From NCBI GenBank assembly GCA_965649295.1, contig CBFGKH010000001.1, positions 1 through 64,000 of the forward strand: a stretch of 64,000 nucleotides of DNA. The letters are read 5' to 3'. The notes beneath the pieces were generated by a model, which saw only the letters and a program-made list of their open reading frames with translations, did no database searches and was not told where the DNA came from. This document shows positions 1-64,000 of this stretch, in pieces. Position numbers and translations under genes: made by a program. The DNA comes from a candidate division WOR-3 bacterium. GTDB lineage: Bacteria; Hydrothermota; Tepidihabitantia; Tepidihabitantales; Tepidihabitantaceae. Each line of letters opens with the position of its first letter. The stretch's first letter is position 1.

Positions 1-19
1 CCCCCTCGGCCAACCAACC

Positions 20-57
20 GTGGGGGGGGGGGCCAGGGCCCCCCCACCGCGCTTTTC
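20..57 (+). terminator. Probable intrinsic terminator of an upstream gene outside the window
   Basis: GTG(G)n...CCCCCCCAC hairpin followed by GCTTTTC; the G homopolymer length may be a sequencing artefact. Confidence 0.45.
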
Positions 58-103
58 TGCTGTTTCTACTGTCCAAGAGATGATTGCCAATCCCTTGGTC
101 AGC

Positions 104-132
104 TTGACATTGTAGGCCTTCTGCCCTATCAT
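104..132 (+). promoter_or_regulatory. sigma70-type promoter for the giant surface protein
   Basis: TTGACA(104-109)-17 bp-TATCAT(127-132). Confidence 0.65.
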
Positions 133-252
133 TTTATGGCAGCACAACTTACAGGGTGGTCAAACCAATTCTACCAACCGGTTGGCTGCTAGAGACCAAC
201 GGGCGCAAGGTTGTCTGTCGCTATTTTGATTATTCAGCATTGGGAGGCAAGC

Positions 253-3200
253 ATGCTTAGAGCATTGTTTGGCGCCGGACCAGCCCTCGGTTCGGCAAAG
301 GCAAGAAGGGGTTACAGTCCGTTCACCAACGGGGCATTCGGCTATCTAATCATCCCGTTCCTGCTTCTGGTTAGTAGTGTCGCTGCTGCCAAGCCACCGG
401 TCTGGGAAGACCATCAAGGAACAAACGATGTCCGGCCGATGCGCCCACGCACCCGTCCCAAGTCCTCTCTACTCAGCCGCGACATCAGCTACAGCATCGA
501 ATGGCGGATGCCTTTGCGCGACTCGGTCTGCCTTGGTCTGACGCCAATCAACGACACGTTGCTCTGGGTTTCTTCGGGCGGGGCAAACAGTTCGGACGAC
601 CCAAACCGAGTACTCGTTTACAACCTGCGTACGCGCACGCTCGTTGATTCGTTTCTGCAGCCAACCACGACCGAGTATGGCTGGCGTGATATGAGCCGTA
701 TCGGCAACTCGGTCTTCGCTTCCGATGAAGATGGCGTTTATGAGATTTCCATCCCCACTCGGGCCGTGGTCAACACCTTCATCCCTGACACCGAGCTTGT
801 GCCCCATCGCGCAATGGCGGCTGTCCCTGGCGAGTCACTGCTTTCTGCCAACTGGAACAGCCGTATCTGGAAGTTCCACCGCACCGGCAACAATCCTCAC
901 GCCTACGACAACGAGCTTCAGATTTACGGCATGGGTTATGACTCGCGCGGCTTTGTCTGGGCCTCAACTCAGGAGATTGGTGGCCATCCGGAGATTGCCA
1001 AGCTCAGCTATCCGAATCTCGTTCCGCTCGATTGGACTGAACTGCCGTCGCCACCCGGTGATGTCTCTGGTGGATGTGAGATGTGGCGCGACTCTTTTCT
1101 TCTCGTTCTCAGCCAGAGTACGACGACTGATGAGGTAATCTGCGTCCGGCTTTACTTCGCCAATCGCGACATTGGTGTCGCCGAGATTCTGGAGCCATCA
1201 ATGCCTTGGGTTGGCAAACCAACGACTCCCAGGGCTTTGATAACAAACTATGGTATCTCTACGGTCGGCAGCATCGCTGCCACTTGCAGTATTTTTGGCA
1301 CTGCGCGTACGCTTCGTTACCAACGCGACACAACAATTACGCTTACTGGCGGCGCTACTGCCACTGTCACCTTCGGCACTTGGACGCCCACCAACAAGGA
1401 GTCCTGCCTCGTCAAGGTTACAGTTCAGGCAACTGCTGACCCTAACCCCAACAATGACACGCTGACACGTTCGGTTCTTGTCCGCCGCCGAACCCACACC
1501 GGCGGCCCAGACGCTAACCTCTACCTCTGGGTTGATTCTGACACCGCTGACCCCAATGCCCCGGTTTTCTCCTGGGTTGACACCACCGGTGGCGAGACTC
1601 TGCCGATTGCTGGTGATGACGAAGGTGTGGTCGTAACACCTCCGTTCCCGATTACCTATCGCGGTGTCCAGTATGAGACTCTCTACGTCTGTTCCAACGG
1701 TTGGATTCGATTTGGCGGGTCGCCGGGTACAAACCAGTGGGTCAACGTCGCCATGCCCAATTCGGCTATACCGAACAACATCGTTGCTCCGTTCTGGGAT
1801 GACTGCCAAGTCGGCGGCGCCTATAACGGCGCTGTTGTCACCAAGACAATTGGCAACCCGCCCAATCGCCGGTTCGTCGTCACCTTTCAGGATGTCGAAG
1901 TCAATTTCCGCACCGGCGACTATATGAGCTTCCAGGCTCTTTTCTCTGAGTCATCCGAAGACATCATCTTCCAGTATGACGATGTGGTCGTCGGCTATCC
2001 GACATTCGACTACGGCCGCTCAGCAACAGTCGGCATCGAGAACAGTACTGGCACAGTCGGTCTCTGCTACCTGCACAATGGCGACCCGGACGGTAATATC
2101 CTTACTTCCGGCCTCGCCATCCGTTTCTGGCGGCCGCCGCCACCCGATCATGATATCGGTGTGACAACAATTGCGTCGCCCACTACCGCCGGTGTCCCGA
2201 TGCGGCCGCGGCCAGTAACCATCAAGGCGACGATCCGCAACTTCGGCACGTCCCTCGAAAACAACATCCCGGTCATCTGTTCGGTATTCGGCGAAGAGAA
2301 CCAAGAACGCTGGAACGCCTTCACCGTGATTCCGTCCGTCCCCGCTGGTGAGTCGGTCACCGTGACTTTCGACGGCTGGCAGCCCACTGTCATCGAACGG
2401 GCGACAATCGGCATCTACACGGCACTGATCGGCGACGAGCTGCCGTACAACAATAACCGGTTGCAGGTCTGTCCGGTGTTCCGAGCCTATTTCACCGGCG
2501 GACCCGATGCCATGGGCTATCGCTTCATTGATTCCGACACAACTGGTGGCCCAACCTATAGCTGGTCGAACATCACCTCCTCTGGTACGCCCATCACCTT
2601 CCCATCCAGCGATGACGGTGCGGTCACGATACCACTGCCGTTTACTTTCTACTTCTACAATGCTGCTCACAATAGCATCAGTGTCAGCACTAACGGTCTG
2701 CTTTCGTTCCAACCCGGTGGCCTTAGCGGTACTGAAACCGAAAACGACCTGCTACCCAACCCGCAGGCACCCAACTATCTTATCGCTCCGCTCTGGGACA
2801 ATCTTGACCAGGTCGTGCCAGGCCGCTGCCGCTATGCCACCCAAGGAACAGCGCCGAACCGGGTCTTCATTATCTCCTACGACAGCATCAAGTTCTGGGG
2901 TGCGGCCAATCCATTCGGCACCGGGCTTGCGTTCCAGGTCAAGCTCTACGAGACTAGCAACCAGATTCTCTTTCAATACCGCAAAATCGCACCCGGTGCC
3001 CCGGCCCATGACCGTGGTGCCAGTGCCTGTGTCGGTATCGAGAACGCCGATGGTACTGCTGGCCTAACCTATGAGAACAACGCTTGGCCTTCCGGGAACT
3101 TGCTTGACAGCGCTCGGGCAATACGCTTCTACCCCACCCATGATGTCGGCGCTGCTGCCTTCAACGTCCCAGCCAACCAATCTGTCCTTGCGCCGGGAAC

Positions 3201-6200
3201 AGCCGTATCGCCTTCAGCCTACGTCCGCAACTACGGCAGTTGGAACGAAACTTTCCAGGTACAATTGACCATCGCCGGACCGGCTGGGTTCAACTACACC
3301 AGCACCCAGAACGTCACTAATCTGCCACCAAACACCCTCCGCTTGGTCAACTTCTCGCCGGCGACGCCCGGCCTTGCCCAGGGCTACTACACAATGAAGC
3401 TGAAGACGTTGCTGGCCGACCCCTATCCCCAAAACGACTCTATTCTTGGCAGCTTCATCGTTATGGGCGCTCCTACTGGCCTCTCGCCAAACGGGCCCAA
3501 TGTCTGGCTTACTAGCCCGTTCGTCAACCTTGACTGGGATGACCTGGCTGGAGCCGAAAGCTATCAGCTCGAAGTCGCACTCGACCCCGGATTCGCCGCG
3601 GTGGTCTTCAACGCCTCCGGGCTGACTGCTTCGCAGGCGACGACCGACTCACTGGCCGATGGCAGTTACTACTGGCGTGTTCGCGGTATGAGTGGCAGCA
3701 TCAACGGGAATTGGAGTGCCACTGCCCAGTTCAATGTTGACGCAACGCCGCCCGCTGCACCGGTGCTGCTGACCCCTCCGGACTCGGCCACTGGCGTCTC
3801 GCTCCGACCCACATTCACTTGGACCGAAGTTGAATATGGTTACCAACCAGAACACCGCCAGCTTGAGAAGGAAGGTCGTGACGAAGTCGAATACTACGAT
3901 ATTCAGGTTGCCCGCGATTCAGGCTTCACCGACATCATTTTCACTGCCACACCCCAGACCAACTCCTACACGCACATCGTTGACCTTGCCTACTCCACCA
4001 CCTGCTACTGGCGAGTCCGCGGCATAGACTACGCCGGTAACACCGGTCGTTGGGGTGGTCCGTCGGTATTTACTACTATTCATCCAGCCGCACCTACTTT
4101 GCTCGCGCCCACCAATGGCGCTTATCTCAACAACCGCACCCCGACGTTCAGCTGGAGGTCCTCAACCGGAGCCAACTACTACGAGCTTCAGGTTTCTGTT
4201 GACTCGCTGTTCAGCACTCGTGTGATTGACGTCGGCCTCCCCGAGACGACATACGTACCATCGTCGAGCCTGGCTGACGGCCGCTACTATTGGCGTGTTC
4301 GTCCTTCGGCCAACTCTGGCAACACTTGGGGCGATTACTCGCCAGTTTTCAGCTTCAGCCTTGACGCAACCGCGCCGCTCGCCCCAACACTGCTTACCCC
4401 GGAACCGGCCGCAGTCAACGTTTCACTGGTACCGAACTTCACTTGGACCGAACTCGACCTTAATCAATTGGGTCACGCCAAGTCTCCGGCCCTTGATCTC
4501 TTAGACCACTACGACATCCAACTGGCAACTGACCCTGGATTCAGTAGCCCCGTCTTCAACGTCACTACAACCATCCCTGCATACACTCATTCTGAAAGCC
4601 TCGCCTATCTCACTAGGTATTACTGGCGCGTGCGCGGTGTTGACGACCACGGCAACATCGGGCCATGGGCCACTGACAGCTTCACAACCATCATTCGGGT
4701 ACCAACTGCCCCGGTGCTGGTTGCGCCACCGAACGGCACGGTCAACCATCCTCGCGCCGGCGACCTCATCTGGCAACCTGCTGCCCGTGCTGCCTGGTAC
4801 GATGTCTATCTTGACATTGTTTCCCCACCGGTCGAACGGATTGCCACTGGTATCACGACAACGACACTTCACGTTGAAGACCTCGGTGGCGACATCACCT
4901 ACTACTGGCGCGTGGTTGCCATCAATGCCGGTGGCGACAGTAGCTCCGCCATCTGGAGTTTCACCACCGTGCCTGGCCCACCAGCACGCCCGACTCTTGT
5001 CGCTCCAGAGAGTGGTGCTGTCAACGTACCAGTCAATGGCATTCTCGACTGGCGACCGACCGCGGGCGCAACCAGCTACGACGTGTATCTGGACACTGTC
5101 AACCCGCCGGTCTCACTGGCTGCAACTGGACTAACTGAAACCCAACTTGACTACTCTGGACTCAGTCACCTAACTTGGTACTACTGGAAGGTAGTCGCCA
5201 CCAATGCTGGCGGCAGTACTGAGTCACGAGTTTACTCCTTCCGAACTGTGATTGCTGCACCGGCAACCCCCGAGTTACGGTTGCCTGCCGACCGTGCTCG
5301 CAACGTCGCCCGCAATGGCACTCTTGTGTGGTTCCCTGCCGAACGCGCCGAGAATTATGACGTTTACCTTGACCAGCAGAACCCGCCGTTAGTCTTGCTA
5401 GCCAGTGACGTCTCGGAGGTATTCCAATGTTACGATAGCCTGGCCTACGGTACGACCTACTTCTGGCGGATCGTTGCTAAGAATGTCGGCGGAACAGCCC
5501 AATCGCCAGTCTGGTCATTCACAACCATTGCCGATATTCCCGGGGGTTGGACTCCCCGTCCCGAAACCCTAGTCGGGACTCCAGTGAAAGATGGCGGTGC
5601 GCTCGCTTACGACCCTGAGCACGAACTCATCTATGCCATCAAGGGCAACAAGACCAATGAGTTCTGGCAGTATTCGGCAACAGATAGCACTTGGACCAGA
5701 CTACCTGACGTCGGCGGAACACTGCGACCGGTTGGCAAAGGCGCTGGCATGGCCTGCGGTGGTGGGTATGTCTTCGTCATCAAAGGCAACAATACGAATG
5801 ATTTCTACCGGTATAGTATCACTGAAAGAACCTGGACCCCGCTACGTCCCATTCCCCTCTCGCGTGACCAGACCGCGACCCGCGGTAAGAAAGTCAAAGG
5901 TGGCAGCAGTCTCGCCTATGTCTGCAAGAATGACTCTAGCTTCATCTATGTTCTCAAAGGTTCAGGCACGAACGATTTCTACCGCTATGACATTGCTGCC
6001 GATACCTTCCTGACTCTCGAACCGGCGCTGTACAATACCCGACCGAAATACGATAAAGGTAGCTGGATTGTCTATGACGGCAGCCAGTTCATCTACTTGA
6101 TGCAGAACAAATACAATGCGCTCTTCCGCTACGATGTTCGAACTGGTCAGTGGCTCCCAACACCAACTCTGGCTGGTATGCCGCTGGACAGTCGTGTGAC

Positions 6201-6810
6201 CGGCAAGACCAATAAGAAGGTTGGCGACGGCGCTGCCGCCGCCTGGGACGGAAGTGCCATCTATGCCTTCAAAGGCAACAACACGAACCAGTTCTGGAAG
6301 TACCTCCCTGGCGTTGACAGCGATACTTGGATTGAACTCGAATCACTGCCGCAGACGTACCCTGGCGATGCTCGCAAGAAGAAAGTTAAGGCCGGCGGTG
6401 CGATTGCCTATCACCTTGGCCAGGGTGTCTTTTATGCATTGAAAGGCAACAAGACAAATCAGTTCTGGCGCTACAAACCATCCGGCAATGTCCTTGCTCC
6501 CCCAGGCCGGACGCGGGGAATCGCCGCCTTGGAAAACCGCCAGACGCCGCGGACGATGCTGTCCATTGCTCCCAATCCCCTCACCTCGCGCTTCGTTACA
6601 GTTAGACTGGCTGTGCCCCTAGCACTACCAGGACTGCAGCCAACCATTTCCGTATTCGACGCTGTGGGCCGGAAGATTCCTGTCCGTCTCGCTTCGTCTG
6701 ATGATGCCACGTTCACGATCGACCTGCAATCAATCCCTGCTGGCGTCTACCTGCTCCAAGTCAACACCAGCACGGCCACGTTCACAGAGAAACTCGTCAT
6801 CCAACACTGA
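253..6810 (+). CDS. Giant (~2185 aa) secreted multidomain protein: N-terminal propeller-like region, CARDB/Ig domains, two nidogen-like modules, multiple Fn3-like repeats, six-bladed Kelch-type propeller, T9SS-type C-terminal sorting domain
   Basis: Start moved from 211 to ATG 253 (SD GGGAGG at 242-247); hydrophobic signal ending AAA; repeated YYWRV motifs; six KGNxTNxF(W/Y)xY-like repeats; C-terminal PNP...FDAVGR...GVYLL...KLVIQH. Confidence 0.8.
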   Translation: MLRALFGAGPALGSAKARRGYSPFTNGAFGYLIIPFLLLVSSVAAAKPPVWEDHQGTNDVRPMRPRTRPKSSLLSRDISYSIEWRMPLRDSVCLGLTPINDTLLWVSSGGANSSDDPNRVLVYNLRTRTLVDSFLQPTTTEYGWRDMSRIGNSVFASDEDGVYEISIPTRAVVNTFIPDTELVPHRAMAAVPGESLLSANWNSRIWKFHRTGNNPHAYDNELQIYGMGYDSRGFVWASTQEIGGHPEIAKLSYPNLVPLDWTELPSPPGDVSGGCEMWRDSFLLVLSQSTTTDEVICVRLYFANRDIGVAEILEPSMPWVGKPTTPRALITNYGISTVGSIAATCSIFGTARTLRYQRDTTITLTGGATATVTFGTWTPTNKESCLVKVTVQATADPNPNNDTLTRSVLVRRRTHTGGPDANLYLWVDSDTADPNAPVFSWVDTTGGETLPIAGDDEGVVVTPPFPITYRGVQYETLYVCSNGWIRFGGSPGTNQWVNVAMPNSAIPNNIVAPFWDDCQVGGAYNGAVVTKTIGNPPNRRFVVTFQDVEVNFRTGDYMSFQALFSESSEDIIFQYDDVVVGYPTFDYGRSATVGIENSTGTVGLCYLHNGDPDGNILTSGLAIRFWRPPPPDHDIGVTTIASPTTAGVPMRPRPVTIKATIRNFGTSLENNIPVICSVFGEENQERWNAFTVIPSVPAGESVTVTFDGWQPTVIERATIGIYTALIGDELPYNNNRLQVCPVFRAYFTGGPDAMGYRFIDSDTTGGPTYSWSNITSSGTPITFPSSDDGAVTIPLPFTFYFYNAAHNSISVSTNGLLSFQPGGLSGTETENDLLPNPQAPNYLIAPLWDNLDQVVPGRCRYATQGTAPNRVFIISYDSIKFWGAANPFGTGLAFQVKLYETSNQILFQYRKIAPGAPAHDRGASACVGIENADGTAGLTYENNAWPSGNLLDSARAIRFYPTHDVGAAAFNVPANQSVLAPGTAVSPSAYVRNYGSWNETFQVQLTIAGPAGFNYTSTQNVTNLPPNTLRLVNFSPATPGLAQGYYTMKLKTLLADPYPQNDSILGSFIVMGAPTGLSPNGPNVWLTSPFVNLDWDDLAGAESYQLEVALDPGFAAVVFNASGLTASQATTDSLADGSYYWRVRGMSGSINGNWSATAQFNVDATPPAAPVLLTPPDSATGVSLRPTFTWTEVEYGYQPEHRQLEKEGRDEVEYYDIQVARDSGFTDIIFTATPQTNSYTHIVDLAYSTTCYWRVRGIDYAGNTGRWGGPSVFTTIHPAAPTLLAPTNGAYLNNRTPTFSWRSSTGANYYELQVSVDSLFSTRVIDVGLPETTYVPSSSLADGRYYWRVRPSANSGNTWGDYSPVFSFSLDATAPLAPTLLTPEPAAVNVSLVPNFTWTELDLNQLGHAKSPALDLLDHYDIQLATDPGFSSPVFNVTTTIPAYTHSESLAYLTRYYWRVRGVDDHGNIGPWATDSFTTIIRVPTAPVLVAPPNGTVNHPRAGDLIWQPAARAAWYDVYLDIVSPPVERIATGITTTTLHVEDLGGDITYYWRVVAINAGGDSSSAIWSFTTVPGPPARPTLVAPESGAVNVPVNGILDWRPTAGATSYDVYLDTVNPPVSLAATGLTETQLDYSGLSHLTWYYWKVVATNAGGSTESRVYSFRTVIAAPATPELRLPADRARNVARNGTLVWFPAERAENYDVYLDQQNPPLVLLASDVSEVFQCYDSLAYGTTYFWRIVAKNVGGTAQSPVWSFTTIADIPGGWTPRPETLVGTPVKDGGALAYDPEHELIYAIKGNKTNEFWQYSATDSTWTRLPDVGGTLRPVGKGAGMACGGGYVFVIKGNNTNDFYRYSITERTWTPLRPIPLSRDQTATRGKKVKGGSSLAYVCKNDSSFIYVLKGSGTNDFYRYDIAADTFLTLEPALYNTRPKYDKGSWIVYDGSQFIYLMQNKYNALFRYDVRTGQWLPTPTLAGMPLDSRVTGKTNKKVGDGAAAAWDGSAIYAFKGNNTNQFWKYLPGVDSDTWIELESLPQTYPGDARKKKVKAGGAIAYHLGQGVFYALKGNKTNQFWRYKPSGNVLAPPGRTRGIAALENRQTPRTMLSIAPNPLTSRFVTVRLAVPLALPGLQPTISVFDAVGRKIPVRLASSDDATFTIDLQSIPAGVYLLQVNTSTATFTEKLVIQH

Positions 6811-6829
6811 CCTCGGTCTGGGTACTTTT

Positions 6830-6880
6830 CGGGCGGCAGCGGCGTCGTGCCGCTGCCGCCCGGTTCGGTTGGTTTCTTTC
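6830..6880 (+). terminator. Intrinsic terminator
   Basis: Perfect 14-bp stem CGGGCGGCAGCGGC/GCCGCTGCCGCCCG followed by a T-rich tract. Confidence 0.8.
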
Positions 6881-6942
6881 CGTCGCGTTGCAGACCCTCG
6901 TTGACTCTGCGTCTCCCTATAGCAACCACGTATCTCGGACAA

Positions 6943-6970
6943 TTGACACTCAGCCGATTGCTGCTATCCT
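6943..6970 (+). promoter_or_regulatory. sigma70-type promoter of the rpmB-GDP-sugar operon
   Basis: TTGACA-16 bp-TATCCT; SD AGGAGG before the TTG start. Confidence 0.6.
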
Positions 6971-7000
6971 GTCCCAAGAACAACTCAACTAGGAGGAACA

Positions 7001-7189
7001 TTGGCTCGGCATTGTGAGATTTGCGGCAAGACTGGCGCAGTCGGTAACACTATCAGCCACGCCCACAACGTGACCCGACGCCGTTTTGACCCTAACCTGC
7101 AACATGTCAAGATAAAGGAGAACGGTACTGTCCGCCGTGCTTGGGTTTGCACCCGTTGCCTGCGGTCCGGTCGCGTCACCAAGGCTTGA
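7001..7189 (+). CDS. rpmB: 50S ribosomal protein bL28
   Basis: [10 protein letters not shown]...[20 protein letters not shown]...VCTRCLRSG, zinc-type L28. Confidence 0.97.
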
Positions 7190-7231
7190 ACCAGTATTCT
7201 GCCTTGGAACTTTTCTAGTCTAGGAGGCTTC

Positions 7232-8185
7232 GTGAGGTACCTCATTACCGGTATTACCGGCTTTGCTGGCAGCCATCTCGCCGAATACCTACTCAGCCGC
7301 AACGACGGTGAAGTGCATGGCATCCGACGCTGGCGTTCCCGCATGGACAACATTAGTCACCTTGAAGGCAAGGTAACTCTTCATACCTGTGACATCCGTG
7401 ATGCCACGGCGATGTATGAGCTCATCAACCGACTCCGGCCTGACCGCATCTACCACCTAGCTGCCCAGAGCTTTGTACCGATGTCCTGGATTGCCCCGAC
7501 CGAGACGCTGACCACCAATATCATTGGTCAAACCAATCTGCTAGAGGCAGTCCGCACCTGTGCCTGTCCGGCCCGTATTCAAATCGCCTGCTCTAGCGAA
7601 GAATACGGGCTGGTCCGACCAGAGGAAACCCCGATCAAGGAATCGAACCCACTTCGTCCCCTCTCACCTTACGGCGTCAGCAAAGTCGCTCAGGACCTGA
7701 TGGGCTACCAGTATCACCAAAGCTATGGTATGTTTATCGTCCGCACACGCGGCTTCAACCACACCGGCCCGCGCCGCGGCGATGTGTTCGTCACATCAAA
7801 CTTCGCCCGGCAGATTGCTGAGATCGAAAAGGGCCTGCGGCCGCCCGTGATTCATGTCGGCAATCTTGAGGCTATCCGTGATTTTACCGACGTCCGCGAT
7901 ACCGTTCGTGCCTACTATCTGGTGCTCGAACAGGGCGAGCCTGGCCAGGCCTACAACGTTGCCACTGGCAAGGGCTATCGTATCCGCGAGATGCTCGATA
8001 TCCTGCTCGGTCTGAGCCACGTCAAGGTTAGCGTTGAACCTGACCCCCAGCGAATGCGACCCAGTGACGTCGAACTGCTCATTGGCGACAGTACCAAGCT
8101 TCGTCAGACAACTGGCTGGCAGCCCACGATTCCCTTCGTGCAGACGATGAGCGACTTGCTCGACTACTGGCGCCAACGCGTGTGA
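7232..8185 (+). CDS. gmd: GDP-mannose 4,6-dehydratase family extended SDR
   Basis: LITGITGFAGSHL, HLAAQSFV, SSEEYG, YGVSK, FNHTGPRR, GNLEAIRDF. Confidence 0.8.
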   Translation: MRYLITGITGFAGSHLAEYLLSRNDGEVHGIRRWRSRMDNISHLEGKVTLHTCDIRDATAMYELINRLRPDRIYHLAAQSFVPMSWIAPTETLTTNIIGQTNLLEAVRTCACPARIQIACSSEEYGLVRPEETPIKESNPLRPLSPYGVSKVAQDLMGYQYHQSYGMFIVRTRGFNHTGPRRGDVFVTSNFARQIAEIEKGLRPPVIHVGNLEAIRDFTDVRDTVRAYYLVLEQGEPGQAYNVATGKGYRIREMLDILLGLSHVKVSVEPDPQRMRPSDVELLIGDSTKLRQTTGWQPTIPFVQTMSDLLDYWRQRV

Positions 8186-9117
8186 GAAGAGCTCTCATAA
8201 CCGGCATCGAAGGTTTTGTCGGTAACCATCTCGCCCGGCAATTGACGGCCGACAATTGGCACGTAATCGGCCTTCACCTTGCCGCTCCCCGGGCTAACCT
8301 TCCGGCAGAGCTTCATCCTGGTGACATCACCGACTTTGAGCTCGTCAAGAGACTACTGGCAGCTACCAGGCCCGACGCTATTATCCACCTTGCTGGAGTC
8401 AGTTCGGTTGCTGCCTCCGAAACACACACCCTTGCAACTTATCAAGTCAATGTTCTGGGTACGCTCAATCTGCTTGAAGCCGTACGCCGTCTGACTCTCA
8501 GTCCGCGCATCATTCTGATTTCTTCCGCCGACGTCTATGGCCGCACTAACGTCGGTCGACCGCTCCGTGAGTCCGAACCGGCACTGCCACTCAGTCCCTA
8601 TGCTCTGAGCAAACTCATGACTGGCGACGCCGGTCGTTTCTACCACCGAGCATTCGACCTGGACGTGGTCGTGCTCCGACCATTCAGTCATACCGGTCCC
8701 GGCCAAGCTGAGAACTTTGTCTTTCCCAAAGTTGCGGCTGGCATCGCCCGCGCCGAACGACAGCTAGGCGCGCCGGTTATCGAGATGGGCAATCTCGACA
8801 TCCGTCGTGACTACACCGATGTCCGAGACATTGTTCGTGCCTACTCACTTGCCATCGAACGCTGTGTTGCCGGAGAGACGTACAACGTGACCTCTGGCCG
8901 ACCTGTGGTCTTACGAGAGGCGGTTGATGAACTCTGCCGCTTGGCTCGAGTACGTGTCGAAATCCGAAGCTCACCTGCTCAATTCCGGCCGCACGATATT
9001 CCCGTTTTGACCGGCGATCCAGCCAAGTTTATGACGGCGACCGGTTGGCAGCCACAGATACCATTTTCTCAAACTCTGGCTGACCTGCTCGAGTACTACC
9101 GCGCGCTCGTCGGATGA
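8182..9117 (+). CDS. Second GDP-sugar SDR (GDP-4-keto-6-deoxy-mannose reductase/dehydratase-like)
   Basis: ITGIEGFVG, SSADVYG, YALSK, GNLDIRRDYTDVRD; paralogous to the upstream gene with a GTGA overlap. Confidence 0.75.
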   Translation: MRRALITGIEGFVGNHLARQLTADNWHVIGLHLAAPRANLPAELHPGDITDFELVKRLLAATRPDAIIHLAGVSSVAASETHTLATYQVNVLGTLNLLEAVRRLTLSPRIILISSADVYGRTNVGRPLRESEPALPLSPYALSKLMTGDAGRFYHRAFDLDVVVLRPFSHTGPGQAENFVFPKVAAGIARAERQLGAPVIEMGNLDIRRDYTDVRDIVRAYSLAIERCVAGETYNVTSGRPVVLREAVDELCRLARVRVEIRSSPAQFRPHDIPVLTGDPAKFMTATGWQPQIPFSQTLADLLEYYRALVG

Positions 9118-10037
9118 GGCCAACGTCCGACTCAGCCGGTGCAGAGACCCGCTCTCACGCAGGTCAAGGAAAACCACGCCTGTCAATCATAATTGTCACT
9201 TGGAACAGCGCTGCCGATATCGAAAACTGTCTCGACTCAATTACGTTCGACGGCAACTTTGAAGTTATCATCATCGACAATGCTTCCACTGATGATACGG
9301 TCGCTCGCGTCCGCCGCTACAACCAGTTTGTCCTTGTCGAGAACAAGGTGAATCTCGGCTATGCCCGAGCCAACAACCAAGGTTTGGCTATCGCCAGCGG
9401 TCAATACGTCTTGCTCCTCAATCCCGACACTGTACTCAGCCCCGGCGCACTCGAGGAACTCTGCCGCGAGCTCGATGAAGTTCCTGATGCCGGTGCTGTT
9501 GCGCCGCGGTTGGTCAATCCAGATGGCACTGACCAAGCTTCGATTCGCTCACTGCCAACGGCCACAGCTGTTTTCTTTGAGATAACAGGCCTCTCCTCAC
9601 TCTTTCCTGGTAATGCTGTTCTTGATCACTGGCGCTTGCGTAAGTTTGACTACAATACTGCGCAGGATGTTGAACAACCGATGGCCTCGTGCTTGCTGTT
9701 CCGTCGCGCCGTTTTGATGGAGCTTGGCGGTTTCGACGAGAGATTCCCGATCTTCTACAACGATGTGGACATCTGCCAACGACTACTGACCGCTGGCTGG
9801 AGAATCCGCTACTTGCCGACGGTCAAAGTCATGCACCGCCGTGGCGCGAGTACCAGTCAGGTCAGACTGAAAATGATTAGGGAAAATCACCTCTCCCTCT
9901 TTCGCTATCTAAGTAAGCACGACCGAAGCAAATGGTTTTGGCTCAAAGCGGTCTGGCTACTGCCAACCCTTGAACTTGCAACACTTGTTAGAACGATGCT
10001 TTGGCGACTACGCGGCAACAGACCGAAGTCTCGATAG
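9114..10037 (+). CDS. GT2 family glycosyltransferase (WbbL/rhamnosyltransferase-like)
   Basis: SIIIVTWN, IIDNASTD, NLGYARANNQG, LLLNPD, GGFDERFPIFYNDVD. Confidence 0.85.
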   Translation: MRPTSDSAGAETRSHAGQGKPRLSIIIVTWNSAADIENCLDSITFDGNFEVIIIDNASTDDTVARVRRYNQFVLVENKVNLGYARANNQGLAIASGQYVLLLNPDTVLSPGALEELCRELDEVPDAGAVAPRLVNPDGTDQASIRSLPTATAVFFEITGLSSLFPGNAVLDHWRLRKFDYNTAQDVEQPMASCLLFRRAVLMELGGFDERFPIFYNDVDICQRLLTAGWRIRYLPTVKVMHRRGASTSQVRLKMIRENHLSLFRYLSKHDRSKWFWLKAVWLLPTLELATLVRTMLWRLRGNRPKSR

Positions 10038-10070
10038 TTCATACCCATCCGGCCTTACCGGCAGGTCAGC

Positions 10071-10737
10071 AAAAAAGGAGCCGCTCTAACCTGCGAGCGT
10101 CCAAGAGTGCCAATTTCTTATGAGAGGCGGCATTCTCTTCCAGTGCGAACGACCTTCAGGTGTAGAGCAGCCCCAAACAGTTGAGGCTCGTCGGGCAGCA
10201 TCATGAGAGGATTGGGGGGCCGTTTACGAGGACTTGGGGCGCGGGCTACGACCCAAGAAGGAGGCTATGATGCCGGCCCCCGCTGATGCGAGCCGGTGCT
10301 GTATCATGCGGACCCACTCCAGATTCGCTGATGCTATAGTCTTTCGGCACCAGAGTACTGCCTGAAGTCCGCTTCCTGTTTCCCCGGTCATGGAGCGGTT
10401 ATCCCTGCTCTGGACCTTCCCTAACCAATTGCGGGCGAATGGCACGAAGAGGTTCAAGCTGTCTGAGGCTTGGGACAACGGCGAGAGGCTGAGATGGCAG
10501 AGAGACCCTTGGTGTGATGCGCCCTTTCATAGAGCATTCATCGCCTTCGTCCATTCGCCAAATCTTACTTCAAAGGCGAACAGGATGCTGCCCGACGAAC
10601 CGTAAACTCCAGTTTGTCAAAGAACCACCGACCAATCTCCGGAAGGGGATGCTTGCCCACAGCCATCGCGGTAACCAAACGGAGGTACCTAATTGTCACC
10701 GTCAAGCACCCCCTCCCAGTTCCATTCGTGTAACCCG
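10071..10737 (-). ncRNA. Putative large structured non-coding RNA of unknown class
   Basis: 18-bp helix 10601-10584/10202-10185; 15-bp helix 10559-10545/10449-10434; terminal rod 10174-10077 followed by U6 (10076-10071); imperfect pairs are G-U on the minus strand; upstream sigma54 promoter and boxA; no credible ORF. Confidence 0.62.
10611..10626 (-). promoter_or_regulatory. boxA-like antitermination element
   Basis: GGTTCTTTGACAAACT resembles rRNA-leader boxA (GYTCTTTRAMA); preceded by hairpin ATCCCC-TTCC-GGAGAT. Confidence 0.55.
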
Positions 10738-10747
10738 CCCATCAAAT

Positions 10748-10764
10748 TGCATCTGTCGTGCCAA
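10748..10764 (-). promoter_or_regulatory. sigma54 (RpoN) -24/-12 promoter
   Basis: TTGGCACGACAGATGCA = TGGCACG-N4-(A)TGCA with exact GG-N10-GC spacing. Confidence 0.6.
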
Positions 10765-10843
10765 ACACTCCAAAGGCCTCCTAAGAATACAACACCCTGA
10801 CAAATGGACACTTAGCCGTGCAACCACAGATACCAGCTTGAGG

Positions 10844-10929
10844 TGCGACATGTCTGCGACATGCGTGGATTAGACCCTAAGGCTTTGGCAATCAATGAAT
10901 TAGCTCGTTGCGACCGAACACCGGTTGCA
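10844..10929. promoter_or_regulatory. Candidate enhancer-binding-protein sites
   Basis: TGCGACATG direct repeat at 10844 and 10855 (11-bp period); imperfect palindrome TGCGACCG-N5-CGGTTGCA at 10909-10929; 80-165 bp upstream of the sigma54 site. Confidence 0.35.
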
Positions 10930-10947
10930 GAACTACGGACACTCTCC

Positions 10948-10975
10948 TTGACTCTCTCAAGGCTGAGACTATAAT
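10948..10975 (+). promoter_or_regulatory. sigma70 promoter of rimP-nusA-infB (leaderless)
   Basis: TTGACT-16 bp-TATAAT; ATG 6 nt downstream. Confidence 0.75.
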
Positions 10976-10981
10976 CCGGTG

Positions 10982-11572
10982 ATGGCCGGAACAAACCATC
11001 AGGCCCTTCGTGACGTAGCGGCGCTTGTTGCCGAGCAGTTCGGCGTTGTTCTCTATCACATGGAGACAACGGCTGTATCAACTCGGATTGAGATTGACTC
11101 GCCGACTGGAGTGTCACACAACATTTGCTCAAGATTCCTCCGTTCCTTCACTCAAGAAGCCGAGTCACGCGGACTGCTACCACGTGGCTACACTTTGGAA
11201 GTGTCTTCACCCGGTATCGAACGCAACCTGTATCAACCGCGCGATTTCGCCGCCGCCATGGAGCGCCGTGTCAAGGTTTGGACACGAACCGGAGTTACTG
11301 AGGGAACAATTTCAGCTGTTGACGATATCGGCTTTCTGCTCCGTCGGAGAACGAACGAAGGTGAACAACACCAACGTATCGAATTCTCGATTGTGACCAG
11401 GGCTCGTCTCGTTGTCAGCGATGCAGAACTCTTCGGCCGACGGATGACAAACGAACTGAGTAATGGCCGACGCCGACGTCAAACTCCGGTCGCCAGCCGC
11501 CAGGCCGGCAGCCCGACCGACAGGTCCTTGAGTCGTAGCACGCTACCGGCCAAAGGAGTGCCGTGTGAATAA
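10982..11572 (+). CDS. rimP: Ribosome maturation factor RimP
   Basis: YTLEVSSPGIERNL motif; directly upstream of nusA. Confidence 0.88.
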   Translation: MAGTNHQALRDVAALVAEQFGVVLYHMETTAVSTRIEIDSPTGVSHNICSRFLRSFTQEAESRGLLPRGYTLEVSSPGIERNLYQPRDFAAAMERRVKVWTRTGVTEGTISAVDDIGFLLRRRTNEGEQHQRIEFSIVTRARLVVSDAELFGRRMTNELSNGRRRRQTPVASRQAGSPTDRSLSRSTLPAKGVPCE

Positions 11573-12878
11573 AGATATCGCCAATCTTATCACCCAGATT
11601 GCCCGTATTCGCAACGTGGACATCAGCTATGTCTGTGAGACGTTAAGATCGAGCATCGTCGCCGGTCTGCGTCGGCGTTATGGCCCTGACACTGAAGCCG
11701 ATGCCGAGGTTAACCCTGAGACCGGCGCGATTCGTGTGTTCATCGCAAAGAAGGTAGTCGAACGAGTCATTGCTCCTGGTCAAGAGATTGGCGTCAACGA
11801 CGCTCAAGCAATCAATCCCTCGGCCCAAGTTGGCGATGTCGTCCGGGTTGAGGTGCCGCTTGATGAACTTGGTCGGATTGCGATTCGCAAGGCTTCAGAT
11901 GAACTCGTACTCAAGCTGCGCGAAGCCGAACGCAACAAGCTGTTCGACGAGTTCAGTAAGAAGAAGGGGGAGATTGTCACAGGTACGATACAGAAGATTG
12001 GCCGCGACGAACTGATTGTCAACCTTGGTCTAATCGAAGCAGTTCTTCAGAACCGTGAGCAACTCAAGGCTGATCATTACCGGCAGGGTATGCCGATTAA
12101 GGCATACGTCCATCGGGTTGAAAAAACACCAATCGGTCCGCGCGTCTTCCTTTCTCGCACCCATCCTGAGTTCCTACGCAAGCTGCTTGCTCGCGAAGTG
12201 CCGGAAATAAGAGAAGGAGTCGTGGAGATCAAGGGGATTGCCCGTTCCCCGGGCTTCCGCTCCAAGGTTGCTGTCACCTCGCTTGATGAAAAGGTTGACC
12301 CAGTCGGCGCCTGCGTTGGTTATCGTAAGTCTCGTATTGAGAATATCATTAAGGAGCTGTCGGGCGAGAAGATTGACATTGTCCAATGGAGCCGCGACCC
12401 CCAAGTCTTCATTGCTCGTTCGCTCGGCCCCGCCCGCGTTACGGAAGTAATCCGCGAAGGTGAAACCTGGATTGTTGTCGTTCCCGATGCAGAGTTCTCG
12501 ATCGCTATTGGCAAGAAAGGACAGAATGTCTGGCTTGCTAGTCTCCTTTGTCAGGTCAAGATCGAGGTACTCAAGGAAACTGACTATCGCAACCGCGTTG
12601 TGATGAACAAAGCGGCGTCGGTTCCGTTGAGCAAACTTGGCCTGGACGAGGACATCGTTAACAGGTTGAGCGCCGCCGGAATGAGTAACGCCCTTGATAT
12701 TCTCAATGCTCAGGTAGACAACCTAGTCAAGCTCACCGAGCTACCGGCCGATTCTATTGAGCACTGGCGTCAACAAATACGCGACACAGTCTGGCGCACC
12801 TCAACAGACCTGTCGGCTCGATTTGCCGAATTGCGGGCCGCTGCCGCCCAGCCAGCAACCGAAGCCCCACTGCCCTAA
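11565..12878 (+). CDS. nusA: Transcription termination/antitermination factor NusA
   Basis: S1 and KH domains: LSRTHPEF, EVPEI, ARSPGFRSKVAV, DPVGACVG, AIGKKGQNV. Confidence 0.97.
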   Translation: MNKDIANLITQIARIRNVDISYVCETLRSSIVAGLRRRYGPDTEADAEVNPETGAIRVFIAKKVVERVIAPGQEIGVNDAQAINPSAQVGDVVRVEVPLDELGRIAIRKASDELVLKLREAERNKLFDEFSKKKGEIVTGTIQKIGRDELIVNLGLIEAVLQNREQLKADHYRQGMPIKAYVHRVEKTPIGPRVFLSRTHPEFLRKLLAREVPEIREGVVEIKGIARSPGFRSKVAVTSLDEKVDPVGACVGYRKSRIENIIKELSGEKIDIVQWSRDPQVFIARSLGPARVTEVIREGETWIVVVPDAEFSIAIGKKGQNVWLASLLCQVKIEVLKETDYRNRVVMNKAASVPLSKLGLDEDIVNRLSAAGMSNALDILNAQVDNLVKLTELPADSIEHWRQQIRDTVWRTSTDLSARFAELRAAAAQPATEAPLP

Positions 12879-14956
12879 TGGCCAAACTTAAAGTTTTCGA
12901 AGCTGCCAACCAGCTCGGGTTGTCTAGCGAAGGGCTGGTCGCGATTCTCCGCGAGCTGAAGTTTCCCAGTCGTGGCTACACCTCCTATATAACGGACGAG
13001 GAGTTCGAGGCAGCTCGCCAGCGCCTTCGTGCTGAAAAACACCAATTCAAAGAAACAATCAAACGCCAGCGGACGCCTACTGCCCCGCCAAAGCCCAAGG
13101 CGCAGATTGACAGCAATCAAATTGCTCAGAACGTTAAGCAAACGCTCGTCAAGATCCAGCGTCGCGAGATCCGTCATCGCCGGTCAACTCGCGAGTGCCA
13201 ACCCGCAGCAGTACCAACAACGCAGGAAAAGATCAAGATAAGCCCGTACATGACTGTGGCCGAGCTCGCTCATGCCTTTGGCGTTCCGGCATCGGATATT
13301 ATCAAGAAATGCCTGGCTATTGGTATGCTTGCTACGGTCAATCAACGTCTTGACCTCGACACTATCATGCTCATTGCTGACGAGTGCGGCGTAGAAGTTG
13401 AGCAAGAAGTCGAGACTGAAAGTACCGTCCCCCGCGGAGAGCCCAAACCACGTCCGCCAGTCGTCGTAGTGATGGGCCACGTTGATCACGGTAAGACAGC
13501 ATTGCTTGACTACATCCGCAAGACGAACGTCGTCGAGCAAGAGTACGGACGTATCACCCAACACACTGGCGCCTACGTCGCCATGTACCAGCAGAAACCA
13601 ATCGTTTTCCTCGACACCCCCGGCCACGAGGCCTTCACTGCTATGCGGGCACGTGGCGCCCAAGTTGGCGACATCGCTGTACTGGTCGTCGCTGCCAACG
13701 AAGGCATAATGCCCCAAACAATCGAAGCGCTTGATCACGCTCGGGCTGCCGGCATACCAATTGTCGTGGCCATCACCAAGTCCGATCTGCACGACGCCAA
13801 TCCCGACCGAGTTAAAGCCCAACTTGCGCAACACGGCATCAAGGTTGAAGGCTACGGCGGCGACACGCTCTGCGTCGAAACTTCGGCAGTAACAGGAGCG
13901 GGAATTGAGACATTGCTCGACGGGATATCGGTCATCGCCCTCGAGCGAGACTTAAGAGCACCCTACGACGGCCCTGCCCGCGGTGTCGTAATTGAAGCCC
14001 GCATTGACCGCGGTCGAGGCAGTATTGCTACTGTCCTCATCGAGGAAGGTACTTTGCGCCGGGGTGATCCCTTTGTGGCTGCTGAATTCCACGGTCGTGT
14101 CCGTGATCTACTCAACGAACACTTTCAACCGATGCCCGAAGCGACTCCTTCTCTTCCAGTGCAGGTGCTCGGTTTCTCCGGATTACCCCAGGCTGGTGAT
14201 CGATTCGACGTCGTAAGCGACGAACGGACCGCCCGTGATATCGCCCAACGTCGCTTTCTCGCCAAGCGTGACCGTGTGTTGTCAGCCGCAAAGCCCAAGG
14301 TTACCCTTGCTGCCCTGCAAGAAAAGATCGTCGAAGGACAAACCCGCGAGCTCAAGATCGTGCTCAAAGCCGATGTCTCTGGATCAGCTGAGGCACTACG
14401 AGACTCTCTAGAAGGGCTGTCCATTGACGAAGTAAGAGTGAAAGTCATCCACTCCGGCGTTGGTGCCATCAGCCAGAGTGATGTGCTATTGGCTCAGGCA
14501 TCGGAGGCAATCATCGTCGGGTTTCACGTCAAGCCACTTGCCGACGCTCGGCAGTTGGCTGAAAGAGAAGGCATAGAGATTCGTACTTACCGAATTATCT
14601 ACGCTGCCATCGACGACATCCGTGCGGCAATGCTTGGTCTTCTCGAACCTGAGAAGAAAGAAGTATCGCTCGGCTCCGCCCAAGTCCGCCAGGTATTCCG
14701 CATCCCCAAGCAAGGTCTTATCGCCGGTTGTTACGTCACCCACGGTCAGGTAGTGCGCGACGCCCGTGCTAGGATCATGCGTCAAGGTAAGGAGATCTAC
14801 AACGGCACGATTGTATCGCTCAAGCGCTTCAAAGATGACGTCAAAGAGGTTGACGTCGGCTACGAATGCGGCATCGGCATCGGCGGCGCCGACGACTTAG
14901 CCGAGGGCGACACTATCGAAGTCTATCGTGTTGAAGAAGTAAGACGCGCTCCCTAA
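12878..14956 (+). CDS. infB: Translation initiation factor IF-2
   Basis: [52 protein letters not shown]. Confidence 0.98.
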
Positions 14957-14958
14957 TT

Positions 14959-15243
14959 GTGAGTGTTGGCCTGCTCGTTATCGACTGCCTCTTGCCCGCC
15001 AGTCAATCTCTGAAAGACAAACGTCACATTCTGAACAGTCTCTCAGAACGCATCCGGCGTGGTTTCAACGTAGCAATCTGCGAGACTGAGTACCAAGACC
15101 AATGGCAACGCACACAACTGGTCATTGCTTTCGTCAATACGAACTGGCGAATGCTGCAGGGTAGCATGGCTAAGGTTATCGAGTTCATCGAACGCGACCG
15201 ACGGGTGATGCTACTCGACTCGCAGGCACGCCGTCTCTACTAG
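14959..15243 (+). CDS. DUF503 (YlxP) family protein
   Basis: SLKDKRHIL...FNVAICE..QDQWQR; usual position after infB. Confidence 0.85.
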   Translation: MSVGLLVIDCLLPASQSLKDKRHILNSLSERIRRGFNVAICETEYQDQWQRTQLVIAFVNTNWRMLQGSMAKVIEFIERDRRVMLLDSQARRLY

Positions 15244-16034
15244 TTCAGAAACAGCAATCCCGCCAGACCGATCAACCAGCAGTACACAGCAAAAAAGTAC
15301 AGCTGGCTGCGGACTACCGCGCGCCTCAGCACAAACAACGCGCCCAGCCCAGAAATGAACGCAACAATCGCACCTAGTAGAACATCGATCAACGCCATTT
15401 GCGCAATATCTATCCTCCGCAATTCAAGAATCGCGGCTCCCAGTGTAACGGGAACTGCCAGTAGGAAGGAGTATTCGAACGCCTCTTCTCGCCGCAGGCC
15501 CAACATCAATGCCAGGCCAATCGTCACTCCCGACCGGGAAATACCAGGCAAAATAGCAGCGGCCTGAGCCAGCCCAACGAAAAGGGCCGTCCTCACACCA
15601 ATTGCGTTATCTCGTTCTCGTGCCCAACGTGTAGCCAAAAGTATGCAACCCGTGACCAGCAGCATTAGCGACGTAACGCGTGGACTTGCAAAGACCGCCT
15701 CGATTCCCTCATCAACCAACAGACCCACAGCAGCCGCAGGAATCGAACCAAGCACAACGAGCTTGACGACTTGCCACGAGGCAGCCCGTCGCTCCGCAGC
15801 GCAAGCAAAAAGCCCAGCAATGATTTCCCCAAGACGACGCGAGAACAACACAAGCACTGCAGCTGTCGTTCCCACATGGAGGATAGCCGCAACCGGCAGC
15901 CGCAAGTTCTCTGGCAGACGCCAGACATGCTGTAGCAACGCAACGTGGCCCGAGCTTGACACCGGCAGAAACTCTGTAAGCCCCTGCAAGAGGCCCAGCA
16001 GCAGGATAACTACTATACTCGCGCCCACGTCCAA
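15240..16034 (-). CDS. uppP: Undecaprenyl-diphosphate phosphatase
   Basis: QGLTEFLPVSSSGH and PGISRSG motifs; multi-TM; start uncertain. Confidence 0.93.
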   Translation of the reverse strand: MDVGASIVVILLLGLLQGLTEFLPVSSSGHVALLQHVWRLPENLRLPVAAILHVGTTAAVLVLFSRRLGEIIAGLFACAAERRAASWQVVKLVVLGSIPAAAVGLLVDEGIEAVFASPRVTSLMLLVTGCILLATRWARERDNAIGVRTALFVGLAQAAAILPGISRSGVTIGLALMLGLRREEAFEYSFLLAVPVTLGAAILELRRIDIAQMALIDVLLGAIVAFISGLGALFVLRRAVVRSQLYFFAVYCWLIGLAGLLFLN

Positions 16035-16070
16035 TGGGAATCGTCAAGACGAATCAATCGTCTTATCATG

Positions 16071-17675
16071 TCAAAAAGCAGTAGCGAAACTGAGATGGAC
16101 GCGACCCATGGCAACGGCCTCCCCGAAGGGTACTCCGTAGTCAACCCCAACAGTGCCAGCCCGTGTAGCCACTCGCAGCCCAAACCCGTAGCCGCTAATC
16201 AACCGCCACAGGCTGTTGCTTTCACTAATGCCAACATCGAGGAACGGAAACATCCGTCCACCGCCTACGCTCAGCGACGGTTCGAATCGAAACCAGCCGA
16301 CTCGTCGAGCTCGAAACTCTCCATCGGCAAAACCACGAACTGTTGCCGTCCCACCTAAAGGGTACATCTCCAAGAGCCCCAGTTCGACATTAGTGACTGC
16401 AACCCGGCCACCAGTTGTTCCGACCAGCATCAGCATACTACCGACCGGCAGCAAGAAAATCATGTCCATCTCATTACGCATGATGGCTGATGAACGACCG
16501 CCAATATTCCGCGTGCCAACCGAAAGCGTCGTTTTGAATGAGATGCCTGACCTTGGACTGATAGACGGATGGCGTGTATCAATACTAAACAGTGAACCAA
16601 GCGATACCGTTGTAGCCGCTAAACCAACGGTGGTAGCACTTCGCTCGACACTGGCGAAGGCCCCGACATCAATGTCTCGCGCAACTGGACATTGGGCTCC
16701 GCCTTCGATCCTGGTCCACGAGCCAATCGTGCTCAACGAATGGTGCGACACGCCGAATCGGAGGCTGAAATCAGTGCCAAAAATCCATGGTTCGACGTAC
16801 GTTGCCGTCAACGTCATTTGCCGATTGCCTGACTGCCAGGTGGCGTTGAAACGTCTACCGGTACCAAAGAGATTCCCTAGCGTAACCAATCCGAAACCTA
16901 CAACTACCTTGTCCTGCGCCGAATAGCCAACCATTGCCAAGACCTCGTTGACACGCAACGGTCGTAACCAATATTTCAGTCTACAGCTAACAGTCTCTGC
17001 TGTAAGATTCTCCTGCGCCATGAGCCTGTGACTATCGACCCTGACCCAACCACTTATCTCCAGACGTCGGGTCCAATAATCAATGTATCGTCTGCTTGCC
17101 GCTGCTGGCCTGAAACGAATCACTCTTGCAAGCACGGATGCTGACGGCAGGTCGTTCCCGTCGAAAACAACCCCGCTCACCCTTGCCACAGGCCCCTCGT
17201 TAATCCCCAGCCGAAGCGTGACAAACGACATACTATCAGTCAGGCTCATAGCATGGACAACTGCGAAAGGTCTCCCTTCTTCGGCATACATATTGGTAAC
17301 ATTGTCCAGCCCCTGCTCAAGTACTGCCAATGTAAAACGCAAACCTCGTTTTGGCAATCCTGCCCGGAGCTGCGACTCAGTTAGGATCGTGTTGCCGTCG
17401 AACTTCCACGCAGCGATTCTGGCGACCGGTCCGGAATCGATGATTACCCGCACCTGCTGAGCATCATCTAGGTCGATACTTTCCACGGTGAATCGTGGCC
17501 AAAGCCACCCACCCCGGGCAAGTTCGCCTGATAGATCGGCCCGCCGACTCACCAGGCTGTCAACTGGCAGGAATCGTGGCACCGCCGCGACAGATTCGAC
17601 CAACAGCGCAGTCAGCGCCGCTGCTGTTGTGATATATCTGGCTATTGTCAGCTCAAGAACAGATACTGCCGCCAA
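16071..17675 (-). CDS. Omp85/TamA-like outer-membrane protein with POTRA domains
   Basis: FDGN POTRA signatures, NLFGTGR, YVEPWIFG, LGGTATVRGF, GYGFGLR, terminal F; start uncertain. Confidence 0.75.
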   Translation of the reverse strand: MAAVSVLELTIARYITTAAALTALLVESVAAVPRFLPVDSLVSRRADLSGELARGGWLWPRFTVESIDLDDAQQVRVIIDSGPVARIAAWKFDGNTILTESQLRAGLPKRGLRFTLAVLEQGLDNVTNMYAEEGRPFAVVHAMSLTDSMSFVTLRLGINEGPVARVSGVVFDGNDLPSASVLARVIRFRPAAASRRYIDYWTRRLEISGWVRVDSHRLMAQENLTAETVSCRLKYWLRPLRVNEVLAMVGYSAQDKVVVGFGLVTLGNLFGTGRRFNATWQSGNRQMTLTATYVEPWIFGTDFSLRFGVSHHSLSTIGSWTRIEGGAQCPVARDIDVGAFASVERSATTVGLAATTVSLGSLFSIDTRHPSISPRSGISFKTTLSVGTRNIGGRSSAIMRNEMDMIFLLPVGSMLMLVGTTGGRVAVTNVELGLLEMYPLGGTATVRGFADGEFRARRVGWFRFEPSLSVGGGRMFPFLDVGISESNSLWRLISGYGFGLRVATRAGTVGVDYGVPFGEAVAMGRVHLSFATAF

Positions 17676-18151
17676 GATTCCGGAAACTCTCCTAATCCGG
17701 TGACAGTAAAAGTGAAGTAATGTGGCTTCTTCGGCCGCCGACGTAGCACCATCTGTGCTTGCGCTGGAGTCCTACGACCTTTGCGGGCATTACACTCCGG
17801 ACAGGCACAAACGAGATTCTCCCATGAATCGTCACCACGCAGCGCCTTAGGTATAACATGATCAGTAGTCATGGTTGAGAGTTTCCGACCACAGTACTGA
17901 CAAGTATGGTTATCGCGACGCAGAATGTTACGCTTCGTCAGTGGTACCTCACGACGACGAACACGTACATAATAGTTTAAGCGCAACACGCTCGGCACGG
18001 GAATCTCGCGACCAACTGAGTGGGCAACTAAGTCATAACTCTCAAGCATTTCCGCTTTCTGAGCCAGTACCATCACCAACGCACGCCGTGCCCTACACAC
18101 TGATAGCGGCTCGTAGTTCTGGTTCAGCAATAGAACATGACGATTGAGCAT
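17648..18151 (-). CDS. HNH endonuclease (McrA-like family)
   Basis: VLLLNQNYEPL, RDNHTCQYCG, DHVIP, WENLVCACPECN. Confidence 0.9.
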   Translation of the reverse strand: MLNRHVLLLNQNYEPLSVCRARRALVMVLAQKAEMLESYDLVAHSVGREIPVPSVLRLNYYVRVRRREVPLTKRNILRRDNHTCQYCGRKLSTMTTDHVIPKALRGDDSWENLVCACPECNARKGRRTPAQAQMVLRRRPKKPHYFTFTVTGLGEFPESWRQYLFLS

Positions 18152-18163
18152 GGCCGGCCGCTG

Positions 18164-19339
18164 CTAGTCACGGACAAACAGCTCCTTGTCAAGGAGTATT
18201 ATGTTCCTATCCGCATACTCTATTCGTGCCCGCGCGTACTCGGCATAACCCGGATCAGTCTGCGCTTTGACATAGAACCCTTTAGCCTCTTCGTATAGAG
18301 CCCGTGCTGCTCGTAGGTTCGCGGTCGAAGTCGCCGTCAGGTTGCTGCCGCGCTTGCTGTCGGCCGACTTCAGACGGATGTCACCTAACCCAACGTTGGC
18401 CTGCGCCATACCGGGAGACAGCATCAGCGCTCGCCGGAAACGAATCTCAGCCGCACTTGGGTTTCCCTGCTGGACTAACGCCTCCCCCCAATACGCCCAA
18501 TACTCAGGACGAGTTGAATCACGCTGCGTAAGGGTTTCGAAAATGGTACCAGCCGCCTTGGCCTTGTTCTGCATCATCAACACGGCGCCCTTACGCAGAA
18601 GCGTCTGGCTATCGTTAGGATCCTGCGTCAGCACCGAATCAAGATGACTAACGGCAGCGTTGTAGTCCTTCAGCTCGATATAACAGTCCACAAGACGCTG
18701 CCGCAGCGACATAACTTTCGGGTACCGAGCAACCAAAGGCAGCAGAGCGTTGACCGCATCCTGGTATCGTTTCTGCTTGAATAGAAAATCAGCCCAGAGC
18801 CGCTGCACATTCTGATCATCCGGAAATCGACGCATCGCTACTTGATATAGCGAATCGGCGCGCGCCATTTCACCCTTTCGGACATAGACCTCAGCCGCTC
18901 CATTGTAGAGGTCAACAAGACTGGAATCCTTGGCCAGTCCGCTGAGGTATGTCGCCAATGCCCTATCTGTCTCGCCCAATGAAAGGAATAGATCACCAAG
19001 CCCCTCATAGGCTTTGGGCTTCGTAGGGTCGAGCGCCACAGCCCGTTGGTAATAGAGCTCGGCGTTAACCGCATCCCGCAGCTTTCGATATGTCGAACCA
19101 ATTGCCACGTAGGCTTCATAAAAAGTTGAGTCAATCTTGGTTGCCTCAATGAAGTTACGCAGCGCCGACTCATAGTCACCCTGAGAGAAGTATTGCTGAC
19201 CGATGCTGTAGCTGGCTTGGGCCGAATCGCGCAACGCCTTCAGCTCAGCCTCGGTCATTGGTTTCATCGTCTGAGTTGGAGCACAGGCAGCAAGAAACCC
19301 TGCTACCATCAGAGCTACAGACAGAATCCGCGAGGTCAT
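18164..19339 (-). CDS. TPR-repeat lipoprotein
   Basis: Lipobox LAAC; multiple TPR-like helical repeats. Confidence 0.8.
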   Translation of the reverse strand: MTSRILSVALMVAGFLAACAPTQTMKPMTEAELKALRDSAQASYSIGQQYFSQGDYESALRNFIEATKIDSTFYEAYVAIGSTYRKLRDAVNAELYYQRAVALDPTKPKAYEGLGDLFLSLGETDRALATYLSGLAKDSSLVDLYNGAAEVYVRKGEMARADSLYQVAMRRFPDDQNVQRLWADFLFKQKRYQDAVNALLPLVARYPKVMSLRQRLVDCYIELKDYNAAVSHLDSVLTQDPNDSQTLLRKGAVLMMQNKAKAAGTIFETLTQRDSTRPEYWAYWGEALVQQGNPSAAEIRFRRALMLSPGMAQANVGLGDIRLKSADSKRGSNLTATSTANLRAARALYEEAKGFYVKAQTDPGYAEYARARIEYADRNIILLDKELFVRD

Positions 19340-19417
19340 AATCGAAGTGGCTCCTTATTGGTCGATCGTGACTTTAGAATACATCCTCGGCCGACTAACT
19401 GTTACGGCCAGCACCAA

Positions 19418-19490
19418 TGGAGCCGACGGGAGTCGAACCCGTGACCTCTTGACTGCCAGTCAAGCGCGCTCCCAACTGCGCCACGGCCCC
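19418..19490 (-). tRNA. tRNA-Ala (anticodon GGC), CCA not encoded
   Basis: GGGGCCGTGGCGCAGTTGGGAGCGCG-CTTGA CTGGCAG TCAAG-AGGTCACGGGTTCGACTCCCGTCGGCTCCA; G3:U70 pair. Confidence 0.96.
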
Positions 19491-19570
19491 GTTACCAACG
19501 CTGTAAGTGTCCCAGAAATAGACGCGCCTGTCAACAACTGTCAGACAGTTGGCAGACTTCAGCTTCTGCT

Positions 19571-19598
19571 TTGACTTGCACAAGGTCTGATCTAGAAT
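19571..19598 (+). promoter_or_regulatory. sigma70 promoter of mnmG
   Basis: TTGACT-16 bp-TAGAAT; ATG 8 nt downstream. Confidence 0.65.
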
Positions 19599-19606
19599 CA
19601 CTACGT

Positions 19607-21466
19607 ATGAAGGTCGACCGCTTCGATGTAGTCGTTATTGGCGCAGGTCATGCTGGTTGCGAAGCAGCCCTAGCTGCTTCCCGCCTTGGTGTTCGAACAC
19701 TGCTACTAACCCAGAATCTCGAATCCATCGGCCAGCTCTCCTGCAATCCGGCAATAGGCGGCGTAGGCAAAGGGCAGCTCGTACGTGAACTCGATGCCCT
19801 AGGCGGTTTTATGGCCCGCATGGCGGATGCTGCGGGTATACACTTTCGCCAGCTCAATACCAGCAAAGGTCAAGCGGTTCGCTCATCACGCGTTCAGGTG
19901 GACCGACGACTCTATCGCCGGCTTGTGACCACTACTATCGAACAGACTCTCAATCTCAGCATTCGTCAAGGTATGGCGGCACGTGTCGTCACGCGGGGGC
20001 GCACGGTTCAAGCAGTCGAGACCGAGCTCGGTGAACGCATTCCCACCAAAGCGGTTATTGTGGCGCCCGGAACGTTTCTTGGTGGCCTCATTCACATTGG
20101 CCTTGACCATTTTCCGGCTGGTCGACTCGGCGAGTTGCCATCACAGCGCCTCTGCGACAACCTGAGCGAACTCGGATTTCGACTCAACCGTTTTAAGACC
20201 GGCACACCCCCACGAATTGATGCTCGCACCGTGGACTTCCGCCGTCTCCTGCGCCAGCCTGGTGACAACCCACCCCAACCGCTCTCGGCCTGGACCGAAC
20301 AACCAGTCGCAAATCGTGTTGATTGTTATGTTACCTTCACCAATCCAACAGTTCATCGCATCGTCCGATCTGGACTCAGCCGTTCGCCGCTCTATTCCGG
20401 CAAAATCAAAGGCAGAGGTGTGCGATACTGCCCATCAATTGAAGACAAGGTTGTTCGCTTCAGCGATCGCGACAAGCACCATGTTTTCATCGAACCAGAG
20501 GGATCGGACGGTATTGAATGTTATCCCAATGGTGTCTCCACAAGCCTTCCGGTTGACCTTCAGCTACGGATGCTTCACGCTATACCAGGGCTCGAACAAT
20601 GCCGCATCACCCGCCCCGGTTACGCTATCGAACACTACTATTCAGATCCCACCCAGCTGTTCCCAACGCTCGAAACAAAACTGATCCGAAACCTCTACTT
20701 CGCTGGCCAAATCAATGGCACGACCGGCTACGAGGAAGCCGCTTGTCAAGGTTTGATTGCAGGCGCCAATGCGGCTCTCCGAGTACTTGAACGTGACCCG
20801 CTGACGCTGAACCGTAGCGAATCCTACATCGGCGTGATGATTGACGACCTTGTCACCCGCGGCACCGATGAACCATACCGGATGCTCACCGCCCGGGTCG
20901 AGTACCGACTCATTCTCCGCGAGGACAACGCTCTGCTCCGACTGGGGCCCAAAGCTGCAGCTTTGGGCCTTCTGACACCTACGCAATGCCGTCACGTTAC
21001 CACTCAGCAGCGCCTACTCGCTGCCGCCAACCGCTGGCTTGTGCAAACCCGGATCCGTGCAACACCCACAACCAACCGCTATCTGCGTCAACTTGGTACG
21101 CGACCGATAACCGAATCAGTAACTCCGGTTGACCTCTTGCGTCGGCCAGAAGTCACCTGGCAGGACATTCAGAAGTTAGCGAAAGATGCCCCAACCCTCC
21201 CCAAAGCACTACAGCAGGTCATCGAAACCGACATAAAGTACGAAGGCTACATCTCCCGTACGAAACGCCAGCTCACCGATTTCGTTGAACTCGAATCATT
21301 ATCGATCCCTTCGGCCATCGACTATCGTGCCGTACCCGGGCTCTCCACAGAAGCCAGAGAAAGACTCGAACAAACGCGGCCGAACTCAATCGGTCAAGCT
21401 CAACGGATTCCTGGAGTAACCCCAGCTGCGGTTTTTGCTCTGCTTGTCCATCTCCGTGGACGCTAA
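19607..21466 (+). CDS. mnmG: tRNA uridine-5-carboxymethylaminomethyl(34) synthesis enzyme MnmG (GidA)
   Basis: VIGAGHAGCEAA, SCNPAIGG, FKTGTPPR, RYCPSIEDK, AGQINGTTGYEEAA. Confidence 0.97.
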   Translation: MKVDRFDVVVIGAGHAGCEAALAASRLGVRTLLLTQNLESIGQLSCNPAIGGVGKGQLVRELDALGGFMARMADAAGIHFRQLNTSKGQAVRSSRVQVDRRLYRRLVTTTIEQTLNLSIRQGMAARVVTRGRTVQAVETELGERIPTKAVIVAPGTFLGGLIHIGLDHFPAGRLGELPSQRLCDNLSELGFRLNRFKTGTPPRIDARTVDFRRLLRQPGDNPPQPLSAWTEQPVANRVDCYVTFTNPTVHRIVRSGLSRSPLYSGKIKGRGVRYCPSIEDKVVRFSDRDKHHVFIEPEGSDGIECYPNGVSTSLPVDLQLRMLHAIPGLEQCRITRPGYAIEHYYSDPTQLFPTLETKLIRNLYFAGQINGTTGYEEAACQGLIAGANAALRVLERDPLTLNRSESYIGVMIDDLVTRGTDEPYRMLTARVEYRLILREDNALLRLGPKAAALGLLTPTQCRHVTTQQRLLAAANRWLVQTRIRATPTTNRYLRQLGTRPITESVTPVDLLRRPEVTWQDIQKLAKDAPTLPKALQQVIETDIKYEGYISRTKRQLTDFVELESLSIPSAIDYRAVPGLSTEARERLEQTRPNSIGQAQRIPGVTPAAVFALLVHLRGR

Positions 21467-21467
21467 G

Positions 21468-22145
21468 ATGCCAACCTTACGCAATAAACTTGCTCAGTTT
21501 TGTAGCGAACGTGGCGCTGTCGCCTTTGGGATTACCCGGCTCACAGCGCTGCGAACCGACGACTTCCTACTGCCGGCTGCAACCATAGAGCGAATGCCAA
21601 CAGCCGTGAGCATTGCTCTCCCTCTGCTGCCAGCTGTACTCACAACTCTTGACCGAGCACCGAATGCACTCTATGAACATCACTACCGCCAAACCAATTT
21701 CGCTCTCGACCGTCTCGCACTCGACCTCTGTCGATGGCTTGACAGCCAAAACGCCCAGGCTCTGGCGATTCCGGCGTCCCAGATTGTTGATTGGGAGGGA
21801 CAACGTGGCCATCTCTCCCACAAGCGAGTTGCCATTGCTGCCGGTCTAGGCTGGCTTGGTCGCAACAACCTCGTTGTCACAACGCACCACGGGGCGCAGG
21901 TTCGCCTTGTTACTGTACTAACAGACCTCGAAATGGACACGGACCAACCACTTGACCAAGACTGCGGTAGCTGTCGCCAGTGCATATCTGCCTGTCCTTG
22001 CCGGGCAATCGGTGATACACCGGCCGAGTTTCGCCACCACGCCTGTTTCGCCCAGCTGCGCGAGTTTCAGCGTCGCCGGCTCACCAACCAGTACATCTGC
22101 GGTCTCTGCGTGGCAGTTTGCTCCGGCCGTGGCTACCGATTGTAG
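21468..22145 (+). CDS. Epoxyqueuosine reductase-like / reductive-dehalogenase-domain 4Fe-4S protein
   Basis: SHKRVAIAAGLGWLGRNNL, RLVTVLTD, CGSCRQCISACP, CGLCVAVC. Confidence 0.75.
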   Translation: MPTLRNKLAQFCSERGAVAFGITRLTALRTDDFLLPAATIERMPTAVSIALPLLPAVLTTLDRAPNALYEHHYRQTNFALDRLALDLCRWLDSQNAQALAIPASQIVDWEGQRGHLSHKRVAIAAGLGWLGRNNLVVTTHHGAQVRLVTVLTDLEMDTDQPLDQDCGSCRQCISACPCRAIGDTPAEFRHHACFAQLREFQRRRLTNQYICGLCVAVCSGRGYRL

Positions 22146-24322
22146 CGAAACTCACGGCCAACCGCAAAGTAGATGTTCAAACGAGTTCCCGAGTAAGGCG
22201 CTGGTTTACCGACATCACCAACACCCAGAATCAGCTGCAGGGGCCCGAGCGGCGTGTTGGTTCTGATGCCAAACCCTCCACCCCAGCGCAACATAGCAAA
22301 CACCTCCTGCGTTGTTAGTACTGCCGGCAACCGCCACTGCGGTTCAAAGGAACCAATATTGCCAATCAACTGGAGGTACAACGGATAGTCACTCTGGCCG
22401 AGAAGGTTTGCAAGTCGGAAGTCAACCCCAACTCGAGCGACCGTCAAATGAGTAGTTGTGAACTCATTCTTAACAAAGCCAATGAACTCATCCCCACCGG
22501 TACGAAACCTTTCCGCCCAAGGCAAGGTCCCGACAGAGTAGCCAATTTGGAGACCCGGCCGCAGCAACAATTGACCGCCGATTGGAATCGTTCGGTCCGC
22601 GCCAAACTGAAGCTTCAATGCGTGCTGCGTCGAACGAGCCAACGGTGTGATGTAGAACGCTTCAAACTGCCATGACGCACCCCGAGTTGGGAACTCAAGA
22701 TCATGATAGTTGTTCGCCTCCAGACGGAACCTCGGCCCGGCAATCCAATCGACACTACGTGGCATCGGCGATTGTCCGACGGGGAAACCATAGCCTGCTC
22801 GGTAACCGGTGACTCCGACATTGAAGTAGGCATCACGGCCCAGCACATAGCCTGCCTCAATAATGCTACCTAGGTAGTCGGTCGCGTAGTAGCTCCGCAA
22901 GGTATCGCGGTCATAATGGTAACGGCTAATCCTGCCCCCGAAAGCGTCAAGTCGATACCCAACAGGCAACCAGAAAAGCCTGGTTCCAGTCAGTCCGAGT
23001 CGGATTTCATCCGGATTACCAAGCTGAACTGCCGCCCTAACACCAGCACCCGTACCAAACAGATTCCCCTGCCCAAACTCCAAACCCAGATTGACATCAT
23101 CGCTATTATCGTAACGAACACCTAGTGAATAGAAACCGTAGGCTCGCTCCTCCAGTTCGAGGACCACATCCACTGAATCGTTGCTCTCATTCTCTAAACG
23201 GTAGTTGACAACATCGAATAGGTCAGTGCGAAACAACCGCTCCAAGTCTCCGATCAGCTGTTTGAATTGAAGTCGCGACCCGACTCTGGTCATCAACTCG
23301 CGTTCGACAAGCTGCCGCCGTGTGACCTGAAGTCCGTCGAATCGAATCAACCTAACCACTGGCCGTTTACGAACGACCAAGAAATGAAACTTGCCTTCTG
23401 GCCGACGGCCAGCCAGTGCTGCACGAATACGAGGCAGGGCCAATTCGGCCGCAGCTTCGCCTGCTGCGATCAACTCGGCTGCACGACGAAAGTCCGAATG
23501 CATGAACGGATCAACATTCGGCTCAATGATAACATCAGCTAGACTCTTCTGCCTTTCCAGATCTTCAGTGCCTATCACGTCTATCGTTCGAGAGGCTACG
23601 TCAATCAGAGATATCCCAGTCTCCGGGTTATGCTTCATCGTCAGAACGGCAATGATGACGTCTGGCGCGAAATCGAGTAACGGCTCGACTGGAAGGTACT
23701 GCTGCACTCCGCCGTCAACCAACTGCTGTTCGCCGATTCGCTCGGGTGCGAAAACGCCAGGTATGGCGATGCTGGCTCTGATAGCTTGAACAAGTCGTCC
23801 GTCCCGAAAAACTACCTTGCGCCCAGTTACCAGATCAACCGCCACTGCCCTGTAGGGTATGGGCAGTGAGTCAAAATTGAACCAGGAATCATACTCAACA
23901 TCCGCCAGCAGCCGCATCAGCAAAAGCTCAACATTCTGCAGCGGTACCAGCCCGCCGGCTAATGCTGGGACAAGATTCCGATGTCGAAGTTGCAGCACAT
24001 AGCGCTGCGCCTGTCGTCGCTCCGGTAGGTATCGAGCACCGAATGACACACTCGAACTGAACAACGTGTTCCAGTCGGCGCTAACTGCCATACTCTCAAG
24101 TGTCGCCGCTTTATACCCAGCAGCATAGACACCACCGACAAGCGAACCCATGCTATTACCCGAGATTGCACTAACGGCAATACCCTCACGCTCGAGCACC
24201 TTTAGCACGCCGATATGCGCAAGCCCTAGTGCCGCTCCGCCGGACAAAGCCAGGCCGATTCGCGCAGTTTCAGCCCTACCCGCGACAACGAGCAGCATTG
24301 TAACCAACGCCAATCGTCTCAT
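22133..24322 (-). CDS. Patatin-like phospholipase fused to POTRA and an Omp85 barrel (PlpD-type)
   Basis: LSGGAALGLAHIG, GNSMG nucleophile, DGG; POTRA FDGLQVTR; C-terminal barrel; ATG overlaps the upstream TGA. Confidence 0.85.
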   Translation of the reverse strand: MRRLALVTMLLVVAGRAETARIGLALSGGAALGLAHIGVLKVLEREGIAVSAISGNSMGSLVGGVYAAGYKAATLESMAVSADWNTLFSSSVSFGARYLPERRQAQRYVLQLRHRNLVPALAGGLVPLQNVELLLMRLLADVEYDSWFNFDSLPIPYRAVAVDLVTGRKVVFRDGRLVQAIRASIAIPGVFAPERIGEQQLVDGGVQQYLPVEPLLDFAPDVIIAVLTMKHNPETGISLIDVASRTIDVIGTEDLERQKSLADVIIEPNVDPFMHSDFRRAAELIAAGEAAAELALPRIRAALAGRRPEGKFHFLVVRKRPVVRLIRFDGLQVTRRQLVERELMTRVGSRLQFKQLIGDLERLFRTDLFDVVNYRLENESNDSVDVVLELEERAYGFYSLGVRYDNSDDVNLGLEFGQGNLFGTGAGVRAAVQLGNPDEIRLGLTGTRLFWLPVGYRLDAFGGRISRYHYDRDTLRSYYATDYLGSIIEAGYVLGRDAYFNVGVTGYRAGYGFPVGQSPMPRSVDWIAGPRFRLEANNYHDLEFPTRGASWQFEAFYITPLARSTQHALKLQFGADRTIPIGGQLLLRPGLQIGYSVGTLPWAERFRTGGDEFIGFVKNEFTTTHLTVARVGVDFRLANLLGQSDYPLYLQLIGNIGSFEPQWRLPAVLTTQEVFAMLRWGGGFGIRTNTPLGPLQLILGVGDVGKPAPYSGTRLNIYFAVGREFRYNR

Positions 24323-25029
24323 CACGTCTCTTTCAGGAGCTTTGTCATAACCTCGGCGGAGTTCAGCTGACGCCATTCGCCTGACCGCAGATTACCCAGC
24401 TCCAAATCGGCAATGCGAACCCGCCGCAACCGAATAACACCCCACCCCAGTCGATCGAGCATACGCCGGACCTGCCGCTTCCTGCCTTCAGTCAGCACAA
24501 TGGCGATGCGACGCTTAGACAATTGCCGGGCCAATACTGCCCTAGCTAAACCGTCTGTAAGTTCTACTCCTGCTTCCAGTCTGCGGCACAAGTCAGGCCC
24601 AAACGGTCGATCAAGCTCTACCTCATACTCCTTCTCTTTTGCAAAACTTGGATGCGTTAGCCGCATGGCCAGTTCGCCGTCATTAGTCAAAATCACCAGA
24701 CCCTCTGAGTCTCGGTCCAATCGACCGGCCGGAAACAATCGAAACCCGGCATTTACAATCTCGGTAATCAGTAATCCCTCCTCTCGGTCTCGGCGGCATG
24801 CACAGAGTACGCCTGCTGGTTTGTTGACCGCAATTACAACTCTCTTCGATACCGACCGAATTTCGCGGCCGCGTATCGACACCCGATCTAAACCCGGTCT
24901 CACTGACATGCCGAGGCGAGCCCGTTCATTGTTTACACTCACATGGCCAGCCGCAATCAGTCCCTCGCAGTAGCGACGCGAACCGACACCGGCCGAAGCC
25001 AAGTACTTCTGCAAACGCATCATAGTCAT
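24322..25029 (-). CDS. RsuA/RluB-family rRNA pseudouridine synthase with S4 domain
   Basis: MRLQKYLASAGVGSRR, GRLDRDSEGL, EGRKRQVRRM; start moved to ATG 25029. Confidence 0.9.
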   Translation of the reverse strand: MTMMRLQKYLASAGVGSRRYCEGLIAAGHVSVNNERARLGMSVRPGLDRVSIRGREIRSVSKRVVIAVNKPAGVLCACRRDREEGLLITEIVNAGFRLFPAGRLDRDSEGLVILTNDGELAMRLTHPSFAKEKEYEVELDRPFGPDLCRRLEAGVELTDGLARAVLARQLSKRRIAIVLTEGRKRQVRRMLDRLGWGVIRLRRVRIADLELGNLRSGEWRQLNSAEVMTKLLKET

Positions 25030-25120
25030 TATTTCCAACTTAGCCAATACCTCACCACTGTCAATGACTCCTGGGCCGCTGGACTTCCGTTTCTGATTTA
25101 TCTCGCTTATAATCATCTTT

Positions 25121-25999
25121 GTGAACTGCCTTGCCTGCCCAATCCGTTGCGGCGCCGACCGCGCTACTCGGCGTGGCGCCTGCGGAGCAACCGAAACCAT
25201 CGAAGTTGCTCTGGCACAGCTTCACCATTGGGAAGAACCACCCATCAGCGGCACACGCGGTTCCGGCACTGTCTTCTTCAGTCACTGTAACCTCCACTGT
25301 CGTTACTGCCAGAACTACGACATCTCCCAACTAGGCTGGGGTCACCAGACAACACCCGAACGTCTAACCATGATAATGCTTGAACTCCAAGCTGCCGGAG
25401 CACACAACATCAATCTGGTGTCACCAACCCACTACTCCCTACAACTGCTCCCTGTGTTGCGCACTGTCCTGCCCAAGCTCAGGATTCCGCTTGTTTGGAA
25501 CTCAAGTGGATATGAGCTGGTCGATACGTTACGTCAGTTCGAGGGTATTGTTAGTATCTACCTCCCTGATCTCAAGTACGCGGACGACACTATCAGCCGA
25601 ACCTTTTCGGCTGCCCCTGAGTACTTCCGCATTGCTCAATTGGCCCTGCGGGAGATGAAACGCCAAGTCGGTACCAATCAGTACGACGAAAATGGCATTC
25701 TGTTGCGAGGAATGATTGTCCGCCATCTAGTATTACCTGGCCACATTGAGAATTCAAAGTCCGTTCTGAACTGGCTGTATGAGAACCTTGGCCCAGACAC
25801 TGTTGTATCGCTAATGGCGCAGTACTATCCTGCCTATCGGGCTGCCGAGCTGCCCGGCCTCAACCGCCGGCTGCTGCCAGCCGAATATGAGGCTGTGCGC
25901 GATCATTTTGAGACGCTTGGTTTCGAGCATGGATTTGTCCAGGAACTTGAATCAGCTTCCAGAGACTACACGCCATCATTCGACGGCCGTGGCGTCTAG
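25121..25999 (+). CDS. PflX-like radical SAM protein
   Basis: HHWEEPPISGTRGSGTVFF, CNLHCRYCQN, IYLPDLKY, RHLVLPG. Confidence 0.88.
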   Translation: MNCLACPIRCGADRATRRGACGATETIEVALAQLHHWEEPPISGTRGSGTVFFSHCNLHCRYCQNYDISQLGWGHQTTPERLTMIMLELQAAGAHNINLVSPTHYSLQLLPVLRTVLPKLRIPLVWNSSGYELVDTLRQFEGIVSIYLPDLKYADDTISRTFSAAPEYFRIAQLALREMKRQVGTNQYDENGILLRGMIVRHLVLPGHIENSKSVLNWLYENLGPDTVVSLMAQYYPAYRAAELPGLNRRLLPAEYEAVRDHFETLGFEHGFVQELESASRDYTPSFDGRGV

Positions 26000-26255
26000 T
26001 CTAATGCCAGCCGATTGATCTTCGGCGAACCGAAAAGACTCTCACCAAGGTAGTCCCCAAAATCACCACTGACTTCACAACTGGCTGTCGCTTCCATTTT
26101 GAAGAATGACTGCTTGCCCGCAAGTAGCTCCGACTAGTTCATCACCTGGTCGTCAGAATACGACTTCTCAATATCTACAATCATGGAGAACTAAGGCCAC
26201 GCATTAGTTTGACTTCCAGTTTTGTGCCACCGAGAATCAATATATACTGCGCAAA

Positions 26256-26840
26256 ATGCGATTGAGATTACTAACAACAGCATTCGCCCTTATTCTTATG
26301 GTTTGTCGCGAAACCGGCAATGACATGCCCAGCCCAACCGCGGCAAGGCCGTCGGAAACAGTTTCCCAGAGTGCTTTCAAAGAGACTGCCCCAACCGATT
26401 CAGAGAACGGGAAACCACTACCCCGGCCCTTGCCAGCCGAGGCTGTTCTGTTCTACCGGAATACCGAAACCTTGACCCTTCGTCAGCCATTTCCCCACCA
26501 GATACTGAAGGACCAGAGTCAACAGCTAGTTGGTTACGTCATTGAAACGGACGAAGCCAGCACAACTGCCCAGGGATTTGGTGGCCCAGTGCCACTCCGG
26601 CTTTACCTCGACAGCTGTTTTCGGCTACGCCACATCGAGATCCTCAAGAATCACGAAACTCCCGCCTACCTGGAGCTTATCATCAAGTCTGGATTGCTCG
26701 ACAGACTCGTTGCTTTCGACCACATTAGACCCGACAGCGTTGATGCTGTCAGCCTGGCCACGCTCACATCTCAAGCTATCATTCAGGGCGTGACAGCAAC
26801 TCTCCTGCGGGCACGAAGTGAACTGCACAGTATTAAGTAG
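26256..26840 (+). CDS. Exported FMN-binding domain protein (RnfG/NqrC-like)
   Basis: GFGGPV, HETP, VDAVSLATLTS; N-terminal signal/lipoprotein-like segment. Confidence 0.7.
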   Translation: MRLRLLTTAFALILMVCRETGNDMPSPTAARPSETVSQSAFKETAPTDSENGKPLPRPLPAEAVLFYRNTETLTLRQPFPHQILKDQSQQLVGYVIETDEASTTAQGFGGPVPLRLYLDSCFRLRHIEILKNHETPAYLELIIKSGLLDRLVAFDHIRPDSVDAVSLATLTSQAIIQGVTATLLRARSELHSIK

Positions 26841-26852
26841 CGTGGAAATAGT

Positions 26853-26881
26853 TTGACAGCAGTTCACACAGGTTCTAGACT
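26853..26881 (+). promoter_or_regulatory. sigma70 promoter ~445 nt upstream of the C25 gene
   Basis: TTGACA-17 bp-TAGACT. Confidence 0.6.
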
Positions 26882-26887
26882 GGTTCG

Positions 26888-27324
26888 TTGTCAACATTCT
26901 CCATACGAGTAACGACTCTACTCGTCATCAAATCTAACGTCGTCCGCGCCTGCAAGGTAGGCCAGATCGTGGCCAGAATCGAAGTCGCTGAACTTACTAG
27001 CACCGGACTGGCGCTGCGACAGATGTGCCGGAACAAAGTTGATGATTTCCACACAATCCATCGCAGCAAGACCTTCCTCTCATCGGCCTTGCCTAGTTCA
27101 TCACATCCGGTCCGGGCGTCGCGGTCGGACTGACTGGCCCTGATGCCCGATGCCGTCTGCGCGAACTGGTCGGTGCCAACGCCCCAGACTAAGTACCATC
27201 CGGGCCCCGATTTCGGCTCGACAGCTCGAAAAACAACGCTGTTCATGCTTCGAATCCGGAAGAGAATCCTGCCCGCAAGCTTCCGTTTCTTTTGCCAAAC
27301 CCGGACATTTCCTAAGGAGGAATA
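26888..27324 (+). ncRNA. Putative structured long leader or sRNA
   Basis: Hairpins ACGAGTA/TACTCGT and GCCTGC/GTAGGC, then a ~180-nt nested rod at 26966-27144. Confidence 0.4.
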
Positions 27325-30300
27325 GTGAAGAAGACCGCCATCCTGTCTCTCCTGCCGTGGCTTGCTCTAGCTGGCCAGATTGTCATCGATGCGACATTTA
27401 GTCCAAATCAGCTAGCTTTTGCAAGAGTCAACGGCTTCGATGTCGTCACACTTGACGGCCACGGTACGATAATTACTCCGGGCCAGCCGATGCTGCCTGA
27501 AGCAACGATGAACATCGTTGTGCCGCCCAGTGCTACTGTCACCAATATTCACGTTGAGCCAATCGACCAGGTTGAGCTGGACGGCCGGTACCTGATTCAT
27601 CCCGGCCAGCAGCCCGTGACAATCTCCAGCCGCAGTTTGCCAGTCTTTGTACCACCTGACCCAACAACTTACAGCAGCACTAGTTCCTGGCCCAATGACC
27701 TACTTGCCTGGGACGGCTACACTGGCCAGAAATCTGGGTACCGTCTCGTGGGCTTTGCAGTCCGGCCATTAACCTACCTACCAGCCAGTGGCAAGTTGAT
27801 TCTCAATCAACGCATGCGGGTCGTCGTCACATACACCGAAAACACTTTCACTCCTCACGCCTTCACCCGCAGCCAGAACGAAGTCAGTGGGCATGACGTC
27901 CGCCGTATCGTTGCAAATCCTGCTGATGTGGCCCGGTTCGCGCCACCAACCCGTCAGACCGACAATCTAGATTGTGACTACGCAATAATCACCTCAACCG
28001 CCTTGATGAGTAACTGGACAACTCTCGCTGACTGGCGCACGAAGAAAGGCTGGTACACGCGTGTCTTTTCTGTCGACACAATCGCTGCCACCTACCCTGG
28101 CCGTGACCGTCAGGAGAAGATTCGCAACTTCATTATTGACTACTGGCTCAACCACGGCCTGAAGTATGTGTTGCTTGCTGGTGACCATTCAGTCATCCCA
28201 AGTCGCCGCGGCCGTGTCACAGTCTCTGGCTCAACCGGCAACATACCGGCTGATGCGTACTACGGCGACCTGCAGTGGTCCTGGGATGGCAACAACAACA
28301 ATATCTTCGGTGAAATGACCGATACGGTTGACCTCTACTACGACGTGCTTGTTGGCCGCGCCTCAGTAGACAATAGCACTCAGGTAGCCACGTTCATCAA
28401 CAAAACCCTGCTCTACGAAAAGAATCCAACGACCGATTACCTGCAAAAAATGCTGCTGCCCTACGTCAATCTCTTCCCCGACAACAACTACTCAGGTCGC
28501 GTCGTTTCCGAATCAATTGCCAACCACACGCCGGCCGGCTGGATTGATACCTACATCGCTGACCCGACCACCACAGCCCCCATTCGCGACGCCATTAATC
28601 AAGGCTACAATTTTGTCCACGGCGCTGCCCACGGTGATGACTATGGCTGGTACACCTACTACGGCCAGACCATCTACAGCACAAATGTCGCCAATAGTCA
28701 GACCAACGCGACTCGGCCTAGCATTATCAACTCAATCGCCTGTATTGCTGGCAACTTCGAGGCCGAGGACTGCCTGGCCGAAGCCCTTATGAACAACCCC
28801 AACGGTGGTGCGGTCGCTGTCATGATGAACTCGCGAGAAGGCTGGGGCACACCGCCGGCAATGGGCCCGTCCGAACTGATGGACTTCAAGTTCTACAAAT
28901 ATCTCTTGGACGAAGACTCCTCAGTGATCGGCTCAACCCACGCGCACTCGAAAGACTACTACGCCTACTCGGCCCGCAGTCAAGATGTCTGGCGATGGTG
29001 CTACTATGATCTCAACCTCTTTGGTGACCCAGATATGCAACTCTGGGACAGCACTCCGACTCAACTAACGGTCGCCAGCGCCGATACGATTCCAACCGGC
29101 ACTCAAAATTTTCAGGTAACAGTCACCCGCGGCGGAAGTCCGGTCTACAATGCGCTTGTCTGCTGCTATAAGCCGGGCGAATTGCACGAGATTGCCCGCA
29201 CGGGGTGGAACGGCGTCGCCTCTCTCACCATCAACCCAGCCACAACCGGCACAATGTATCTAACTACCAGTGTTCAAGGCAGCCTGGCTCACGAGAAGAC
29301 AGTCACAATCCGTACCGGCACTGCCCAGCCGTTCATTACTGTTCAGAGTTACACCATTGATGACGGCGGCAATGGCCAGCTCGACCCTGGTGAGACAGCC
29401 GATATTCTCGTCACCCTCCGCAACCTTGGAAATCTAGCTGCCACCAATGTTCAGGCATTGCTTCGCACTGCTTCGAGCTTCATCACACTCGTTGACTCGA
29501 CTGCTACCTATGGTAACATCAGCGCTGGCGACTCCCTGCGCGCTGACCGTTTCCGGGTTACCGCTGCTGCTGGTACACCACCCGGCACAAGCATCCTGTT
29601 CACGGTTCACGTCACCGCCACCGAAGGTAACTGGGATCCGACATTCACCACGACCGTCGGAGTACCGCCGGTGCCCGGTCGGGTAACGATGGATCACGAT
29701 ACAGGCTACTGCAAGCTAACCGTCACCGCCATCGGCTCAATCGGCTTCACCGAACCGCCGGCTCATGACCCGGGAAGCGGATTCTGCTACCCCAAGACAG
29801 GACCGAGTTCACTCTACTTTGGCAGTTTCATGTTCGGCAACAGTCCGACCTACCTCGTCGACCGCTTTTATGGTCAACCTGCCAGCTCTGCTCCGCCCAA
29901 CAATGACTTTCGCATCATCGACTCTCTCCGACCCTACTACCCAGCAGCCAGCGACCAGCACTACCGTTGCATAATGAGCGACGCCGGCCACTCAACACCA
30001 CAAGGCATTCGTGTCACGATCAACTCGCACCAACTTGCGGCCAGTGGCTATGATGACTTTGTCGTTCTACGCTACGACCTCACCAACACCGGCACCAACA
30101 GTCTCAGTGGCATCTATGCCGGAATCATCGCCGATTTTGATGTCGGCACTGCCAGTGACACTAACACTGTCACTTCCAATGAGACAAAACGTTACATCTA
30201 CATGCGTCATGCCAATGTCGTCAATCCCTGCGTTGGGCTCAAAATCCTCGCCCCTGCCTCGTTCGCCAACCTTTGTGCAGTGGACCACGCCCGCTACGTC

Positions 30301-30828
30301 TATCCGGACTCAGCAATTACTGACGGAATGAAATACCGCATCCTCAATGGCACCATCAATCAGCGCAACTCCAACCGTGCCTATGACTGGTCAGCAGCTG
30401 TCTCGGTAGGCCCATTTGACTTGGCCCCGGGTGGAACCTACCGCTGCGCATTTGCTGTGATTGGCGCTAGTTCGCCAACGAACTTCGATGCCAATGCCGA
30501 CAGCGCCCAATCCTGGTACGACAATTATCTCGCTGTTACCGAGAATGAAGGCCCGACATCACCACGTTCAGTCGCTAACGTAATTTGCTCACCCAACCCG
30601 TTCCAGCGCAGCGTGGAGATTAGTCTGCATGTATCGTCACCAGGGCCGGTCAGCGCCACGGTCTTTGACGTGACTGGCCGTTCGATCGCTAGAATCGTCG
30701 AAGGTGAGTTTGCTGCTGGACCATTACGTGCGTCATGGAATCCAGCTGGACTGCCTGGTGGGGTGTATTTGCTCAAGGTGTCACTCCCGTCTCAGGAGTA
30801 CAGCACCAAGCTACTGCTGCTACGCTAG
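27325..30828 (+). CDS. Gingipain-like peptidase C25 with propeptide, Ig-like domains and T9SS-type CTD
   Basis: SD AAGGAGG; signal peptide; C25 propeptide; YVLLAGD, VGRA, AHG and SIAC (His/Cys dyad), LFGDP; C-terminal PNPF...FDVTGR...GVYLLK...KLLLLR. Confidence 0.88.
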   Translation: MKKTAILSLLPWLALAGQIVIDATFSPNQLAFARVNGFDVVTLDGHGTIITPGQPMLPEATMNIVVPPSATVTNIHVEPIDQVELDGRYLIHPGQQPVTISSRSLPVFVPPDPTTYSSTSSWPNDLLAWDGYTGQKSGYRLVGFAVRPLTYLPASGKLILNQRMRVVVTYTENTFTPHAFTRSQNEVSGHDVRRIVANPADVARFAPPTRQTDNLDCDYAIITSTALMSNWTTLADWRTKKGWYTRVFSVDTIAATYPGRDRQEKIRNFIIDYWLNHGLKYVLLAGDHSVIPSRRGRVTVSGSTGNIPADAYYGDLQWSWDGNNNNIFGEMTDTVDLYYDVLVGRASVDNSTQVATFINKTLLYEKNPTTDYLQKMLLPYVNLFPDNNYSGRVVSESIANHTPAGWIDTYIADPTTTAPIRDAINQGYNFVHGAAHGDDYGWYTYYGQTIYSTNVANSQTNATRPSIINSIACIAGNFEAEDCLAEALMNNPNGGAVAVMMNSREGWGTPPAMGPSELMDFKFYKYLLDEDSSVIGSTHAHSKDYYAYSARSQDVWRWCYYDLNLFGDPDMQLWDSTPTQLTVASADTIPTGTQNFQVTVTRGGSPVYNALVCCYKPGELHEIARTGWNGVASLTINPATTGTMYLTTSVQGSLAHEKTVTIRTGTAQPFITVQSYTIDDGGNGQLDPGETADILVTLRNLGNLAATNVQALLRTASSFITLVDSTATYGNISAGDSLRADRFRVTAAAGTPPGTSILFTVHVTATEGNWDPTFTTTVGVPPVPGRVTMDHDTGYCKLTVTAIGSIGFTEPPAHDPGSGFCYPKTGPSSLYFGSFMFGNSPTYLVDRFYGQPASSAPPNNDFRIIDSLRPYYPAASDQHYRCIMSDAGHSTPQGIRVTINSHQLAASGYDDFVVLRYDLTNTGTNSLSGIYAGIIADFDVGTASDTNTVTSNETKRYIYMRHANVVNPCVGLKILAPASFANLCAVDHARYVYPDSAITDGMKYRILNGTINQRNSNRAYDWSAAVSVGPFDLAPGGTYRCAFAVIGASSPTNFDANADSAQSWYDNYLAVTENEGPTSPRSVANVICSPNPFQRSVEISLHVSSPGPVSATVFDVTGRSIARIVEGEFAAGPLRASWNPAGLPGGVYLLKVSLPSQEYSTKLLLLR

Positions 30829-30843
30829 CCAGCATTGAGAACA

Positions 30844-30886
30844 AGCTGCGGGGGCGGGACCCGTTTCGGTTCCCGCCCCCGCAGCT
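30844..30886. terminator. Terminator hairpin between convergent genes
   Basis: AGCTGCGGGGGCGGGA / TCCCGCCCCCGCAGCT 16-bp stem. Confidence 0.8.
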
Positions 30887-30898
30887 ATTCGTGTAAGC

Positions 30899-31288
30899 CT
30901 AGACCGTATCAACCAACACAACGTGCCAATCGTCGCCAAGCCAGAGCAAATCGATACTGACACCAAGATTCCAACTCTGCACTATCCTGCATGCTCGCCG
31001 GAGTTGCTCCAGCTGCTTTTCCTGCGACAATGGATTACCCGCGCAATCAGCATGAGCAACGATTGCCAAATGTTGAGAACCATGTTTTTCTACTGAAATC
31101 ACCGCGCGCCGCCGAATCGATTCCGCCAACCATGGGTCATTGGGTTCGGCTAGGACGCGAACCGGTCCAGGTTCAGTAATCGTATCAACGAACTGCACTT
31201 TGTACCGGTTTCGCATCCACTCGTTCACAGGCAACTGTGTCCGACCATCCATGCAGTTGATAACGGTGGCAAACCCTCTTGCGTTCAT
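30899..31288 (-). CDS. Small beta-carbonic-anhydrase-like protein
   Basis: NCMDGR and HADCAGN zinc-ligand pattern; start moved to ATG 31288 (SD GGGAG). Confidence 0.7.
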   Translation of the reverse strand: MNARGFATVINCMDGRTQLPVNEWMRNRYKVQFVDTITEPGPVRVLAEPNDPWLAESIRRRAVISVEKHGSQHLAIVAHADCAGNPLSQEKQLEQLRRACRIVQSWNLGVSIDLLWLGDDWHVVLVDTV

Positions 31289-31329
31289 TGCTACTCCCGC
31301 AGTTTCAGGCCTCATTTCATACTTTTCGT

Positions 31330-32496
31330 TCAGTCCAAAGAAAGCACGAAAACCCGTAGGTACTCCGTCTCCGGCATCGCGAGTAGTATGGGATGATCAG
31401 GCCCCTGCGTGCACCGTTCGACGACCGTGCACTCGCGACCGGCATCAATTGCGGCACGGATCAGCAAAGCACTGAAATCATCCCAGGAAAGGTGGTGAGA
31501 GCAAGAAGAAGTGATCAGCAACCCGCCACGCTCAACCAGCCGCATCGCTAGACTATTTAGACGCCGGTAAACCCGCATCCCTGCCGGCTTATCGCGCTGC
31601 ACTGGAATCAGTGAAGGTGGATCAAGCAAGACCATACCAAATTGCTGATTCTCTATTTGCAGCTCGGTCATCGCCCGCTCAGCGTCGGCGGCTCGGAATG
31701 TACAGCGATTACCTACTCCGTTCAGTACCGCATTCTTTTCGGCCATCGCCACAGCCACAGCAGAAGAATCGATACCCAGGACATTGACCGCACCCCCTAA
31801 TGCGGCGTTGACGCTGAATGCACCAGTATAGCAGTGAACATCGAGCACTCGACGGCCGCTAGCTAACTCTCTAACCTTCCGTCGGGTGAGACGCTGATCA
31901 AAGTAGAACCCTGTCTTCTGACCACAAGCGATGTCAACAAGAAAACGAGCACCTGACTCAGAGATAACATGACCTGCTTCTGGTGTGCCTCGCAAACAGC
32001 CGGTCCTTCGCTGCAGTCCTTCGATCAGTCGCAGCCGAAAGTCATTCCGCTCATAGACGCTCGCGGCACCAAACTCAGCAACCAGTACTTCTGTTACAAG
32101 CTGCTGCCGCTGGTCAATAGCTGCCGAATAGGCCTGAATCACGAATTCTTGGCCGTACTTGTCAACTATCAGGCCGGGCAAACCGTCGCTCTCACCATAG
32201 CAAAACCGATAGTCTCCCTCTCCGGGCAGCCAACATCTACGCCGCGAAGCCGCTAATCTGAGCCGACTCGTGACGAACGAGCGGTTCAAATCTTGAACCT
32301 CTTTCGAGTAGAGCCGGACACGAATCAACGAATGAGGGTTGTACACTCCTGAGCCAAGCAGTCTCTTGCCCTGGTAGACTAGCACCGTGTCGCCAATCCG
32401 TGGATCCCCATCTACGCTTCTGACCTCGTTGGAGAAAACCCACGGATGTTGAGAGCGAGCCTGCTTGCGTACTACCTTCACAACTGCCTGCGGCAT
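31330..32496 (-). CDS. RlmI/RlmK-family SAM-dependent rRNA methyltransferase with PUA domain
   Basis: HPWVFSNE, GESDGLPGLIVD, GQKTGFYFDQR, LDPP, SSCS. Confidence 0.88.
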   Translation of the reverse strand: MPQAVVKVVRKQARSQHPWVFSNEVRSVDGDPRIGDTVLVYQGKRLLGSGVYNPHSLIRVRLYSKEVQDLNRSFVTSRLRLAASRRRCWLPGEGDYRFCYGESDGLPGLIVDKYGQEFVIQAYSAAIDQRQQLVTEVLVAEFGAASVYERNDFRLRLIEGLQRRTGCLRGTPEAGHVISESGARFLVDIACGQKTGFYFDQRLTRRKVRELASGRRVLDVHCYTGAFSVNAALGGAVNVLGIDSSAVAVAMAEKNAVLNGVGNRCTFRAADAERAMTELQIENQQFGMVLLDPPSLIPVQRDKPAGMRVYRRLNSLAMRLVERGGLLITSSCSHHLSWDDFSALLIRAAIDAGRECTVVERCTQGPDHPILLAMPETEYLRVFVLSLD

Positions 32497-32499
32497 CGC

Positions 32500-34122
32500 T
32501 CACCTCTTATCTACCATCGGTCGGATTGCAACTAGAACCGGCTTTCCATCAGCGTCCACTGTGTAAAGCAAGCTCACTTCTCGTTCATCCGGAACAGCCA
32601 GCAGGTGCTGTGCCAAACGTAGGTGGAGGTCTGGCCGCGACTGGCTGACCCAACTCGAACCGACAGCGACCAAACGCTCGCACGGTGCCACCAGCAACGG
32701 TGGACGGTTACCCTCCCCGAAAGGAACGAGTGAAGCAAACTCGGTCGTGAACTCAACCAAAGGCAGCTCTGCATCAACTCGCAAGATGTTCTCCGGCTCA
32801 ATCTTGCCAGCAAAGTGATCATGGGCGTATTGCTCAGCTGACCGTATGAAACCATCAACTTTCTCTTCAGCAATAGTGAAGCCGGCCGCTTTACGGTGAC
32901 CACCGTAGTCAACAAAGTAGTCAGCATGCGCCTTCAACAAATCCATCAAATCAATGCCATCGACTCCGCGACACTCACCCACCCAAACGCCACCTCTTGG
33001 CCCAAGAACTATCGCCGGCAACTGATACCGTTCTTTGAGTCGGGCCGCACAGTAGCCTAGCGTTCGTGGACCAAGCTCGGTACTCCGCACGAAAAGGATT
33101 CCATCACCAACTTGAGCAATTCGCTCGGCCCTAGCGAAACTCTGTTCTGCCTCCTTCCGCCAATCCTCACTACGGGACGCCAGCTCTGCAATCCACAATC
33201 GAGCCTGTTCAGGCGTACTTGTCAGCATCCGCTCAACTCCCTCATTACCGTTCGCCGCTGCAAACAGACCAAGCAGCCCGCTAACGATGGCACCGGTATC
33301 ATGACCAGCCAGCCCCCGCAGGTAGTCACGCACCGCTGCAATAACCGGTGCTGAACTTAACTCTATCGCCCAGTGGCCACCAACGACTAAAGTGCGGTTC
33401 TCGCCCACAAGCGGCACCCGATCGGCCAACGTGCCAAGAATTGCCAGGGCCAGACACTCCGTTTGAACAGAACAGAACTCCGTATGACTCAATCCCAGTT
33501 GCCGTTCAACTAGTCCCATGGCCAGCTTGAAAGCTACCCCCGCACCCGCCAATCCCCGAAATGGATAAGTTGAATCAGGCCTCTTGGGATCAACGTTCGC
33601 CACAGCCGAAGGCAGTGTAGCAAGAACTTCGTGATGATCGGTAACGATAACATCAATTCCCTGCCTGCTGAGCTCCGCTACTGCTGAGTGATTAGTGATC
33701 CCACAGTCTACTGTTATTACCAACCGTACACCCTTGTCCCGAAACCCAAGGGCAACTGCTGGGTTCAGCCCGTGCGGCTCATGACCCTTGGTAGGTATGT
33801 AGTGGAGGACTCGACCGTGTAGGTCAGTCAGCACCCGGGAGAGAATCACGGTGGCAGTGATACCGTCGAGGTCATCATGCCCCCAGATAAGGATCGTCTC
33901 GCGCTCACGGATGGCCTGATTGATACGTCCGACTGACGGTTCGAAATCGGGTAACGCTGCTGGCGGATGAAGCTTGTCAATTGATGGACGTAGCCAGGCA
34001 TCGACACCAAGCTCGTCACGAACGCCCCGCAACCAGAGCACCCGGGCAAAAGCTGGGGTAATACCTGTCTTGACGGCCAGCTGCTTGACACAGTCTTCAT
34101 CCACCAGGCGGAGAGGCCACAT
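32500..34122 (-). CDS. recJ: RecJ-like DHH/DHHA1 exonuclease
   Basis: GHDDLDG, TVDCG, TDHH, LAGAGVAFKL, ADRVPLVGENR, GGHRKAAG, PFGEGN. Confidence 0.72.
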   Translation of the reverse strand: MWPLRLVDEDCVKQLAVKTGITPAFARVLWLRGVRDELGVDAWLRPSIDKLHPPAALPDFEPSVGRINQAIRERETILIWGHDDLDGITATVILSRVLTDLHGRVLHYIPTKGHEPHGLNPAVALGFRDKGVRLVITVDCGITNHSAVAELSRQGIDVIVTDHHEVLATLPSAVANVDPKRPDSTYPFRGLAGAGVAFKLAMGLVERQLGLSHTEFCSVQTECLALAILGTLADRVPLVGENRTLVVGGHWAIELSSAPVIAAVRDYLRGLAGHDTGAIVSGLLGLFAAANGNEGVERMLTSTPEQARLWIAELASRSEDWRKEAEQSFARAERIAQVGDGILFVRSTELGPRTLGYCAARLKERYQLPAIVLGPRGGVWVGECRGVDGIDLMDLLKAHADYFVDYGGHRKAAGFTIAEEKVDGFIRSAEQYAHDHFAGKIEPENILRVDAELPLVEFTTEFASLVPFGEGNRPPLLVAPCERLVAVGSSWVSQSRPDLHLRLAQHLLAVPDEREVSLLYTVDADGKPVLVAIRPMVDKR

Positions 34123-34167
34123 TACAATTTACGGGATGTGACTGATGATCAAAAATCGGTAATTCGG

Positions 34168-35697
34168 TCAGCGGTCAAGAGCAATGATACGACCCTCGAT
34201 GCGGACATCAAGCGGCGAGTGGCGTCGGATGTAGCTAACAATAACGTCTCGCAGAGGCATAAAGGTGTCCTCGATGTCAGTGCCCTCGAGAAAAACTCCG
34301 TACTCTCCAGTCCCTGTGGCTAGAAAAGAGTTCGTAGCAACGCGATACACACGGTCGTCTTCGAGCGGCTGCCCTCCGACCAGGACCGACTGAACCCGCT
34401 TCCCAATTGGCCGGCTACGTACCCATGTCATAGTCAGACCTGAAACCTGAAAGATGGCGTGGTGACCATTGACCGACACTTCAAGCATCTCCCTAACCTG
34501 GGCCCCCGTGTAGTTACCAACCACTACCGTGTTGCCGAATATGTCAACCTGATAGATATCACGGTACCGGATTTCTCCCTCGGGTATGTTGGCTCGAATC
34601 CCAGCTGAGTTGTGCAACGCAATGTCAGCATTAGCATACTCCCGCATCGCATCAGTTATTAGATTGCCGGCCGGTGTCTCAGTGAACCCACCGCGAGTCA
34701 ACTCGCGTTTGCTCCAACCGATAACCTCGTCAAATCCCTGCTCTGCCTCCTGTCGAGCCGAATCAAGCCGGGCAGCATACTCCCGATCCATCGGTATCTC
34801 TTCACCCAACAGATCGAATAGCCGACCCTCGTAGCCGACGATCCGGCGTGTTCGCAGATCGATTGCCAGATCAATCAAACCAACTGTTGAAAGCTTACTG
34901 TATGCCTGCTGAACGATGACATGTCGGCGGGGACTCTCGTATGGCGGTTTGACGCCAGTGTGGGAATGGGCGCCGATGATAACATCCACGCCCGGCACTG
35001 AGTCGGCAAACTGCGTATCATGCTTGTGGCCAATGTGGTTGAGACCGATAATTATGTCAGCGCCCTGCTGACGTAACCGGGCAATCTCCTGCCGGGCGAC
35101 CTCGTGATAAGGCAGGATGTCAAGCGGACCAATTAGCGAATCGCTCACCATCCCCCGCAGGTACTTAGTCAGCAGTCCGAACAGGCCGATACGAATACCG
35201 CCTCGCTCAAAAAGCACACTGCGTGTCAGCCACGATGGCGCCGTGTCACTACCTTGTACAACAACATTCGTCGCGAGCCATGGCAGCCCGCTACTGTCAA
35301 TGATAGCCTTGAGAACCTCACAGCCGAAATCGAAGTCATGGTTGCCAACGGCAACTGCGTCGTACCCCGCCCGTCTGAAGAAGTCAACGACAATCTGGCC
35401 ACGAGTGAAATCACCCAATGGCGTACCCTTGAACACATCACCGCCGTCGAGCAGCAGAAAACCGTATCCTCTGGCCAGAGCCGTATCCCGCAATTCCCTG
35501 ATGACAGTAAGTGCGCCGGGCGCGTTTGCCAGCGGTGGCGGAAAGTTCCGATTCATCCAGAATGCATCAGAAGGCTGCAGTGCACCATGAATGTCGTTTG
35601 TATGTACGACATAGATATGTTGGACAGAAGCGAACGCCGGGAGGACTGCAAAAACGACGTAGAACAGTCTAGAAACTGCGCGATGCAGTAACCGCAA
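34168..35697 (-). CDS. Exported bifunctional metallophosphatase/5'-nucleotidase
   Basis: HTNDIHG, DGGD, GNHDFD, GAHSH, NSAGIR, QVSG; signal peptide. Confidence 0.9.
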   Translation of the reverse strand: MRLLHRAVSRLFYVVFAVLPAFASVQHIYVVHTNDIHGALQPSDAFWMNRNFPPPLANAPGALTVIRELRDTALARGYGFLLLDGGDVFKGTPLGDFTRGQIVVDFFRRAGYDAVAVGNHDFDFGCEVLKAIIDSSGLPWLATNVVVQGSDTAPSWLTRSVLFERGGIRIGLFGLLTKYLRGMVSDSLIGPLDILPYHEVARQEIARLRQQGADIIIGLNHIGHKHDTQFADSVPGVDVIIGAHSHTGVKPPYESPRRHVIVQQAYSKLSTVGLIDLAIDLRTRRIVGYEGRLFDLLGEEIPMDREYAARLDSARQEAEQGFDEVIGWSKRELTRGGFTETPAGNLITDAMREYANADIALHNSAGIRANIPEGEIRYRDIYQVDIFGNTVVVGNYTGAQVREMLEVSVNGHHAIFQVSGLTMTWVRSRPIGKRVQSVLVGGQPLEDDRVYRVATNSFLATGTGEYGVFLEGTDIEDTFMPLRDVIVSYIRRHSPLDVRIEGRIIALDR

Positions 35698-36832
35698 TTC
35701 GGCTCCTCGTGCTCTGCACTTTCACGTCACTTTCCCACAACGGCTGCCAGAAGTGCTCGGGTTCTGATACGTCGTGCTGAAACAAGGCGCCGACATCGAC
35801 CCGCAGCACGCCAGCATCAAACCCAAGCCCAAACCCAGCAGACAAAGTCTGCAGTGTCGGATCATAGTATTGCGGCTCAACACCAAAACCATAACGAAGG
35901 TTGACATAGTTCAGCATGGTATGCTCGACTCCGGCCCGAATCATCAGCGAATTGCTGAACAGCGAGTCAACAACCTTCCACGCCGCGTACCGAGCCTCGG
36001 CCACGAATGTGCTAGGCAGCGTACCTGGCGCCCGAAAAGAAACTCCAACTCGAGCTGCCCAAGGATACTCATGGTCAGTCGCAACCTCAGCTTCAGTCCA
36101 GTTCTTGAAGCTAGAACTGCCAGAGAAATCACCCGCCAGGATCAGTCGCCCAGACGGCATGACGACGAGGCCGCCGCTGTAGAAGAAACCACGTGGACGA
36201 CCTGTCTCAGAAATAAGAGTGGTATCCGGACCACGGATGCTCCAAACTTCCAGGCTTCGCGTACCGAATCCGAATCCACCACGTGCGCCGAACCCAAACC
36301 AAGGCACGGGCCTCACTCCAAACCCCAGTCCGGCATCATAGAGAAGTCCCGTTCCCTCGACTCGGTCCTCACCGGTCAGCACATAGAAGTCGTCTCGATA
36401 CTCCTTGCGGTAACGGTAGCTAAAATCGCGCACTGCTGCGATACCGATTCCCAATCCCAATTGACCAACACGCAATACTCCGGTTAAGGGACCAGGTAAT
36501 CCGACAGAGTTGATGTTCTCTGCAATAGCTACCTCACCCAAGGTATTCTCGAACTGGTCATAGACGACCCTAGTTCGCGTCTCTGCTGCCACTTTGATTG
36601 CATAGCCCCCTTCAATTGTTGTCTGACGAGCAGAAGCTAACAAAGCCGGGTTGGTAAACAAAGCCCCTGGTCCCGCGTCAAGAGCGGCAACGCCACCTCG
36701 ACTCAGAGTCTTGGCGCTTGCGTAGCCAAGTTCACGACCAAGATAGCTCGCCATTGGAACCTGGGCTGCTGCAAATCCAAAGGACACCAAGGCAAGAAGC
36801 AACGACCGCCACACGAATTTGCAATCAATCAT
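35669..36832 (-). CDS. FadL/PorV-like outer-membrane beta-barrel
   Basis: Signal peptide; SAKTLSRGG...ALFTNPALL hatch motif; alternating beta strands; terminal F. Confidence 0.6.
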   Translation of the reverse strand: MIDCKFVWRSLLLALVSFGFAAAQVPMASYLGRELGYASAKTLSRGGVAALDAGPGALFTNPALLASARQTTIEGGYAIKVAAETRTRVVYDQFENTLGEVAIAENINSVGLPGPLTGVLRVGQLGLGIGIAAVRDFSYRYRKEYRDDFYVLTGEDRVEGTGLLYDAGLGFGVRPVPWFGFGARGGFGFGTRSLEVWSIRGPDTTLISETGRPRGFFYSGGLVVMPSGRLILAGDFSGSSSFKNWTEAEVATDHEYPWAARVGVSFRAPGTLPSTFVAEARYAAWKVVDSLFSNSLMIRAGVEHTMLNYVNLRYGFGVEPQYYDPTLQTLSAGFGLGFDAGVLRVDVGALFQHDVSEPEHFWQPLWESDVKVQSTRSRIAVTASRSF

Positions 36833-36847
36833 CCGAGTCTCCTCTCA

Positions 36848-39229
36848 TCACCAAAGCAGGTCAAGCTGCAGACTAATGTCGTAAGAGTTCTGACGGGAAA
36901 CAAAATCACGTACCGTCTCAGCGTTGCCTCGATAGTGCAGACCGCTAACGCTACCAAGCCCGGTGTGCGGAAAATCAGCCACCTTGTGTCTAAACTTGAA
37001 GTAGAACAGCAGGTTGTCGGATATGCGATCGGTGACTGCGGCATACCAGCGAATCCCCTGGCCGTCGAGAAAATCAATGCCTTGGTCCTCGAACGCCCAC
37101 TGCGACATCGAGTTCGTCTGCCAGACCGCAATGCCCAGCTCAGTGTTGAAGTCATCTGAAAAGTTGTGCTCCCATTGCACTGAGACGAAGTCGCCCCACA
37201 TACTAGCATTGTCCCCGTAGCGCATTGTCGGCGTCAACAATACCTTGCCCAGCCTAACCTCACCGGTCAGATAATCCCAATTGCTCAGACTGGTCATCGC
37301 TCGGATTGTGGATTCTAACGTCACCGAACGAGTAGTTCCAGCCACCTTCGGCAGCTCTTTGGCCTGAATCTTCTGTTTGAATCGGAGTCGAACCGGATAG
37401 ACCGGCTGGTACTCAACCTCGCCTTGGAACCGGACATTGTCTGCCCCCCACGCAAGATTACGCCAGATATCTAGGTAGGCGCGCGTGAACGTCACTTGTC
37501 TGCCAACCTGGTATCGGGCATCAAGAAACAGCCCCTGCTCAGCCTTCGGCATTGGAAAGTCCTTCAGAGCAATGAAGGCCGGGTCTATTACCCGATAACT
37601 CTTCTCCAGCGGCGTATCTTCGAACCGCAGCTGCTCACAGAACCCACGATTATAGGGATTGTCATACCCAACGTCGTAGTGACGGAACAATCCTGTCAGC
37701 GTCAGATAGTCGTACTGGGTTCTGGCTTTGACAAGTAATCCCTTCTGCAAACCCGCTGCCGAGTCAATCCGCGGTTTGGCTGCAAGCTCTGCTTCAAGCG
37801 ACACGTTCTCGACCACTGTCCTCAAATCAGCCCCAACAAAGAGTCGATTCATACCGGTGTCGAGCTTGGTGTAGTTAGGGTCATCAAGCGTCTCGGCATC
37901 AGCCGGCACATCCAAGAACCGGGCATCGGATCGGAACGACCGATCGTACCCCACGCCTAGCAGATTCAAGGCAAACCTGGTACCGATGGGTGCAAAGAGG
38001 AGACTACCCAAGTCGAACCGGATACTGCCACCCCAGTCAGTCTCAGTCAAAACATCTTTGTACGATGGGAAGCGCGGCGTTGCCACGATGTAGTAGTTTA
38101 CTAAGGAATCTGGATTGAGGATTGCATCCCGCCGCGTTCGGGAAAAGAAACCAATCAAACCCAGTCGGTCATAACCCACCTCGGTGGCCACCCCGCGCAT
38201 ACCGAAACCTGGATTCTCAGTCAGGTCGCTGAACAGACCCTCAGCCCGGTCATAGGTCCTGGCTCTGAGTTCAGAGTTATTATCCAGAAGCAGACCCTGA
38301 CCAAGCGTTAGCCTGTAATCACCAACGAATAGACGCCGCACCGGTCCGATGTCTTGTAGACTGACGAAACCCTTAATGTCGTCCAATGTCTGCCTCGAGT
38401 ACAGCTTCTGGCCAGCCCAAGCACCCAATCGGATATGGCGTCCTGCCCGCACCCGCAGACGATGACGGATTCCCGCCTTATTGCGCATTCCTGCCACGTA
38501 GGCACTCTCGGCCAAGAGACGTTCCCGGAAGAACGCGGTATCAATTCCTTGGGCTTCCCAGGGAATCGTCGAATCGCGCAACGCCGCCAGCGCCTGAGAG
38601 AACATTGCTAGGTCAGCCTGGGTGTCCCACTTTGGATCGGTCTCATAAGCCACCCGATAATTGCCACCAAACCCCACCAAAGTCGAGTCGGTGTAAGTGA
38701 CGAAGTCGCGCATGTTTCGATAGCCATAGCTTGAAAGGCCGGGGACCTGACCTGCCAGGTCGCGGCGGCCAGAAATTTTGCCCCCGGCTCGGAGGAACTT
38801 TGCCACTGCTACAGCATCGACCAACGAGACCCGGTCAAGCACAAGAAGGTCATCGATTCGGGCCTTGTTGATGTTGATTGGCGAGAGCAGTAAGTCTTGC
38901 CATTCTTCAACTGCCGCAGTTGTCGGCCCATCTTCAGCCGCCAGCCTTCGCTGAATTCGCTGCACTGTGTTCTGACGAAACTCACCCCACTCCCTAGGGG
39001 TCACCATTATTAGCGGCTTTAGTTCTTCGAACTTCTCCGGCGTGATGCCCGGAATCTGCAGCAACTCGTAGATGCTGTTCAACCGGCCATAGGCATCGAT
39101 GCGCTCCCAGATGCGCTCAGCAGTCACCGAATCAACCGGCAGCCTCATTATCTCCTGTCGCGTCGCTTTATTGATATCAAGCTGAGCCGAGTCGCTGTAG
39201 GCCAAGACGAACAGTAATAGGAGCAGCAT
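36848..39229 (-). CDS. ComEA-type helix-hairpin-helix protein fused to a predicted outer-membrane beta-barrel
   Basis: LDINKATRQEIMRLP...ELLQIPGI and ININKARIDDLLVL HhH modules; GDYRLTLGQGLLL; aromatic beta-strand-rich C-terminus ending in W. Confidence 0.75.
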   Translation of the reverse strand: MLLLLLFVLAYSDSAQLDINKATRQEIMRLPVDSVTAERIWERIDAYGRLNSIYELLQIPGITPEKFEELKPLIMVTPREWGEFRQNTVQRIQRRLAAEDGPTTAAVEEWQDLLLSPININKARIDDLLVLDRVSLVDAVAVAKFLRAGGKISGRRDLAGQVPGLSSYGYRNMRDFVTYTDSTLVGFGGNYRVAYETDPKWDTQADLAMFSQALAALRDSTIPWEAQGIDTAFFRERLLAESAYVAGMRNKAGIRHRLRVRAGRHIRLGAWAGQKLYSRQTLDDIKGFVSLQDIGPVRRLFVGDYRLTLGQGLLLDNNSELRARTYDRAEGLFSDLTENPGFGMRGVATEVGYDRLGLIGFFSRTRRDAILNPDSLVNYYIVATPRFPSYKDVLTETDWGGSIRFDLGSLLFAPIGTRFALNLLGVGYDRSFRSDARFLDVPADAETLDDPNYTKLDTGMNRLFVGADLRTVVENVSLEAELAAKPRIDSAAGLQKGLLVKARTQYDYLTLTGLFRHYDVGYDNPYNRGFCEQLRFEDTPLEKSYRVIDPAFIALKDFPMPKAEQGLFLDARYQVGRQVTFTRAYLDIWRNLAWGADNVRFQGEVEYQPVYPVRLRFKQKIQAKELPKVAGTTRSVTLESTIRAMTSLSNWDYLTGEVRLGKVLLTPTMRYGDNASMWGDFVSVQWEHNFSDDFNTELGIAVWQTNSMSQWAFEDQGIDFLDGQGIRWYAAVTDRISDNLLFYFKFRHKVADFPHTGLGSVSGLHYRGNAETVRDFVSRQNSYDISLQLDLLW

Positions 39230-39231
39230 TG

Positions 39232-40053
39232 CTATGGCTCAATTAGAAGGCCGATACTGTGTGACAGCGGCAGCCGCGGATGAGTGCGAATCGCGTAATC
39301 CACGTGGACTAGCCGGTATCCGGTGCGCAGGCCGAAAGCCAGTGACACAGGCTCGGTCTGGACACCGGCCCGCAGAGTCAAGTAGTCTTCGACAATTCGG
39401 AACTCTTGTCCAATTGCTAACCGAGTTGGCTGTCCCGGTTCCTTCACGATATCCAGTGCTGACCTAATGTAGGGTGCAGGCGAGAATCCAAGCCCGAAGC
39501 TAAGCAGACGAGGCAAATCAGTACCGCCGACTTTGGGCATGTTGAGGTTGTGAGCGTAGAAACCGACGGTCCAAACTCGATAGATGCGAGCAAACATGCC
39601 GATGTCAACTCCAAAAGCAAAGCCCTGACCGAGGTCTTTCTGTGCAAAGTTGTAGCCATTCAGCCCGTAACCGAAAGCCAAATCTCGGGCCAGACTGAAG
39701 CCATGCACGAACCGTAATGACCGCTCGGACAGCAAATCAAGGCCCGACTCCTGTAGCCGCACGCCGAAAGTGCCTAGCTTTGCGACCGGCAGTAGGAACG
39801 CGGCTTGGACTACGTGGAGCCCCCCCACACCCCCATATGCAGACCTACCACCCAACGCACCAGCCAGTCTGTTCACCTGATAAAGACCGGCCGGGTTCAC
39901 GCCGATGGCTGAAACATCGTCAGCAATGGCGGTGAAAGCACCGGCCATTGCCTCAGGCCGCGGGCCGAACTCGTCGTCCTCGAATAGACCAAACGCCGGC
40001 GCAGCCAGTAGCACGACGACCACGCAGGCAACAAACATACGGAATCTGGTCAA
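39232..40053 (-). CDS. PorV/PorQ-like small outer-membrane beta-barrel
   Basis: GPRPEAMAGAFTAIADDVSAIGVNPAGL motif; TTG start with SD GGAGGAG. Confidence 0.7.
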   Translation of the reverse strand: MTRFRMFVACVVVVLLAAPAFGLFEDDEFGPRPEAMAGAFTAIADDVSAIGVNPAGLYQVNRLAGALGGRSAYGGVGGLHVVQAAFLLPVAKLGTFGVRLQESGLDLLSERSLRFVHGFSLARDLAFGYGLNGYNFAQKDLGQGFAFGVDIGMFARIYRVWTVGFYAHNLNMPKVGGTDLPRLLSFGLGFSPAPYIRSALDIVKEPGQPTRLAIGQEFRIVEDYLTLRAGVQTEPVSLAFGLRTGYRLVHVDYAIRTHPRLPLSHSIGLLIEP

Positions 40054-40195
40054 AGTTCTCCTCCGGGTTTGAGACTGGCTTGGCTAGTCATTCTAGGTGC
40101 TGCCGGTGCTGAGTCAAGGCAGACCCGGTACATTCTAGCGCTCGCTGCTTGACTAGCCAGACTGCCGGACTACGCTGAAAACGGAGGTCTGATTT

Positions 40196-42760
40196 ATGAC
40201 CAAACGCATCCCGGTCTTGAGTTTGCTGCTCGTCGCAACCGCTGTTGCTACGAGGGTCTGGTCTGAGGCCGAGTTCAATGAGTTTAGTCGAACCTTCAGT
40301 CCGAACACTGTCCCTCAGCCTGAGAACCCAGTACGCGGTCCGCGCCGGTTCAACTATCTCGAGCGAATCTACCGCCTCTGCGAATTCCTGAGAGAGTACC
40401 AAGTGGCCGACTCGTTCTCACCTGATTTCGGTGGAATTATCGAAGCAGAGTACCTGCAAAGTGTGATTGAAACTGACAACACCCAGGAGGCGATCTGGGT
40501 CTGGTCCCGCTGGTATGAACTGACCGGGCGCGATGACTATCGCACTCAGATTCGTCGTGCTTGGACCTATGTGCTCCGTCATCCAGCCTACCAGGAACAC
40601 GGCGGCCAACCGTCCAGCGTCTGGTACGCAGTCTGGAACTGCGGGCTTGGGTTTATGGCAGAAACCCGTTACCGTGCCGCGTATGGCGACACGACCTACC
40701 GCCGCTATGCCGATACCTGCCGCAGTTTCTACCTCAACAATCCGCTCTCGACCACGGCCTTGCACCAGCTCGTAACGAGCCAATCTTCGGGAATGGCCTA
40801 TGACTATGCAGTCGAGTTCAACGACGCTACCCTTCGCGATTCTGCACTTGCACGCTTGAATCGTGTGCGACAATGGATTGAACAATCCCCGACAACAAAC
40901 CTGGCAATCCAGAACTGGGCAATGTCTGGTGGCACCGCGTTCTGGGGGGTAGCCCATGGCTGGTGTCGCCACGACACCACCCTGGGCAATGCCTGGCTGC
41001 GCAACTACGTCCAGTATCTGCCTGGATTCTATCCCACTGGCAACTGGAACTGCTCTCACAACATCTGGCTGGCCAATGCCTATCGTGCGGCTGCCGAGGC
41101 TCTCGGTCATGAGAACTGGTGGTTGCTGCATCAGTATCTGACTGATACCCTGCTCTTTCTGGATAGCGACGGGGACGGCGGCATTCCAGCAACATGGACT
41201 GATCCGAACACTGCCGATCAAACCTGGGTCTCGACCTATCTCGACTTCATGGGCATGGACGTCTTTGTCACACCGGTCCATGATAATGACCTTAGCCTGC
41301 TCCAGTTCACGCAGCCGAACCCGAGGCAGTTACTGATTGCGCCCTGTACTTTACAAGCAACAATCCCTGTCACCAATGTTGGTCGAGACCAAACTAGCGT
41401 CGTGGTTCAGCTCACGGCACCTGGCACCAACGAGCGGGTGGCAGTCGGCCCGCTTGATTTCATGGCCACTGATACGGTCAGTTTTGCCCCGATCGTCATT
41501 GCCATGCCGGGACGATACGAACTAGTCGCCGCGCTGTCCGGCGACGACAACCCAAGCAACGACACACTAAGACTATCGCTGCACGTCCACGGCATAAGAA
41601 CTATTACCGGGCACGTCACCGATTCCCTTACTGCTGACCCAATCCACGCCTGGATTTACGCGAGGATTGCCGGCGACACTGCAATTTGGGACTCGTGCGA
41701 GACTAACCGCTCTGGCGGATTCACCCTGCGTATCATTGACACGCTGGTTGCCATCGACATGCGGACCTGGCCGCCCTACTATAACCGAACCTGGCATCTC
41801 GACCTACTCGGCGACACCACACTTATGCTAGTAACCGAGCCGGCCCAGATTCTCATTGCCGGCAACGATCCGGCCAGTAACTACGCCGAGTACTACGCGT
41901 CAACTCTAGATACGCTCGGTATCACCTGGTGTCTCTGGAACTGTCGAACCCAAGGGATGCTACCCTACAGTATGCTCGATCGGCTACAGGCGCGTACGCT
42001 CATCTGGTACTCCGGTGACGCCGAAATCGGCACAGTGCCGCCAGCTGATCGAGAAAGCCTGGCCGCGGCACTCAATCGCGGCATCAATCTGCTGCTCACC
42101 GGCCAGAACATCGCCGAAGAACTATCCGGCACTCCCTTTCTTCAGGCCACACTCGGCGCCCGCTTCGACTCCAGCGGCTACTCTGGCCTGTTCGTCTTTG
42201 GCAATCGGGCCGACTCGGTCGGCGAACGTTTGAAAGGAACCTCGACTGCAGGCGGCAACGGTGCCAACAACCAGACCTCACGCGACATCATATCGCCTCT
42301 TGCCGGTTCTCAAGGGATGTTCGTTTACGATTCGGTCACGCCACGCTACGCAGCGATTAGACGCGATGCCGGAACAGCCAAAGCCGTCTTGCTGGGATTC
42401 GGATTCGAATCGGTCAACCGACCGCCGGGTCGGCCGAGCTACTGGAATCGGATGCAGGTTCTCGGTTTGATTCTTAACTGGTTCAACCCCGGCATCGGCA
42501 TTGAGGAAAGACCTGCTCCGAAAGTCGAGCTGCCACAACCGTCTCCGACAATCACACGCAGTCAGCTCTTCATTCCGCCATCATCTGTTGACCACAAATC
42601 CTCGAACTGCTTCAGCCACCAGCGCTATGCCATCATCGACGCCGCCGGCCGCACTCTTCTAACTCTTCGTCCCGGACTCAATGACATTTCCTCGCTCGCG
42701 ACGGGTGTTTACTTCCTGACTGGCGACGGACAACCGCATCGCCTACTTGTCCTGCCTTGA
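40196..42760 (+). CDS. Secreted multidomain protein of unknown function with T9SS-like CTD
   Basis: SD GGAGG; signal peptide; W/Y-rich helical N-domain; CARDB-like DDNPSND; C-terminal DAAGR...GVYFL. Confidence 0.7.
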   Translation: MTKRIPVLSLLLVATAVATRVWSEAEFNEFSRTFSPNTVPQPENPVRGPRRFNYLERIYRLCEFLREYQVADSFSPDFGGIIEAEYLQSVIETDNTQEAIWVWSRWYELTGRDDYRTQIRRAWTYVLRHPAYQEHGGQPSSVWYAVWNCGLGFMAETRYRAAYGDTTYRRYADTCRSFYLNNPLSTTALHQLVTSQSSGMAYDYAVEFNDATLRDSALARLNRVRQWIEQSPTTNLAIQNWAMSGGTAFWGVAHGWCRHDTTLGNAWLRNYVQYLPGFYPTGNWNCSHNIWLANAYRAAAEALGHENWWLLHQYLTDTLLFLDSDGDGGIPATWTDPNTADQTWVSTYLDFMGMDVFVTPVHDNDLSLLQFTQPNPRQLLIAPCTLQATIPVTNVGRDQTSVVVQLTAPGTNERVAVGPLDFMATDTVSFAPIVIAMPGRYELVAALSGDDNPSNDTLRLSLHVHGIRTITGHVTDSLTADPIHAWIYARIAGDTAIWDSCETNRSGGFTLRIIDTLVAIDMRTWPPYYNRTWHLDLLGDTTLMLVTEPAQILIAGNDPASNYAEYYASTLDTLGITWCLWNCRTQGMLPYSMLDRLQARTLIWYSGDAEIGTVPPADRESLAAALNRGINLLLTGQNIAEELSGTPFLQATLGARFDSSGYSGLFVFGNRADSVGERLKGTSTAGGNGANNQTSRDIISPLAGSQGMFVYDSVTPRYAAIRRDAGTAKAVLLGFGFESVNRPPGRPSYWNRMQVLGLILNWFNPGIGIEERPAPKVELPQPSPTITRSQLFIPPSSVDHKSSNCFSHQRYAIIDAAGRTLLTLRPGLNDISSLATGVYFLTGDGQPHRLLVLP

Positions 42761-42789
42761 AATGTAACCGGCGCCAGCCGGATTCAAAG

Positions 42790-42821
42790 CAGCAGGGGCA
42801 GGCACCTGCCCACCCCTGCTG
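42790..42821. terminator. Hairpin between convergent genes
   Basis: CAGCAGGGG...CCCCTGCTG stem. Confidence 0.55.
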
Positions 42822-42835
42822 TGGTAGTTGAGCTA

Positions 42836-45800
42836 CTACTTCCCAACTACAAGTTTCTGCTTTTCCAGCCCGGCCGGGGTGGAGAGCTGACAGAAATAGA
42901 CACCGGGCGCCACCGTCCGACTCTTGTCCACGCGTCGGTCCCAACTAATCGAGTAGTCTCCTGGCGACATCGTCGCGTCAACAAAAGTGTGAACAAGACG
43001 TCCGCTTGCGTCATACAGCCGCAAACTCACCTGTCCACCAATCGGCACATGCCATGCTATTTGAGTACGACTACGTACCGGGTTCGGATAGAGCCTGAAC
43101 CTAGCCGCCTCAGCTCCTAGCGACCGAACCTGCTCGTCCTCGACACCAACAGTGAATGGTGGTGTCGTGGTGTAGAGGATCGCCCGACCCGCGGCGATCT
43201 GGGCACAGCCGCGATGGTAGGCGCCGTCGAACAGATTCTGAATACCAATCGCCTGAGTCTGATCCTGCATGCCCAGTGTGGACGAGCCGTAACCGGCTGC
43301 GGTTTTGTACTGCACGAGTATCGCGTTGTCTCCGGTCGGCGTCACGACTGTTGTATCGTAGAAGATGATCTGGAACTTGTCACGGGTAGAGGTTGATGAG
43401 TAGTAACCAACTGAGTCGTATTCAACAATCAATCGGTGGTTTGCAGCATCGTGGTACCAGTAGACGTAGCCGGTGCCACCGCCGCCCGAGACTGGGTACA
43501 GGTCGTCCCAGTTAGCAAAGACTGCGGCCCGGGGTGCAGAAGAACTAGGAATACCGACATTAGAGTAGTTAGTCGTTGTGTAGTTACCCATCGCAATCCA
43601 GCCGTCAGCCGAAATCGAAATCTGGGTATAGCGGTTGCCATAGAACTTCACCGGTCCGAATCCGGTCGGCAAACTGACCATCACAACCGCATCGTTCTGT
43701 GAGAACGTCAGGCGTGTACCGACTGTGTTAATCTCAACCCAGTTGTAGGTCGGGTGCGGCTCATAGCTGGTGTCCGAATTATCGTAGGCATAATAACGAG
43801 CAGGCTGACGCGGCCCGTCAGGAATTGGGTCAACTGCCCGTATTTCCCCGACAACGATAACGAATGTTCTGGTGACAGCGTACCCACCATCGGCAGTGAT
43901 GTGCAGCGTGCAGGTCACCGATGTCTCCAGTGGCATGCCAGCTGCTGCTGAAATTACAAACATGTCTGTCTCGTTGGTCCCTACTGCGCCAGCCCGGACC
44001 GTTCCCCAACTGGCGCTATTGTCCACTACGGTCAGCCGGGCATCACCGGACGCCAAAGTTGCCCGGACATCGTAACCATGCCCCAGTCCGGTGTTCTGCA
44101 AGTTAACGACCAAGTCCGATACTTCGCCCGGATCTAGCTTGCCATTGCCGTTGCCACGAGCACTGTCACGGACCAAAACTGCCCCATTCTGCAACACCGG
44201 CGCGCCAACGTAGAAAGTCATTGTCGAAACCCATACCGAGTCGAGTGCGTCGCGAACAACTAACGAACAAGGAATCGGGTAACCATTGGTCAAACCCGAG
44301 TTCACTGTCAGGCCGAAACCATCTGTGCCAGTCCAGGCCGAATCACCCGCACCGATACTACCGAAGCTCTTTACCGAGTCGGTAATCTGCGCATTCGGGT
44401 CATGGGTGCGCAACCGAGCTGTGACCGAATTGGCCGTTTGCTGACCCCAGTTCTTCACCCAGGTCGGCAGCTTCACAACCTCACCTGGGTTCAGAATCGA
44501 GTCCGCATTGCCACCCGGTGTCGGGTCATGGATGGTTGAACGCAACCAGGTCACATAGCGTTGCGAAGCGATTACCTGAACCGTATCTTGCTTCAGATAG
44601 CGGTTGCGTGCCTTGGCAGTCAGTAGCATCGGCCCTGGCGTTGTCGGTGAAACGTAAAGCGTCACCTGCCCCGAGGCATTGGTCCGGCCCGTGACGTAAA
44701 CCTCACTACCCTTCCAGAGCAATACGTTTGCTGCCTCAATCGGCGTACCGCCAGCAGTCACAGTAACGGTGTACGGCAGATTGTTACCGACGTTGACGGT
44801 CCCCGTATGTGTAACAGTCAACTGGCCTGGCTCAGTGGTCCAGACCTCAAGCTCGGGGTCACCGTGATAGTTCAGCTCGTATATACAGAATCGCTGCATG
44901 TCATAGCGACCGGCCGAATCGGCATAGGGCGCCCACCAAGCCTTGGAGAATGCCAGAGCCTGACCTGGACGATATTCGCTATTGTTCAGAATCCGGGAGA
45001 AGAAAACCGTATCGAGTCGTTCCGACGGTCCCGGCACATAGCCGCCGACATAAGCGCCATAGCCGTAGCGCGAATTGAACGCTGCTCCAACCGCGCCGCC
45101 GCCGACTCGGTTCATCAGGTGTTCAGAGAAGCAGTCACCACCCGGCACCTCATCCCAGGCGCCGGCGAAACAGGCAATCGAGACATGAATCCCCTGCCTG
45201 GCGCCATTCGTGAGCGCCTGGGCATCGCTTGAATTGATATACGGCGATGAACCCATATAGACGCCGTTCTCGTCGCCATGGCCTACAAAGTGTCCAAGTC
45301 CAAATCCGGAATTCATCGAATCCCGAACACGTTGCTGCGACAGCGTGCCCGTACGCTCGTATAGCCGTGAATCCTGCCAGTCAGCCGGAGTCATTCGGGC
45401 GATTGACTCCTGCATCGGCCGCTCCTCGTAGCTCGACCAGAGGATCGCGGTCGGCAGCAACAACTTGCGTAGGTACCCGGTAGGAGGGTTCTGCTCGTAA
45501 GTCAGGGTCTTGTTTACAAAGTTCTGCGCCTGAGCCACGTTGTTCACAGTTGCCCGGCCGACAAAAACCTCGGAAAGCATGTCCGCCTGGTCCTGACGCT
45601 GACCATAGACGCGATTGCCGTTGGCATCCCAGTTGCCGTCCAGACCACCGTAGTACAGATCGCAAGGAATCGTGTCCTCGTCATTGTAATAACCGACGCC
45701 CTGCGTGATGTAGTAGCAGTCGCGCGTCGGAATGATGTTCTGACCGGTCGTCCGGTGGTCAGCCGCGCCACCCAGAAGCACCCAACGCGTTCCCCAGTTC

Positions 45801-46663
45801 TGATACGCATCAATAATGAAGTTGCGAATCTTCTCCTGCGTATCGTAGCCGGAATAGTTGGCGTTGATATATGGTAGTGTCACGGTTGTTGCCGGCACAC
45901 CCTTCAGTGTCTTCCACGCCACCAGTCGGTCGAAGCAAGTGTCGAGCGGTGGCGTGGAGATAACCACATACTCGTAACGTCCTGGCGGCAAAGACGACAG
46001 CGCGGAGCGCCTAATCGTCGGCTCGAACCGTTCCACATCCTGAGGATTCACAACCAGCGAACGGACCATCTCCGCATAGAACTCCCGCTGGCCGAGTGAC
46101 GGCACAGTCGCATCACTGTTTCCATTGGCGTAAGTCAATCGGTAGCTCAACCTTGTCGCCAGTTGCAACTCGCCGGTCGTCGGGTTCCAACGCACCGGCA
46201 GAACTTCAACGAAAGCAATCCGGAATCCACCCAATGTTCCTGATTCTAGCAACCGCAGTGGGCTTGACGGATAGTAAGCGTTCACCGCATAAACTGAAGG
46301 ATCAGGCTCGTAAGCAAGCCCCTGCCTGTCCAAACCGTTGCGCCGGCAATCAAGCGTCATCAAGGCGACGTCCGGCTGGGCCGGCACTAGGTTATGGTGG
46401 CCAGGGATGGTCATCCATTCGACGTCAACTAGCTCAACCGCAGTCGGCTCTGCACCAGCCGGTATCAGTACCCGCTCTACCACCCGCGGTATTCGGGGCA
46501 TCCCTGGCTGAACCAGCGCCGGGTAGCCGGCGAGCTCTACAACATCAAAACCACCGACCGACCAGAAGGAAAAGTCAGCCGGACTGAACACGGCAGTCTG
46601 GCTTACTGTACCCGCAGAAAGCGGCAGCACAGCACAGACTAGCACCAGTAGGACGTTACGCAT
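42836..46663 (-). CDS. Second gingipain-like peptidase C25 with propeptide, nidogen-like module and T9SS/FlgD-type CTD
   Basis: SD AAGGAG; start ATG 46663; WVLLGG, FVGRA, VGHG, SIAC, YHGDP; C-terminal YPNP...YDASGRLV...GVYF. Confidence 0.88.
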   Translation of the reverse strand: MRNVLLVLVCAVLPLSAGTVSQTAVFSPADFSFWSVGGFDVVELAGYPALVQPGMPRIPRVVERVLIPAGAEPTAVELVDVEWMTIPGHHNLVPAQPDVALMTLDCRRNGLDRQGLAYEPDPSVYAVNAYYPSSPLRLLESGTLGGFRIAFVEVLPVRWNPTTGELQLATRLSYRLTYANGNSDATVPSLGQREFYAEMVRSLVVNPQDVERFEPTIRRSALSSLPPGRYEYVVISTPPLDTCFDRLVAWKTLKGVPATTVTLPYINANYSGYDTQEKIRNFIIDAYQNWGTRWVLLGGAADHRTTGQNIIPTRDCYYITQGVGYYNDEDTIPCDLYYGGLDGNWDANGNRVYGQRQDQADMLSEVFVGRATVNNVAQAQNFVNKTLTYEQNPPTGYLRKLLLPTAILWSSYEERPMQESIARMTPADWQDSRLYERTGTLSQQRVRDSMNSGFGLGHFVGHGDENGVYMGSSPYINSSDAQALTNGARQGIHVSIACFAGAWDEVPGGDCFSEHLMNRVGGGAVGAAFNSRYGYGAYVGGYVPGPSERLDTVFFSRILNNSEYRPGQALAFSKAWWAPYADSAGRYDMQRFCIYELNYHGDPELEVWTTEPGQLTVTHTGTVNVGNNLPYTVTVTAGGTPIEAANVLLWKGSEVYVTGRTNASGQVTLYVSPTTPGPMLLTAKARNRYLKQDTVQVIASQRYVTWLRSTIHDPTPGGNADSILNPGEVVKLPTWVKNWGQQTANSVTARLRTHDPNAQITDSVKSFGSIGAGDSAWTGTDGFGLTVNSGLTNGYPIPCSLVVRDALDSVWVSTMTFYVGAPVLQNGAVLVRDSARGNGNGKLDPGEVSDLVVNLQNTGLGHGYDVRATLASGDARLTVVDNSASWGTVRAGAVGTNETDMFVISAAAGMPLETSVTCTLHITADGGYAVTRTFVIVVGEIRAVDPIPDGPRQPARYYAYDNSDTSYEPHPTYNWVEINTVGTRLTFSQNDAVVMVSLPTGFGPVKFYGNRYTQISISADGWIAMGNYTTTNYSNVGIPSSSAPRAAVFANWDDLYPVSGGGGTGYVYWYHDAANHRLIVEYDSVGYYSSTSTRDKFQIIFYDTTVVTPTGDNAILVQYKTAAGYGSSTLGMQDQTQAIGIQNLFDGAYHRGCAQIAAGRAILYTTTPPFTVGVEDEQVRSLGAEAARFRLYPNPVRSRTQIAWHVPIGGQVSLRLYDASGRLVHTFVDATMSPGDYSISWDRRVDKSRTVAPGVYFCQLSTPAGLEKQKLVVGK

Positions 46664-46804
46664 TGATACTCCTTTGGTCAGGACCGGACGGAACTGTAAT
46701 AGAAAGATTCTAGACCCTTGGTAGTTCGGCGTCAATGGCCGCCGCAGTCATCGCGGAACCGAGCCTGGCTTGACCTCGTATCTGCTTTGCCTACGCTTCA
46801 CCCT

Positions 46805-47608
46805 GTGTCCCGTCGCCAAGTAAGGGAACGTCACGAACAGCGCAAACAGAGTTTCGACACTAACCCGCAGCTATATGAGAAAGCCCGACCAAGCTATCCT
46901 GAGGAGCTGTTCGACGACCTCATTCACCTCTCCGGTATCCGACCGGGTGACCGGATTCTCGAGATTGGGCCCGGTACTGGCCAGGCCACCCTGCCGCTGG
47001 CCCGCCGCAACTTTCGCATCACTGCCGTCGAACTGGGCCCGCGCATGGCCCGGCGCTGCGCCCAAAATCTTCGTGCCTTTCCCAAGGTAGCAGTTCACAA
47101 CTGCGCCTTCGAACAATGGCCGATTGAAGCCGAGGCCTATGACCTCGCTGTCTCGGCCAGCGCATTCCACTGGATACCCGCTGGTATTGGATTCCGCCGT
47201 GTTGCCCAGGCGCTGAAGCCAGAACGTCATCTTGCGCTTATCTGGGTTTTCGGCGAGGATCAAAAAGACCCACTCAGCCTTGCACTACATCAGACCTATC
47301 AGCAATTCGGCCTCAAGCCCTGGCGGCCGCGTCCGCCCGAAGTCCGCATTCAGCGCCAAGTAAAGCGTATTGAAAACTCAGGTCTGTTCGGTCCGGTCGC
47401 AGTCCGGCGCTATCCTGGCTCCCAAGAATATTCTGCCGACAGCTACATCGCCTTACTCCGGACAATGTCCGACCACGCCATCCTCAGTAACCCGACTCGG
47501 CACAGGCTATTTCAGCTCATCCGCGAGATATTCACCTACCACGGCGGCACCTACACGCGTCACTTTATCTCGGTTCTACTGCTTGCGGCGAAGCGCCGCG
47601 CCCCCTAA
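46805..47608 (+). CDS. Class I SAM-dependent methyltransferase
   Basis: YEKARPSYP, LEIGPGTG, SAFHW; GTG start 7 nt after TACGCT. Confidence 0.85.
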   Translation: MSRRQVRERHEQRKQSFDTNPQLYEKARPSYPEELFDDLIHLSGIRPGDRILEIGPGTGQATLPLARRNFRITAVELGPRMARRCAQNLRAFPKVAVHNCAFEQWPIEAEAYDLAVSASAFHWIPAGIGFRRVAQALKPERHLALIWVFGEDQKDPLSLALHQTYQQFGLKPWRPRPPEVRIQRQVKRIENSGLFGPVAVRRYPGSQEYSADSYIALLRTMSDHAILSNPTRHRLFQLIREIFTYHGGTYTRHFISVLLLAAKRRAP

Positions 47609-47701
47609 ACCCCGTAAACAACAGTGGACTTGCCAAGGGGTCGTTCGGAACTTCAATCTGGAATGCGCACCAACCGCTGACGGTTCAAGGTCTAACTAGT
47701 A

Positions 47702-49756
47702 GTGAATAGACTAAGCCGGGAGACAAGCCCATATCTGCGTGACCACGCCAATCAGCCAGTAGACTGGTACCCATGGGGCGAGGAGGCACTCAGTCGTGCC
47801 CGGGCTGAAGACAAGCCGATTTTTCTGTCCATAGGTTACTCAGCATGTCACTGGTGCCACGTCATGGCCCGGGAGTCTTTTTCGAATCCAGTAATTGCCC
47901 AGCGACTCAACAGCGACTTCATACCGATCAAGGTTGACCGCGAAGAACGCCCCGACCTTGATGAAATCTACATCGAGGCGGTGCGTTTGATGACCGGCTC
48001 AGCGGGCTGGCCGCTTTCGGTGTTTCTGACGCCTGAACTCAAACCATTCTATGGTGGCACATACTTCCCGCCTGAGCCTCGACTGGGCCTAGCCGGTTTT
48101 GGTCGCGTCCTTGAAGCTGTCCTGCACTACTACCGAACCGAACGCCATGAGATTGATGCTGCGGCCAATCGGGTGACCGCCGAAATAATCAGCCTCTCAA
48201 CTCTCCATCCATACAAATTTCAATTGACTGATGTCCCACTCCGACGGTTCTACGAGCAGCGTCTCGAGGCATTCGACTCTGACCATGGCGGCTTTGGTAT
48301 TGCTCCCAAGTTCCCCGGGCCAACTGAGCTCAGTCTTCTGCTACGGCTCGCCCAACGCCAAGGCTTTGGCCAGGCCCTGCCGATGGTCGAACTCACGCTG
48401 CGTAAGATGGCCGACGGCGGTATCTACGACCAGCTTGGCGGCGGTTTCCATCGCTACTCAACCGACACAATCTGGCTTGTCCCCCACTTCGAGAAGATGC
48501 TCTATGATAATGCCCTCCTAGCCAGCGTCTATGCTGAGACCTGGCGCTTGACCCGCGACGACCTATACCGCCGCGTTGCTGAAGAGACCCTCGGCTATGT
48601 GCTACGTGAACTAAGGCATCCTAATGGTGGCTTCTGTTCGTCACAGGATGCTGAATCATCAGGCAGCGAAGGCGGCTACTACACTTGGACACTCAGTGAA
48701 CTTGCCACCGCCACCGGCCCTGAGCTAGCGCCACTCGCTGCCAGCTTCTATGGCGTGACTTCAACCGGTCACTATCAGGGCACCAACGTCCTGCACATTG
48801 CCACGCCGGTCGAGGTGCTGTTGCGACAGCACCGCCTTGATCTAAACTCACTCTGGCAGCGGCTTACTGAAATTCGATCCCGCCTCGTTTCTGCTCGAAA
48901 CCGACGCCCCCATCCTCGTCGCGATGACAAAGTGCTAGCTGACTGGAACGGCCTGCTGCTCTCAGCGCTCGCTTACTGCGGCCGAGTCTTTGCAGACACC
49001 AACCTGCTCAGAGAAGCCCAAGGACTCGCTGACTATCTGATAACCGAATTGGCCGAAGATGACGAACTATACCATCTGCGCCGGCCAGGCCTCGCTGACG
49101 TGCCTGGCCAGCTTGCTGACTACGCATTTGTTGGACTCGGCTTGCTCGACCTCTACGAAGCCGTGTTCGATCATCGCTACCTTGCTAGGACGTTAGGTTT
49201 TGCTGACCGACTGATTGCACTGTTCAAGGCCGATCAGGGCGGATTCTACACCACCCGATCCGAGACACCGGGGCTAATTGCCCGAATAATGGCTGGAACC
49301 GATGGCGCGATTCCTGCCGGCAACTCCGCAGCGATTGTCCTGCTTCTACGGCTTGGTCGGCTTTGTGGTCGTCACGAATTCGTACGCGAGGCCGAAGCGG
49401 CCCTGCGACGATTCTATCCCTTGCTTGAACACTATCCTTCGGCTCTCAGTCGTATGACCGCTGCTCTTGACCTGCTGCTCAACCCTGGTCCGGAAGTTGT
49501 GCTCTTCGCGCCGGACGAATCAACCGAATCCAAGGCAATGCTCGAATTGCTCGTCCAGCAACCAGATGAAAAGCGAGTCACCGCTGTCGTCAGAGCAACA
49601 CAACCGGGCCCAGCGAACGAACGTCTAATACCAATGATGAATGGCAGATACGCAATCCATAACCGACCGACTGCTTGGGTTTGTCGTCAAGGCAGATGCC
49701 AAGAACCAGTCACAACTGCTGCCGACCTCGGCCGTCTTCTTAACTATGAAGGCTAA
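47702..49756 (+). CDS. YyaL/SPATA20 thioredoxin-domain protein
   Basis: [44 protein letters not shown]. Confidence 0.92.
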
Positions 49757-49771
49757 GCCTGCCTCTGTCGC

Positions 49772-49800
49772 TTGACACTTTGGCCATGGCGAAATAGACT
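49772..49800 (+). promoter_or_regulatory. sigma70 promoter of clpC-bamA
   Basis: TTGACA-17 bp-TAGACT; ATG 9 nt downstream. Confidence 0.65.
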
Positions 49801-49809
49801 AACTTACTA

Positions 49810-52244
<2,435 letters not shown>

Positions 52245-52248
<4 letters not shown>

Positions 52249-54488
52249 ATCTACTCCTAACCCTTATCCTTGCCGCCGCCCCGGCTGATACTGGCCGATT
52301 GGTTCTACTCCGAGTTGAGGCCCGCACCGCGACGGCCGACACTGCGCTGATTACTCGCACAAGCGGACTGCTTCCGGGCACAATCTTCACCCCGACTGCC
52401 TTTCGCTCCGAGCTCGAAGCTGCCATCCGTCGTATCTGGGGACTTGGCCTTTTTTCTCAGATACGGGCTGAGACCAGCCGGGTTGCCGACGGTGTCAATC
52501 TGACCTTTGTGCTCGATGAGTATCCCCGGTTGGGCAGCATCAACTTCAACGGCAACCGCCGAGTCCGACAGAAGGACATCGAAAGTAAAGTCAAGGCTCG
52601 CCCCGGTGAGGTTCTCACCGATCGCAAAGTCTTCGACTGGCAGGAAGAAATCCGCAAGCTCTACAAGGAGAAAGGTTTTCTCTCAGTCAACATCGAACCG
52701 GTCAGGTCCGCACCCGATTCAACTAGTAGTGTCCAACTTACCTACAATATTGACGAAGGCGATCCCGTTCGCATCCGCAAGATTGAGTTTTACGGCAACG
52801 ACAGTCTGTCTGACAACTTTCTCGAACGTCAAATGAAAAACCGCGAAAAGCGTTGGTGGCGCAAGGCCCGTTTCAACGAGGACGAGTTCATTCGTGACCT
52901 CGACCGGGTGATTGATGCCTACAAGCAACGCGGCTTTGTGGAGGCCCGGATCGTTGACTACGACATGCAGCTTGATGCCGGCTGGGCCGATATCACGATT
53001 ACCGTTGCCGAAGGCCGGCGCCACTACTTCGGCGACGTCTCTTTCAGCGGTGATTCGGTGATCCCGGCTGAAAGTTTGCGCCGGATTGCAGCCTTTCCCC
53101 GCGGTCGCCCTTACAATGCCAAGAAGACCCAAGAAGCCCTGGCCGCCCTCCATGCCGCCTATTCGGAAATCGGCCACATCTACGCTTCGGTCGTGCCGGT
53201 TGAGCAGGTGCGCCACGACACCATTGATATTGCCTACCAGATTGTTGAAGGCCGACCAGCGCAGGTTCGGCTGGTCCGAATTGAAGGGAACGAGCAAACC
53301 CATGACCGCGTTATCCGCCGAGAGATCTCCTCGCTGCCCGGCTACCCGTTCAAACGTTCCGAAGTCATTCGCTCCCAGCGTGACATCTACAATCTCGGTT
53401 TCTTCGACGATATCACCCTTGACTATCGTCGTGCCGACACCACCGGCGCCATCGATCTCATCTACCGTGTCAAAGAAAAGAGCTTCTTCGGCACGGTCGG
53501 TGCCGGCGTCTCCTACTCAGCAGTGGACAAGCTTACCGGCTACGTTCAACTGCAGCAGCCCAACCTGTTCGGCCGCGGCCAACGGGCCACTGTCCACGTC
53601 GAGAGAGGTGGCAAGAAGACCAATGTTGCCTTGGGCTTTACCGAGCCCTGGCTTTTCGATACTCCCACTTCGGCCGGGGTTGATGTCTCCTACCTGACCC
53701 GTACTTACGACTACTACGAGAAACAGGAACTCGGCGGCGGCTTCTCCTTTTCCCGCCCTTTGCCGCTCGATTTTGCCCGAGCCTCGCTTGGGCTTAGGGT
53801 CCAAGACGCCTATGTTCCCCCTTCCTCAATTAGCCAGAGCTATACGCCGCCGCTTGGCGACTCCGGCCCCTTCAATATCCGTCAGGATACCGTCCACAAG
53901 ACAGCCTTCGTGCCGAGCATCGGTTTCAATCGTGACTCCCGCGACTACATCTACAACGCCTTATCCGGTTCACTTTTCTCCTACTCACTCGATCTCTCGT
54001 TCGGCGACATTCGGTTCCATCGTCACATCCTCGATGTCAGCGCCTACCTGCCACTTTTCTGGAAGTTCGGACTGGTCGGCCGCACGCGACTGGGCTACAT
54101 CACTGGCTTCACCAACCGCGACACCGTACCAATCTACGAACGTTTCACGCCCGGAGGCACTGGACCAGACGGCATCCGCGGCTACGGTGAACGTTCGATT
54201 GGGCCACGCCTCGGCGGCTACAACATCGGCGGCCGCGCGCTAGCGCTCTTCTCGCTTGAGTACAAACTCCGCATTAACCGCCAGCTATCTTTCCTGGTTT
54301 TCGGTGATGCCGGCAACACCTGGCACTCAATAGACAAGCTCAGCCTCTCTGGGCTGCGCCGCGGCGCCGGCATCGGCGTCCGACTGGAGATACCGATGCT
54401 TGGTCTGATCGGCTTTGATTTCGGCTACGGCTTTGACAGAGACAAACCGGGTTGGGAACCCCACTTCCAGCTCGGCCGTACTTTCTAA
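52245..54488 (+). CDS. bamA: Outer membrane protein assembly factor BamA
   Basis: Multiple POTRA repeats, NLFGRGQ, FTEPWLFD, IRGY, terminal F. Confidence 0.9.
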
Positions 54489-55090
54489 GCTGTCCTCACA
54501 ATCCGCGAAAAGAAGTTAGCGAACAGTTGTTCGCCGGCAGGCCCTGATCGCTCCGGATGAAACTGCACGCCATACAACGGCAGTTGCGGGTGCCGCGCCG
54601 CCTCAACCGGACACGAAGACGACCTTGCCCCAATCTCCCAGCCAATACTTTGCAGTGACTCGGGAGTAACAAACTCACGGTGGCTCTCCCGCATCGTCGC
54701 GGCCGGCCTGAGTCCAGTGAAGAGCGGCCAGTCGGCCAGGAACTCTACATGCTCATCAAACTCCAGAAACCGTTCACCACTAACGACTACCGCGCCAAAG
54801 CTACGGCAGAGCAACTGGTGTCCAAAACAGATGCCGAGGGTTGGCAGAGTAATGACCTGACAGAATCCGACCAGCGCTGCTGGGGGCTCAGCTTCCGACA
54901 GCATCCACTGTGACCCGCTCAGAATCACCGCGTCGTATGAGCCAAGGTCAAACTCTGGTCCAACCTCACCAGCTTTGACTGTTATCACCTGAACTGAAAG
55001 ACGACCGGCCAGCTCCAGATAGCGACCAAGCTTCTGCTCGCCATCCCGCAGGTAGCAGTCAACGACCAGCGTTCGTGGTCTAGCCGTCAT
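54485..55090 (-). CDS. Class I glutamine amidotransferase (GMP-synthase GATase-like, stand-alone)
   Basis: ILSGS, LGICFGHQ, GVQFHPE triad; ATG 55090 overlaps the folE2 end. Confidence 0.85.
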   Translation of the reverse strand: MTARPRTLVVDCYLRDGEQKLGRYLELAGRLSVQVITVKAGEVGPEFDLGSYDAVILSGSQWMLSEAEPPAALVGFCQVITLPTLGICFGHQLLCRSFGAVVVSGERFLEFDEHVEFLADWPLFTGLRPAATMRESHREFVTPESLQSIGWEIGARSSSCPVEAARHPQLPLYGVQFHPERSGPAGEQLFANFFSRIVRTA

Positions 55091-55856
55091 CGTCCCAGTG
55101 AGCGATGAACGCATAGACATCATGATTGTGAATTGACTCGTGGCTTTCAACCGCCACCTCAAAACCGGTCACCAATGGGTGCTCGAGTAGCCTGCCAGCT
55201 ACTTTGCGCACCACGTCCTCGACAAACGCCGGATTAGCAAAAGCTCGGCTGGTCAGGTGCTGCTCATCCTCTCGCGCCAGCAGTGAATAGACCTGACTGG
55301 AACCGCAATCCTCAACCAACTCAATCAAGTCCTCAAGCCAGAGAAAGCCACGGAACTCGACCGCCACCTTGATCTCGGCTCGCTGATTGTGGGCCCCAAT
55401 CTCGACCATCTCCTTCGAACAAGGGCAGAGCGTTGCCACCGGCACGGTTACGCCGAGGCGGAGCCGAAAACGCTCACGTTGCTCAACCACTAGCCGACAG
55501 CGATACTCCATCAAACCACGCGCACCTGATATCGGAGCTCGCTTCTCGATGAAATAGGGAAACTCCATCTCCAGATGAGCCGATGCCGCGCCGAGCTCAC
55601 GGCGCATGTCCCGCAGGATTGTTCCGAGCTTATGGATGTCAATCTCCCGATGATAACGGTTAAGAATCTCAACAAACCGTCCCATCTGAGTACCACGGAA
55701 CTCCTTGGGCAGGTCAACAAACATGCTGATGTCAGCCACGGTGTGCTGCCGCCGGTGGGCCTTATCCAGCAACACGACTGGATAGCGAAGACCCTTGACA
55801 CCAACCTTGTCAATCGGGGTCGGAGTCGCGCTCGCTTCGCGGCGGATGTCGTGCAT
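55080..55856 (-). CDS. folE2: GTP cyclohydrolase IB (FolE2) family, with atypical motifs
   Basis: IDKVGV, TLCPCSKE, AHNQR, FVEDVVR, ESIHNH. Confidence 0.82.
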   Translation of the reverse strand: MHDIRREASATPTPIDKVGVKGLRYPVVLLDKAHRRQHTVADISMFVDLPKEFRGTQMGRFVEILNRYHREIDIHKLGTILRDMRRELGAASAHLEMEFPYFIEKRAPISGARGLMEYRCRLVVEQRERFRLRLGVTVPVATLCPCSKEMVEIGAHNQRAEIKVAVEFRGFLWLEDLIELVEDCGSSQVYSLLAREDEQHLTSRAFANPAFVEDVVRKVAGRLLEHPLVTGFEVAVESHESIHNHDVYAFIAHWDDDG

Positions 55857-55860
55857 AGAA

Positions 55861-56592
55861 CTACACCAGGGCGTGGGCCCGGAACGAATAGGACCGCTCG
55901 CCGGCAACGATGACGTGGTCAAACACCGGTATGCCGAGTATTCTGCCAGCCTCGACCAAACGTCGCGTCAATCGCAGGTCCTCATCCGACGGCGTCGGAT
56001 CACCGGATGGATGGTTGTGGGTCACAATGATGGCCGCAGCCTTAGCGCGCACTGCCCGTTCAAAGACCTCACGCGGATGGGCAAGCGTCGAATCAAGACT
56101 GCCGACTGAAATCCGCTGGACATGCTTCAAACGACTCCGAGCATCAAGCGCTAGGGCATAGAAACACTCCTTGCCCGGCTCCCGGGCGAGCTGGTTCACC
56201 ACCCGCACTACTGTCTTGTGGTCCGAAGCATCCGCTCCCAGTAGCTCGGTAACGTCTGGGCCATTTGGCTCAGACCGGGCAGCGCCCATTCGCTGCGCCA
56301 GTTCGAGCGCAGCCTTGATCTGGCATGCCTTGGCGCGCTTCACGCCTGGCACCTCAGTCAGCTCCTCGACCGAAGCCGCGGCCAGCTCAGCAAGGCTCCC
56401 AAACCTGGCGAGCAACTGCTCGGCCAGCGCCGTCGCTGTCATCCCTTTGGCGCCGACACGCAGCAGAATAGCCAGTAGCTCGTGAGTCTTCAGCTCCTGC
56501 GGTCCAAGCAACACCAGCCGTTCCCGTGGCCGCTCGATTTCCGGCAGGTCCTTGATCGTACGAGAAGCAACAGCTCCGCTCTTTCGACTCAC
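55861..56592 (-). CDS. radC: RadC (JAB domain) protein
   Basis: ERPRERL, ELLAILL, HPREVF, HNHPSGDPTPSDED, DHVIV. Confidence 0.93.
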   Translation of the reverse strand: MSRKSGAVASRTIKDLPEIERPRERLVLLGPQELKTHELLAILLRVGAKGMTATALAEQLLARFGSLAELAAASVEELTEVPGVKRAKACQIKAALELAQRMGAARSEPNGPDVTELLGADASDHKTVVRVVNQLAREPGKECFYALALDARSRLKHVQRISVGSLDSTLAHPREVFERAVRAKAAAIIVTHNHPSGDPTPSDEDLRLTRRLVEAGRILGIPVFDHVIVAGERSYSFRAHALV

Positions 56593-56609
56593 ACTATCTC
56601 ACTGGAAGG

Positions 56610-57134
56610 TTACTCGCCCAAACTGAACTCCCAGGCACACCAGCTATCTTCAGGATGTGAGTCAGGCGGGCAGTGCAGGCAGCGAGTACGAATCCGCGGA
56701 TCAATCGTCCTGGCAAACCACTCGTATTCGACCAGTCCAACTGGCTTGCAGGGAAAATCTGGCAGCCCTTTTCGTTTCCGCGCCGACTGCACACGGCAGT
56801 CGCGCATCCGGAAAACGACCCGCCTCTCAGTCTGCTCAATCGTATCCTGGACATTAATGAAGGCATAAAGCCGGAACGAGAGGGCCCTGACCAGCGCTGC
56901 AATCCCACCGCCCGGCTCAATCCTGTGCCGTTCCACTATCCGTTTCGCCTCGATAACGGTGAATCGCCGCCAAGCCTCAATATCAGCTTGGACCGCGGCA
57001 TCCATTCCGTGTGCCTGCTCAACGGCCTGAAACCAAAGTCCATCGTGGGCAAGCCAGTTCTTGGCCGCATCCTCGATGATCCCGATCAGTTCTTCGCGAC
57101 TCAGTCCAACGAACTGTGGATAACGTTCACTCAT
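56610..57134 (-). CDS. Conserved protein, DUF6125-like (Cys-rich C-terminus)
   Basis: NWLAHDGLWFQAVE, CRVQSARKRKGL, CLHCPPD...CAWEF. Confidence 0.7.
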   Translation of the reverse strand: MSERYPQFVGLSREELIGIIEDAAKNWLAHDGLWFQAVEQAHGMDAAVQADIEAWRRFTVIEAKRIVERHRIEPGGGIAALVRALSFRLYAFINVQDTIEQTERRVVFRMRDCRVQSARKRKGLPDFPCKPVGLVEYEWFARTIDPRIRTRCLHCPPDSHPEDSWCAWEFSLGE

Positions 57135-57224
57135 CGCCCTTGATGATAGAATTGTGCCCAGCCGTGTCAAACCCACTCGGCACAACTTGAGTGGTCAGAC
57201 TAGGATGGTATCATCAATCGCGAT

Positions 57225-58541
57225 ATGTCATCCGACTCAGGCAGCGGGCCGCAGCCGCAGCTTTCCTCTGCCCGACCGTTCCCGACCTCTGACTCACAAC
57301 GCTGGGCTCGGATTGTCCTAGCGGGAATCGTAGTTCTGTTAGCGAGCTTCGCCGCCATCCTGCTTCTTTACCGCCCCAAGAGACCAGCTACCGCCAGACC
57401 GCAGTCCGTCCAAAAGAAACCAGTCGTACTTATCGAAACAACTGCTGCCGTCGTTCGGCCCCGCGAGGTACTCGCCACCGTCCTTGGCCGCGCCGGTCTC
57501 AACCCTGGCCACGCGAACCGCATCGCGGTTGCTCTGGACGCAGCCGGCTTCAACTCCCGCTTGATCCAACCCGGCGACTCAGTGCTCGTGATTCATGAAG
57601 ACAGCGTGCCGTGCCGACTTCTCTACCGCCGCAACTATGAGAGTGTCTATCAAGTTGATGTCGAATCAATCGACTGCCGCGTCTCGATGCTTGTGCGCCG
57701 CTTGCGACGCGAACCCTCACTAGTCGCCGGCACGATTCAGAACTCACTCTACGAAGCACTAACCGCCCTTGGCGAACGCCCTGAGCTCGTCTTTGACTAT
57801 GCCGATATCTTTGGCTGGGAGATAGACTTCTTCACCGAATGTCAACCCGGCGACTCGTTTCTCATCGTCGTCGAACGCAAGTATGCCGACACTACCTTTG
57901 TCGGCTACGGCCCGATTCTCGCCGCCCGTTACACCGGTCAGGTCGGCACGTTCAACGCCTGGCACTTCACCGACGGCGACAACCGCACCGACTACTACAA
58001 TGATGAAGGTCAGTCATTACGCAAGACCTTTCTCAAGTCACCGCTTCGCTTCTCCCGAGTTTCATCGTTCTTCGGCCGACGCCGCCACCCGATCTTGCGC
58101 CGGGTGCGGATGCACCATGGCGTTGACTATGTTGCACCTAAAGGAACGCCAGTTGACTGCGTGGCCGACGGCCGGGTCATTGCCGCTGGCTGGTCTGGCG
58201 GTTATGGACGACTAGTCGCAGTCGCCCATGCCAACGGCTACGAGACCCGCTACGGTCATCTCAGTGCCTTTGCTCGCGGTATCCGCGTTGGAACAACAGT
58301 AACCCAAGGCCAAACGATTGGCTACGTCGGCTCTAGCGGTCTATCCACTGGCCCGCATCTCCATTACGAAATAAGAAAGAACGGCCGCCCAACCAACCCG
58401 CTGCGGCTAGACCCGCCCCGGGCTGCGCCGGTCAATCCCTCCTACGAGCAACAATTCTTCGCTCACCGTGACTCACTGCGCCAGCTCATTGTGACGCTTT
58501 CGGCGCAGCCGCAGCCACCACCAACCCCAGCACTGCCTTAG
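57225..58541 (+). CDS. M23 family peptidoglycan DD-endopeptidase (MepM-like)
   Basis: N-terminal TM; HHGVDY, YGHL, STGPHLHYE. Confidence 0.92.
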   Translation: MSSDSGSGPQPQLSSARPFPTSDSQRWARIVLAGIVVLLASFAAILLLYRPKRPATARPQSVQKKPVVLIETTAAVVRPREVLATVLGRAGLNPGHANRIAVALDAAGFNSRLIQPGDSVLVIHEDSVPCRLLYRRNYESVYQVDVESIDCRVSMLVRRLRREPSLVAGTIQNSLYEALTALGERPELVFDYADIFGWEIDFFTECQPGDSFLIVVERKYADTTFVGYGPILAARYTGQVGTFNAWHFTDGDNRTDYYNDEGQSLRKTFLKSPLRFSRVSSFFGRRRHPILRRVRMHHGVDYVAPKGTPVDCVADGRVIAAGWSGGYGRLVAVAHANGYETRYGHLSAFARGIRVGTTVTQGQTIGYVGSSGLSTGPHLHYEIRKNGRPTNPLRLDPPRAAPVNPSYEQQFFAHRDSLRQLIVTLSAQPQPPPTPALP

Positions 58542-59223
58542 CCCCGGCCTGCAGTAGTGGCCGGGCCGCTGCATCGAGTGTCGCGCCGCTGGTACAGACA
58601 TCATCAACCAGTATCACGCTGCGACCGGTCACGACCGCCTCCGGTTTTAGCCTAAACGCACCCGCCAGATTCTGATATCGCGCCTTGGCATCGGGTCGGC
58701 CCGTCTGGGTCGGGGTGTTTCTGACCCTCTCAAGCGGCTGCTCAAAGGAGATCCCGGTTCTTAATGCCACAACCGCGGCTAACAGCTCGGACTGATTGTA
58801 GCCGCGTTCCCGCAAGCGGGCAGAATGCAGCGGCACAGCTACAACCGAGTCAGCCGTCCGGTAGTCAGGATCCTGCTCCACCAGGGCACCCAGGGCACTG
58901 CCTAAAAGCATGGCCAACCTGGTCTTACCATCATACTTCAATGCTTGAACAAGGTTGTGGAACGGGGCGGCATAGCAGCCTAGCGCTCGAACCCGCCGCA
59001 GAGCAAGCGGCCGGGAACAAAGCCCACAACCAGCGGCAGGCAACAGACAGGGCCGTCCGCACGCTGGACAGACGGCCAGCTCGCTGGTGTGCAAAAGCAG
59101 CCGGCAGGCATCGCACACCAGCCCAGCCTCAATTTCCGCATCACAACCACAGCAGAGCGGCGGATAGACAAAGTCGAGGAGTGAACCGAGTAAGAACCGA
59201 AGGCTACTGGCGAGAGCGGACAT
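58486..59223 (-). CDS. comF: ComF family protein (double zinc ribbon + phosphoribosyltransferase)
   Basis: CCGC/CDAC/CPAC/CGLC, RGYNQS, LVDDVCTSGAT. Confidence 0.88.
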   Translation of the reverse strand: MSALASSLRFLLGSLLDFVYPPLCCGCDAEIEAGLVCDACRLLLHTSELAVCPACGRPCLLPAAGCGLCSRPLALRRVRALGCYAAPFHNLVQALKYDGKTRLAMLLGSALGALVEQDPDYRTADSVVAVPLHSARLRERGYNQSELLAAVVALRTGISFEQPLERVRNTPTQTGRPDAKARYQNLAGAFRLKPEAVVTGRSVILVDDVCTSGATLDAAARPLLQAGAKAVLGLVVAAAAPKASQ

Positions 59224-60001
59224 CGGCCGGCAGCGACCCGGCAGCCATCCGGTTGAACACTACAATCAGCACGATGCCGACAACCGTCAGTGACAACGCA
59301 ACAATTTGATTGCCCCAGAAGTTCGACGCATTTTCGTAATGCCGTACAAAATCAATGCCGAACCGAAACAGTGAATAGATAACGAGCATTATGCCAGTCA
59401 GGACACCTGGTTTCAGCTTGCGCCGTTCCAGAAGAAGAGCGATGCCAAACATTAGAAACCCGGCTGCCGAAGAGTAGAGCTGCGTTGGATGAATCGTCTG
59501 CTGCGGATAGGTCGCACCAGCCGGCGACGTCATCGGAAACACTACCCCGGTGAAACAACTTGTCGGCTTGCCGAAGCAGCAACCGTTCAGGAAACAGCCA
59601 ATCCGCGTGAACCCTTCACCGAGCAGAATTGCCGGCATGATGGCATCAAGCAGTGGCCGCACCGGTAGCTTGTTGCGCCAAACAAAAATGATCCCGGCAA
59701 GAATACCGCCCAGAAACCCGCCATAGAACATCAGTCCGGCCAGACCACCGCGCCAAAAGGCAATGATGCCGATCAAGTCGTTCTCAAACTCGCTCCAATG
59801 GAATGCGACATAGAAAAGCCGCGACCCCACCACAACCGCAATTAGAATCCAAAGGGCCAGGTCAGTAATCTTCTTCGGTTCGACACCGAACCGCTTGGCC
59901 CGGCGCTCGACCAGCGCAATGCCGAGGATGAACGAAATGAAGAGCATCACGCCGTATGAATAGACGTGCATATTGCCGAGCTTCAGTAATGTTGGGAACA
60001 T
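59204..60001 (-). CDS. lgt: Prolipoprotein diacylglyceryl transferase
   Basis: GSRLFYV, MFYGG, RIGCFLNGCCFG, HPTQLY, RFGIDFVR. Confidence 0.93.
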   Translation of the reverse strand: MFPTLLKLGNMHVYSYGVMLFISFILGIALVERRAKRFGVEPKKITDLALWILIAVVVGSRLFYVAFHWSEFENDLIGIIAFWRGGLAGLMFYGGFLGGILAGIIFVWRNKLPVRPLLDAIMPAILLGEGFTRIGCFLNGCCFGKPTSCFTGVVFPMTSPAGATYPQQTIHPTQLYSSAAGFLMFGIALLLERRKLKPGVLTGIMLVIYSLFRFGIDFVRHYENASNFWGNQIVALSLTVVGIVLIVVFNRMAAGSLPADVRSRQ

Positions 60002-60124
60002 CAGGTTATCGTAAAGGCTGAGCTGCCGGAGTCAAGCCACACCGCCTGCCAGCAACACAGATACTGGTGGCCGGTTAGTACTGCCAGTGGCACCCGCCTT
60101 CTGCCAACTTGACATCGGCACAGT

Positions 60125-61192
60125 CTAGAACCTGGCCGTTCCGAACGGCGCTGGTACGATTGTCAGCACTAGCAGGACCAGCCCGATGACAGCCAATAAC
60201 CAGTCAGTACGGGACAGCGGCGTGATATCATCGAGCGGCGGCGGATGTCGCAGTCCGAAAAAGAGACTAAGCAACGTCCAGAATGGCCAGCCCATCCAAA
60301 ACAATCCGCCCACAAACAATAGACCGATGACGACCAGGCTCAGCCTGGTCCAGCGCCTCCCGAACACTGCATAGGCGACATGCCCGCCATCAAGCTGACC
60401 GACCGGCAACAGATTGAGACCCGTCACAAACAATCCCAGCCAACCGGCAAAAGCCAGCGGGTGAAGTAGCACATCCTGACCTGGTCCAAGATTCGGATGC
60501 AGCAACTTGGATGCTACCCAGAACACAAGTGAGGACCCGAGTTGAATTCCCGGCGTGCTGCCGACTGAGACCGGCGTTGACAGAGCCAGGCCGATAACAG
60601 TGACCGGCAGCGCCACGAGAAAGCCCACCAGCGGTCCAGCCACTCCCACCCGCACCAGCGCGCCGCGACTCGGCACCGGCGAAGTCATTCGGATGAAGGC
60701 ACCCATCGTGCCGGTCAACGGATGCGGCACCGGCAAGAAATATGGCAGTGAGGCATCAACTCCATGCCGTCGCGCTGTCAGGTAGTGGGCCAACTCGTGT
60801 GAACCGAGTATCAGCAGGATGCCAGCAGAGAAAGGTAGGCCCAACAGTAGGTCAAGGGGCTGGCGGAACGGGTTGCCACCACGATTGACTGCTCCGACGA
60901 AAAGAGTCGTCAGGATCGTTGCCAGAAACAGTAGAACATTCACCCAGACCTTTGGTCTTCGCCGTTCCCAACGCCGACCGTAGAGAATGATGTGCTCGTC
61001 GCCGGATCGCTCAAAGTAAACCAAGTAACCAGAATCAGCAAGAAGTCGGCGCAGCCCAATGATACTCTCTGACACTGGTTCTCTTAGTCTGCCAGTTATG
61101 CGATTGCCTTGGACGGCAGTCACGTCCATATACCTGTTTATTTTCTCAAGAGCAGGATCAGAATAATCGTTGGCCACCGGCTGATCAGTCAT
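60125..61192 (-). CDS. Site-2 protease (peptidase M50)
   Basis: HELAH, AGPLVG, NLLPVGQLDGGH; start moved to ATG 61192. Confidence 0.9.
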   Translation of the reverse strand: MTDQPVANDYSDPALEKINRYMDVTAVQGNRITGRLREPVSESIIGLRRLLADSGYLVYFERSGDEHIILYGRRWERRRPKVWVNVLLFLATILTTLFVGAVNRGGNPFRQPLDLLLGLPFSAGILLILGSHELAHYLTARRHGVDASLPYFLPVPHPLTGTMGAFIRMTSPVPSRGALVRVGVAGPLVGFLVALPVTVIGLALSTPVSVGSTPGIQLGSSLVFWVASKLLHPNLGPGQDVLLHPLAFAGWLGLFVTGLNLLPVGQLDGGHVAYAVFGRRWTRLSLVVIGLLFVGGLFWMGWPFWTLLSLFFGLRHPPPLDDITPLSRTDWLLAVIGLVLLVLTIVPAPFGTARF

Positions 61193-61229
61193 TTCTGTTA
61201 GACGCGACCGAGCGCAGTTTGGCTCCAAA

Positions 61230-62273
61230 CTAACAAATGCGCGGCAGCTGCTCTCCTTCAAGCATCAGCAGCGGCCGCAGTGACCCGAGTTCGGTAGCGA
61301 GCCATACGCCCTGACGCTCAGCCGTGACTTCACCGATTACCGCTGCCCTACGGCCATACCGATGCCGCCGCAATTCCTGAACCACCTTATCAGCAACGCT
61401 CGCCTTGCAGACCAACACCGCCTTGCCTTCGTTAGCCATATACAGCGGGTCAAGCCCAAGCAGACGGGCAACTCCTCGCACCTCCTTGGCAATCGGAATC
61501 GCCTCCTCCCAGACGACAAAGCCAAGTCCGGTCTGCTGTGCAAACTCACAGAGTGTCGTCGCCAGTCCGCCACGCGTCGGGTCACGCGCCAACCGGACCT
61601 CGTACTTCTTCAGCACCGACAGCAACATCTCGGCAAGCGGCGCGCAGTCGCTCCTCACCCTTGCTCGAAACCGATAGTTGCCACGCGCCAGCCCAACTGC
61701 CGCCTCGTGCTCGCCGATACCGCCGGTCAGAATCACTCTGTCACCCGACCGCACCTGCTCGGCTCCCAGCCGCACACCGGCCACCTGCTCACCGATTCCG
61801 GTCACATTGATGTAAAGCCCTTCGTCGCCGCCGCGCTCGATGACTTTGGTGTCACCAGTTACCACTGTCGCACCGACCAGCCGCGCAGTCCTGCCCAGCG
61901 ACCGACAGACCCGTTCGAGCTCACCAATCGCCAGTCCTTCGCGCAACACGAACCCGACTGCCAGGAATCGTGCGCGCGCACCCATCACCGCCAAGTCATT
62001 CACCGTTCCACAGACTGCTAGTTTTCCAATATCACCACCCGGGAAGAATAGCGGCTGGACTACATACGAATCGGTCGAAATGGCAATCGCTCCTGTTCGA
62101 AGTCGTACCCTAGCCGCATCTTCCATTCGCCGCAGTGCCGGCGAGCCAAAGTGCTTCTGAAACACCTGGGCAATCAGCCGGTGCATCTTTCTGCCACCAG
62201 CCCCATGTCCTAGGACAATCCGGTCATCCCTGATTTCACCGACAACAACCGACTGCCAGCTAGTTCCGCTCAT
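61230..62273 (-). CDS. hypE: Hydrogenase maturation carbamoyl dehydratase HypE
   Basis: HGAGG, FPGGDIGKLAVCGTVND, RDPTRGG, ANEGK, terminal LPRIC. Confidence 0.95.
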   Translation of the reverse strand: MSGTSWQSVVVGEIRDDRIVLGHGAGGRKMHRLIAQVFQKHFGSPALRRMEDAARVRLRTGAIAISTDSYVVQPLFFPGGDIGKLAVCGTVNDLAVMGARARFLAVGFVLREGLAIGELERVCRSLGRTARLVGATVVTGDTKVIERGGDEGLYINVTGIGEQVAGVRLGAEQVRSGDRVILTGGIGEHEAAVGLARGNYRFRARVRSDCAPLAEMLLSVLKKYEVRLARDPTRGGLATTLCEFAQQTGLGFVVWEEAIPIAKEVRGVARLLGLDPLYMANEGKAVLVCKASVADKVVQELRRHRYGRRAAVIGEVTAERQGVWLATELGSLRPLLMLEGEQLPRIC

Positions 62274-63351
62274 ACTTGTAGTACGCTGCACAGGCACCTT
62301 CCGATGATACCATGCACGGACCAAACGGCCGTTCCGGGGTGCAGCGACGCGCAAAGAGACCACAGTCGGTTGGCAGCAGCCTCCCTAGCATCACCTCACC
62401 GCACCGACAGCTGCTCTTCTTTGGTCGGACAGGCCTGACATCAAACCGCTGCCACGCATCGAACTCTGCAAACTCCGCCCGTAAACGCAGTCCCGAATCA
62501 GGAATCGTGCCGATACCACGCCACGACGCAGCACATGGTTCAAACACCTGTGCCATCAACTGGCGAGCAACCTGATTGCCCTCGACACGCACGCTGCGGC
62601 GATACTGCACCGCCACCTCTGGCCCGCTCTGCAACTGTTCAAGCAGTGACAGTATGGCCTGCAGCACATCCAGCGCCTCAAACCCTGCCACGCAACTCGG
62701 CATTCGGTACCTCTCTACAAGAAACCGATAGGGTTCAGAACCAATGATTGTCGAGACATGCCCCGGCAGAATGAATCCATCAATCCGACTTCCTTCATTT
62801 GCAGCAATGTAGTCCAGTGCCGGCGGAATCAACTTGAACATCGTCAGCACCGTGAAGTTGCGCAGACCGGCTTCTTTGGCTGAAACCAGTGCTGCCGCCA
62901 CGGTCGGAATCGTTGTCTCAAAACCGACACCGAGAAAAACAAACTCACCCGGCTCAGCCTTGGCCATTCGGACAGCATCAAGTGGTGAATAGACAACACG
63001 GACATCCGCACCCGCGGCCCGGGCAGTTTCGAGCGAACCACCACTACCCGGCACTCGCAACATATCACCGAAAGTGACAACCTTCACCCCTTCCCTTCTG
63101 GCTAAGCTGACACAGGCGTCAATCTCCTCCTGCGCTGTCACACAAACCGGACATCCTGGTCCGGAAAGCAGCCGCAGCCGATCATCAACTGCCCGCCGGA
63201 TGCCAGAGCTTGATATCGCCATCGTGTGGGTTCCACAAACCTCCATTAGATTGATCTCCGCTCGCTCGCGACATAGTTCGGCAACGATTTGGTTGATGCG
63301 ACGAAGCAAAGCCCTGGCCACCACCGATTCTGAAGCGCTCTGCTTCTTCAT
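62260..63351 (-). CDS. hypD: Hydrogenase maturation protein HypD
   Basis: MEVCGTH, GPGCPVC, GFETT, PGHVS, CMVSSEGAC. Confidence 0.96.
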   Translation of the reverse strand: MKKQSASESVVARALLRRINQIVAELCRERAEINLMEVCGTHTMAISSSGIRRAVDDRLRLLSGPGCPVCVTAQEEIDACVSLARREGVKVVTFGDMLRVPGSGGSLETARAAGADVRVVYSPLDAVRMAKAEPGEFVFLGVGFETTIPTVAAALVSAKEAGLRNFTVLTMFKLIPPALDYIAANEGSRIDGFILPGHVSTIIGSEPYRFLVERYRMPSCVAGFEALDVLQAILSLLEQLQSGPEVAVQYRRSVRVEGNQVARQLMAQVFEPCAASWRGIGTIPDSGLRLRAEFAEFDAWQRFDVRPVRPKKSSCRCGEVMLGRLLPTDCGLFARRCTPERPFGPCMVSSEGACAAYYKYERN

Positions 63352-63356
63352 AGCTG

Positions 63357-63384
63357 ATTATAGTTGCGGTCTACTCACGGTCAA
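63357..63384 (-). promoter_or_regulatory. sigma70 promoter of hypDE (leaderless)
   Basis: TTGACC-16 bp-TATAAT; ATG 5 nt downstream. Confidence 0.75.
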
Positions 63385-63482
63385 CGAACCTGACCGCTGG
63401 CAGTTCCACATCTGACTACCGCCTCCCATACTCAACCGCACAAGCATGGATGTGACTGCCTCGTGCACCCCTTTCTAGGTGC

Positions 63483-63522
63483 AGAACCGAACCGTTCACA
63501 TCGGTTCTAACACTCGGTTCTA
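63483..63522. repeat. Inverted plus direct AGAACCGA/TCGGTTCT repeats (candidate operator)
   Basis: AGAACCGA 63483-63490; TCGGTTCT 63501-63508; TCGGTTCTA 63514-63522. Confidence 0.45.
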
Positions 63523-63866
63523 CAATCTGATAGCCGGATTCTCGTAGTTACCCCTCCCCTGTCTCCGGGGTTGTCGCCGATGCTCCTGCCAAGTCCCTCA
63601 GGCACAAGCCTGGTCAAGGCACTTACCAATAGACCAGCGACTGGACTCAGAACTAAGCCATCGCAGCAGCCCGCGACTGAGCAGGATGACAGCTTCCGCA
63701 GGATGCCTCGGAAACCCCAAGAGACCGGGCTTCGAGAGCTACCCTCGCTTGGGCGCGCAGACGACCCTCACTAGGGCCACGACCGAGCCTTCCCAGTACG
63801 GTCTCGATGCTGGCTTTGCTTGACGCTACCGGATCCTAATGTCGGAGCGACTGTTCCGCGCCGACA

Positions 63867-64000
63867 CTAGTACTCTCCACGAGTGAAGAAGAAAACCGCA
63901 GCAGCGGTGGCAACAGCACCGAACAGGATCAAGAACCCGATATCGAACCACGGATTGTAGTACCCGAACCCAAGGACGAGTCTGCGAATCAGGTCCACAC
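63867..64000 (-). CDS. C-terminus of a membrane protein, probably an ABC-2 type permease (partial; runs off the window)
   Basis: VDLIRRLVLGFGYYNPWFDIGFLILFGAVATAAAVFFFTRGEY-stop. Confidence 0.6.
   Translation of the reverse strand, partial: VDLIRRLVLGFGYYNPWFDIGFLILFGAVATAAAVFFFTRGEY

What the first reader, a model, noticed from the sequence alone, without database searches (positions are those of the whole stretch)
10071..10737. Candidate novel ~670-nt structured ncRNA with its own promoter, boxA and terminator
Seen (minus strand): (a) an 18-bp long-range helix GGUUCGUCGGGCAGCAUC (10601-10584) / GAUGCUGCCCGACGAGCC (10202-10185) encloses ~380 nt; (b) inside it, a 15-bp helix (10559-10545/10449-10434) closes a C/U-rich loop region; (c) a multibranch domain contains GGUC..GAGC/GCUC..GACC, GCGGAC/GUCCGC, GGCA/UGCC, AUGAU..CCGGCUC/GGGCCGG.AUCAU, CUUGGG/CCCAAG and AUUGG/CCAAU; (d) a separate ~100-nt rod GGGGCUGCUCUA...UAGAGCGGCUCC (10174-10077) is followed by U6. 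All three imperfect pairs in the two outer helices are G-U on the minus strand but would be A-C mismatches on the plus strand, which points to selection on an RNA of that polarity. There is no credible ORF, and the hallmarks of tmRNA, RNase P, SRP, rRNA and group II introns are absent. Inference: an independently transcribed large ncRNA in the size class of OLE/ROOL/GOLLD, possibly processed at the long helices, and a strong candidate for an undescribed system.
Basis: partly seen in the sequence, partly recalled or inferred. Interest (0 to 1): 0.88.

Follow-up and report, generated by a model that had tools for sequence, protein, structure and literature searches.

The report
New large sigma-54, boxA-bearing structured RNA
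This stretch encodes a roughly 670-base folded RNA of a family not described before, found only in one order of uncultured bacteria, which is switched on by a specialised promoter and built with the same anti-termination signal that cells use for ribosomal RNA.

Summary
On the minus strand, window about 10737 to 10071, lies a single-copy, non-coding, highly structured RNA.

- **Structure.** Across 27 non-redundant homologues, 91.7% of cells in 80 proposed pairs are paired, against 39-51.5% for slid controls. Both-side changes occur in 39 pairs, against 14-22.
- **Known families.** Rfam gives no match. RNase P, tmRNA, 6S and SRP RNAs lie elsewhere in the genome.
- **New findings.**
  - A conserved sigma-54 -24/-12 promoter has two fixed-position TGTCGCA upstream boxes.
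  - The boxA plus YGGA motif is otherwise found in non-coding DNA only in this genome's 16S and 23S leaders.
  - The loops are invariant and CU-rich, and one resembles the 16S anti-Shine-Dalgarno tail.
- **Distribution.** The family is confined to one uncultured order. The 3' rod occurs in 30 of 66 genomes of the order and in 0 of the sampled genomes of 31 other families of the phylum.
- **Context.** In most relatives the RNA sits directly upstream of a lipoprotein-like gene. In this genome that gene is gone, yet the RNA keeps its helices, invariant loops and its own terminator.

Best reading: a stand-alone functional RNA, ancestrally an operon leader. Its function is unknown and its expression is untested.

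The parts
10909..10915 (-). Distal upstream activator box (GGTCGCA; consensus TGTCGCAA in relatives), 152 nt upstream of the -24 element
   Evidence: boxes at fixed -151..-155 in family f1, -164..-169 in f2 and -142/-143 in genus g3; the 7-mer TGTCGCA occurs in 21 of 22 upstream regions.
10844..10861 (-). Proximal activator boxes: two overlapping TGTCGCA copies (10861-10855 and 10850-10844) inside the palindrome CATGTCGCAGACATG
   Evidence: a proximal box lies at -85..-88 in most f1 relatives.
10748..10763 (-). Sigma-54 type -24/-12 promoter TGGCACGACAGATGCA; inferred start near 10737
   Evidence: the motif occurs 103-157 nt upstream of boxA in 23 of 25 loci; rpoN is present; no sigma-70-like site on this strand. 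The start site is inferred from the usual 12-nt spacing (textbook knowledge) and was not measured.
10641..10717 (-). 5' hairpin P0 (arms 10717-10703 / 10655-10641) with conserved loop motif CCUCCGUUUGG (10685-10675)
   Evidence: helix 1: 5 of 8 pairs have both-side changes and 80.1% of cells are paired..
10606..10626 (-). boxA GGUUCUUUGACAA (10626-10614) plus conserved extension ACUGGAGU
   Evidence: the same boxA-NN-YGGA motif stands in this genome's 16S and 23S leaders. The two other boxA-like hits lie inside what read as coding sequence; boxA was found in 25 of the 32 loci scanned; 5 had no boxA by the pattern and 2 lacked the anchor.
10584..10601 (-). P1, 5' strand of the 18-bp long-range helix
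   Evidence: 8 of 10 pairs are compensatory.
10434..10559 (-). P2 helix (10559-10544 / 10451-10434) closing the CU-rich loop GGGUCUCUCUGCCAUCUCAGCCUCUCGCCGUUGUCCC (10508-10472)
   Evidence: helices 4-5: 15 of 16 pairs have both-side changes. The loop sequence is nearly invariant.
10373..10433 (-). Lineage-variable, purine-rich region (GGGAAGG...) with a hairpin specific to this genome
   Evidence: poorly alignable; a local hairpin appears in the minimum-energy fold.
10308..10372 (-). Helix GCGGAC (10372-10367) / GUCCGC (10313-10308) with a variable insert
   Evidence: helix 6: 79.4% of cells are paired and 4 of 10 pairs have both-side changes. G000 is misaligned there in A1.
10215..10281 (-). 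Most conserved domain. Pa is GGGGGCCG (10281-10274) / CGGCCCCC (10222-10215). Pb is CUUGGG (10257-10252) / CCCAAG (10238-10233). The loop AGCCUCCUUCUUGGG (10266-10252) resembles the 16S 3' tail.
   Evidence: model R1 scores 68.6 bits here. Pa has a C-G to U-A swap in 2 of 27 sequences; the 16S 3' end reads GGAUCACCUCCUUUCU.
10185..10202 (-). P1, 3' strand
10077..10174 (-). 3' rod: an irregular hairpin of about 100 nt with conserved internal loops (CCUGAAGG / CAGGGUA) and the apical loop UGCCGCCUCUCA (10132-10121)
   Evidence: model R2 scores 94.8 bits here and finds the rod in 30 of 66 genomes of the order. helices 9-11.
10071..10076 (-). U6 tract; with the rod's base it forms an intrinsic terminator
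   Evidence: Only 7 of 27 homologues have 4 or more U directly after the rod (read from A1).

Best explanation
The gap between the glycosyltransferase gene and rimP holds a gene for a roughly 667-nt structured RNA on the minus strand (about 10737 to 10071). The RNA belongs to a family that has not been described.

**Shown**
- The sequence and its helices are conserved with many compensatory changes.
- There is one copy per genome.
- There is no coding signal.
- There is no Rfam match.

**Strongly inferred from conservation**
- Transcription starts at a sigma-54 promoter (10763-10748), driven by an enhancer-binding protein that sits on two TGTCGCA boxes about 87 and 152 nt upstream.
- The young transcript carries a hairpin and a boxA of the kind found in this organism's own 16S and 23S leaders. 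NusB/NusE and the other Nus factors presumably load there. They would make RNA polymerase resistant to Rho on this long untranslated RNA and help the distant halves of helix P1 find each other, as in rRNA.

**Architecture**
- P1 (18 bp) clamps a core of about 380 nt.
- The core displays invariant single-stranded CU-rich loops (repeated GCCUCY), including one that copies the CCUCCUU of the 16S anti-Shine-Dalgarno tail.
- A 100-nt rod and U6 end the transcript.

**Inferred history**
- In the ancestor, and in most relatives, the RNA was the leader of a surface-lipoprotein/PorP-SprF-like operon that is reached by reading through the rod.
- In this genome that operon has been lost from the locus, but the RNA is kept intact with its own terminator. 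It therefore most likely works as an RNA in its own right.

**My committed mechanism (weakly supported)**
- The RNA is signal-induced and stable, and may be cut in P1 by RNase III.
- Its exposed anti-SD-like loops bind purine-rich ribosome-binding sites, or a protein that recognises them. This would damp translation of target messages when the sigma-54 activator is on.
For: **Structure**
- RNAalifold predicts 59 pairs, 25 of them with compensatory changes.
- The curated 80-pair model has 91.7% of cells paired against 39.0-51.5% when slid. It has 39 pairs with both-side changes against 14-22, and 151 such cells against 27-45. None of 500 shuffles reaches the observed values.

**Non-coding**
- The longest open frames differ in strand and place among the 27 homologues. 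Variability by codon phase is 0.283/0.258/0.271.
- Three local ORFs have no Pfam family.

**Not a known RNA**
- Searches give no Rfam match; searches find the housekeeping RNAs elsewhere.

**Single copy**
-.

**Promoter**
- TGGCA[CT]-N5-NTGC[AT] lies 103-157 nt before boxA in 23 of 25 loci.
- TGTCGCA boxes occur in 21 of 22 upstream regions, at fixed distances.
- rpoN and five enhancer-binding proteins are present.
- There is no sigma-70-like site on this strand.

**boxA**
- The motif is shared with the 16S and 23S leaders of the same genome.

**Stand-alone status here**
- The downstream gene is convergent.
- The genome's only relative of the usual downstream gene lies 210 kb away and has no leader.
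- Even so, P1, P2, the rod and the invariant loops are intact.
- Six further genomes keep the RNA without the adjacent gene (G004, G007, G016, G024, G059, G063; seven counting this one). In G007 a P1 pair is swapped C-G to G-C.

**CU-rich motifs**
- CCUC[CU] occurs 4.1 times per RNA, against 1.5 after shuffling.
- The 16S tail is shown.
Against: **No expression data**
- No RNA run holds the sequence. The transcript, its ends and any processing are therefore unproven.

**Signs of a leader rather than a free-standing RNA**
- In 26 of 32 oriented loci, some of them redundant, the RNA lies just upstream of the 650-aa gene on the same strand. In family f4 there are only about 25 nt between the rod's U tract and the ribosome-binding site. 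This is what a cis-acting leader looks like.
- The close form of that gene is found in 16 of 22 genomes that have the RNA's core domain. It is found in only 1 of the 44 that lack it.
- In genomes without the adjacent gene the core domain scores lower: 36.7-70.7 bits, against 76-95. This could mean relaxed selection.

**Weak support for the binding mechanism**
- The anti-SD-like loops are invariant, so no covariation can show what they pair with.
- Some homologues have only one CCUC[CU] motif.
- A search for long complementary stretches in this genome gave only chance-level hits.
- A sigma-54 motif occurring once in one genome is near chance: 22 strict sites against about 13 expected by my own arithmetic. 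Only its conservation carries weight.
Confidence: 0.6

Rival explanations
1. The RNA is purely a cis-acting 5' leader of the lipoprotein/PorP-SprF-like operon. It would be a long sensor or attenuator whose rod-terminator and anti-SD-like stretches gate read-through or translation of the next gene. The copy in this genome would then be an orphaned remnant that has not yet decayed.
For: - The RNA sits immediately upstream of the gene, on the same strand, in families f1-f4.
- There is no room for a separate promoter in f4.
- The close gene ortholog and the RNA co-occur.
- In f2 and f4 the leader carries CACCUCCUUAC, complementary to the gene's AAGGAGGUG ribosome-binding site (the pairing is my reading).
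- boxA-dependent read-through of a terminator is a known way to express distal genes (established knowledge of Nus-factor antitermination).
Against: - This genome and six others, in four genera, keep the RNA without the gene. Their helices are perfect, covarying or both, and the loops are invariant.
- In this genome the next gene is convergent.
- A core of about 550 nt with a long-range clamp is far larger than known cis-regulators.
- Family f2 has strong U tracts between the RNA and the gene.
Confidence: 0.27
2. The region is a relic of an rRNA operon: leader, processing stem and spacer left behind after the rRNA gene was deleted.
For: - A boxA and a leader-trailer type helix are present, as in the genome's own 16S unit.
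- A tRNA-Ala(UGC) follows the RNA in four relatives.
- The core contains a CCUCCUU stretch.
Against: - No SSU or LSU match appears even at E up to 10.
- The promoter is sigma-54 type, whereas the real 16S and 23S units have sigma-70-type promoters.
- The core is conserved with compensatory changes across four families, which a relic would not be.
Confidence: 0.03
3. The region regulates the divergent rimP-nusA-infB operon, either as antisense or shared control DNA or as a rimP leader.
For: - rimP or nusA lies next to the RNA, in divergent orientation, in most loci.
Against: - The structure, boxA, promoter and terminator all read on the strand opposite to rimP.
- rimP has its own sigma-70-like promoter at 10948-10975.
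- In genus g3 the RNA is not next to nusA.
- No rimP-leader match was found.
Confidence: 0.03
4. It is protein-coding (small ORFs) or a mobile repeat such as a MITE.
For: Mechanical ORFs of 43-119 aa overlap the region.
Against: - No ORF is conserved and there is no codon periodicity.
- The ORFs have no Pfam family.
- There is a single copy in the genome and conserved synteny.
- Viral contigs hold no copy.
Confidence: 0.02

Closest known systems
rRNA operon leaders with boxA and leader-trailer (RNase III) helices; the Nus-factor antitermination complex
   Same: - A boxA with the same extended motif as this genome's 16S and 23S leaders.
- A hairpin before boxA.
- A long-range helix of 12-18 bp that encloses the functional RNA.
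- The transcript is untranslated and would need protection from Rho.
   Different: - The enclosed RNA is about 380 nt and has no similarity to rRNA.
- The promoter is sigma-54 type with activator boxes, not a sigma-70 rRNA promoter.
- Nus binding and RNase III cleavage were not tested.
boxA outside rRNA: the suhB leader and other genes (Baniulyte et al. 2017, PMC5725501; passages read) and CRISPR arrays (recalled, not looked up)
   Same: A boxA is used on a non-rRNA transcript.
   Different: [quoted passage not shown] None of those cases has a large structured core.
Large ornate bacterial RNAs of unknown or partly known function: OLE, GOLLD, ROOL (Rfam; PMC12286853 and PMC10898510, seen as search listings and abstracts only)
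   Same: - A size of about 600 nt, many conserved helices and invariant loops.
- A narrow, environment-linked distribution.
- It often sits inside or beside an operon with a membrane or envelope protein gene.
   Different: - No sequence or structure match to any of them.
- None of them is known to me to have a sigma-54 promoter or a boxA (recalled).
- The neighbouring protein here looks exported (signal peptide plus Cys, my reading). It is therefore unlikely to be an RNP partner in the way OapA is for OLE.
Sigma-54-dependent regulatory RNAs: Qrr1-4 with LuxO, GlmY/GlmZ with GlrR, Y-RNA-like YrlA/B in the RtcR operon (all recalled, no call)
   Same: A non-coding RNA whose synthesis is gated by sigma-54 and a dedicated enhancer-binding protein with upstream sites.
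   Different: Those RNAs are 100-200 nt, Hfq- or Rsr-linked, and lack boxA. They have no homology to this RNA.
C-rich sRNAs that pair with Shine-Dalgarno sequences, such as RsaE/RoxS of Firmicutes (recalled)
   Same: Exposed pyrimidine-rich loops complementary to GGAGG-type ribosome-binding sites. This is the model for the mechanism I propose.
   Different: Those RNAs are about 100 nt and have proven targets. Here no target has been shown.

Membership tests
Any Rfam 15 family (including OLE, GOLLD, ROOL, HEARO, raiA, rimP-leader, tmRNA, RNase P, 6S, SRP, rRNA) | Covariance-model score at or above the family's gathering threshold | tested here: not met
   - the only match in the 64-kb window is a tRNA at 19418-19490.
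- at E up to 10 there are four matches, all far below threshold (best 17.1 bits against 40).
Housekeeping RNAs (RNase P, tmRNA, 6S, SRP) | The genome would lack another copy if this were a divergent form | tested here: not met
   each is found elsewhere above its cut-off (C7, C4, C1:197727-197901, C10).
Nus-factor (boxA) antiterminated transcripts | boxA consensus GYUCUUUNANA in the sense strand near the 5' end of the transcript | tested here: met
   - GGUUCUUUGACAA lies at 10626-10614. A boxA was found in 25 of the 32 loci scanned; 5 had none by the pattern and 2 lacked the anchor.
- The same extended motif stands in the genome's 16S and 23S leaders.
Nus-factor (boxA) antiterminated transcripts | NusB/NusE binding and resistance to Rho or intrinsic terminators | not testable with these tools
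   This needs binding assays or in vivo read-through assays.
Sigma-54-dependent promoters | GG at -24 and GC at -12 with 10-nt spacing (TGGCAC-N5-TTGCW) | tested here: met
   - TGGCACGACAGATGCA lies at 10763-10748.
- The motif is conserved in 23 of 25 loci. L008 and L009 have GT at -12, and L007 is doubtful.
Sigma-54-dependent promoters | Upstream activator sites, plus rpoN and an enhancer-binding protein in the genome | tested here: met
   - two TGTCGCA boxes at fixed distances.
- rpoN and five strong bEBPs are present.
- Which bEBP acts here is open. The C8-type and the giant kinase-type fit the distribution.
Sigma-54-dependent promoters | Transcription start 12 nt after the -12 GC, dependent on RpoN | not testable with these tools
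   No RNA data are available.
Structured functional RNA (general) | Compensatory base changes beyond controls | tested here: met
   both controls are exceeded on all five measures..
MITE or dispersed repeat | Many copies per genome, variable context | tested here: not met
   - one copy per genome, with one weak second rod match in G030.
- conserved synteny.
Cis-regulatory leader of the downstream operon | A co-directional gene immediately downstream in every carrier | tested here: not met
   - the gene is absent in this genome and in G004, G007, G016, G024, G059 and G063.
- It is present in 26 of 32 oriented loci, some of them redundant.
Intrinsic terminator at the 3' end | GC-rich stem followed by a U run | tested here: met
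   - present in this genome.
- Only 7 of 27 homologues have 4 or more U directly after the rod.

The most novel reading that the evidence does not exclude
A sigma-54-induced RNA that is made and folded by the rRNA antitermination machinery (boxA plus a leader-trailer helix). It would act as a decoy for the small ribosomal subunit's message-binding tail. Its several exposed CCUCC/CCUCU loops, one almost identical to the 16S 3' end, would capture Shine-Dalgarno sites of mRNAs, or a protein that handles the 16S tail. That would retune translation globally when an environmental signal fires the activator. This would be a new class of translation regulator, and the first large non-ribosomal RNA shown to depend on Nus factors.
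Probability: 0.12. Interest if true: 0.9.

Novelty: categorically new. Interest (0 to 1): 0.8.

Why it matters
**Rarity**
- Large, well-folded bacterial RNAs with no known function are rare. Each one characterised so far (OLE, GOLLD, ROOL, 6S, tmRNA) has revealed unexpected biology.

**Unusual combination of features**
- This RNA combines three features that I could not find described together in five literature searches:
  - a sigma-54 promoter with activator sites;
  - an rRNA-type boxA;
  - a long-range clamp helix around a core of about 380 nt.
- It would extend the known reach of the Nus-factor machinery to a non-ribosomal structured RNA. The main survey of boxA targets explicitly left that case out.

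**A natural experiment**
- Within one order, the same RNA occurs as an operon leader, as a reduced leader, as a unit followed by tRNA-Ala, and as a stand-alone gene.
- That makes the question of how a leader becomes an independent RNA directly testable.

**Limits**
- The carriers are uncultured bacteria.
- Nothing about expression or function has been shown.

Tried and rejected
- **RNA-seq support.** No RNA holder is listed. The 8 runs are DNA contigs labelled hot-spring or lake-water metagenomes, from 3 studies. Read laying was not used, because contigs cannot show expression.
- **Folding energy as a strand test.** z is -2.49 against -2.46, so it is uninformative.
- **Divergent housekeeping RNA.** Rejected.
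- **Small protein.** Rejected.
- **Repeat or phage origin.** Rejected.
- **Intramolecular pairing of the invariant CCUCCUUCUU with the purine-rich GGGAAGGAGG stretch.**
  - My column scan lists it (cols 528-534 / 809-815).
  - The pyrimidine side never varies, and the variant sequences L014 and L016 do not compensate (my reading).
  - It is left open.
- **The RNAalifold hairpin GGC/GCC (cols 794-796 / 803-805).** Two sequences break it, and it competes with Pa, so I dropped it.
- **Trans targets by complementarity in this genome.**
  - The search gave only 12-15-nt hits at chance level.
  - The search mixed orientations, so it is weak.
  - The best hit is a 15-nt match of the P0 loop, which lies over the ribosome-binding site of a 20-codon ORF at C7:~141280. 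It is recorded as unproven.
- **Naming the organism.** The genome contigs titles say only 'uncultured bacterium'. The protein atlas points to Bacteroidota/Fidelibacterota relatives for the neighbouring gene. No further attempt was made.
- **Identifying the activator.**
  - The C8-type bEBP is in 28 of 30 rod-positive genomes, but also in 23 of 36 rod-negative ones.
  - Family f5 lacks the RNA, this bEBP and the giant kinase-type bEBP.
  - The two candidates cannot be separated.
- **Earlier notes of this scan.** There is nothing at this place or with this sequence. One unrelated note concerns a nusA leader in another genome.
- **The first constrained fold.** It used the wrong CCCAAG occurrence, so its energy is meaningless. 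Only the coordinates from that call are used.
Full report
**Setting**

The finding lies in a 941-bp gap. On one side are plus-strand genes for two sugar-nucleotide epimerase/dehydratase-type enzymes and a family-2 glycosyltransferase, which ends at 10037. On the other side is the plus-strand rimP-nusA-infB operon, which starts at 10979. The three mechanical ORFs I tested inside the gap have no Pfam family.

**The observation**

Reading the minus strand confirms three things:
- the inner helix (10559-10544 with 10451-10434);
- the 3' rod (10174-10077) with U6.

The minimum-energy fold contains all three. Folding energy is no better than on the other strand, however (z -2.49 against -2.46), so energy alone proves nothing.

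**Not a known RNA, not a repeat, not coding**

- Rfam at gathering thresholds finds only a tRNA in the whole window.
- A permissive scan of 9800-11200 finds four chance-level hits.
- The genome's RNase P RNA, tmRNA, 6S RNA and SRP RNA are all found elsewhere above threshold.
- The 941-bp gap occurs once in the 2.28-Mb genome, which is 100% complete in 19 contigs.
- Among 27 homologues, the longest open frames differ in strand and position. Column variability shows no codon phase: 0.283/0.258/0.271.
- No copy was found in the viral contig collection.

**Homologues**

- BLAST of the gap against 40 relatives found matches in 16.
- Pattern scans added 5 loci from the species-genome collection, all titled 'uncultured bacterium', and 23 from metagenomes.
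- I removed near-identical copies, and one locus (L062) in which my anchor test failed. That left 27 non-redundant sequences, aligned as A1.

**Covariation**

- RNAalifold on A1 predicts 59 pairs, 25 of them with compensatory changes.
- For a curated 80-pair structure, 91.7% of cells are paired, against 39.0-51.5% when the 3' partners are slid by 1-3 columns.
- In that structure 39 pairs, covering 151 cells, have changes on both sides. The slid controls give 14-22 pairs and 27-45 cells. None of 500 column shuffles reaches any observed measure.
- The long-range helix P1 has 8 of 10 pairs with both-side changes, for example GC 15 / AU 10 and UA 13 / CG 9.
- P2 has 13 of 14 pairs with both-side changes.
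- The most conserved helix, Pa (GGGGGCCG/CGGCCCCC), shows C-G to U-A in 2 of 27 sequences.
- The rod's outer helix shows GC 22 / AU 4.
- Many positions are G-U in a large share of sequences (for example 14 of 27 and 22 of 27 at two rod pairs). On the other strand these would be mismatches, which fixes the polarity.

- Two lie in a region that cannot be aligned between lineages.
- One (AUGAU..CCGGCUC/GGGCCGG.AUCAU) competes with the conserved Pa.
- The CCAAU partner of AUUGG is not conserved.

**Anatomy, 5' to 3' (for coordinates)**

1. A hairpin P0 (10717-10641) with the conserved loop CCUCCGUUUGG.
2. boxA GGUUCUUUGACAA (10626-10614) followed by ACUGGAGU.
3. The 5' strand of P1.
4. P2, closing a nearly invariant CU-rich loop (GGGUCUCUCUGCCAUCUCAGCCUCUCGCC, 10508-10472).
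5. A lineage-variable purine-rich stretch.
6. The helix GCGGAC/GUCCGC with a variable insert.
7. The most conserved domain (10281-10215), with Pa, Pb (CUUGGG/CCCAAG) and the invariant loop AGCCUCCUUCUUGGG.
8. The 3' strand of P1.
9. The 100-nt rod with conserved internal loops and the apical loop UGCCGCCUCUCA.
10. U6.

**Promoter**

- A sigma-54 type element is conserved upstream on the same strand. In this window it is TGGCACGACAGATGCA at 10763-10748. It lies 103-157 nt before boxA in 23 of the 25 loci where boxA was located.
- The exceptions are L008 and L009, which have GT at -12, and L007, which is doubtful.
- Two TGTCGCA boxes stand at almost fixed distances from it:
  - -151 to -155 and -85 to -88 in family f1;
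  - -164 to -169 and -99 to -102 in f2;
  - -142/-143 and -77/-78 in genus g3.
- The 7-mer occurs in 21 of 22 upstream regions examined. The one exception has only 68 nt of upstream sequence.
- The genome encodes RpoN and five strong enhancer-binding proteins.
- The only sigma-70-like site in 9900-11100 is rimP's own, on the plus strand at 10948-10975.
- A single strict sigma-54 motif in one genome is near chance: 22 sites, against about 13 expected by my arithmetic. The argument therefore rests on conservation.
- The start at about 10737 is inferred from the usual spacing.

**boxA in context**

- A scan of the whole genome for boxA-like words gives four hits.
- Two lie inside what read as coding sequence, judged by eye for one of them.
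- The others are this RNA and the 23S leader (GCUCUUUGACAAUUUGGAG).
- The 16S leader (GUUCUUUGAUAAUUCGGAU) carries a variant that I read directly. It is followed by a 20-bp leader-trailer helix around the 16S gene.
- The RNA is thus laid out like a miniature rRNA transcription unit, but behind a sigma-54 promoter. The real rRNA units have sigma-70-type promoters.

**Distribution**

- A covariance model of the conserved core domain (R1) finds one copy in 22 of 66 genomes of the order, counting G000. By family, apart from G000: f1 19 of 43, f2 2 of 2, f3 0 of 4, f4 0 of 6, f5 0 of 10. In a 151-genome sample of the phylum it finds 9, all in f1.
- I then inspected an 'RNA-less' f4 genome. It holds a reduced homologue with these parts:
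  - a near-consensus sigma-54 element;
  - a TGTCGCA box;
  - boxA;
  - a P2-like hairpin;
  - a weak core-domain match (18.2 bits, E 0.021);
  - a clear rod with U7.
- A model of the rod (R2) then finds the family in 30 of 66 genomes of the order. By family: f1 20 of 43 plus G000, f2 2 of 2, f4 6 of 6, f3 1 of 4, f5 0 of 10.
- R2 finds it in 13 of 151 genomes of the phylum sample, none outside the order; 31 other families were sampled.
- These are samples and the search filters were strict, so 'not found' is not 'absent'.

**Neighbourhood in relatives**

- Upstream, rimP and/or nusA lie in divergent orientation in most loci. Genus g3 is the exception, where a peptidase gene takes that place.
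- Downstream and co-directional, 26 of 32 oriented loci (some redundant) have a gene for a roughly 650-aa protein with no Pfam family.
  - Its N-terminus looks like a lipoprotein signal (my reading).
  - In the one locus examined (L094) it is followed by a DUF5723/PorP-SprF-like gene.
  - Its nearest atlas clusters are hypothetical proteins, mostly labelled Bacteroidota or Fidelibacterota.
- In f4, only about 25 nt separate the rod's U tract from the AAGGAGG and the GTG start. There the gene can only be reached by reading through the rod.
- The gene family itself is wider than the RNA: 40 of 66 genomes, including f5. The close form (E at most 1e-78) is in 16 of the 22 genomes with the core domain. 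It is in only 1 of the other 44, and that one is a contig-edge fragment.

**This genome is different**

- The next gene is convergent.
- The only relative of the 650-aa gene is a 24%-identical paralogue 210 kb away, preceded by coding sequence and not by a leader.
- Yet here P1 is a perfect 18-bp helix, P2 and the rod are intact, and the CU-rich loop matches the consensus. The core domain differs from the consensus at two places, and the rod is followed by U6.
- Six more genomes keep the RNA without the adjacent gene.
- In four of them (G004, G007, G016, G024) a tRNA-Ala(UGC) follows 110-130 nt after the rod.
- G007 carries a C-G to G-C swap in P1.
- This persistence with maintained pairing is the main argument that the RNA does something on its own.
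- The counter-argument is that the core domain scores lower in these genomes: 36.7-70.7 bits, against 76-95.

**Mechanism**

*What is shown.* A conserved, covarying, non-coding structure.

*What is strongly inferred.* Sigma-54- and activator-dependent initiation. Nus-factor loading at boxA, which on an untranslated 670-nt RNA would prevent Rho termination and assist formation of P1, by analogy with rRNA (established knowledge of the rrn antitermination complex).

*What is weakly inferred.* RNase III cutting in P1. Action through the exposed CU-rich loops:
- CCUC[CU] occurs 4.1 times per RNA, against 1.5 in shuffles, but ranges from 1 to 7.
- One loop shares CCUCCUU with the 16S tail GGAUCACCUCCUUUCU.
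- The organism uses Shine-Dalgarno sites: GGAGG occurs upstream of 11.2% of crude starts, against 1.2% for an internal control.
- I therefore propose that the RNA binds ribosome-binding sites, or a protein that recognises such sequence, when the activator is on.
- No target is shown. The complementarity search gave chance-level hits and was flawed in orientation.

**Activator**

- Family f4 genomes have only three enhancer-binding proteins: an NtrC-like one, a giant form of about 1755 aa, and a form of about 525 aa like G000's C8 protein. The G000 giant form reads as a kinase/TPR fusion (my reading).
- The five f5 genomes checked have 0-2, all NtrC-like by size.
- The N-terminal domain of the C8-type protein is found in 51 of 66 genomes of the order, none of them in f5. 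It is in 28 of the 30 rod-positive genomes; the two misses are 63% and 88% complete.
- Either the C8-type or the giant protein could be the activator.

**A second locus**

A second, nearly identical sigma-54 promoter (TTTGGCACGACTGATGCAAT) with a TGTCGCA box lies at G000:C1:292478, outside the window. It stands in front of about 500 nt without an obvious gene.

**Literature**

- Five full-text searches found no description of such an RNA. Their terms were: boxA / noncoding RNA / sigma-54 / structured RNA; large noncoding RNA / boxA / antitermination; anti-Shine-Dalgarno / mimic / sequester; novel large RNA / covariation / uncultured; and ROOL / GOLLD / OLE.
- I read passages of the boxA survey by Baniulyte et al. 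(PMC5725501). [quoted passage not shown]
- Statements about Qrr, GlmY/Z, YrlA/B, CRISPR boxA, RsaE/RoxS and OapA are recalled and were not looked up.
- Supplements were not consulted.

**Verdict**

It is a novel, large, structured RNA with its own promoter, boxA and terminator. It descends from, and in most relatives still is, the leader of an envelope-protein operon. Expression and function are untested.

Noticed in passing
G000:C1:292560-291960 (outside the window), minus strand: A second sigma-54 type promoter, TTTGGCACGACTGATGCAAT, is 19 of 20 identical to the one studied here. It has a TGTCGCA box 82 nt upstream and is followed by about 500 nt with no obvious gene. It may be another member of the same regulon, or a second RNA.
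   Followed up: partly
window 10948-10975, plus strand: A near-consensus sigma-70 promoter (TTGACT-16-TATAAT, 11 of 12) ends 4 nt before the listed GTG of rimP. Either rimP is leaderless or its true start is further downstream.
   Followed up: no
G000:C3:164318-165861 and G000:C13:30833-32116: The 16S and 23S rRNA genes are unlinked. Each has its own sigma-70-type promoter and boxA. The 16S gene is flanked by a 20-bp leader-trailer helix and followed by an apparent terminator rather than spacer tRNAs.
   Followed up: partly
L114, L115, L119, L120 (genomes G004, G007, G024, G016): In four relatives that lack the usual downstream gene, a tRNA-Ala(UGC) gene follows the RNA on the same strand, 110-130 nt after the rod. 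The order resembles 16S followed by tRNA-Ala in rRNA operons.
   Followed up: partly
L013, L015, L046, L056, L065 (family f2): These homologues carry a second boxA-like word (GGUUCUUUUACAA) directly after the promoter. They also have an extra hairpin of 60-150 nt inserted between the 3' strand of P1 and the rod, and strong U tracts after the rod.
   Followed up: no
L094:4415-7575 (genome G023) and homologues: This is a conserved two-gene unit downstream of the RNA. The first gene encodes a roughly 650-aa protein with no Pfam family and a lipoprotein-like N-terminus. The second encodes a DUF5723/PorP-SprF-like protein. Upstream in this genus is a peptidase M14 with a type IX secretion C-terminal signal. 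Together these point to an FCB-group lineage.
   Followed up: partly
G000:C7:135801-141071: A 1756-aa enhancer-binding protein reads as an N-terminal Ser/Thr protein kinase fused to long TPR-like repeats, a GAF-like region and the sigma-54 activation domain. It is conserved in f1, f2 and f4 but was not found in the five f5 genomes checked.
   Followed up: partly
G000:C7:~141277-141340, plus strand: A 20-codon proline-rich ORF (MPVFGIPIPPRPGPVAPPVR) is followed by a terminator. Its ribosome-binding region AAACGGAGGUACCUA is perfectly complementary over 15 nt to the P0 loop of the RNA. The genome-wide E is 0.027, so this may be chance.
   Followed up: no
window 19418-19490, minus strand: A tRNA gene, the only Rfam match in the window.
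   Followed up: no
loci of family f1, 20-30 nt after the rod (e.g. L002, L004, L005, L010, L047): A conserved CCGGGGG(A/U) word lies between the rod and the start of the downstream gene. It is absent in this genome, and its role is unknown.
   Followed up: no
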